Shown: in pieces, positions 1-64,000 of the stretch | Layout of the letters: each line of letters starts with the position of its first letter | How positions within the stretch are numbered: the stretch's first letter is position 1 | NCBI GenBank assembly: GCA_028534125.1 | Contig: CM052816.1 | Span: forward strand, 79,858,001-79,922,000 | Source: Lama glama | Taxonomy: Eukaryota | DNA: 64,000 nt | Direction: 5' to 3' | Translations under genes and position numbers: made by a program | Notes under the pieces: model-generated | Databases searched by the model: none | Told to the model about the DNA's origin: nothing | The model's input: the letters and a program-made list of their open reading frames with translations, nothing else

Positions 1-10529
<10,529 letters not shown>

Positions 10530-11750
10530 TCAGGGTGACACCAAATGGGCAGGCAACCTGAGAGCTGAGATAGAAGTCTGATGGGATAAGATTCTGGAAA
10601 ACATCTTGTAAGGTTTTGAAGAGAACTTCTCATTTTGAGCCCTGCCTTTACAGATGAGAAAACTCAGGCTTGAAGCAGTCAAGTGGTTTGCTCAAGCCTC
10701 CCTAACTAATCAATGGCAGGATTCGGCTGGATGAAACCAGGTTTTAAACTCTTTTCAGTTACCTTCAGTTACCACTTAATGAGATCTCTAATATTGCTTA
10801 TCCTGGCCAGTTTGCATGAGAAATAACAGAAAATAAGATGACTTAAACTGAAACAATTTAAGAGGGAAGCATCAACACGCTTTAAAAAACACAGTACTAA
10901 ATGTTTTACCACCAATGTGGATGAAATTGTGCTGACCCATCCATCCATTGCTCTTTAATCCTAACTTTGTGGCCTATAAACCTTCATATCCAAGATTGAT
11001 TTAGGTTAAGAATGCAGTTAAGGGATTATATTTTAGCAGCAGGTTTTGGTTGATCTAAGTGATACATTGTATTATGGGAGGCAAAATCTGTACAACTGTT
11101 CCAAACAATTTGATAAGGTGTCAACATTGTATCCTAGTTATTATTAAAATGCCTCGATACATCAATTTATTTCACTGTAATGTGAAATGTATATATATAT
11201 CAGTTATTAGTTGTAGTTTATATTTGTCAACCACATATGGTTAGGTTTGGTTCTGTTGCTAACAAAATTTATCGTACAGGGTTAGGGTACCCAAAGTTTA
11301 GGAAGGTTGTCCCTTTCTTCCCTAGTAACCTGCCCCCTGCACAATCAAACCAACTCTAAACCTCATCAAGTTTCTAGGCACACAACACTGTCTAATCAAC
11401 TCATTACTCAAAATTCAAACACCTGTCTCTTTTCCAAAGAGGGACGATACCATATGGCCTTGGCTTGTAAACTGGTAATGGGTGGGAATTGAGAAGTTTT
11501 GAGTGTAAGGAGAAACAGGACTTTGCACCATGAGAATGGAACTGGGGTAGTGGGGAGGGTGTTGAACAGAGTTAAAAAAAAAATTGTTTTCTTCCTCCAT
11601 CTGGTTTTGCTCCCTCTGAGATTTGCCTCTTTTTCCTCCTAGGGAAGAGGGATCTGTTTTTGCCTATAACATTGTATCAAAATTTAAACAGAAGTACACT
11701 GGATTTAAATTGTAGTCTAAAGGAAGATCTTTATGAAAACAGGTTGACTT

Positions 11751-11896
11751 TTTCCCCTTAATTTTTTAACTTTTTGGGGGAGGGAGTAATTAGGTTTATT
11801 TATTTATTTATTCTTAGAGGAGATACTCAGGATTGAGCCCAGGACCTCATGCATGTTAAGTATGTGCTCTAGCACTTGAGCTATATCCTCCCCTGC
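11751..11896 (-). mobile_element. tRNA-derived SINE (camelid Vic-1-like)
   Basis: A/B-box tRNA-like head, aaacctaattac body, A-rich tail; TSD aaaacaggttgactt (11736-11750) / aaaacaagttgactt (11897-11911). Confidence 0.85.
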
Positions 11897-12653
11897 AAAA
11901 CAAGTTGACTTCTAAATGAATATGGACTTGGGAGATGAGGAATTCTCATTCAAATGAGGTATCTACATAAATGACTGTGAAAGTGAAATAACTGGGGACA
12001 AAAAAAAATCTTTACATGGAAACTGACAATTGTTAAATTATAAGTTCCATTAAAACTCTACAACAGACACTCAAAAAATACTAACTTTGGGTCTTCAAAC
12101 TCACTTGTTGATCCAGTTTACGTTTACAACCTGTAATTAACTTCTTGAGATATGGGTGTTTAGCAATGAATTCTGAATACAGCTGTCTTATTTTCATCCT
12201 ATATTCAATTGCTTAAATTGCCATTTTTTTCCTGGATTTAACCAGATTTGCCCTTCATTAGCCACATAAAAGTATTTACAGTGAACCTCTGATTTGAATT
12301 ACCTACATAATCTGGATTTCAAGATAATTAGCCTAACAGGGTATTTCAAGATGAAGTAACCTAATTGTACACTCAAGAAATTCTTAGCAGAAAATTGAGA
12401 AAAACTGAAATGGAAAAACTGATCATTCTGCCTGCAGATGGATCTAAAGACAAAATTAAAATTCAAGTGACAAACTAGAAAAGATGTCTAGAAAAACTTT
12501 ACTATATAAAAGAACTCACAAATTCATGTAACTACCACACAAAAACAAAAACCATTACCTAGCTCCCCCAAAAAGTATTCCTTTTTTTATCTATCAAATT
12601 GACAAAGATTATCTCACTATTAGCAAGAGTACAAGGAAATGAAAATCAACCTC

Positions 12654-12869
12654 TGATGAAGTACAGTATTTAGGGGGACAATTAAAATGTCTTAATGTTC
12701 ATAACCTTTGACCTGAGTCCTACTTATAGGAAACCACAAATACTGTACAAAATATAGGAATTGATGAAGTACAGTATTTAGGGGGACAATTAAAATGTCT
12801 TAATGTTCATAACTTTTGACCTGAGTCCTACTTATAGGAAACCACAAATACTGTACAAAATATAGGAAT
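12654..12869. repeat. 108-bp tandem duplication (2 copies, 1 mismatch)
   Basis: 12654-12761 equals 12762-12869 except C12706/T12814. Confidence 0.95.
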
Positions 12870-13678
12870 AGAAATGTTTGCTGCAAACACCTATACCAGA
12901 GAAAAACATAAAACTGAAAATACTCAAATATCCAACAATAGGGGACTGTTTAGATAGCTGTGACAGGGTAGAATGCCATGTAATTACTAATCATGTTGCA
13001 GAACAAAAGACATGGGGAAATGATCAGCCTGAAATAAAAATAAGGTGACAAAACACCACATGCATGACCCAATCCTGTCTAGGGCCACTTGGACCCAGAA
13101 TCTTTTCTTTCCGTTACTAACCTAACCCAGGGTGGTAAGGCAAGTGCTCTCTTTGCTTCAAATAAAGTTCTTTCATAAGGGGAGAAATTCAAATGTTTTG
13201 GTGCACTCTTACAACTGTCCCATTTTTCTTCGTTTTAGTGTTAATTTGGTAAGTAATTTACACCTGCTTCTAAATTAAATTTGTAATCTACAGAAAGCTT
13301 TCAACACATGTATTAACTTATTTGATTTGTAAAACCTAAGTATTTTTACACATTCTTTTTCAAGAGAAGAAACCAAGATAAGAAGTTGGCTTTTCCAGGG
13401 CCTCACTGACTTGTGACTCAGGGATTCAAACCTCAGTAACACGTTTTCCTTTCTACTAGGCTATCCCAACTTTACCATCTGAAACTAGGCTCTCAGAGTG
13501 TCTAATGCTGTTTTACAAGTAGTAATGACCCAAAAAATTTGTTGGAATTTCAGTCTTGCTAACCTCAAAATTTTAATCCAAGAGAACAGGCCTAAAACTT
13601 AAGTGTGCTAAGTTTTTAATAATACCAAACAAGCTTTGAAAAGAAAAACAGAAATTAACTGATGAGTTCTGGTGATAT

Positions 13679-13684
13679 TTTATT
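13679..13684 (-). terminator. Candidate BRIX1 polyadenylation signal AATAAA
   Basis: tttatt on the plus strand about 165 nt downstream of the BRIX1 stop. Confidence 0.6.
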
Positions 13685-13848
13685 TAGAAAAACACAGATG
13701 CCACTGAAGCCACAAGATCTTAATTTTCATTTTTCTTTTAAATGCCACACTAATTAGATATAAGACAGCCCTGGATAATAAAAGTATTTACACACTGAAT
13801 AGAAAATAAATATAAAAACAACTGAAAACAAATTAGTTATCCATTGAT

Positions 13849-14118
13849 TCACTTTGCATTCCCACTGTTCACCTTCTGTTTCATTTTTCTTTGCCTTTTG
13901 TAAATCCTTTTCTTTCTTGCTTTCAAATTGACTTTTGGCTCTGGTTTTACCCACTGTATTTCTATCGGCTTTTCCTCAGCTGGTGTAACAAAAACATCTG
14001 CAGTGGGATCGTGGGGAAGAATAGTCTTTGGTTCCTTCTTTCTCAGTTTCTGCACGTCTTTCACTTGCTGTTTCTCTTTGTATTTTGCAGCTGTGATGGA
14101 TCTTATGATACGCCGATG
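13849..14118 (-). CDS. BRIX1: BRIX1 exon 10 (270 coding nt)
   Basis: HRRIIRSITAAKYKEKQQVKDVQKLRKKEPK...KVNSGNAK*. Confidence 0.95.
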   Translation of the reverse strand, partial: HRRIIRSITAAKYKEKQQVKDVQKLRKKEPKTILPHDPTADVFVTPAEEKPIEIQWVKPEPKVNLKARKKRIYKRQRKMKQKVNSGNAK

Positions 14119-17100
14119 CTAGAAACAAAACATTACAGGCATTTTTGAAATGAAAATAAGCATTTTATGTATGGCAAGGATATTCACTTATGAACCCTAT
14201 TTCCCTTCACATCGTGTCATTAAAGAAAAAAAAAGTAATTTGCAAGACTCTATGCAGCAAAATCCAAATTCAGTTTCATAGCTCACAGAACAGTAATTCC
14301 TTGACAGAATTATCTTGGCCAAGAGTTCTGAGACATTGAGGGGGGACTGAACAACAGAAACAGCTTACCATGTTTGGTGACTGGTAGTGAGGATTTTCAT
14401 ACAAAGTTGGTCCTCCAAAACTTCCCTGGAAAATCTTTATGAGATTTAAGACAAAACGAGGTCCTATTTCTACCAGAGCAGCATCTTCTTCTATGATCTT
14501 TAATAAAAAGGAAACATTTCATTTTGGTTTGATTATACCATTCCTAAAAGGTATATATATCGATTATGACCTCATTACAAACGTGCCTAAAAGAACTGAT
14601 AACCAATAAAATTTTTGTGGAAGTGAAACTTGGCAAGTGCAAAATCATCAATATTTTCTGAAATATAGTAGCTGTCATGGAAAAATATACATTTTTTTTT
14701 CAGTGTGTTCTTTCAAAATTGAGTCATTTCAATTTGGTCTGTATCTTGCTTCTACAATGCAAGTCTTCTTGAAAAAAACTGTGGTTAAGTGAATATTTAG
14801 AACTGCAACCACGATAACAAAATGTGATTTGCCTACGGGGCCCCCTTTCAAAATTTAAATCAACCCCTAAGTTGCTTTTATAAATCTAATTCAAATTAGA
14901 TTAAAAGGTATATAAAAGAATACATGGTAAAATTTATTTTTGAATGGCTACTGATTGTGGAATTAAGAGGCAACTTCTGAACTACAAATATTAATACTGT
15001 TGGTTAAGGTATGCCTGCCCTCAGAGGTTAAGGGGGTATGTTTAACTCCCACCGCAAGGTATCCAACATAACAGCACATGCAGCACTTCACAAGCTGTCT
15101 GAAATTTTGTCCTGCTGTTCTCCTCCACCTCACCACCTCTCTGCGCTTATTATCTTGCCAAACTCCTGCTTCACGATTTCCAGAATCACCTCTCCTCCTG
15201 AATGAGTCACTGTATGACTCACCTAATAGTTCTCACTGAATGCTTTCTCCGGGTTATGTTTTTCTACATCTTAACCTCACCCCTCCCCCAGTAGATTCTA
15301 ACCTCTTGGGAGAGAAACTTCTATTTTACTGAACATATAGTGGCTTGTTAGAAAACCCATACTCCACATCCGCTGATAGTCATGAACTTAAGCAGTAGTT
15401 ATTTACTACAAGTCTGTGGGGGAAAGAAACCCATTTAAAAGAAAGGATTTATCGTTTGCATTTTCTATGTCTATAAACATCACATACCCTAACTTATTTC
15501 AAAGTACAGTTAAAAGTTAATAAAGCTAACCTGAAAGTTCCGAAACCATATCCTGTTATCCAAAATGCTGAAAGTAAACACATGGTCCACAAATGGTTGG
15601 CTTTTGGGGTGATAGCGTGGTGTACTGAAGATCTAGTGAGAAAAAGGACACGTCAGTTCTGTATTCTATGACATTCCATGTGCGTTCTGATAGCTAAGTT
15701 TAAAGGAAGACATTCATTTATAGTATTTTACTAAAAACTGTTTCTAGGAAAGATATTTACCTGAATTAAGAGTTCTTTTAACAAAGCATAATGTGGTAAT
15801 TCATCAAAAGCCTGTAAAAAGAGAGTGAACGTGTTATTTGAAAATAGCAGTGTTTTGCTTAAAATTATTTTTGTGGGTTTTTTTATGTTAACTAAATTGA
15901 ATTATACAACTATATACACTAAAAAACAACCATGCAGAGTAAGAAAATGAGACCTTATACACTAAATTAGAAACTTACAGGGTCAAAAGACAAGAGGGGC
16001 CGAGAACCTTTCAAACAGTTTCCAGTCATCTTCAGCTCAGCTAGAGTATGAACTAGAAAAATTATAACAACAAAAATAGTTATACTTTGGCACAATTATC
16101 TGAAAAGATTACTTTCAATTTTCTCACAAAAAAATTTAAATTGAATCAACTTACTATTTTGAACAAGGAATTTAGCAGATGGTCCATGAGGTGAATTTGA
16201 AAGCCTAAAAAATATAAACGGTTTTCCAACTAATTAGAATTTAGAATGCAGTAAATGCTTACTATCGATGCAGTTTAAAAGGCACCATAATGTGCTCACA
16301 CATTCCCAAATATTACTACATTCTCTTACCACATATAGAGATCTTGTTTTTTCTTAGCTTCAAAATAGATACATTTATTGCAGTTTTTCATTTCACAAAC
16401 CTAAATGGAGCAAAGTACAGAAAACTGAAGTAGATGAGAAAAATAACTAAAGCAATTCAATGCAATTAATATTTAGATGCCTCCAAAAATACTTGAGCAG
16501 GCTAACAGGCGACAAAGGTCTAAATATAGGTAAATTTATTCACAGAAAGAAACGTTTAAGTTCCTCTTAGGTTTTCTGCCCAAGGTAAACTAGATGCTCT
16601 GCCCGCCTCTTTGGTGAAAGCAGCCACTCTTTTTGGCTAGCATTTCAAAGCCAACTGGCCTCACTTCTGATTACTGGGAGCCTCTTCTCACCATAGTCCT
16701 GTATATCGCACAAAGGACTACGAAGCAGTACCAAAAAAACTACAAAGACTAAAAACTGATGCCCCAGGGATAAAGCAGACTACAAATAGCCTGACCAAGG
16801 CAGGAAAATACAGTCCTTAGAGAACCTAAAACATCCTTTACAATACTTACTCTGATTTTTAACTCTCTAGCTTTTTGACTTTAAGCTCAAGAAATTGACA
16901 TTTCCCCCTCTTATCTGTACTACCATTTCTGCAATTGGTTCTGTAAAATTACTAAGGGATTGGTGAAAGGTTGAAGTATATAAAACCTATTTCAAGTTGA
17001 ATTAAACTTCAACATCTTGAGGGTTTACAAAGTCACAACTGAGAAATACACAAAAGCAACAAAGAAACTATGTCCTGTATTATTATAGGATTCACAAACT

Positions 17101-20100
17101 AATACATATAGTAATTATAAACTCTAAACTACTAAGACTTAAAAAATTCTTCAGTCCAATGCTCTATTTCTTACTATTTCTTAGAATAAACATAACAATG
17201 CTAAGTTGGCTGTTTTCCAATTCAGTTTCAGTTGCTGGAAACCCATACCCTGTTTATTTCTCATACCTTCATTTGAAATTATACTACTTGTCTAGGGACT
17301 GTCACCCCCATTAGAATGTAGTCTTCACGACAACAGGGACATTGTTATTTAAGCAGTTTCCATATAATAACGCCACAACACAGCAGAGCTTCAAAATTTT
17401 TTGCTAAAAGAATAATAGAAGCTTTCTAACAGCTACAGAGTTTTTTTTTTTAAACAATTCTTCTAGGTTTTAAAAAATCTGCTTAAAATGTAAGCTTAAT
17501 CTTCAACAATACTTTGCAAATTTAACCCACTACTAGTTTGCAACAACTTAAGAGCAACTATCACATACATCACTTTCAATACTGGCAAATACTATTCAAT
17601 TTGAGCTTTTTAAAATAATGAGCTTTCAATATGCTTTTTGAGAGAAGACAAACATAAGGATGATCAAGAAATAATATATCCTGAAGCCCTAAACTGTGAG
17701 AGATAGACAATGAGTTCTATAAAAATTTGGAAGGCAAATTATTAAAGTTAATAAAATTTGTCTGAGTATGTTAAAACAACTTAACTCATGGAACAACATT
17801 TTTTTAAACATTTTTTATTGATTTATAATCATTTTAGATTTTTCAAATGATTTTTAGTGTTCCAAAATATTTTGTTCCTAAATACAATGTCGCTAGAATA
17901 TTTTACTTTAATTACTTTCTAAAATTACCTCATTAATCACAAATAACTTATCTTTACGATCCATTTTAGTATCTAAAAAAAGAGAAAAAAGGCAAGTAAA
18001 CAAAAGATTTCAAAGCTACTTCAATCAAATCACACATGTTCTAGGAAATTATATTAAGTATTTTTATAATCTTCGGTTTAAATGAGATGTTACTATTCTT
18101 CAAAATGATTAGACCTAAAAACACATGACTTCTTTAAAAAATCTTGTTTTTTCAAATGTGAAAGTGAGTGATTAAATAACAGTTCTCAGGAATTATTAAG
18201 CTGTCAGCAGTGTTCCTCAGACTTTGTGTACAGGCCTCAGAGATACTGCCAGGTCAGGTCCCCAGACCACCACAATAAAGCAAATATCTTAATAAAGTAA
18301 GTCACATGAATTTTTTGGTTTCCCAGTGCATATGAAAGTTATGTTTACACTATACCGTAGTCTATTAAGTGTGCAACAGCATTATGTCAAAAAAATGTAA
18401 TACCTTAATTAAAAAATACTTTATTGCTAGAAAATGCTAACCATCATCTGAGCCCCAGGTGAGTCACAGTGGCTAACATCAAAAATCATTGATTGCAGAT
18501 CACAACAACAAATAAAACAATAATAAAAGTTTGAAATATTCCAAGAATTACCAAAATGTGACACACACACAAAAAGAAAGCAAATGTCATTCGAAAAATG
18601 GCGCCAATAGACTTGTTCCATGTAGGGTTCAATTTGTTTTAAAACGCAGTAACTAAAGTGCAATAAAATGGGCTTTGCCTGCATTCTATGAATCCTTTTC
18701 AAAAACAGAAAAATTTTCACAAACCACAAACTACGTTCTAGGACTCTGGTTCAAGGAGCACTCACTTAAGAAACAAAATAAATTAAAATTCTCTTAGTTT
18801 GTTTCAGAGATCTGAAGATGCAATAGCAGACCTCAATTTGAGGAACATTGGTCTAAAGAACTAAGTTATCACCTACAACTAAAATCAAAAGCACCTCCTA
18901 ACACAGGCACAAAAACAGTCTCATGACAGCACTGCCATGGTTCTAAACCCCATGACTTTCAGTTGCCTCTAAGATACCACATTGCTAAAAAGAATAGGCT
19001 GGCATTTAGGAGTAGGCTGAGCCCCAACTTAAAGGTGCTTGAAATCCTACTCCAGGTCCATTAAATTTTTAATAAGAACACGTTTTTTTTCTTTTTTCTT
19101 TTTTTTTAAATGCAGAAAGTAATTCATAGCAGTCCTGAAATATTTAGTTGGACAAACAAGTTCTCTGAGAACATTACAATGAAGGCATTCCTGGACCTTC
19201 AAGAAATGTTTTGCTAATTAGGATATCTGTTTAAGAAAGTGAAGAGAATGTTTAATGAGTTTTGCAAAAGATCCTAAAAAATATTAATTGGAAAAATCTT
19301 GGCACTGAACAGAGAAATGTCTGAGAAGTCATGGCTCTTTACCTGACAAGGCTGAACAAATAAAGTGTGACACAAAGTGAAAACACATCAGTAAGCAAGT
19401 TTATAAACACTAATTTTTAAGTATATACATATATATACGCACCTGCTTTAGAATGAGGCATTAACATTCTCAAGTCTTGCATTAAATGTCTTGTTCTGAA
19501 ATTTATTCCTCTGGAAGAAAAGATAAGAATCCGTTCCTTATTTTTCCACTTGCCCTAAAGGGGAAAAAAAAAAGAAGACTTCAAAATCTCATAGTGAAGC
19601 TACCTTGTTTATTTGTTTAAAGATAAAGCTTCCGAGTAGCGAGCCAAACAGTCCTGATTTTAACCTTTAAGTCAATCTCTCAGCAGCATTCTCTGACCCC
19701 ATTTGCAAGCCAAAAATGCTTTCCTTGTTTTCTTATCTTTTCGGTTTTTTCCCTTAATCTCTCCAATTCTTTCTCTTGATTCTAAAGATTCGTTCTTAGC
19801 CCTGTTTTACTTCTGATCTTTCCAGAACAGTTCTCACAACCATTTCCACAGCTTCAACTGCCAACTCTATAGAAAGGTAAGGAACTTTTTCTAGCCTAAT
19901 TTAACTTACCTCAAATTCAACTCTAGAATGCTAAAGCTTAAAATCCAGTAAATTTCCCTGCTGTTTATACTTCTGATGTCACCATCATTTCAGTCCCCCA
20001 TGCTCTGAATCTTCCACTTGCCCTTATCCTCTCATATCATAAGCACTAGGAAATGTCAATTTCTTTTCAACAACTCTTAATCCTTTCCTAGTGATACTGC

Positions 20101-21844
20101 CTTCTTTCAGATTCTTATAATCTCGTATCAATTGCCGATCTCCTAAATTTTAGTCTTCCCAGCTAGGAGCTCCTACCGTAGGTAAAGCAGACTAGCACCT
20201 GCTTAACTTTTTAAAGCATTGCTCCAATCACATCTTTACCTTCCAGGCTTTTCTAAACAAGGTCCAAAATGACACAGCTTAACACTGAATTCTAAAATAT
20301 TTATATTTCTACCTCACTATTGTCCCAAATCGACCCCACACTTTAGCCAATTTGGCTGTATTTTTTTAAACTTTCAGCATTTCCTCTACTTCAGCACCTT
20401 TGTTCAGTTTTGTTTTGTTTTTCTCTCTCTCCCTTGTATTGTTCTCTCTCATTTCTGAATATTGGAATTTTGCCCTTACCTTGGGATGCAGCTCAAAGGC
20501 TACATAAATTCTTCCTGATCTCTTACTTGGGTATCCCAGAGTAAAAGCAATCTTCATTTTCTGTACTTAAGTAGAATTTTTTATATTATGACTCAGATCA
20601 TAAACACTATCATATTTCTATCCTTCTAGTTCCTAAGGGGAAAAGTGAGAGCAGTAACATCCACTGAAAATCTACTGGAAGTCCAGCTTATTCGTCACAA
20701 AAAGTAAATCACATTTTCTTCCTCTTAATTTGCAGAAAAAAGCTCAAAAAACATTTCCCTATTAATTAACAGCAGGGCTAGCATTCAAGCTCATCTTTCA
20801 TTCCTCAGAGCTAACTCCTTTCCCAGTGCTTGCCACCCCACCACAGCACAAAGGGTCATTTATCTATCACTCACTACGTAGTAGAGATCTACTCTAAGCT
20901 GGGGAGATACAGAAATTAGTCAAACGCAGTTCTTGTCTCCACAGTCTTTGATCTAGCTTAACGAGCTCTCAGTTGAATGAAAGATCCAACAACTTGGGTT
21001 CACCTTCTTTTGAATAAAAACCATCAACTTATATATGAGTAGTTTCCTTCTAAAAGCCAACCATTTTAAGAGGCAGTGATCAAGTTCTAGTTTTGCAATT
21101 CCAAAACAGGGGAAACCTAACCTTTTACAGTGACTGGCACGATAAAACTTTGTCGAATACAAGTAAAGCTCATACTGTCTACTTCAGCTTTCGTTATCCC
21201 ATGACAGTTAAAGATCAAACAAGTCAAAATCACAGTCCCAAGACCAGCAACTTTTTAAAGGACCGCATTACAAGCTTCAGTATCCCTAACTGACCTTAGC
21301 TAACTATGGCTGAATATGGGAATATTAATACCTGGAAGGGGTATAGTCAATAGCTAGAAGTAACTTTAGGGAAACGAACTTCTCTCCAACAACCACCCAA
21401 CAAAACGTGGAACGACTAGAAGACGAAACACTGGAACTAGTCCCCTTAATTCCCTTCTCTGTGAGCCGCGTAAGAGCTCTGACGACCGGCCAGTTGCTCA
21501 GCCGACCGCCTCCAGGAGGGCGGCCACGTGCACGAGGAGAAGATGTAAACGCAGCACGGGTCCCGCCGGGAGAGCTGAGACTGAGCTCCCACAACAACCC
21601 AGCATCTCGGGAACCCGCAGAGCCGTTATCAGGTAGGTAGTCCCAAAGAAGGCCCGTGGAGCCGAGGCCGCAGAGCCCCCTCTACCTTGCAAACCGGGCC
21701 TGGGATACGATCTCTCTCTTCCCCTTCCGCCTTCTCTGCTACGTCGCTGGCCTTAGCAGGCGGCTTGGCATCTTTTTCGGTTCTTTTTAGCTTTTTTGCC
21801 TGACCCGCTGGGCCTCCACGCCGTTTCCTCTTGGTCGCCGCCAT
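13849..21844 (-). CDS. BRIX1: Ribosome biogenesis protein BRX1 homolog, 353 aa; join complement(21686-21844,19443-19554,17929-17972,16330-16400,16155-16204,15979-16052,15761-15811,15531-15632,14369-14497,13849-14118)
   Basis: Ten GT-AG exons sum to 1062 nt in one frame; MAATKRKRR N-terminus, Brix-domain motifs HGPSAKF and EIGPRFVL, TGA at 13851-13849. Confidence 0.97.
14369..14497 (-). CDS. BRIX1: BRIX1 exon 9 (129 nt)
   Basis: IIEEDAALVEIGPRFVLNLIKIFQGSFGGPTLYENPHYQSPNM. Confidence 0.95.
15531..15632 (-). CDS. BRIX1: BRIX1 exon 8 (102 nt)
   Basis: IFSTPRYHPKSQPFVDHVFTFSILDNRIWFRNFQ. Confidence 0.95.
15761..15811 (-). CDS. BRIX1: BRIX1 exon 7 (51 nt)
   Basis: AFDELPHYALLKELLIQ. Confidence 0.94.
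15979..16052 (-). CDS. BRIX1: BRIX1 exon 6 (74 nt)
   Basis: (I)HTLAELKMTGNCLKGSRPLLSFDP. Confidence 0.94.
16155..16204 (-). CDS. BRIX1: BRIX1 exon 5 (50 nt)
   Basis: (W)LSNSPHGPSAKFLVQN. Confidence 0.94.
16330..16400 (-). CDS. BRIX1: BRIX1 exon 4 (71 nt)
   Basis: VCEMKNCNKCIYFEAKKKQDLYM. Confidence 0.94.
17929..17972 (-). CDS. BRIX1: BRIX1 exon 3 (44 nt)
   Basis: (D)TKMDRKDKLFVINE. Confidence 0.94.
18231..18681 (-). mobile_element. Internally deleted Tigger1-type TcMar DNA transposon
   Basis: Left end ta|caggc...agata...cagaccaccacaataaagc and right end caataaaatg...gcctg match Tigger1 termini as I recall them. Confidence 0.75.
19443..19554 (-). CDS. BRIX1: BRIX1 exon 2 (112 nt)
   Basis: GKWKNKERILIFSSRGINFRTRHLMQDLRMLMPHSKA. 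Confidence 0.95.
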
Positions 21845-22800
21845 CTTGCTGCGCGCCTACGCTCTGGGCCTTCCTTCCGGCTCTGCCGCTCGCTCCGCAT
21901 TCCCATCTCTATGGTCCCGGGGCTTCGCTCGGCGGTCCTCCTACAGCTCTATGGTGCCTGTTTCCCGTCTCTGTGGTACTGCACGCTCGACTCTCTAGGC
22001 CTCGTCTATCTCAGTGGTGACGGGGGCGGAGGTGGCCGGCCGATCTGAAAAGAGTGGCGGGAGTCTCCCACTTTCTCTCCAATTTCCCGGGAGCTGTTTC
22101 CGGGACGCGGCGTAGAGGTAGGGTTTGGGCTCGGGCTCTCCGGATCCCGAGACTAGTAACGCGTGCGGTCCCGCGGCGGGCTGGTGAGCCGTGCTGTCGG
22201 GGAGGACTGGGGCCTGCCTCCCATCGGCTGTTCTGTTAGGGGCAAATTTGGTGACAAAGGACAACTCCAAGCCGTCTCCTGGGATGCGTAGCCTCAGTTT
22301 GTCGTGAGGAACTGGCCCGAGTGAATGGCCGTGTTAGGAGCGTATTTTCATCCTTCACATCCTTTAGTGTGTTACTATTCGCATACTAGCGACGAGGAAA
22401 CCGCAGCTTAGAGACATCAGTAGTTTCCCCCAGAGTTAGACAGTTACGTGGCAGAGGTGGAGTTCGGTCCCTGGTCGGCCGGGTTCTACCATCATCGTCC
22501 AGGCCTTTTGCACTTGGCTCCGCGCGGGTTGAGATCGCGGGCCTCGCCGGCATTGACGCGGAGTTTTATTGTCAAATCTCAGGTGTTTCGCTACCCGCGG
22601 GCGCGGGTGTTGGCACCGGGAGCATCCCCGGGAGCCGAATGCGCCGTGGACCATGCCCCTCCTAACCCAGCCGATCCCAGATGAGAGTGATTACAGTTTA
22701 GTGGCCAGCCTTGACAACGTCAGGAATCTCTCCACTATCTTGAAGGCCATTCATTTCCGAGAACATGCCACGTGTTTCGCTACTAAGAATGGAATCAAGG
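21400..22800. promoter_or_regulatory. CpG island, BRIX1/RAD1 bidirectional promoter
   Basis: CpG-dense; divergent start codons at 21844 (-) and 22653 (+); GC box GGGGGCGGAG at about 22022; YY1 motif at 21837-21848. Confidence 0.9.
21686..21844 (-). CDS. BRIX1: BRIX1 exon 1 (159 coding nt)
   Basis: MAATKRKRRGGPAGQAKKLKRTEKDAKPPAKASDVAEKAEGEERDRIPGPVCK; gtagag donor. Confidence 0.95.
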
Positions 22801-22847
22801 TGACAGTGGAAAACGCAAAATGTGTGCAAGCAAATGCTTTTATTCAG
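22653..22847 (+). CDS. RAD1: RAD1 first coding exon (exon 2; 195 coding nt)
   Basis: ACCATGC start; ...KCVQANAFIQ|gtatgg. Confidence 0.95.
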
Positions 22848-25800
22848 GTATGGAAGTAAGGCACCTTTAAGCCTGTGACATGTGATATTTTCACCGAGGT
22901 CAGTGAATAACGAACGTTTTACCAAACGTCATTTAAGTTGTAGAACATAATGTCATTATTTGAATTCTTTTCCCATCTTGTTTTACAGAGATAATGGTTA
23001 ATAATAATGTCTAAAATATATTAAGCCAATGTATAGGCCAGTGTGAGGTCTGCGCAGGTCCCAACCTGTCTGTTAGAGGGTTTGTCTTCTGGGAGGATAA
23101 GGTCGTCTTCTCCTTTGATAAAACCTCTCATATAGTTGGCTTTGGCATCTTCCAGGAGGGAGGAGTTCAGAGATTGAGGCCTCCTGTGTTTGGGTTTTCA
23201 GCTGAGATAGAGAAGACAGTGGTTATGACCAGGAAGTCCAGAGTAGGGTAGAGCTCCCTTCAGGGCTTGCCACTGTTACCCAAGCCTGGGCTTCATAGAA
23301 GTCATAGAAGTGGATTCCTTAATAATAGTAAAATAATAACTCCCCCTCCAAATAAAAATAAAGTATAGGTCTGGCACTCACTCTGCTGAGTGTTTTATAT
23401 GTTTATATATTTAATTCATTTAATCATCACAGTAGTCTTACAAGGTGGGTTCTGTTATTATTCCCACTTTACATACGTGAAAACGAAGACAGTTTTAGTG
23501 GATTTGTCAGTGGTCCTACAGCTGGCAAGTGGCTAAGTTGGGATGAAGACCTCAGAATATTTGTTTCCATAATAACACTTTCCCACTATCTCCCTATTAT
23601 TAAAAAATTTTTCCTTGCATTGGTTATAATCTACTTGTTCTTACAATGTATTATTTGTATGATTCAGATAGGATTTCAGATTAATTCAGCATTTTTGGGG
23701 AACACCTAAGTGCACTGTATGACCTTAGGTATAGAGGGATAACTAAGACATGGTTCCTGTCCTCAGAAGAAATTGAAAACCAGTATCACTCATTTATTGT
23801 CTAATTGTTTGGCAATTTTCCAAATGACTTTAGCTGAAGTGATGGGCACGAAAAGGAGACAAGAGAGTCACGTGGGGGATAGTTTAGATCCAAGCTAGAT
23901 GAAGGATCCTTATAAAGTTTGGCATGGAATCGAAATCACTCTTACACCTTTAACTATTGAGTAGTGTTCTAATGGATCACAGTTGGAAAAGCATAAGATG
24001 TTTTGATTGGTAATCAGAAATTACTTTAATGGGTTTAGCACAATATTGTTATTTTAAAACCATTTAAAAGGGAACTCTAGAGCCTTAGTGCTAAGTTTTC
24101 ATTCTTTCATGTACGTACATTTTCACATTTACTTTTTTTCATAGGCTGGAATATTTCAAGAATTTACAGTTCAAGAAGAGTCTGTTACTTTTCGAATTAA
24201 TTTAACCGTCCTCTTAGACTGTTTATCTATTTTTGGATCAAGTCCTACTCCAGGTGAACCATTTTATTATTATTATAACAACATAAAAGCATTATACAGA
24301 ATGGTCAGAAAAATACAGAAAAAGTTATTAGAATATAAGTAATATAAACATTTCTTTAGAAAATTAATTGCTGATTCATTTTTCATTTGCCACAGTCATG
24401 GATTCTGATTTTTCATAATATTAACAGAACATATGCTTGTGGTTCTTTTCATATTTGCAAAAGTATTTACACCATCCATTTTTTTAAATTTACAAAGCTT
24501 TTAAGATTTTAAATTTAAACTAATCAAAAGAAGACTTTGAACATGTCTTAAATATCTTTAACATTGGGAAATATATTTTAATTGCTTCTTTTTTCTGACT
24601 TGTCCAGAATTACAGTTGGCGGCAGAGAAAAATGGAAACCAATTCTCCTGACTCCCAGTTTACTGTGTTCAAAATTTGTTTGCTTTTTTTCTTTAAGCCC
24701 TGTTTATGAATTATGTTTATTTTCCTAAATGCTTTCCTTTAAAATATTGATGTATTTTTAGGAATAGTGACTTTGGTTGCTATGGGTATAAAACTACAAG
24801 GAATCCCAAGACAAATGATTTCTTTTTCACAGGAAAGGAATCTGGATATTACTAGGGTAAATTCAGTTATGGTTCTCTAGAAAATATACTTTAATTTTGT
24901 ACTGACAATTCCATTATTATTAGAATTGGCTAAAATTATAAATTTTTTTAATGCCGTGTTCCCCAGCTGGTTTTTCATAAAAGCCTCTGCCTTCCCTCAT
25001 TCCTCACTGTGGTTCTCCATCCAGTAAGAGACAGGAGCTGGAAGGTCCTGTCATATTACTCCTCTAACGGCTTGCAGTGGTAAAACCCTGCCCACCATTA
25101 ACCACTCTTTTTCTCCCAATTAGATCTTAAAATTTGAGGCAATGTAAAGACTGTCTCCCAATAGAAAAGGTTGGAGGGATCCTTATCACAGTGAATACAG
25201 TGAGGTTATAGGAAGACAGTATCGAAGCAATCCACTGTTGCACAAACTGAACCTTCAGCCATGGCAGAGCCTACTCTGCAGCAGTTCTATGACACACAGT
25301 ATTGGACCACGTAGATTGTCCAGCCTGACGTTGTATATATAGAATCAACAAGCTATTTCGCAGGTGGTTTTTGGCAACCTGGAAAATGAGTTTCAAAGAG
25401 TTACATTACGTTTTGTTCTGGTTCCCCAATTTCTTAAAGTTATTTTTGGAATTGTCGACACACAGCTGTCATCAGGGAAGATGTGATCCCTTCTTATAAG
25501 GAGCTACATACATACATGCTAGAAATTGGACAGAATAAAATACTCTTGAGGAGGGAGTTTTTTGCATTATTTGAGGAGGAGCTGAACCCAGAGCTATAAA
25601 GCCAGGCCCAAAGTGTGATTTCTTTCCGTCGCAGGGACTTTAACTGCACTTCGGATGTGTTACCAAGGCTACGGTTACCCTTTGATGCTATTTCTGGAAG
25701 AAGGTGGAGTGGTGACAGTCTGTAAAATCAATACACAGGAGCCTGAAGAGACCCTGGACTTTGATTTCTGCAGCACCAATGTTATTAATAAAATTATTCT

Positions 25801-28742
25801 GCAGTCAGAGGGGCTCCGTGAAGCATTTTCCGAATTGGATATGACGAGTGAGGTCCTACAGATCACCATGTCTCCAGATAAGCCTTATTTCAGGTACTTG
25901 ACAGCAGTTGATTCCATCTCCCTACTTACACATTTGCTTAAGATGCAGACCTTTTATTATCCAGGTTATTAGAATCTTGAGAACTTTAGAGAGCTTTTAC
26001 CTTAGCTCGTACTAAGGTCAGGACCCTTAGGACCCAGGAAGATTAGCTCACTCTCCAAAGCTTCACAGGTAGTGTTGGTTATTCTGCAGTCAGAGGGGCT
26101 CCGTGAAGCATTTTCCGAATTGGATATGACGAGCGAGGTCCTACAGATCACCATGTCTCCAGATAAGCCTTATTTCAGGTACTTGACAGCAGTTGATTCC
26201 GTCTCCCTACTTACACATTTGCTTAAGATGCAGACCTTTTATTATCTAGGTTATTAGAATCTTGAGAACTTTAGAGAGCTTTTACCTTAGCTCATACTAA
26301 GGTCAGGACCCTTAGGACCCAGGAAGATTAGCTCACTCTCCAAAGCTTCACAGGTAGTGTTGGTTTCTAGGAGAGTAGCCTCGTCTCCAAATTCGCAAAC
26401 TAGTGGTCTTTTCATTGTTGTCCTCCTTACTATTGTGGGTCAGGGGGCATCGTGAGGAAAACTGGGCTTAAACTTTTGGAAAAGGTGTTCATGTTACATG
26501 GCATCTCTTTCTTTCCTTTCAAGTTAGTACAGAATACCAAAGGAAGTAGGTATTTTCTAGACATGGTTCATTCACTAAGTATTTACTGATCACCTCCTGT
26601 GTGCATATTTGCCTTATTAAGCACAACAGGAAGGAACAGCTTAAAATCAAGGTGAAGAGGAAATATGTGAAACACCTCAGAGGGAACAAAATTACACGCC
26701 GTCAAATTCTAAAATAATATACATAGATCCCCTCAGGAACCAATAGATGAGTCCTTAGGGAGGAATGGTCAGGATGAGCATCCTAGGAGAGGGCAGTTTT
26801 CTGCAGGAATACATGTTAAAAGCTGTCAAGCTGCTTCTCATATTTTGGCCCAATAAATTATGAAGGGGCAGAACTCTTTTCAGGATTAGAATCAATTTGG
26901 AGAGAGAATTTAAATATTTCTTCTCTTTTGAAATATTTCATAATATTAAAGAGTAGGAAGTTAAATACACATGATATGAGAGGTGTAACTGTTCTTTTTG
27001 TATGTGCTATGGAAGAACGGCAGGCCCTTCTCATGGCTTAGGCAGTTAAAAATTTGGCTCAAGATTGGTTAAAATGTTAACCAAAAATAGAAATCAATGG
27101 AACCCTGCTTAAGCAGTGATATGAATTAAGATTCACTGAAACAAGAGTGTTCCAGAGGATCCCCATATTAAAGATCTCAGCATGGGTAACCAGTTGGGTC
27201 ATGGTATCTGTCATCTCCCCTGTGGGAAACTGGTGGTGGGGAACTGGAAGTTGAAATACTGTTTCTGGATGTGTTAAATGTGAGGCACCTGTGACACTAG
27301 GCAGTAGCTGGACATACAGATCTAGAGCTCAGGAGAGAGTCTAGCCCAGAAATTTAGATTTGGGAACCATCGTCATGGCTGGGCATGGACGACTTGGCTC
27401 AGAGAAATAGGTTACGTTGTAAGAGAGAAAAGATGGGTCCTAGGGGAAATCAGCACAGAGGTCTTCTCTCTTGTGCGAGTAGAGTGCTCATCTGCCTCTT
27501 ACCCCTATAGCAAGTGGTGAGTGCTTGCACGTTAAGTAAACATACAAACATTTATAAATTGCCTACAAACTGCTGGTATTACCAAGTGAGGAAAACCATA
27601 AAACAGCCTGATTGCAGTCTGGGATACAGAAAAGCCATAACTGCTTAGTGTGGCAGTAAAGATAGGGAACAGGACCCCAGGCTGGCAGCTGACTTAGACC
27701 AGGGTCTTCGTCACTCGTCAGCTCTCCTGTTACATACTTCTCATTTAAGGGTGAGGAAAGGACAATGTCAGAGAAGAATTAAGGTAATGAAATTGAAGCA
27801 GCCCACCCCTCACCAATTCCTTTTGTGACTGATTTTTTTTCAAAGCTGTTTACTAGTTGCCAGCTCTCCTATACTCCCACAGCATCCTACAGGTATCTTC
27901 ATTATGTAATTGTTACAGTGCATTTTCAGCATGTGTTTACATACCTGTTTCATTCAACAGAATGAGCTTTATTAAGCAAGTGTTGTCTTTATTTGGATTC
28001 TAATGTGGCTTATTGTTGGACCAATGAATAAATGAGTTGCTCGTTTTCTACTACAGGTTATCTACTTTTGGGAATGCAGGAAGCTCACACCTTGACTATC
28101 CCAAAGATTCTGATTTGATGGAATCATTTCAGTGTACTCAGACCCAGGTCAACAGGTCAGTTCTTACTATAAAGGCTGTCATTGGTGATGAAGGGGAGGT
28201 TAACTACCACATTTCTGTTAAATTTTTTAAAACTTTAAATGTGTTGATAAAAGTGTAGCATTTAAAAAGTAAATAGTGGACCAGAAATAGACACAACATT
28301 GTAAACTGATTATAATTCAGTCAATCAATCAACCAATCAATCAGTAAACAGTAGGTTGCTGGTTTACTTGGGGATTTTGGATTGTAATAAGGGATGAAAT
28401 TTTTAAAATGAGAAAATACTAGTAAATTAGACAAGGATTTGATTTTATTCTTATATTTGCTACTTGGTAGTTGTTGGCTAATTTTTGTCCTTTCTTTGGA
28501 ATTATGAGCACTGCTTAAAGTGTGTCCAAATAACAGCCTTTTATTTATTCTTCTACAGATACAAGATTTCTTTACTGAAGCCCTCTACAAAGGCATTAGT
28601 CCTGTCTTGTAAGGTGTCTATTCGCACAGATAACCGAGGATTCCTCTCATTACAGTATATGATTAGAAATGAAGACGGACAGATATGTTTTGTGGAATAT
28701 TACTGCTGTCCTGATGAAGAAGTTCCTGAGTCTGAGTCTTAA
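22653..28742 (+). CDS. RAD1: Cell cycle checkpoint protein RAD1 (9-1-1 clamp subunit), 281 aa; join(22653-22847,24145-24253,25635-25893,28057-28155,28559-28742)
   Basis: Five GT-AG coding exons sum to 846 nt in one frame; MPLLTQ...SLVASLDNVRNLSTILKAIHF...FVEYYCCPDEEVPESES*. A non-coding first exon probably ends near 22183 (gtgag donor), with the next acceptor at 22582. Confidence 0.97.
23375..23580. mobile_element. MIR SINE relic
   Basis: MIR core-like 'ttattattcccactttacatacgtgaaaacgaag...cagctggcaagtggc'. Confidence 0.6.
24145..24253 (+). CDS. RAD1: RAD1 exon 3 (109 nt)
   Basis: AGIFQEFTVQEESVTFRINLTVLLDCLSIFGSSPTP. Confidence 0.95.
25635..25893 (+). CDS. RAD1: RAD1 exon 4 (259 nt)
   Basis: (G)TLTALRMCYQGYGYPLMLFLEEGG...QITMSPDKPYF(R). 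Confidence 0.95.
25796..26365 (+). repeat. 285-bp tandem duplication covering the last 98 nt of RAD1 exon 4, its donor and 187 nt of intron
   Basis: 25796-26080 vs 26081-26365 with four substitutions (25849/26134, 25916/26201, 25962/26247, 26009/26294) and TT microhomology at the junction. Confidence 0.95.
28057..28155 (+). CDS. RAD1: RAD1 exon 5 (99 nt)
   Basis: (R)LSTFGNAGSSHLDYPKDSDLMESFQCTQTQVN(R). Confidence 0.95.
28281..28342 (+). mobile_element. Extremely 5'-truncated L1 3' end with (TCAA)n tail
   Basis: ccagaaatagacacaacattgtaaactgattata; the same 3' end recurs at 41196-41240; degenerate TSD agtaaatagtgg/agtaaacagtag. Confidence 0.6.
28559..28742 (+). CDS. RAD1: RAD1 last coding exon (184 nt to TAA)
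   Basis: (R)YKISLLKPSTKALVLSCKVSIRTDNRGFLSLQYMIRNEDGQICFVEYYCCPDEEVPESES*. Confidence 0.95.
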
Positions 28743-29165
28743 GTCTGGCCGTTCCATGTGTGTGTTTACATACACGTTCCTGATAGGTCGTGTTCCTGCT
28801 CTGAGTGTGGTGCTCTTCATGATTTCTTACTGGATTTTCTAAGGCAAAGAAGCCTGGAAGAGACTGGAGCAAAGTCCCTGTCCCCTAACAGTTGTATTTT
28901 GTAAGTAATGTTTTCATGTGGTCACAGGTTTATCCAGTCCTGGACTGCCCTGTGGTTCTGTCTTTTGAACTCATGGGAATCGTTAAGGGCCAAGATGAGG
29001 AAGTTTTATGTTTTATTCTATTTACATTGGACCTTCCAAGAGTCTAAAAATTTAAAGTTTGATGAAGCCATATCTGAAATGTTCTTTTATGTATTTACTG
29101 TTAGAGAAAGCAATGGCAAAGGGGCATTGCTTATTAGTTGGAATTCTGGAGAATCTATCTTAGGG

Positions 29166-29293
29166 CAGTGGTTCTCAAAGTGCCTAGATCACCTGGAAAC
29201 TTGTCAGGATCTCTAGGGGCAGGCCAGCAATCTGTAGTTTAAAAAACTTCCCTCCTGGAGATTCTGATGGATGCTAAAGTTTGAGAACCACTG
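29166..29293. mobile_element. MER5-type hAT MITE in the RAD1 3' region
   Basis: Terminal inverted repeats cagtggttctcaaa ... tttgagaaccactg. Confidence 0.75.
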
Positions 29294-30442
29294 TTTTAAA
29301 GAATCCGTTTTTAAAAATAGCATTTAATTGCATTGAAGTGACTACTTTTACATGTGATTTCTTCACAAATGTTAGGAAACTTAGGCATCACCAAACAAGT
29401 CTGGATAATTATATGATTTATTTTTGAAGTGTGTATTTTGAAGACATCTATGTACAAGATATAACATAGTCTTCAGAGTTAGATTTTCATCTTGTTCTGA
29501 AAACTGTTCAGTGTAGTAAATACTTATTAGATACCTTCTGTTTGCCTATAGAAGTTTCTCAACCAAACTAAGGTGTACAAAACCAGTTACTGTTTTTACA
29601 CTTTCTTGGATAGTTTTCAATGAAATAATGTTTGTGGTGTGCAGATATTTGATAAAATACAATGCTAAAATTATCTACCTTTTTTCTAGTAGAAAAAAAT
29701 ACGTAACTAAAATGAAGTTTCTGTACCAGGTGACAACAGCTCAGTGTGTCTCAGTGGGCAGGCACTGTTGGCCTTTGGAGAGTATTTCAGCCAAGCACTG
29801 AGGGAAAAGCTCCCCCACAACAGATGCAGGCGCTGCTCCCAGGCATGCGTCCAACTCGAGCAGTTCTGGGTATCTCGCCCAGGTTGAGTACCTGATAACT
29901 AGTAAGTTTCCCAGGCAATCTCAGGATGCCCAGCAAGTACAAAAGAGACTGGAGTTTTGTAGAGTATGTGTTTAAGGAGGAAATGATCGAATCTACTAAA
30001 TGTCAGATTTCTTTTTTTGCCTAAATAAACACTAAGAACAGAACAAATCTAAAACAATTATGAAAATATTTAATCAGTAAACATTTCAAGGACTACATTT
30101 TTCTTTAAATTTAAAATAGGGCAGTTATTTTTGGTTTTTGTTCATTGGTATGTCTGGTACCTAGAACAGTGCCTAGGATACAAAAAATATTTGTTAGATG
30201 AAAGAACCTCTACTTACAGATTATTATTCACTATTTTATTCCAATTATTTAGTTATGAATTTATTTTGAATTTTGTATTTCTTAAGAGCTGAACCTATGA
30301 AGAATTTAAAATATGTATCGATTTGACTGACATTTTTGCACATTTAAGACTTGTTTTAGCTGCACATATCTTGAGTTATTTATAATTCAGAAGCTAATGA
30401 ATTTAATTCTTTCTAAGTCTCCCTAACATCAAGGTATGATTT

Positions 30443-30448
30443 AATAAA
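30443..30448 (+). terminator. Candidate RAD1 poly(A) signal (another AATAAA at 30024-30029)
   Basis: AATAAA followed by T/GT-rich sequence; actual usage unknown. Confidence 0.4.
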
Positions 30449-30521
30449 GTTTTCTATTTATGTGCCATCCTATTTGACCTAGGAATTCGCTGGGTTTTGT
30501 TCAAGTGCCTATGAAAGGTCA

Positions 30522-30540
30522 GACCACTAGGGGGAGCACT
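30522..30540 (+). promoter_or_regulatory. Candidate CTCF site
   Basis: CCACTAGGGGGAGC at 30524-30537, one mismatch to the CCASYAGRKGGCRS core. Confidence 0.6.
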
Positions 30541-33500
30541 TCCCCAGGCTAAGTTCATTTCCTGTGTCACAGAGAAGACTACAATCTTATTTTTAAGATT
30601 TTGCTTTGCCGTTTTGAAGTTTATCTCATATTCTTTCCAGTAAATTTGTGCTTACCACGACTGGGTAGGTAATCTTTTTTCGTTTTTAATTAGTTTACTC
30701 CCTTCTTGATGATGAGGTACTTCCACTTAGAATTAATGAGATGATTCAAAATAAATAAAAATAAAATGACTTGTTAAATTCTCCTGTTCTAATCAAAATA
30801 AGTCTTGTAATACAATCATTTTCGTAAGAATTAAGTAGTGCTGTGAAGAATCAGTGACAGGTGCCAAAAGGGCAGCATGGGCGTTCGCTACAGTTTAGGG
30901 CAGGGGGGTTTCCGAACGTGTAGTCTCCCTTCTCCCCCTGTCTTCACACTGCTGGCCCTTGTCCCCACCTGAAATAAAATCTGTGGGTCCTGCGAAACTG
31001 GGGACATTATATAGTATTTTCTCTTCCCCCAACCGTGCGTGAGTAGTGTTTTTATACGCACGTCAGGTTACACACATCCCTGCGGCAGCTGGCAGCTTTC
31101 ACAGGGGTTTCCCGCTCCAGCAGCGGACAGCCAGTGCTCTAATCAGAAGTGCCACAGCACCATTACAAGTGTGTCTGGCATCCATATCTCCGTCACCACC
31201 AGAGGTTTTGATAACTAGCAGAGCAAATGTTTGAAGGTTTTCTTTTTGAAATTAATAGCTCACCGATCAGTATAATAGTTAGAGTAGTGGCTTTCACTGG
31301 TAAAACTAGAGCTATTCAGGATATGTGAACTAAATTATTTCATAGTAGTTAGTTTCCCATCCTTGCATGGAAAGGATATAAGCACCTAGTGAGGCCGGTA
31401 GCCTGTACCCTTAGGCCTGGTGCCTGAGACTTAACCCCTAAGTGGTCTGTCTTCCTGCCATTTTGTCCAAGCATTTGCTGACTGGATTAGGGCAGTCCCA
31501 TCTCTGGAATATTGTCAGGTTTGCCTTCAGTGGACCTTTCATGGAAAGTGGTGGGTGAGCAGCCAGGACAGAGACATGAGGCTTCACTAAGCCTGCAGAA
31601 CAGGCCGCATAGATGTCCTGCGCGCTCACTAATGAGTGCTCATTCAAATTTGTATGTGGGACAGTTTGATCTGGGCTTGATTTTTTTCTAACGTGGTATA
31701 TAGAGATTGAAAGAAAATAGCCAACCCTCATCCACCTCAGAAATTTCAGTGGACAATAGCTAATTTAAAAGAATTTAAAAGTGGGGATGACCTTGGTAGC
31801 TATGTCTGCTGGAAACATCAGGTGTTTGATTGGATTGATACCCAGATTGCTGCTTCCCACTGAATGATTTAGAAAGCAGCTTAGTTCTCGTCTACAGTTT
31901 TCCAAGAGTGAAGCTTCATATTAAGTCGTATTGTCCTGAACTTTTCAATGTGGTTTCATAAAACTTGGGAACTTTACAAAATAGTCAAATTTTTAAACTT
32001 TTGAGACCAACATAAGTAGTAACTTTCTATTTTGTCAGATATGAGGATATTAAAACTATAACTACCATTCATTCTCACTGCTGTTTCATAAGACATTTTA
32101 ACATCAAAACCTCAGACAACTTTATAGCAATGTTAGCTTACTTAGCAACTATACTATCAATAAAGAAGAACTGGAAATACTAAAAATAATTGCAAGTGAA
32201 ATAACAGGGTTACACCATAACATTTTATTTTACTATGTTATACTTTATGCTATTGTTTTCTTGATACAGGTTTGTCGGTTTGGAGATCTCAAGATTTTGG
32301 GGTCTCACAAAATCATAAAATTTTTAAAATTTTAGGGCCACCCAAGACAGAGTCTGAAAGACCACTTCTTTCTGATACTTTGTTTTTATCACAGTCATTG
32401 TTGAAAATCTCTTTTCAACTGGATATGAGAAAATGAAAGCAAGTCTGAGGCTGCTTTGGTCAATTTAGAATATTCTGGGCAAGAACAGCAGTCCCATCTC
32501 CAGACGGGGTGACCGGTTCACACACACTGCAGAGAAGGTCAGCAGCATACCGCAGCCTTCAGCCAGGGCCGAAGCCCGAGACCCTGGTCCTGAGTGCCGT
32601 GCTTAAAGTGCTCTGCGAGTCAGCTAAGGGAGAGCGGCAGCTGCGGGGAGGAAGTCTGCGGGCCAACCGCTGGATTAATTGGTAATATGCGGAGCCCTGC
32701 TCGCTGCTACACCTCGGGTACTGGTTGATGTTTAGATTTTACAAACTGAACAAATGACTGAAATGAAAAAAGAACTTCCTGAATCAAGAACCAAAATGTG
32801 GTTCTAGAAGCACTGAGTGTCAGAGACACACTTGGCTCTCCAAAGATAGGTCTTTGAGCTTCGTTAAATGAGCTCAGGTAACTGAGGAACGATGAAAAGG
32901 AAAACTAAAAGTGCAAACTTGAATCTGATTTCTCCTCTGTCCCTGAATATACAAAGAGGAAAAGGAGGAATATAATTCAAGATTGTCAGTTTCCTAGATA
33001 CACACTTGTTCAGGGCCTCAGGATTTAACAGCCTCAGCGAGCATGAGCGTTCCTCTCCTAAAAAAGCCTTTATCGTCCGGTTTGGTGGGGATGGCATGGG
33101 GGGATGGAAAGTAACTGTCCGGGATTCGGGAGGTCTGCTTTATTATCACCAGGCTGACCTTGAGTAGATCAGTTCCTCTTGTCCCTGGTTTCTTCACTTA
33201 CAAGAATCAAACAGGCCTTTCTGACTCTAACACGCATGACTTCAGTAAGCCAGATCAGGCCAGTGTTTCACCAGATCAGACATTTCCTCACAAAGCAGTT
33301 GTAGTGAACTCTAACAGGTTATGACTAAAGATACTTACAAGTAGTATATTAAAATGTTCACCAATAAACTACTTAGGCATTGCAGAATTTTTCTAAAAGG
33401 TCAGAATTGAAAAGAATGGAATCAGAGTTAGAAGAAGGGAAATGGAGGGTAAAGGGAGTCCCAGTGGCATGAGAGACTAACTTAACGCACGTGCCTAAAA

Positions 33501-34579
33501 GATTTCTTCCTCTCAGGTAACGGGATCTTGGTTTCTAATGGCTCTCGGGTCTTTTACCTGTAATGCTGCTGCTGAGTGGACCTGTTCCCCCCAGAATTCT
33601 TGGTTCTGCTTCCGATTTGTCACTGCTGTGAGTGTTGGTGAATATATTTTGTGGTACAGAATTTTTGTTATCAACAAATTTGGCTTTATTGTTGGCTATC
33701 TTGTACAGAGGTTTTCTCTTTACTGATAACAGAAGACCTAGAGAAAAGGAGAAAACCATTTGTGCATTTGTGGGTTCGAGCCTTCTCTTCCTCCTTCTAG
33801 CCCTAAATCACTGCCTTATTAAGCCGGAAGGCTAAACTCAAGACTGAGGCAGCTATTTCCCCATGTGACCATCCCCCTAAAATGTGACTCCTCTAGTAGC
33901 CCTCCAGAATGGTACTAGAGTCTTGGGTTTTCTCCCTAAAGAGCAGGGAGGCCAAGGATACCTGGATTGCTTTTAACCACAGCTAAAAAAATTTATCTAA
34001 TTTGGGGCCTTTTATACGGTTTGTGATTTTCAGGTGATTTCTCACGAGCAGAGAGATTTAGAGCCCAGAGGCACTATAAAGTCCTAAAAAGAGGATTTAT
34101 CTTCCCTGTTTCCAGCCATTAAGAGTTCCATTCTCTGGTTTCGTAATACTGGAGAGGTTGGGCTGGCGTTAGAGGTAATCTGGTCCAAAAGAATGTGATC
34201 CAGAAACCCGGTTTCTATTAAGTGTTCTTCAGTTACCTCCCATTTAGACCTCAAGCCCGCAACAAGTGTGGTTTTCATAGCCCCTGTTTGCCTGGAAAAA
34301 ATTTTTTTTGTTCCACAGAAACATGAGATACAAAATTTTATGGGCAACTTGAGGTTTTTTTATATGCAAATCCCACCAAAGACTGATTAATCCTCCGTCT
34401 ACTACTGGGCCATATAAAATACAGAAAGCTATCTGGCACTTTAACTTCCTTGTCAGTAAACCAAGAGATAATATGATTCCACATTTGAAGGAAAAATAGA
34501 AACAAATTAAGTCATTTGCCCAGGGGTCTCATGAAATCAGGGGTGGGCAAAGATCTGAGGGATGTCTGCCAGGGACCAG

Positions 34580-34715
34580 CTAGAAGTCAGCCTGCTTGCC
34601 CACCACAAGGTGGCGGCTCCCCAGCCTGAAGTCCTCAGGCCCCTGGAAGGACGTGAGTTCCACGGTGTGTGTATCATCTTCTTGGGATTTATGTAACTGT
34701 ATCGGACTGTCTTGT
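34580..34715 (-). CDS. TTC23L: Candidate terminal coding exon of TTC23L (uncertain)
   Basis: tag acceptor with phase compatible with the 39586 donor: (R)QDSPIQLHKSQEDDTHTVELTSFQGPEDFRLGSRHLVVGKQADF*. The pyrimidine tract is weak and an alternative candidate lies at 37001-37148. Confidence 0.3.
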
Positions 34716-35498
34716 CTATAACACTGTCCTTCCACAGGGTGAGAAGCTCTAGCACACTTTTGAGATGTTAACCAGGAAATGTTTTCCCCACACCAGCGGA
34801 GTGGTCGCTTTTCACAGTTACTAGCCCCTGTCTCATCTGGCTTCACTGCCAATGGTGCAGCTAGAAGGTAATAGTGAAAGCCGAGGTTTCAGTACAAATA
34901 AAAATAGCTGTTATTTATTACCTGTTACTGTGGGGCCAGGCACCCTGCTCACCACGTTACAGACGTGATCTCATTTATTGTCACAGCAACACTAAGAGAT
35001 AAGTACTGTTCTCATCCCCATCCTGTGGATGAGACCAGGATGACACACAGCCAGGAGCGGTGGTTCTGGGGTTTGAGCCCAGGCTTGTCTGTCTGCAGAC
35101 CCAGAGCTCTTAACCTCCATGAATCATAAAGAAAAAGTAGTTCATAAGGACGTGTTGACGTCATGTTTCCATGATCAGATAAAATAGTTCATTGGTGAGA
35201 TAGTCATTGCTCATGAAGAATTTATTATGTCCTAAAGTGGGGCTCACATTCTTTACCAAACTACAAAAGTGTTCTTGTATCCTCGGTTCAGGCATGTGCT
35301 GTATATTCTTTTTGCTTTAAAGAAAACCAAGCCTAAGGTATTTTCTCTTTGGCTTTAAAGATAGTATAAGGTTTTATTTGCCAAAATGTAAATCACTATT
35401 TCAAAAAGAATTCAAGTATATATAAATACAGTGGCTTTTAAAAAACTAATTTGTTTCCAACATGCCAATAGGGAGGTTTAGTATCTAAAAAGTCCTGA

Positions 35499-35620
35499 TG
35501 AGGGCAGGGTGTAGTTCAGTGGTAGAGCATGTGCTTAGCATTCATGAGGTCATGGGTTCAATCCCCAGTACCTCCACTAAAAAAATGAATACACTTAATT
35601 ACCTCCTGCTACAAAAAAAA
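35499..35620 (+). mobile_element. tRNA-derived SINE (Vic-1-like)
   Basis: gtagttcagtggtagagc...gggttcaatcccc head, poly(A) tail, exact TSD AAAAAGTCCTGA (35487-35498/35621-35632). Confidence 0.88.
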
Positions 35621-38600
35621 AAAAAGTCCTGAGAAGTCTCAGGAAATCAGCCTGTGTCACTTCATTTAATCTATTTTTTTTTCCCTGAATTGAGTTCTGC
35701 CACAGAGTCTTTCTCATTCCTCCATCCCTTGAAATCAGCATTGATTGCAATACCTGTTAGGAAACGCTACCCCATCCAGCAGCCAGAGACCACTTACCAT
35801 TCCTTCCATACACTGCCCCCGTCACGCGCCTGTGCCTTTGCATAGAGAGTATCTTCCTGGAATGGCCTCTCTTCTCCATCTGGATGAACCGTTACTCACC
35901 CTTCAAGAAACAACTCAAGTGTAACCTTCTCTGTGAAGTCTTCCCCAGCATTCTTAGGTTTTCTCTCCTTTCTGCTTTTACTGCACTGAGACTTCTACAG
36001 AACTTACATTTCACATTTTCATTATTTTTCATGTTGGTCTCTTGCACTAGATTGTGGTCCCCTTAAGAGTAATGACCATGTTTGTTTATCTTATTTTATT
36101 ACCACCTGCAGCTCTAACTACCTAGCACTTAGTAGGTGCTCACCAGATAAATTTGCTGAAGGAATGTTGAAGATGAGGAAAGAGAGGCTCAGAATGGTAA
36201 GCAACTTATGGTCACATAGCTACATCATAGCAGAATTGGGACTCACACACAGGTGCCTTGACTCCAAGTATCCTGCCCTTTGCACTATGCCTGAATAGCA
36301 AATTCATGGCAGAATTTAACTACTTCCCCACCCTACCCACGGCAGACAGTACTAATAAGTCAGGCTCCACCAAGCCCAGGCTTTTGCTCTGGAAACTCAA
36401 GCATCACTGAAGGAAACCACTAACAGAGCGGGCCCGTGAGATGAAATATACTTGCTCTCCTTGCACTATTCCGTGCTGTTCCCTCCTATCGATACATTTT
36501 GCGGGCACGGCAGAGAGGCTGTTGATTATAGAGTCCCCCCACCCACTGCTCTGCTAAAGACAAGGTGCCCTGAGCTGGCTCTGTGTGGCTTAGCAGCCTC
36601 TGTTCCCCTTCAGGGAGACCCTAGGGTGGAGAGCTAAAGGCAAGAATTGGGGCTCCTGGCACTGAACGTCCAGGGAGTGTTGTCACTGGGTTTCTGGAGG
36701 AGGCGGGGTAGGAAGCACGAGAGCACGTCGGGCAGCCAGCAGAGTTCCAGGACATCTGGGACTGATTATTCCAGTGAGATGCTCCAGCAAAGAGGACAAC
36801 TTTTGTACTGGGTTTTTTGTGGGTTTGGGAGTATTTGTTTGTTTGTTTGTTTGTTTTTTAACATCCGGGCTTTGGCAGTTGCTGAGGGATAAGGTAAGGA
36901 CTAGTTTCAGGGAAAGGAAAACCTTTAGTGACTCAACTTCTACAGCAGAGTCTCATCAAAACTCTTCCCCTTACGCGTACTTCCTTGGCAGGTCTAGGTC
37001 TCACTGCCATTTACAGAGAGAAGGACGTCTCCGAGAACCAGAAGAAACTCCCACGACCCAGGGTCTGAACTGGGTTATGCCAGCGTCTCCCAACTCCTCT
37101 CTTTCTTCCCCGATTCTTTTCAAATCAGGAACAAGGAACAGTAAAAGACTGAGAGGGAAAAGCAGCCTCAGGCTACTGAGGAAATGGATACACTGCAGCT
37201 ATTCTGAAGTGTCTCTTTTAAATACAAGCTGAGTGGAAATTTTGTTCCACTTTTGAGGAAGCATGCATTTCTTGTCTGAAATTACATGTTTTGTTCTTTT
37301 AGTTTCACTGCTATTACCTTCAGAGTACAAAATGTACTTTAGATGTATTCAGAGATTCAAATTCTCAATCTAATTCTCGAACATACAAACATACTGTAAT
37401 ATTGCCTAACAATTATCCCTGATTTCAAATATTCTGACCTGTTGCCCTGGAAGCAAAGGGCCATGTGCTGCAGAAGAGGGCAGGAAGGGTGTTTTGCTAG
37501 CATTTTTTGAGTACTCTGCCAGGCACCGTCCTATGCATGTTATATACATTATTTTATTTAAAACTCACAAAAACTCCATGTGATACACTATTTGTCTGCA
37601 TTTTAGTGATGAAGAAACCAAGACTCAGAGGTTAAGTGATTTTCCCAAGGTCACATATTTAGTAAGTGGCAGAGGTAGGTTAAGATGACAGGGCTGACTC
37701 CAGCAATACATACTTTTTACCCATCACTCTTAATATAAAATAATAATAGTCGGGGTGATATACAGAGCTTCTTATCTAAACATTCTGGCCTATTACCTCC
37801 AGCATCTCAGAAAGATAAGTCTTTCTGTTATTTTATTCTTATGCCAACATTCACTGAGTACAGAAGACCTGCCAGGCCCTGATCTAATGTGTATGTACGC
37901 TCATTAATTCTCAGAAAACCCACTTTTTGAGGAAGGTCCTGTTATTTTACTGATGAATAAACAGAGGCTTAGGGAGGTTAAGGGAACTTCACCTCAGTCA
38001 GAGAGCTGAGTGTTGGAGCCTGATTTAAAATCCACAGTCTGCCTTCAGAGGGTAAGCTGTGTAGCCTATAGCAAGCACATTCTGGAGTTAGGGAGCCCTG
38101 GGTTCAAGTCCCAGCTCTGCCTCCTCTTGGGTAATCTGACTTGAACATATTAGTCCTGAGTTCCCCTGTATGTCAGATGAGGCGCTGGGGACCTGCCTGC
38201 TGACAGGTGTCCCTATAAAAGTTCTCAAATTCACCAATGTCAGAATCCCTATTATATCGTGAAAAGCAGTGCATTTTTAAACTATGACAGATCTGGGATC
38301 AGATTTATCACACTTACCAGCTAGATGTTAAACAAGATACTTAACCTTTCTGAGTCTCTGTTTCATCACCTGAACATGAAAGATAAGAACAGCTACCAAA
38401 TAATGTTATTTGTGAGTCAGAAGTAGTATATGTGCTGTAAAGTGCCAGGGAACTGGAAGGAGTTCTACATTATAGTTACCATTAATATTGTCATGGTTAT
38501 TGAGTAAGAAAATACGCTTTCATGTTTGCCAGTAGGCAGGGAGCAGAGTTCCCCATATACCTCCTACCGTGGGCATCACAGAGAGAGACTTGAGAACGTG

Positions 38601-39585
38601 CTCTCCTGGATGAGGAGGGAACAGGAGACCGTCTCCTGCTGGGCCCACCCTAGGTGTGACTCAGATTGAGGCGGGTGGGGACAGGGTGGGCTGAATGTAT
38701 TCTCTGTGCTCATCTTGTCCCCTGCCTGTCCAGCCTGGTGAGAAAGTAGCAGTTTTGAGCCACCTCCTGGGAAATGCAGAGTCCTGACTCAGCCCATGAT
38801 GATGCCCCTCTTCATTACAGTGGGAAAGCCTGTGGCCTTTAGAGTCACACTGGCTTGGGGCCAGACTTCCAAGACTAAGCGAGGTTAGACAGTTTCTCCT
38901 ATACAGAACATCAGGCTCCCTTCTGTCAAATAAGAGCTATCATGCAGCATATTTGTGGGGACTAAACACTTCATAAGTAGGAGTTAGCTCGGTTTTAGGG
39001 ATTTAGTATACACTCGACAGAAGAGATCAGGATCAACATTATTCTGAGATGAACAAACAGCAATAATGTGCCAAGGTTAGGACAAGGGCAGGTCTGCACG
39101 GAGCACTCTCTTTTGCTGAAATTCTTAACATTTTTTTTTAAAGACTCTGAAGAAGCTCTTTTATTGCTAACTATGGAAACTATTTCTCCCCAAAGTTTGC
39201 CATATGTTTAGGGACTTAGCTTTTGTATATTCAGCAGAAAAATAAATTTACTGTGTTCACTTACTTTGTTATAAATCTATATTATATCACAGGCTGTTAC
39301 CCGAGACACTGCCTTGTAGGATTCGGTTATAATGCTCAGCATTGAAAGAGATATAAGTACTAAATATTGTTTCAGCAGACCTCTGTTGGGTTCTGAGAGA
39401 CTACTAGAGATTGACTAGGTATCTCCAGTGCAGGATTTGGCCAAATCCATAGTACAAGTTGGTGTTTAGCCTCACTAGCAAGAACAACAGAGGTGAATCA
39501 CCCCTAAATGAATGCATCTGGGAGAGGCCATGCTGCCCGCATATCCACACTGATAACCTGGTTGGTGACCAGAGTCAGAACTCAC

Positions 39586-39668
39586 CTCTGCAGTAGGGTA
39601 AGGAGGTTTTCTGTATCTCTGCTTTTACTGTGCTCACTTCCATGTATAACGATCTGAATCATCAGACA
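39586..39668 (-). CDS. TTC23L: TTC23L exon (83 nt)
   Basis: ctacag acceptor, gtgagt donor; [27 protein letters not shown]. Confidence 0.8.
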
Positions 39669-42600
39669 CTGTAGGTGAGTTGAGAAACAAAACAGGTTAA
39701 AGAAAACCAGATAGCAAGGCCCTTAATTACAAACCAAACTCAGGAGAGCACCTATGGACCCGAGATGTCACAGGTTTACAATTCTCGTGCCTGTGCTACA
39801 CTGACATTTCCTCCCGGTTCCCCACCAAGGAGAAAGGAGTCTGAATTGAAGGCTCTGTCGCCCTCGTGCTGTACGTCTGTCACTCCACTGCAATGAAGCT
39901 TCCGCTACCACACGTGGCTGTGGGTAACCAAATTAAGGGCTGGGAATTGACAGCATTCCTGTTGAAAACACAGCTGCAGTACTAGTTTCCATCAGGATTT
40001 TCCAAATAACTGTAACCAAATGGATGGATATGAGTGAAATCAGTGTACGTGTACCAAATTTGCAGTGCATTCTCATGCCACATCAGTTTACTCGTAGGCA
40101 GTTTTCTGTTTTCAGTTCTACTGCTGATCTCTCTTTCCAGTCAAGGTGGAATGATAGGCACCAGATTTACCCTCCCACCTGAAACAACCAAAAAAGAAAA
40201 AGCAGGCAAAATATATTTGAAATAATCTTCAAGACACTGACCATCAGGCAACAAAGGACAATGTTCACTGAGAGAGGAAAATCAAGGGAAATAAACGCTA
40301 TGATTGCCCCTGGTTACTGCTTTGAGAGCATCTCCAGGCTGAGATGCAGGGAAGTGGAGCTCAGCAGACTCCCTGAATTGAGGACATGGATCTGAGAGCC
40401 TCGGGAAACTCTCAGGCCTTAGTAACAGAGAGGAGACAGCTGCACAGCAAAAGAACAGGAATATCTATATCTGCAGTGCGTCCCCTTCAAGTACAGTTGG
40501 CCTTCAGTGTGGAAACCTGTGGATACAGAAAGCCAACTGTACTGTAGCATTTTATACTAGAGACTTCAGCATCTGCAGATCTGGTGTTGGCAGGGGGTCA
40601 GGGGAGTTGGTCCTGGAACCAATCCCCTGCAGATACTGAGGACAACTGTATTCAGCAGAGTACTGATTAACACAAACATGAACAAAAACTGCCCAAGGCT
40701 TGAGGAAAGAATCACCTGAAGGTACTGGAGGGAACAGTGCTTGGTGTTTACACAGAGCCAGATACAGTGCCTGGTCTCACCAGCCAAACTGGAAAGCCTC
40801 ATTGTTGTGGAGCTTTGGGTGGGGTACTCAGAGGTACTGAGACCTTTGCTTCAGTAGTAGGGGATAATTGGCCCATGACTAAATGCTGCACTAGTCCCAT
40901 CTAACAAACCTGAAAAACAAGACCAAAAAGGACCAAACTGTAATTTAACTGAGTTCCACAAAAAAGTAATTGAACTGAGTTCCAGAACAAAGTTCAAGAA
41001 TACTTACAGGAACACAAAAATATCCAACACCCAGAAAAGTAACATACATGCCTAGCATCCAAACAAAGATTACAAAGCATCCAAAAAATAGAAAAGTGTG
41101 ATCCATAATGGGAAAAATCTTCAATCAAAACCAATCTAGACCCGACAAAGACGTTAGTTAGAATTAGCAGAGAAGTATATTGAAATTACTGTACACCAGA
41201 AATTGACACAACATTGTAAACTGACTACACTTCAATTTTTTTAAATGTGCACATTAAAAAAAGAGAAAAGTAAACAAAAACAAAAAACCAAAAACCTTGT
41301 AACTTTATTCCATGTGTTAAAAAAGTTAACTGGGGACATGGAAAAAATATAGCTTTTTTTCAAGGAACCAAATCAAACTTCTGGAAATGAAAACTACAAT
41401 GTCTGATAGGAAAAAGACTCTGGATGGGATTAATAGCAATTTTGACATTGGAGGAACAAAATGAGTGTAGCTGAAGACACAACGATAGGAACTATCCATA
41501 AAGAAAAACCACAGATCATCCCAACAGGAACAGAAAAAGAATTGTATGATATCCAACCTCCAGTTTTAAAAAATTGAACATCTATTCCTGGTTTAAAACA
41601 AAACAGAACAACAAAAACACCTCTCAGCAAACCAGAATTACAAGGGAGCTTCCTCAACCTGATAAAGGGTATCTATGAAAAGTCTACAGCTAACATCAAG
41701 CCAAATTATGAAAGACCAAATTCTTTTCACCTGAGATGAGGAACTAGACAAGGGTACCTGTCCTCACCACTTCTGTTCAACACTGTACTAGATATTCTAG
41801 CCAGTGCAATAAAGCAATAAAATGAAATAAAAAATATACAAATTAGAATGAAAGAAGTAAAACTGCAAAATTCACAAAAGAACTAACTGTTAAATTCAAA
41901 TTTATTAAATTTTAAAACTGCTTTTCAAAAGACACTTAAGAAAATGAAAAGACAAACTACACACTGGGAGAAAAATATTTTCAAATCATACTTTATACAG
42001 AACTTGTATATAGAATATATTAACAATTTTAAATGTCAATTATAAGAAAAAACTAATAAAATATGCACAAAAGATCTGGACAAACACCTCACCAAAGAAA
42101 ATATACAGATGAAAAATAAGTATATGAAAAGATGCTCAAGGAAAACACAAATTAAAACCACAATGAGATACCACTGCATACCTATTAGGATGGCTAAAAC
42201 TAAGAACACTGGCCAAACCAAACATTGGTGAGAAAGTGGAAGAAACAGAGTTCTCATACCCTGCTGGTGGGAACATATAACATGATAAGAAGATTTTGGG
42301 AAACTGGCAGTTTCTTCTATAGGTAAACATACACCTATCATCTGATTCAGCCATTTTACTCCTAAATATTTACCCAAGGGGAAAAAAGCATACATCTATA
42401 GCCGTTTTATCTATAATAAACCCAAGCTGAAAACAGCCAAATATCCATCATCAGGTTAATGGATTAACAAATTGTGGTGTCCATATAATGTAATACTTAG
42501 CAATAAAAAGGAATGAACCACTGATAAACACAGTAACATGGATGAATCACAAGATAATTATGTTGAGTAAAACAGCCATTCAAAAATATGTAACTATATG

Positions 42601-44831
42601 ATCCCACTTACACAAAATTGTAGAAAATGCAAATGTATCTATAGTAAAAAAAAAAAAAAGCAGATCTGTTGTTGCCTGGGAAGGGGGTAGAACTGATTAA
42701 TTACAAAAAAGCATGAATAAACTTTTGGGGGTGACCGGTATATTCATTATCCTGATTGTGGTTTCACAGGTGAATAGGGATGTCAAAACTGATCAAATTG
42801 TACATTTCAAAATGTGCGGTTTTTTGTAAGCCAATAAAAATAATTCCATCACAAGATCATCACTGTTTAATAACTGTCTTTCCTGTATCTTCTCACCTAC
42901 ACCCTACTACATCTAACTCTGATTCCTTTTACATGAAACCTGAACTGCCCAAGAGAAAAAGTTAGCCAGAAGCGTCACTAGGATTATGCCTGCATGACCC
43001 TCTTTCTACTGTATTGTGTCTGCCAAAGGGGCTTCCTCTCAGTGTCAAGTTTTGCTGAGGTTTCCTACTTTCTTTTTAGTTCCAGGAGCAGTTTCCAGCC
43101 CCCAGAGTGGCATCCATTACCATAGTCTATTTCAGAAACTTCATCACTAACATCTCATTGTTACTGAATATTCAGCATGAGGATGGATTTCAAACTCAAA
43201 AGGGCAGCTCTACCATCAGAATATCTTCCTATTCTTCTCCTTTCTTCTGGGCTAGGACATTGCAGTAGGAACGTATCTAAAGCCCTCAGGATAAAAGCTG
43301 ATATCAAAGATGCAGACCTTCCCCACACTTACAGTATCCTAAATCTCCACGTTGAATCCCTATTCCAGATGGAGGATGTAGCCATTCCACCAAACATTCA
43401 TTGCTAGGTGAAGTCTAGATGGGACTCTCCTTTCACTGATTTTGTGTGGAACATGGTAATAAGCCCTTATAATGTTTTTGCTGGGGCCTTTCTTCACTTC
43501 AGAAAAGTTATCTTCAATGAGTTCTATTCCAAGTATTACAGTCCCTCTTCAGAAATACATAGAATTCTTTGGCTGAACATCTACTTTGTCCTCCACATCA
43601 ACTACTTTCTCACTATACCTGTCTCTCCTTTTCCCCTGAATTATGGGAGGGCTTTTGAAGTTTGTCATATAAATCAACAATTCTTTAAACTGACAGGATA
43701 TTATACCTCTAGAAGTATTAAAAATACAGATTCTGGACACAACTGTTAGAACATCTGATTTGATGGTCTAGGGTGGGACTCAGGAATCTGTTTTCTGTTT
43801 GATTTTTGTTTTGTTTTTTACTGACTCCGTTGCAATTCTAGATTTGGGAAATATGGCTCAGCATCACTATGACATGTTAAAACTCTCTTCACTATTTTCA
43901 GTGTGGGTTTGAATTTTTTTAGATTTGTTGTTTCCCTGAAATTTCTTCTTATTTCTTCCTAATTCAACCTTACTAATCTCACCTCATCTTTTGGCCTCAA
44001 ATTGTCATCCTTTTATTTTAAAATTTTCTCTCCTTATTTTACAGTTTTCTCTCCCATTACACAGCTGCCATCATGTGTCCTGCTTTCCTTGAAGAAGCGA
44101 TTCTCATCCTTACAACTTATTTTCATAAAGTTTTCTTTTTCTCTGAAATCTTCAGAATGAAGTCCCCTTTCTCCTATTATTTACTATTTTCATACTTGTT
44201 TTCTGATTACGTTTAGTTAACCTGAAATGAGATAAAATCTCTCCAGACCTGATGTTTGCCAATGTACATGTGTAGACTGCTTTTGACTCCACCCTCTTGA
44301 AGATCAGTTGATCTTTACCAACTTTTCTTCTGATGTTGAGCAAATTTGGGTTTTATGTAGAGACATCACTACCAATCTCACCAAGTCTTTAGCTTGGTCT
44401 ATTAGTACACTGACTGATTGAACAACTGCCACTCACACCTCTTGCCATGTCCTACTACTAGGGAGTGCACTTCCAGGGTCGTCTGAGCTCCTTGAAAGGG
44501 GACCTAGTACTTGGGTAAGGATAGTTATACAAGGTGTTCCTTGTCCTTGGGTGCTTTCACAAGACTCTGCCACTGCCACACCACGATTCCAGGATTAGGA
44601 TGTTTCCCTCTTAAGACTGGTCCAGGCATGGACACAACAAAAATTTCTGTAGCCGTGTTCTCCCTCAGCACATCTAAGAATGTGAAGAGCTTTCAAAAGA
44701 GAACACTTTTTAAAAAAAGGAAAAAAGAGAGAAGGAAGGAAAGAGAAAGGGAAAGGAAGGGAAAACATACACATACATCACCCATCCATCCACCCATCCA
44801 TCCATCCATCCATCCACCTATCCATCCATCA

Positions 44832-44869
<38 letters not shown>

Positions 44870-47800
44870 CTCTTCTCACACTGTGTTTACAGGCCCAGGA
44901 GCAAATGTAACAATACAAGCCGGTATTCACCTTCCTTAGCAGCTGAATTGCCTTTCTGAGCTCTCCTTTGGCAAAGCAGATCCTGCCCATGTTAAAAAAA
45001 GTTTCAGCCACTTTTTCACTATAGTCACCATAACTGATGACCTGAGACTTCAGGGACGCCTTTAGCAGTCTGTAAGCCTCCTAAGGGGATAAAAAATACA
45101 TAGTTTTAAAATTAGCCTGGCAACTGTGAAGGAGCGTGCGGGCTGCTTTCTGTAGGAGGCATTCTACCCCACACTGGCGTAACCCACTAAGATCAGTGGT
45201 GATGCATAACCTAAGTAATGTGCCCACGAAGAGTTAAAGCTCCAAGCCTATAATTAATACAAATGAATTAGCTATTATTATGAATTAACTTTATGACTAC
45301 CCTAAGAGAGAGGGATATTATTATAGTCTTCCTATAGAAGAAGGAATGGAGACTAATAAAGGGTAGGGATCTTCCTTAAGGTCACACAGCCTATAGTTAG
45401 CAGGTCAGGATTCAAACCAGTCTCAATTCCATAGAACTTGCACTCTTTTTTTTTTTTTTAATTATTATGTTTTAAAATTTCAAACCTGCAGAAAAACTGA
45501 AATAGAAGAATGAATACATATATTTTTACCTAAATTCACCAATGGCTACTAGCATTTTGCCACATTTACTTTATTGCATTTTCTCTTTAAAAAGTTACAT
45601 ACATATATAAAATATATATATTATACAGATAACATTTTTATATATATACATAAATGTATATACATATGTTCTTATTGAAAATAATCTGTACTTAAGATAC
45701 TTTACCACTAAATATTTAAGCATGCTATCTTCTTAGAACAAGAACATCTTTCCATGTAACTACAAGAACATTATCACTCTCAAAAATTTATATATTGATG
45801 TCATATTAATATATCCTCTGTATTAGAATTTCTCAATTATCCAATAATGTTCTTTATAACTTAAAAAAACTAATATCCAATCAAGAGTCATATATTGAAT
45901 TTAGTTTTCACAATTCTTTAGTCTTTTAAAATCTGTAACAGTTCTTCCCTTTGTGTCTTTCATAATATTGGTATTTTTTTTAAGTCCAGGCCAGTTGTCT
46001 TTCAGCGCAGCTCTGACTCCTAACTACTTACTATATCGCATGTGAGTCAGAGAAAAATTGAGTATACGTTGGAAGTTATTCCTGGAACAACACTGCTTGT
46101 AATTCATTGGATTTCCCAATGTGCTACCTTTAGAGAGAGTGAAGAGATGTAGTGACTGCTGGCACCCTCACCCTCTGCCTGCATCAGCTGTGCTGACATT
46201 TATAAACAGAACATTTCTCTGGAGCTGGGTGAACATGCAAGCAGCATCCTTCATATGTGGCACGTCAGCACAAACATAAAAACGATGTCAACTGTTGCTT
46301 TCCAGGAAACATTGCCAGTAATTGCCAATAACCTGGATTCAGACCCAGTCCAGCTGGCCCTAGAGGCTGAGTGCTTTACACTGTGCTGTACATTCTGAGT
46401 GACTTTACTCTGAAATAACTGAACAGGGTTTGCCCTGCCAAAGGTGGCAGCATTGGAGAGCTGCAGGACTTCCCTCTCTGGCTTCAGATTGTGTCTCCTG
46501 ACATGGAACATGCCATTTATTGGTGCTGAGTAAATATGGACAAATTCAAACAACAACAAAAACCTTGCATTTTTCAAAATAGGAAAACATTCATATAATT
46601 AAATTATTTTCCTATTTTTTTCAGTGTACAAGCCTTTTGCCTCCTTGGTTAAGTTTATTTAGAAGTATTTTTTTTTGATACTACTGTAAATGGGAGGGTT
46701 TTCTTAATTTTGTTTTCAGATTGTTCATTGTTAGTGTATAGAAATGCAACTGATTCTTTTGTATGTTGATTTTGTATCCTAAATTTTGTTTTGTATCTTG
46801 CAATTTGTTTATTAGTTTTAGCAGGTTTGTTTGTTTGTTTTGGTATGGAATCTTTAGGGTTTTCTACATATAACATCATGTAATCTGCAAAGAGAATTAA
46901 TTATATTTCTTCTTTTCCTATTTGGATGCCTTTTTGCATTCATGCTGAACTCAGTACACGAAGTTCAGGTCAGAAGTTTTTGCGTTTTTTTTAATATTTT
47001 TTTTTCTGAGGGAAGGTAATTAGGTTTATTATCATTTATTTTTTTTTTAATGGAGGTACCAGGGATTGAACCCATGACCTCATGCACCCTAAGCATATAC
47101 TCTACCACTGAGCTATACACCCTCCCCGCTCAGGTCACAAGTTTTTGAGTAAAAGCTTAGACTCACGTGACTTCTAAGTAAAAAGGTCAGCAATCAAAAG
47201 CATTTTCTGGATTTTTTGCAAACAAAAAATTGGCTAATAAAGAACTGGAGACCAGAAGCTGAGAAGGAAAAAATATATCAAGAGAAAAAGGAAACCACCA
47301 GCTATATCCAAAGGTGAAAGCCCATTCTGACTTAAAATATTAAATTTACAGAACCAGAGATTGTATGTGTCCTGGATTTGAAGAACCTCATGTTTCAAGA
47401 TACAAGAAAAATACTTTTTTCTTTTTTCACTAATATTGCAAGTGGCAGCAGCCCTATTTTTATCGCTGGCTTTACCTGAACCGTCTCTGAGCTCCAATTT
47501 CTGAATTATGAGATGAAAAAGATGTCCTGATCTAATAAACAATCTAGCAATTAGATTTATGAATCGATGATATTTACCTGTTTTCCCCCATTTTCGATAA
47601 GCCATTTACAAAAGTCTTCAATGGTCGTCAGTGTTTCATAACCCTCTGGGCCCAATGTTGTTTGATACGCAGTGATACTTTTTCTAAAATATATCTCAAC
47701 AGCACCTGCAAAAAAGTGAAACAATTATTGCAGGCAAGCTGTAATTACTTAGACATTTTTTCATGCTTAAAGCTCCTGGAATTCAAGCTGGCTTGAGAGA

Positions 47801-48569
47801 ACAGTGGAATGCCTTTTGAAGACTCAGTTACAGTGCCAGCTAGGTGGCAATACTTTGCAAGGCTGGGTCAAGATTCTCCAAAAGGCTATATATACTCTGA
47901 ATCGGCATCCAATATATGGTGCTGTTTCTCCAATAGTCAAGATACACAGGTCTAGGAATGAAGGGGTGTAAATATGAGTAGCATCAGAATAGCATCAAAT
48001 ACACCTAGTGATCCACTAGCAAAATTTTTGCTTCCTGTTCCTGTAACTTTATGCTCTGCTGGGCTGGAGGTCTTAGTTCCAGAGGGAGGAGGGCTTCTAC
48101 CAGGAGACACAACAATGATTCCATTGAACTGGAAGTTAATTAAGGCTGCCACCTGGCCATTTTGGGTTCCTCATGCCTTTGAATCAACAAGACAAGGAAC
48201 GGAGTCATTGTGCTGACTAGGGTGATTGATCCTGACCACTAAGGGGAAACTGGAGTACTAATCCACAATGGAGGTAAGGAAGAGTATGCCTGGAAAACAG
48301 GAGATCCCACAGGGCTTCTCTCAGTATGGCCATGCCCTGTGATTAACATCCCAATCCAGGCCACATTAGTAATGGCCCAGAACATTCAGGAATAAAAATT
48401 TGGGTCATCCCACTAGGTAAAAAATCACTACAAACTGAGATGCTAGTTGAAGGGAAAAGGAATACAGAATGGGTAGTAGAAAAAGGTCGTTATAAATACC
48501 AGTTATGACCACATAACCAGTTACAGAAATATAATTTGAGTATTTCCTTATTTTGTTATGAATACGTTA

Positions 48570-48602
<33 letters not shown>

Positions 48603-51600
48603 CATGCATATATATATACATATAGCAAATATCTTTGTTTTCTTTCCTCTTTTATTCCCTTATCATGTTATATAAGATGTACTGACTTTATGTCAGTATT
48701 TAAGTATCATTAATTTTACATCATAGCTTTCAAGTTATCGGATACCTGGAGATGAGTAACATCCTTGAAGACTTTTACCTCATCTTCTGGGGAAGGGATT
48801 GGTGCATTTTCAGTTGTATGCAGGATAGTTCTATCACATCAGGTGGAATTATGACCTTGTTATTTTCTTTATTTGGAGAGTATGTTTAAGGAGATGTGTA
48901 TAGGTATCAAGTTGACAAGGAGTGGGTTTGTGATGGTTACTTCTGTGTCAGCTCGACTGGGCTAAAGGTTGCCCAAATAGCTGGTAAAACATTATTTCTG
49001 AGTATGTCTGTGAGGGTGTCTCTGGGAGAGATTAGCATCTGAATCAGCAGACTGAGTAAAGAAGATCCACCCTCACCAGTGTGGGTGGGCATCATCCAAT
49101 CCACTGAGGGCCTAAATAGAACAAGTAGCAAAAAGAAAAAAAAAAGGTAGAGGAAGGGAGAATTCTCTCTTTCTCTCTTCTTGAGCTGTGCAGTCTATCT
49201 CTCTCCTGCCCTTGGACATCACACAGTTGTTTTAAATTCCCAGTCTGATAATTCTAACATCCTTGCCATATCTGAGTATGGTTCTGATGCTTGCGATTTC
49301 TCTTCAAACTGTGCTTTTGCCTTTTAGTATTCCTTGTAATTTTTTCCTGATAGCTGGGCATGATGAATTGGATAAAAGGATAAAAGGAATTGCTCTAAAT
49401 AGGCCTTTAGTAATGTGGTGAGGCACTGGGGGAAGGGAAGCATTTTACAGTCCTATCATTAGGTCTCAGTCCTTTAGTGAGCCTATGCCTCTGGGCTATG
49501 AACTTCACAAGTGCTCCTCAGTCCCCGTCTCCCTTTGGTGGGGCAGGATGGAGGCGGCTGGAGTTGGGTGTTTCCATTTCTCCAGGCTGGTTCAGCTCAG
49601 GAAAAAAAACTCCAATAGTTAGGGCCTGGTAAAAAGTTTCTCTTGAGGACAGGCGTTGTTAAGCAGAATGCTCTGGTGTATTTTTAAATGGTTACTTATC
49701 CCCACCTCTACCTGCTGGAAGTAAGGAGGATTTTTCTCCAATATTCACCTTAAGAACCTAGCCAAGCTCCCGGAGGTAAAACTCACAAAAATGTGGGGGC
49801 TCCCCTATGACTGAGTACCCTTGGAATTTTTAACTCTCAGACTTGCCCACACTGAGCTTCCAGAAATTCATCAACTACAGATCAGGTTTTCCTATCCCAG
49901 TACTGGTCCCTGTGAAGATGGGCATGTGTTCTGGTCAATTGTGAATCTCTGTATTCACCTGCCTCTTCAATTTCAGGGCCATCAGTATGCCCTGTGACCT
50001 CACTCCTCTGACAGGTCTAAGAAGAGTTGTCAATTTTTCAGTTTGTTCAGCTTTTTTCTTGTTGTTAGGATGGAGTGATGACTTCCAAGTCCCTGCATAC
50101 TGGGCCAGAACTGAAAGTCTCTGCTCAGGTTTTAATGCTTATTTTTATTTTCAGTCTGGATTCTTGGGGGTGACCCTGTGCCTGCATAGCTTTGTGTTGA
50201 CCCACTGGCTTGGGAAGAAGTTGTGCTCAAATACCTCCGGACTTTACGTCTTTCTTTCATCCTCCGTTGAGTAACCTGTATGTAGACTGGGGAGCGCATT
50301 CAAAGCTCTGCCGCACTTCGAGTCTCCTTCGGTTGTTACTTTCCACTGGACTCTCCAGTGTCCCCTGCATGTGTACGCAGTTTCCCAGTTGGCTAGGGAT
50401 GCTGGGAGAGCTTCTCTAGCCTTTCTGTGGCTCTCTCAATTCCAGGTTCTTCTGGTTAAAATTTATGACCGGCCTGCAACTGACAACAACCAGGGCAGCA
50501 ACTTCAGGCTAAAAGTTTCAGGCTTTCCCCAGTTCATTTCCTACTAAGTTGGCCACTCTTATCTGATAAATCTGCAGGTTTCTGCCCCTTGCTGTGAACT
50601 GAGTCAGCCTCCTCTGCCAGCAAAGCTGTTTGTCTTGGCTAGCCCCAGGCTGATAAAATTGCTTTCCTCCTGGACTGAGCTGGGGCAGTGGATGGATGGG
50701 AGCAGCCCCAGGCAAGATGGCCAAGATGACAGTCTTTACCTAAAGCTCTAACAGTATTTTGAAAATGAGTGCTCTTTGTTGTCAGCCTATCTATTTCCAG
50801 TGCCCTGAGATTTTTTTTTTTAATTCAGTTTGAGTGTGTGTGTCTGTGTGTGTGTGTGTGTGCGCGCGCACGCGCGCACGTGCGTGCGTGCACGCACTGT
50901 GTTTTGAGAGGGTTCACAGACCTATTCACAAAGCCATGGTCAGATGTCTCTGCCTCTGTTTACATATTGATGTACATTTTGATGCACTTTCACTTACTTG
51001 CAGTTCATTTTTCATGTTTACATATACATAACTATAAATAATAGTATTTTCTGTGTCCTAAAAATGCAAGTTATTTTTTTCTTAATGCTCTTTTTAAAAA
51101 TTAACCTTTTCATTTATAAAATCTAGCCCTTTTAAACACTACAGAATTCTATCTAGGTAATACACCAAATTTTCCTCTCATTTATTGATGTTTGTTTCTA
51201 ATTTTTCACGATTACAAACATTGCCACAGTGAACATCCTTATACATGTTTCCCCTCCAATTTTACTAGATATCAAATTGGCCCCAAATTTCATATCAATT
51301 TACACTATCACTCCCACCAGCTATGAATGAGCAGACCTGTTTATTCACAATCTGGCAAATGCTAGGTATTTTCAAATTTTTTAAATTTTCATATAGGATG
51401 GGTGAAGACTTGATCTCATTATAGTTGTAAAATATGTAGTTTTAAGATGTGTGACATCCTGCCAAATTGCTTTTCAGGGCATTTGTAATTCTAATTGCTC
51501 TCATCAATCCTAAGTGTTATCTTTTTAAAAATGTTGACAGTTTGACAGGAGAAAATTGGTCTCTTTGCTGTTTTATATTATTTCTTAATTATTGTAAAGT

Positions 51601-54600
51601 AAGTGTAAATTTTAGCTCTTACATTTAGAACAGTGATTCATTTTGAGTTAATGTTTATGTATGGTATGAGAGTGTTTGGGTTTTGCGTTTTTTTTGGCAC
51701 GTGGATACCAACTGTTCCAATACTATTTGTTGAAAAGACTATCATTTAAATGTTGAATTGCTTGTGTACTTCTGTCAAAAATTGGCCAATAATTAATTAA
51801 GTCTATTTCTGGACTCTCTGTTGTGTTCCAATGATTCTGATCCTGTCTAGCCCTCCAACAATACCTCTCTCTTGGTAACTATTGCTTTACAGTAAATCTT
51901 AAAATCAAGTAGTGTGATTCCTCCAACTGTACTATTTTTAAAAAACGTTTTAGCTTCTTAGTTTGTTTGCTTTTCCACGTAAAGTTTAGAGTCAGCTTGT
52001 CTATATTTACAAAAATTCCTGCTGGAATTTTGACTGTAATTGAGTGAAATCCATAAATCAATTTGGGAAGAAGTGACACTGAGTCTTCCAATTCATGAAC
52101 ACAGTATGTCTTCATTTATTTAGGTCATCTCTGACATCTTTCAGGATTTTGTAGTTTTCAGTACACAGATCCTCTGTATATTTTGTTAGATTTATACCTA
52201 AGTGTTTCATTTGGGAGGAGAGGGCTATTATAAGTCATTTTTAAAAAAATTTTGGTTTCCTCTTGTACCTTGCTAATATAGAAATATGACTGGTTTTTGT
52301 GTGTTGATCTTGTACCCTTTGACTTTGCTAAGCTTAAACTCACTGACTAGTTCTCACAGCGTTACAGATTCCTTGGAATTGTAGATTCCTTGGACAGTCA
52401 TGTTGTCTGCAAATAGAAACCATTTTATTTCTTCTAAGCTGTGTGTCTTTTTCTTGTCTATTGCACTGGCTAAGACTTCCAGCACTGTGTTGAATAAGAG
52501 TAGTGAGTGAACATCCTTCCCTTGTTCTTGATCTTAAGAGGAAACCATTCAGTCTTAAACCATTAAACATAATGTTAGCTGTAGGTTTTTTGTACATGCT
52601 TTTTTATCAGATTGAGGAAGTTCCCCTTCCATCATAAAAGGATGTTGAATTTTGTCACATGCTTTTTCTGCATCAATTGATAAGATTATTCGCTTTTTGT
52701 CTGTGGATTGTTTATACAGTAGAGTACACTGATTCAGGTTTTAATATTGAACCAGCCTGACATTCTCAAGGGAAAAATCTCACTTGATCAGGGTATATTA
52801 TTCTTTTTTATACACTGCTATATATTTTGCTGAGAATTTTTTTACATCTATGCTCATGAAAGGTATTGGTCTATAGAGGCTTTTTTGTTTTGGTTTGGTT
52901 TTTTTCTTCTCATGTTTTTGCCCAATTTTAGTATCAGGGTAACGCTGGCCTCCTAAGATGAGTTGGGAAGTATTCTCATCTCTTCAATTTTCTGGAAAAT
53001 ATTATGTAGAATGGGTGTTATTCCTTCTTTAAATGTGAAGTAGAATTACCCAGTGAAATCATCTGGGCTTGGAGATTTCGTTCTCGGAATGCTAACTATA
53101 TTTTTTTAAAAAATAATTAGGGCTTATTCAAATTATCTGTTCATCTTGGTTGAGTTTTTTATTTTATTTATGGTATTTCATGACAGGCACAAGTTTTAGA
53201 TCTTTTTATAATTAAACCTATCAATCTCTTCTTTTCTGGTATATCCTTGTGAGCTCAAGAGTTCTTCTTTCCTCTAATTTTTAATTTTAGTATATTTTAT
53301 TCCAGTACTATATTTTCTTCTAGCTAATTTATATTTTTTAGCTTTGATATAAAAATATTAATCCACCTGGCATTTAGTGGATGATATGAGGTGAAGATTC
53401 AGATTTTCTTTAATGTTAAAAATGAGTATTTAAGAAAAGAAGGTGGCCTTGGAATCTCCCAACTCTATAATCATAAACTTTTTCTCACTAAAAACAAATT
53501 TTACATAGCCACAGACTAAATTTCTTAACAACTATGAAGACTATTTTTAAAAACTCAAATATATAGATTGAATACAAGTACTGTGAGCATACACAAGGAA
53601 ATTTTTTAAAGGAGCAAGATAATTAGCTAGAGAATACAGAAAATGAGTCTGCAATGAACATTCATGCTAAAGAAAACAATATTCAAAGTATCCAAATAAC
53701 TTCTGAAAACTGAAAAAATGTTTAATCACATGGGGAAATACAAGAGTGGAAAAGAGTAGGATAAAAACTTGCCCTGTAATATCTCCCCTCTCTTTCTCTC
53801 TCTCATGTATGACTGGAAAATAATGTCCACCAAAATGGATTGCTTTTATAAGCAGAGAAAATCAACATTTTAAAAAGCTTTAAATTACATTCTTCATAAA
53901 TTCCTCCTAATAAGCCACTAAATCCATTAGTGTCCATTAATCGGATCAAGCCAGCTGAGCATCAGTCACCAGCTCCTCTGTGTCTCCCCTAAAGCAGCCG
54001 CTATGGAAAGGATGACCCTGCCTGAGAAAGGACTGCTGCTGAAGGATGAGTTCATCACCTGGCTTTCCTCTAGAACCCCCAGTACCTCACTTATGAATAC
54101 AGGTCAAGACAATTCTAGCTGCTACAAACATTCTCTCTCATAAGCCAGAGGAAGAGTCAAGGAGGTTGAGGGGGGAGGAGCCCATGTTTCCTCTTTTATC
54201 TCTGGATTTCCTCATCAACTGATACAACACAGGTCACATTCACAGCGGGTACCATCTCTACTCTTTATGCAGGTGAGTTTTTCTGAGACTCTAAGGGAAT
54301 AAAGGAAACAGAAATCAAATGATCTTATTGGTTTTGATTTCCAACTAATCTGGGGAGATATTATTGTGCCTAAATTCACATGTAAATGATTTTGTACAAA
54401 ATGGTATCCAGTCTTCTCTCTCCCTCACAGGCATGAATAGCTAGTTATAATCTCTCCATACTGACAGGTAGACCATTCACCAATGTGCTTCCCTCCTCTG
54501 ACCGGGAAGCGATGATTTCTGCAAGGCCATCTCTTTTACCTACCCCTGTGCTGAGCCTCTCCAGACATGGCATACGCCTTGGCCAGTAACGCGCTTGCCT

Positions 54601-55273
54601 CTGCAGCTTGGGGGCTGACTTCAGTGAACAAAGAAACACAGATAGAATGAGCCTGGAATGGAGAAAATCATGACAAAGTAAGTACCCAAATGACAGTGTT
54701 TCACTGTGGACTGTATACCAGCTCTCGTAGAATTGCTAGCCGATTGAGAGCTGATATATATGTAATCATGGAGTTCCAAGAGAGATGAGTCTGCGTCCCC
54801 GCTCAGCTACTTCCTAGCCATGAGTCTTCAAGTAGTTTTACCTTCATATGTAGATGGAACAGTTTCCACCAATCAAGGTGTCGGGAAGATTAAATTAGAT
54901 GGCATGTAAAGCACTGAGCATAGTACCCATCACTAGGTAAGTGCTCAACAAATGTTATCTATTACAATTTTTTATTAGGTTTCATAGCAAAAATAAAATT
55001 GTAACCTTAACTCAGCCTCTCAAAATTTCAGTATCAAAAAAAGTCTAGTAAAGCATGTATTCCAGAGTCACATTGCCTGGGTTCCCATCCTCGCTCAGCC
55101 ATTTACTATGACATGAGGCAAATCACTAATTTCTTTGAATATAAAACAGGGGTGACGAAAATAGTATTTGTCACAAACAGCTATTGAAAAGACTGAATAC
55201 ACGTAAAGTGTTTAGAATATCACCTGGAGTGTAGTAAGTCCTAGAAAAGTGTAGATTTTATTATTATTATTAC

Positions 55274-55312
<39 letters not shown>

Positions 55313-57163
55313 CTGAACTAGAGGAGGAACACTTTGGAAAGAGAAAGAAGAGAGTAAGTCCTGGACACAAAAACCAGGCTGGCTCTCTCTGCAAGCAGCA
55401 GACTCCCTGTCTTCAGAGCAGCATTCTTCAACATTCCTGCATTGTGTGAAGTTAACAGCCTAGGACTTCCGATTTACTGCAGTGCCTTTTCTTCAGTATC
55501 AGGCTGTTCTTACATACACTGCTGGATGGCACGGCACCTATGCTGTGACATAGGAAATCCAATATTGTCGTGGTTTTGACTTTGGAAGATTCCTGAAGGC
55601 CAGGCATGGTTCTCATTTGAGGAGGGAAAAGGTGAATTTAACTAGCAGTTTGAGAGAAGTTTCAAGTACCTGATACATAAAAGTGCCTACACTGTTTTCA
55701 TTATGAGAGACTTAACATTCCTTTGTTTGTTTTGTTCTCCTCAGACATGTGTCAAGCGAAACACCCTCTTGTTAGTTTAACCTTAGACTTGGAAATACAA
55801 CCAGCTAGACTAGTTCAAAGGACGAGTGACAGCATTACACCAAAATACCATAAATTTTCATTTAAAAAGCCCTTTGCGTTTGCTAAAACTTAAGTTCAGT
55901 TGCCCCTATGGCTTTTCTCGCTCAGAGTGGACTCACTCAGCTAGCCACCTCTTCCCAGCACAGTCAGGGTGAGGGAGGCCGGGGGTGTGGGTGGGGGGTG
56001 TTGCCTTAGGTCATGCAGCACAGCAGACATGCGCCCCTAAGAAGCATCCTCTGTCTGGGTCGTTTGAGGTTGAGGAAGGTCTCTTGTGTGGGTCTGGAGG
56101 AAAACCAATCCCACCTTCTGTTCTGAGGGAACTGGTCCTGGGGCCAAACAAGGCCACCTGGCCGGGGCTCCAGCCAGCCCACTTACCTGCTGCAGGTACT
56201 GGATGGCCTGCTCATGGTTCCTCCTCAGCTGCTCAATCTGAGCCATTTCCTCATATAGAATGACCAAATCTGACGTCCTATCACCCTTGGCAGCAATAAC
56301 ATTGCCAATGGCCTTTTCAAAGTACGCCAGGGCTAAGTTTAGCCTGCGGTTGACCAAGGAGGCTCTGGAAAAAAAGGGATGAGGACCGAAAGTCACAGAG
56401 AAGTCACTTGCTTTGCAGACACAAAAGGAACTGATTCTAAGAACTAAACAATTTGGACTTCATAGGTCAATCATCTGAGTGGCTGGCTCAAAATCCAGCC
56501 TTGCTGAAAACGAAATCCTATTAACTTGTATTTTACCAACCAGATTCCACTGACAACCATTCATCAAGCCCATTAGTATATCATGCTATAGTCTAAATTT
56601 TATAAGAAAGCAAATGGAAAAAAAAAGGCTTCTAGTAATTCATAAGATGGGATAATTTACCCATAAAACAGATTTTTCTAAAATTAAAATAAAATTTTAT
56701 TACCTCTGTCTCCTCTTTTAGGCCAAAGCAAAGGTTTTCCTTTATTTTGTTTGATTAAGTTTAGTTTTTCCCTCCTCAGTTAAAAATAAGAGAGGATAGA
56801 CAAGACAATGTGAATATCTCCCCCAAAGGGGTGGTTAAATAAATTACGGCATGTCACATGATGAAATACTTCAGACATTAAACATCATGTTTTCTTTTTA
56901 GACTAACTCATATGGGGAGAAACTTAAAATGTGCTAAGTTTTATCTAGATTTGTATTTTCTGCGTGTGGTGGCAGGGAGGTGATTAGGTTTATTGAATTA
57001 TGTTTTTAATGGATGTACTGGTCTTGAACCCAGGACCTCACGCATGCTGAGCACGCACTCTACCACTGAGCTATCCTTTCCCAAACAAAATGTGCTCAGC
57101 TTTAAAAATGTTATAAAGCTGTATTTAAAATATGATCCTGGCACGTATATATTATGTGTGTAT

Positions 57164-57205
<42 letters not shown>

Positions 57206-60200
57206 ATATGTAGAAAGAGACAGAAGGATAACTAAACTGTTCACAGCAGTTACGTTTGGGTGGCAATATCACAACTGACTTTTATTTTCTTCTTCATATA
57301 TGTTTGTATTTTCATATTTCCAAAACAAAATGGGGAATATAAATTTTTAATGATAATAAAATAGGATTCATTAAGGTTTATCTTTCTAGAGATAGCAAGA
57401 CACAAGGAGAAGAACATGGCTAGTGCAAAGCTGGCGCTCAGTTATTAGCTTTATGGGCAAACTCCAGGAACCTATATTTCCTTCCAAATAAAACAAGGTT
57501 AAGAATACCTAAACTACAAGGTTGTTGTGAAGATTAGATTAAAATTATACATAAAATCGCCTATCATTTAGTAGAGACACAATCAATATTTCTCCCCCCT
57601 CACACCTAGTCCCCACCTTTGTATTTCCAAGTTGAATTAAAAATATAAGTGTGTGTATAAAATTACTTTATATAAGGCATTATGCAGTAGTTACAATTTA
57701 TTTTAAGCTGTTAAGATTTATTCCTCCTCTGAAGATTAGGATTTTCAATCAAAATAATATATAAAGCATGTTATCTGATAATCCTTTACAAAAAAAATTG
57801 GGGGGGTCAGTTAGACCACTATTTCCCTTGAATATACGAGCAGAAGTTACAGAATGATGCCTTTCATCTAGAGCTTATAGACAGATATTAGCCAAGTTGT
57901 CTGGCCTGAAGAATCTTGCCTCATTTTCTCCACCTTTAAAATGGGAAAAAAGATTTGCCCTTACTAGGTATCTGGTTGGTATCAGACATAACTCAGTGTG
58001 GCATAGAAGTTATGCATTCAGATGACCCAGTGCTGGCTCTCTTATTAGTTGTGTCTCCTTGAGTTATTTAATTTTCCTGTGCCTTAATTTCCTTATCTGT
58101 AAGTTAAAAATAAAAATACCTACTTGTGGTAGAAAACTGAGTGAAATAAATTATGGAAAGCACTTAGAACAGCGTCTAGGATGTAGTTATACTTGGGTGA
58201 CCATTCCAACACTTAGAACAGTGCACGCACAAAGCAGGTACTCAACAGTGTGGATGGATGAATGAAACGTGCACTAGAATTTATTCTGAAAGTGGAACAA
58301 GGCCACCTTTCGCACAAACATGAAAACCTTAGTCACTGCCCCACGTGACAGCAGTAGACACTCACTAGACTCTAATTTACCTCCCCGTGGACTGAAGTCA
58401 ATAGTCTGACTTAACTCTGGACTTTGGGACATCTCCCCATCATTTCCCATGTGACTTCTAGATTCATGGTTGTCTAGAGGAGACAGGCATGGCTCACATA
58501 TTTCATTTACTTCCCATTCAGTTGTTTACACTACCAAGCCAAGTGCTTACAGTTCCGGAAATAGCCTGCTTTCAAGGATGTGAAGATGTCTGAAAAATCT
58601 AGGGAACTATAAGACCTTTTATTACTCTTTTTTTCTTCTGATAATCTGATGGGCCCACTCTCATAACTAAACGTTCTGATTCTCAGAGGATCCCTAACCC
58701 ATCTGTAAAACAGCCAAGTCTTGTCCTGGCTTGAACCAACTACATGAACTTTGTTTCCATACGGAACAGAACTTTAAAAATGCTTGTGCTATGCGTAACT
58801 CCTGGACCGCCAATAAACTAACTGTCTTGATTAAGCGTTCCTTCTTCATCTTTTAAGTTGTCATACATATGTAATGACAAAAGTAGGTGGCAATTCGGGG
58901 AAAAAAAGGTAATTTTAGAAAAAGTATGAGTACCACAGGAGGGGCTAAGGGTCCCTAAGTTCAGATCAAGTTCAGATCCAACGCTTAAAGCTCGTCTCCT
59001 TGGACGGTCTGTTTAACCTCAGCCCAGTCCTTGCCCTCTCTCTGCTGAGATAATAATTGCGCCAATGCCCTGAGTGGTGGCTGTGACGACTAACTGGGGC
59101 AGAGCACACGAAGCTTAGACCACAGTGGATGCATATGGTAAATAGAGGCCTCTCTATCATTTGAGTCTCTGGTCCCTTTGCTCTGAATGTTTTTCTCCCC
59201 CTCTACAGAGACTACAGAACAACCATGTGCTTCCAGGCCTTATTCATAAAAGTCCAAGCTTCTCTAGGCACAGAGCTTACCTGCCCAAGGCAATCATTAG
59301 GTCTTTCTCTGAGACCTGTAATCCACAAACGCCTCCCTTGTATGATTCTTTCAGCTCCTTCATGTTTCTGTCTGACTTCTGCAGATTGAAATAAGCCTCC
59401 TTGCCAGTGAAACAGTCAAGGAAAATGCTGGGTACACACCCCACTCTATGAAGCAAGGACAGCAGCTAGTAAGCAAACAGAAGGGCCCCTTGGGAAAAGG
59501 AAGCAGTATTTGAAAACGGGCACTTCCCTGTGTTCTCTGTTTTCCATCTGTATATGTCATGTAGAAGGGATGCTTTAGAAAAGGAACAGGGCCCTGGGTG
59601 TCCTGTGGTGGTGTCTGAATCCAGGGCTGGGGTGGGTGGGGAGCATTCGGAGTGAACGGAAACCATAAATTAACACTAGATTTCCTTGGAGGCCTCTACT
59701 GCGTGACAACAGTTACTCATTTTTTCCCAAGTTGGTTTCTATGAATGGTAAAAGAGAGGAACTAATTCTGCTGAAAGGGACTTTCTGGGCCATTTAGAAA
59801 GTCCAAGCAAAGCAGGTTTTTGGCAAGAGGCAAATAGCAGCAAAGAAAATCCCCTTAATTCCCAAATATCCTTCTATTTCCCACATTTTTAATAGCCCTC
59901 TGCTAAGGGCAAAAGAGAGGAAGGAAACATATCAGATTTTGCAAGCTGAGCATCAAGAGGGGGAAAGCTTAGAGAGGAGAGACTGGGGACACATGGGCTC
60001 AAAGAGGGCTCAGGATTATTCATGAATAGTTTTCAAGTGCAGATGGTACCAAAAGGCTGTCAAAATCACAGCTTTTTGAGGAGAGGCATATATAACAGTT
60101 CCCCCTCTGGAAATACGGAGAATTCTTTCTTTTGTCTGTTTTGCTTGGCCTCCAGTTTCATGGGCAGTGTTTTCAACAGCATTTCAGAAAAACTAAAATG

Positions 60201-60910
60201 ATCAAGAGTATATTAAATCAGAGGTTTTGGCTGTGTGCTACAATCACCTGGGGCTTTTAAAAATCTCAAGGAACAGATGCACCCCAGATCTACTAAATCA
60301 AACTCTCTGGGGTGGGACCCAAAGAGCAGTAATTCTTCAAACTCCCCAGGGGAATAGAACGTGCCTTGTTGGACAAACAGGGCTTTACATTTCCACCCAT
60401 TCTCTGTCTTCCTACACTCCCCCGACTATCACCCATGTCCTCCTTGCTAATACTGATCAGCTTGAGTGTCCAATGAAGAGCAAGACAGACTCCAAAAATG
60501 AATTTCAACTGGCCAGAGGATGGATGTGTCCCCAGTGAGATCCCTCCCACTGCTCAAATCAGAGCTTACAGGAATAGACACAGGAGGAACACTCATACTT
60601 TTCTAGAAGGAGACTGGAGGCTCATGAAGGGCCTGGATGTTGGGACGGAACTATAGGGCCTTGGGTGCCTCTCCCGCCCCGTGTGGGACGACCCATCCGG
60701 CTTGGGCAGCCCCTGGCCTTGCTCACCAGACCCAGCTGGGAAGGGAAGGATATTGGTTCTGTAGGAGCCAGGCCACCCCCAGCGTGTAGTAGAGCATGAC
60801 CAGAGCTTCCACGATTTCCTTTTTCTCCTTGTCTGAGGTCGTGTTTTCCTTCCAGGTCAGCAGTGTATTCTTGGCGGAATCAGCATGTTTCTTGGCCTGA
60901 GCTGGGAGGC
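39586..60910 (-). CDS. TTC23L: Tetratricopeptide repeat protein 23-like, 3' portion; join complement(60754-60910,59281-59406,56187-56364,54544-54652,47578-47705,44931-45080,39586-39668,...)
   Basis: Seven exons splice in one frame (one AT-AC intron): [10 protein letters not shown]...[15 protein letters not shown]...[11 protein letters not shown]...[18 protein letters not shown]...CLMIQ. Synteny with RAD1/BRIX1/DNAJC21 supports the call; upstream exons lie beyond the right edge. Confidence 0.92.
40130..42840 (+). mobile_element. Old fragmented L1 (5' region, ORF2 pieces, 3'UTR) with nested insertions
   Basis: ORF2-like 41620-41870 (gcttcctcaacctgataaagggtatctatgaaaagtctacagctaacatc), L1M-type 3'UTR ending aataaaaa at about 42840. 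Confidence 0.8.
40494..40648. mobile_element. MER2/Tigger-family MITE nested in L1
   Basis: TA|cagttggccttcagt ... actgaggacaactg|TA inverted ends with TA duplication. Confidence 0.75.
44781..44868. repeat. Compound (CCAT)n-(CA)n microsatellite
   Basis: Direct reading; about 60 nt downstream of a TTC23L donor. Confidence 0.95.
44931..45080 (-). CDS. TTC23L: TTC23L exon (150 nt)
   Basis: [50 protein letters not shown] (TPR-like); AG/GT flanks. Confidence 0.85.
46612..46935 (-). mobile_element. L1 ORF2 fragment
   Basis: Translation [11 protein letters not shown]...[25 protein letters not shown] is an L1 reverse transcriptase segment. Confidence 0.85.
46983..47129 (-). mobile_element. tRNA-derived SINE (Vic-1-like)
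   Basis: Same head and body as the other copies; TSD tcaggtcagaagtttttg (46965-46982) / tcaggtcacaagtttttg (47130-47147). Confidence 0.88.
47578..47705 (-). CDS. TTC23L: TTC23L exon (128 nt)
   Basis: (G)[42 protein letters not shown]. Confidence 0.92.
47790..49222 (+). mobile_element. ERVL provirus 3' part (integrase/dUTPase remnant, polypurine tract, MLT2-type LTR from about 48929, truncated)
   Basis: ORF 47974-48216 [39 protein letters not shown] is ERVL dUTPase-like; PPT-like gacaaggagtggg followed by LTR start tgtgatggtta. Confidence 0.85.
49223..53160 (-). mobile_element. Old L1 fragments (5' region and ORF2), minus strand
   Basis: ORFs 51879-52115 and 52340-52597 give degenerate L1 ORF2 peptides ([32 protein letters not shown]); boundaries approximate. 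Confidence 0.75.
50834..50897. repeat. (TG)n-(CG)n-(CA) alternating purine-pyrimidine tract
   Basis: Unbroken Y/R alternation from 50845 to 50897. Confidence 0.9.
54544..54652 (-). CDS. TTC23L: TTC23L exon (109 nt)
   Basis: [36 protein letters not shown]. Confidence 0.92.
55257..55312. repeat. (TTA)n trinucleotide microsatellite
   Basis: Direct reading; explains the poly-Asn ORF. Confidence 0.95.
56187..56364 (-). CDS. TTC23L: TTC23L exon (178 nt)
   Basis: (R)[59 protein letters not shown]. Confidence 0.93.
56942..57086 (-). mobile_element. tRNA-derived SINE (Vic-1-like, more diverged)
   Basis: tagctcagtggtagagtgcgtgc head on the minus strand; degenerate TSD aaaatgtgctaag/aaaatgtgctcag. 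Confidence 0.8.
57155..57210. repeat. (TG)n microsatellite
   Basis: Direct reading. Confidence 0.9.
59281..59406 (-). CDS. TTC23L: TTC23L exon (126 nt), AC acceptor
   Basis: (H)[41 protein letters not shown](R); gtaagc donor. Confidence 0.92.
59407..60753 (-). other. U12-type AT-AC intron of TTC23L (1347 nt)
   Basis: 5' ATATCCTT (60753-60746), branch site TCCTTGAC (59422-59415), terminal AC (59408-59407); the join restores the reading frame. Confidence 0.93.
60754..60910 (-). CDS. TTC23L: TTC23L exon (157 nt)
   Basis: (G)[51 protein letters not shown]. Confidence 0.93.
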
Positions 60911-61505
60911 CTGGGGAAGTTTGAGGGTGGGTGGGTAAGAAGAAAAACATTAAGAAGGCATGTTTCTGTCAAAGGCCTTCCTAGGGTGGGCTCGGAGGGC
61001 AGTGTGGCTGTCATACGGTCTTCAGATCGGTTTCCCAACTTGACAGTGCATCAGAATTATCTGGAGTGCTCATAAAGAATATAGGTTCTTGGGTCACGAA
61101 TTATTGAGTTAAAAATCTCTAGAGGAATGGGGTCCAAGACTCTACATTTTGAATTAATCCCACAAGTGCTTCTTGAGCAGCCATTCTGGCCTCCGTCTGT
61201 GGACTCTGGAAATCACTGATACAGAAGGGGTGGAAGCTGAGTACCACACCCAACTCTACCACCAACGCCAGTGACCTTTCCAACCCACAACTTCTCTATC
61301 CTCCAGATGGAGAACAACAACAAAATTAAAGAAGCTGCCCCTTTATTAAACACATGGAGATCGTCCAGGAACAAACTAGGTTATGCTACAGAGTGCTAAG
61401 CTTTGAGCTTCTTGGACAAGGCGCTCTATAAAGACCAGGGCTTGTGGAAACAATTACTTCCATCTGGGGATTTTTCCAATCCAGGATGAAGCTAGTGACT
61501 GGTCA

Positions 61506-61508
<3 letters not shown>

Positions 61509-61541
<33 letters not shown>
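61509..61541. repeat. (CA)n microsatellite
   Basis: Direct reading. Confidence 0.9.
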
Positions 61542-61543
<2 letters not shown>

Positions 61544-64000
61544 ATCCAATTGCTAAATGCAGTGAGGCCCCTCTCTTAGAAGATGAAGAGAATGCCAAAC
61601 CCCCACTAGACAGAACCCAGGGGCATGTTTCCCCTCGTTTTCTAACTAAAAGATGGCATTCCTGGGCACTTCCTTGAACTGCTATTTGTCCAGTTAACAG
61701 AGGGAGACTAGAGAGAATTCAGTTTATAGAACTGTTTCTCATATCTAGTGATCCCTGATGGGAAAGGGAAGCCCTGGAGAAGAGAAAGGCCGGCAGAGAA
61801 CAAGGTACCCTAGGAGTTCTCCTCCAGTCTGGTGTTCACGGCTCGTGTCCACTTTCATTACTCCTCTCTGCACACCCAGGGTCTGGGAAACATACTCACC
61901 CCCGCCAAGTAGGCCCACCGTGCCCCTGACTCTCACCTCACACTCACGCCCTTAGCGTGCTCTCCCTTTGACCCTTAGAGCCTGGTTTCACAGGCTGGCT
62001 GCAGTCAGTGGCAGCAGAGATGCTTGGAAAGGATACCTGCAGCCCTCCTGTGTGCCAGGTGTGCAGGTCCTTCTTCAGGAGTTCAACAATGAGAACAGTT
62101 TCTCTGGAAGAGCCCTAAAAGTGACCCAGAAGCCAAGAGGTCTCTGTAGAATACTCAGAGATGCCTGCTCTACAGGTCTCCACTGAAGAGAAAAACGGAC
62201 TCTGGTGTGAGAGAGGGCTGCATCCTAAGTTCCCAGAGAACAGTGGTACTGACGTTGCACTGTGCCTCATAAGTCCCCTGTTAAATGCAGATTCCCGGGC
62301 CTCCAGTAGTACTGGCTCACAAGCTCTAAGGTGAGAACCAAGGATTCAGATTTATAGCACCCATCCTAGGTGATAGTGATGTAGGCCGTCTGAGGACCCC
62401 ACTTGGAGAAACACTGAATTAGTGACGTCTTTATACAGGAGGCGGGACTCATCTCCTTTCTGAAGAGTAGGTGGAGTTTTGACTGATGGAGAAGAATGGA
62501 AAATGAGTTTTCACTTGGAGTAAACAGCTGAAGGTCATAAAGACAGAATAAGCATGTGTGTGGGCGCACATGTGCCCATGTGCACTGGTGGGGTGGGCTG
62601 AGAGGTGGGTGTCAGAGTATTAGGGAAGGCGGTAAGACGACCAGGCTGACTGAAGGGGGGTTTCAACTGCAAGACATGTAAGGAAAATGGAGTCTTGGAT
62701 GCCAAGATGAGCAAGTTGGATTTGATCTGTTAGGTTAACAGGTTAGGTCAGGAAGAAGGCAGCAGCCACAAAAAAAAAACTCTACCAGCGATGGAAAGTG
62801 GAAATGGAAAGAGTCTTTTTATCAAATAGGTTGTTATCCACCACTGGGTGGGCCCTTGGGAGTGTGTCAACAAGGAGTACAGGAGACACAACATTGCAAA
62901 CTGACCATAACTCAATAGAAAAAAATAAATGAGGAGCACAGGAACCCCACTTAGATGCTTCTCCGGGTCTACAGGAATGAGAAAAGAAGGAAACTGGATG
63001 AGCTATTGAAAACCACCCCTGGGTCAGCACAGCACTGCTTCTGGGCTCCTGAATGGAAAACAAATCCAAAACTTGTTCTGAGGCTTTGCAAGTCTGCCCA
63101 CTCCCCCCACTCCCCATCTCTAGGGGCCCGTGCTGGTTGTGAAATCCCCAAGAGGAATACTTTTCCTCTAAACTCAGCAGCTAATTCATTCCATAGTGCT
63201 TTGCCTCCACTTGACCATGCCCCACACTGTGGTCCTTCTGATGAAAAAGCTGAGCTGGTGACCACTTAAGTAAACTGAACAAGGATCTTGACTTAAAATA
63301 GCTTAGTAAACTTTAAAGACAATCCTAAAGACAAAATGACTTCTTTACCCTTCCCAGAATCCACTCTGGTCTCCAAAGTGGAGTGCGTGTACTTCTACAG
63401 GTGTGCAGATACCATGAGGGTGTGGGGAAAAAATCAAAACCCCACTGCTCTAAAAAAATCGTTTTTGTTTTCTATTTTTATGAATATTTATAATATTTCA
63501 TAATATTTAATACTATTATATATAATTTATAATAAATGCATATTTATGTAGAGTGCTTAAAATTTTTTTAGTGATAAGGGAGCTAATTCTCAAGAATTTA
63601 GAAACCACTGCTCTGGACAAGTATTTTCCAACGTTTTCCAGTAAAAAAGAGCTCTTTTTATGTTTTAAAAAACTTCACTGTGTGATAATATTTTTGTAGC
63701 ATGAGAAAAAATCAAAGATGACAAAAAGTATGATGAATCAGAATCAGGAATACTCTGAAATGTACTTGCTTTTTATTAATTGCAAGAACACTCTCTTTTA
63801 TGTAAAAACAACACTCTGCCTATATGTATATGTACAAGACTTACTTTCTCTCTCTATGGAGGCTGCTCACAGATCAGTGATCTTGCTCCCTAACTCCAAG
63901 TTCCACCTCCCCAATTCCAATGTCTGCTCCGAGACCAAATCATTTTCCTTTACTTGCCCTTCCAAGGGCATCAGCCTTTTCCCTGCACCAACAGTGCAGC

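Follow-up and report, generated by a model that had tools for sequence, protein, structure and literature searches.

The end of one RAD1 coding exon, together with its splice donor, stands twice in tandem in the llama (Lama glama) assembly. An earlier note on this DNA read the second copy as a candidate poison exon in a DNA-damage checkpoint gene. Does the doubling belong to the animal or to the assembly and, if it is real, would it alter the RAD1 message? We considered both points within the window, which is the whole 64 kb stretch of DNA analysed.

The gene is RAD1, as had been proposed. Its coding span lies on the plus strand at 22653–28742, with five coding exons (22653–22847, 24145–24253, 25635–25893, 28057–28155 and 28559–28742) placed by GT–AG boundaries and translation. 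The frame of 281 amino acids is intact, and Pfam PF02144 (Rad1) matches all three of the RAD1 pieces submitted. We retain the label exon 4 for 25635–25893, following the numbering of the earlier note. Residues 1–22 are identical in the Camelus ferus RAD1-like protein P0063; the N-terminus (22653–22847) is one residue shorter than the human one within these first 22, a feature common to the C. ferus protein. The 99 nt exon at 28057–28155 is skipped in frame, joining exon 4 to the last exon, in ten of the best 120 of 207 vertebrate RAD1 proteins, which are then of about 248 residues. This skip is a commonly annotated isoform and is unrelated to the duplication.

RAD1 stands head-to-head with a minus-strand gene at about 13850–21850 and is also neighboured by a gene with a DnaJ-domain first exon at 10029–10124, minus strand. 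From synteny we take these to be BRIX1 and DNAJC21, respectively. A GC-rich tandem repeat of 22–23 bp in about four copies (10407–10495) lies in a CpG island upstream of the start of the DnaJ-domain gene. A short interspersed repeat at 11761–11893 has three further copies in the window at 75–78% identity (35494–35623, 46996–47134 and 56971–57074); it resembles the camelid tRNA-derived SINE.

The layout of the duplication was reproduced as originally described. Positions 25794–26080 match 26079–26365 over 287 nt, consisting of a period of 285 plus a 2 nt TT microhomology, with four mismatches; TRF (period 285, 2.0 copies, score 1116) and self-BLAST (E = 7e-142) agree. The unit comprises the terminal 98 nt of exon 4, which ends at 25893, and 187 nt of intron. 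Copy 1 (25796–26080, plus strand) carries the native donor CAG/GTACTT at 25891–25899, the proximal site and the predicted default. Copy 2 (26081–26365, plus strand) runs on into the ancestral right flank, and by sequence comparison it repeats the identical donor 9-mer at 26176–26184, after 26178, as a putative pseudo-site. The copies differ at 25849T/26134C, 25916A/26201G, 25962C/26247T and 26009G/26294A, giving the allele series T-A-C-G and C-G-T-A. All four differences are transitions; three of the four involve a CpG present in one of the copies, and the sole exonic difference is synonymous (AGT/AGC). At the junction (26079–26080) there is the TT and there are no inserted bases; the N count is zero there and throughout the window. 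The TT is at chance level (P = 0.16), and we dropped it as a signal of a repair mechanism. For 71 nt stretches of DNA around the three breakpoints the folding energies were −5.4, −7.0 and −10.2 kcal/mol; uncontrolled by shuffling, these values were given no weight. The assembly text carries the doubling, which is confirmed for the assembly and not for the copy number of the animal.

To place the copies amongst their relatives, the junction-spanning open frame 26006–26254 served as a protein query, and 173 proteins were examined: 53 matches of 45–146 residues and the best 120 of 207 matches of 147–2000 residues. Two copies, the junction or the poison-tail peptides occur in none of the 173 homologous proteins (the longer ones being the best 120 of 207), a set in which NMD isoforms would rarely be annotated. 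One named camelid is present, a 210-residue prediction with a normal join of exon 4 to exon 5, and camelid genomic read-throughs are absent from the set, so that the result does not extend to camelids. Several mammalian contigs are translated through the intron, and the three whose tails were inspected (P0001, P0054 and P0055) cross one unit into the true right flank. One copy is therefore the ancestral state. Five metagenome matches to a 19 nt intronic motif were discarded as chance, since all five align over the motif alone.

Compared by eye with both copies, the outgroup peptides have A at 25916 in three of three informative cases and C at 25962 in two of three; at 26009/26294 they have A in two of two readable cases, with indels nearby. 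On these states both copies carry derived alleles, and of the three differences at CpG sites at least two are probably CpG gains and not decay, bearing in mind that CpGs are lost in distant outgroups as well. The outgroup peptides do not support CpG decay as the chief source of the differences. The placement of three of four differences at CpG sites (P = 0.0003 under uniform placement) rules out sequencing error as their origin. The earlier argument from CpG bias thus holds in so far as the differences are biological, but it changes with the probable CpG gains. The presence of derived alleles on each copy is equally compatible with a pair of paralogues and with a pair of alleles.

Nor would the duplication be recent, as had been claimed. 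With a mutation rate of 1.5–2.2e-9 per site per year, an assumed range, the divergence of the copies corresponds to 2.0–3.8 My (CI 0.5–10), so that a real duplication would be roughly 2–4 My old. This is close to the Lama–Vicugna split at 2–3 Mya; the domestic forms are admixed (5.5% in llama, 36% in alpaca; PMC7331169). Such an age fits an old pair of paralogues or introgressed or deeply coalescing alleles, not a recent allele.

What could the second copy do to splicing? The canonical 25893 to 28057 splice is unaltered by the duplication. Inclusion of a putative frameshifting exon of 89 nt (26090–26178, plus strand) is predicted to bring in a TGA at 26127–26129, giving a 200-residue product with the stop 148 nt upstream of the last junction. 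Use of the distal donor is predicted to reach a TAG at 25970–25972, giving 213 residues with the stop 305 nt upstream of that junction. Translation reproduced both stops where they had been placed, and both are NMD-eligible. The claim that either route makes an NMD substrate is accordingly correct for the two routes named, but incomplete, having overlooked the acceptors at 26017, 26038 and 26047. These remain in frame to the normal stop, with predicted products of 335, 328 and 325 residues, respectively; the putative cassette from 26038 (26038–26178, plus strand) is 141 nt long. An 83-codon open frame in the RAD1 frame crosses the junction (26006–26254, plus strand) and might cause gene-prediction software to call an additional exon in frame.

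Splice sites were scored with a crude position weight matrix built on general consensus frequencies, not with MaxEntScan. On this scale the junction lifts the acceptor at 26090 from −2.0 to 2.7, the native acceptors scoring 5.4–9.0. Amongst 337 intronic AGs 17 score as high or higher, which places 26090 in the top 5%. The in-frame acceptor at 26038 scores 2.9. The native exon 4 donor scores 2.4, below the other three native RAD1 donors that were scored. Branch-point-like motifs lie at −25 and −40 from 26090, and its AG-exclusion zone is 15 nt; three of the native acceptors have just 18–20 nt. The site had been presented as a new acceptor. The AG and the preceding 9 nt already lie inside native exon 4, and it is the sequence farther upstream that is new. 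The support for the poison-exon reading consists entirely of frame arithmetic. By one definition poison exons are conserved, alternatively spliced and endowed with an NMD-eligible premature stop (PMC8819188). The predicted 89 nt exon has such a stop; as to conservation, all three inspected outgroup read-through peptides are single-copy.

On balance we lean, with somewhat better than even confidence, towards a heterotype false duplication, that is, an assembly artefact and not a true duplication of 285 bp; this weighing is a matter of judgement rather than computation. The sequenced animal would be heterozygous for two diverged intron 4 haplotypes (T-A-C-G and C-G-T-A), and the assembly would have set their overlapping ends head to tail with no N gap between them. 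Each chromosome would then have one exon 4 donor, AGT/AGC would be a synonymous SNP, and there would be neither an extra donor nor a poison exon. A haplotype-duplication artefact had been raised earlier as a caveat, and we retain it as the leading explanation because a second near-exact tandem duplication lies 13 kb away and because the differences lie far from the unit ends. This second case, 108 bp in two copies (12654–12869) with one C/T difference (12706/12814) and no microhomology, lies past the final coding exon of the putative BRIX1 (minus strand, about 13850–21850) and is possibly the same kind of assembly signature. The two are the only two-copy near-exact tandem duplications in the 64 kb (period 40–2000, at least 85% match), and each carries at least one difference between its copies. 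The lone difference in the 108 bp unit is central (52 nt to the left, 55 nt to the right), and those of the 285 bp unit stop 53–55 and 69–71 nt short of its ends; differences at least 52 nt from the ends of both units have P = 0.006 under random placement, the statistic being post hoc. False duplications cluster in regions of high heterozygosity, and faulty gap filling can join them (PMC9516828). The match of the copy divergence to the Lama–Vicugna split, together with the admixture of the domestic forms (PMC7331169), lends further support, as does the absence of doubled, junction or poison peptides from the 173 proteins, of which one is a named camelid. Against an artefact, the copies abut without an N and none lies nearby, whereas false duplications are most often separated by gaps, with read-depth gaps from incorrect gap filling also allowed (PMC9516828). 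Four differences in 287 nt (1.4%) are also improbable between ordinary alleles (P = 0.012 with pi = 0.003 and 0.32 with pi = 0.01), and would suit deeply diverged haplotypes alone. The geometry of the 285 bp unit is not that of a plain de Bruijn bubble: the flanks are unequal (53–55 versus 69–71 nt), and a 66 nt identical stretch inside it would rejoin the graph at k near 55. The clean, gap-free junction, the divergence above ordinary heterozygosity and the restriction to transitions would suit a genuine tandem duplication, roughly 2–4 My old and functionally silent, a possibility that we take seriously but consider less likely than not. The first donor would then define exon 4 at 259 nt, not 544 nt, with copy 2 spliced out within an intron of 2163 nt and the second donor an unused pseudo-site. 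The first donor should outcompete the second if the duplication is real, since in F7, LMNB2 and PDGF reiterated identical donors are normally ignored for the most upstream one (PMC1557585). The candidate acceptor at 26090 is weak. In mice the loss of Rad1 is embryonic lethal and heterozygotes are tumour-prone (PMC2864214), so a strong RAD1 hypomorph is unlikely to have survived for long, and a duplication that has persisted for so long should be close to neutral. The neighbouring duplication and the central placement of the differences tell against a silent duplication, as does the absence of the junction from the protein and metagenome matches found, though these sets include scarcely any camelid material for the locus.

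Two further readings also require the duplication to be real. In one, the frameshifting exon 26090–26178 is used, or the distal donor is used appreciably, and part of the RAD1 mRNA is directed to NMD as a hypomorph or a regulated switch. The raised acceptor score, the branch-point-like motifs at −25 and −40, a donor and exonic context copied intact, an upstream intron piece of sufficient length (196 nt), the NMD-eligible stop and the use of extra donors in CBS intron 13 and the 6-16 gene (PMC1557585) speak for it. We nevertheless consider it improbable: the acceptor is well under all four native ones and equalled or bettered by other intronic AGs, its AG-exclusion zone is of 15 nt, the exon is not conserved in the inspected outgroup peptides, and none of the 173 proteins carries it, which is weak evidence for an isoform of this kind. 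The evolutionary form of the same idea, in which a duplication fixed in a South American camelid lineage 2–4 My ago would have made a cryptic exon 4 AG a working acceptor and so built an NMD-coupled exon, we likewise regard as unlikely. Fainter still is the prospect of an in-frame cassette from 26038 (or 26017 or 26047) to the donor at 26178, which would add 44–54 residues, amongst them a second copy of a 32-residue Rad1 segment. The frames are open to the normal stop and the 26038 acceptor is similar in score to 26090, but these acceptors are weak, with an AG close upstream, and a matching protein is found in none of the 173. Whether the doubling is artefact or real, the RAD1 protein is in all likelihood unchanged.

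Sequencing runs were tried as a discriminator of copy number and dropped. Amongst the 24 runs listed, 14 hold at least half of the 102 sampled words; their shares are 0.82–0.85 under five organism labels, none higher, and the runs with small shares were not used. The expected share is 0.854 for one copy, 0.881 for a carrier with SNP bubbles removed and 0.973 with both alleles retained. The best share, 0.85, fits either one copy or the bubble-removed carrier (P = 0.21 under the latter for at most 87 of the 102 words). Since the run contigs are simplified graphs (Logan preprint), the shares exclude only the case with both alleles retained.

The literature searched yielded no report on camelid RAD1 structure; structural-variant tables from camelid resequencing could bear on the matter. 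Titles and abstract openings amongst the literature matches listed mention no RAD1 poison exon, and nothing in the same literature directly parallels a short false duplication without a gap or the RAD1 splice outcome. If the doubling is an artefact, the assembly may contain short haplotype duplications, joined without a gap, that look like gained exons; the 64 kb has two candidates. If it is real and silent, it is another natural case of upstream-donor preference, as in F7 and CBS. Biological weight would attach to the locus only if the unproductive exon were true, given that the dose of RAD1 affects tumour susceptibility in mice (PMC2864214). A new NMD-coupled exon would then adjust how much is made of a checkpoint clamp subunit that is haploinsufficient; this would be exon birth by partial self-duplication in progress, and single-copy relatives would show the state before a poison exon arose, for comparison with the state after.

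Both leading explanations are of known kinds. Heterotype false duplications (Ko et al., 2022; PMC9516828) share with the RAD1 case adjacent near-identical copies, SNP-like differences and an exon gain that would be false; the RAD1 case differs in having no N gap and a length of only 285 bp. For the poison-exon model a close parallel is the NMD switch exon of ATM, a haplotype-dependent unproductive exon in a DNA-damage checkpoint gene, which the RAD1 exon would resemble. The ATM exon has been demonstrated by experiment and is under the control of U2AF, PUF60 and hnRNPA1 (PMC4702124), whereas the RAD1 exon is a prediction from sequence. In CBS c.844_845ins68 a short segment across an intron/exon junction is duplicated in tandem, and splicing removes it to give normal mRNA (PMC2630376). 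It differs from the RAD1 case in being 68 bp long, in doubling an exon start (intron 7/exon 8) and in being a proven polymorphism.

Also comparable are the repeats across exon–intron boundaries that reiterate a donor, known from the human F7 IVS7 37 bp VNTR, LMNB2, PDGF, CBS IVS13 and the 6-16 gene (PMC1557585). LMNB2 and PDGF, like F7, use the most upstream donor, while two additional sites come into use in CBS intron 13 and the 6-16 gene. As in these genes, the RAD1 unit in the assembly spans the end of an exon and repeats an identical donor downstream, and the F7-type default is the most upstream site. The F7-type repeats are many-copy minisatellites, whereas RAD1 has 2.0 copies of 285 bp. 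The RAD1 copy differs also in bringing with it 98 exonic nucleotides with an internal AG, and could in principle become an exon of its own.
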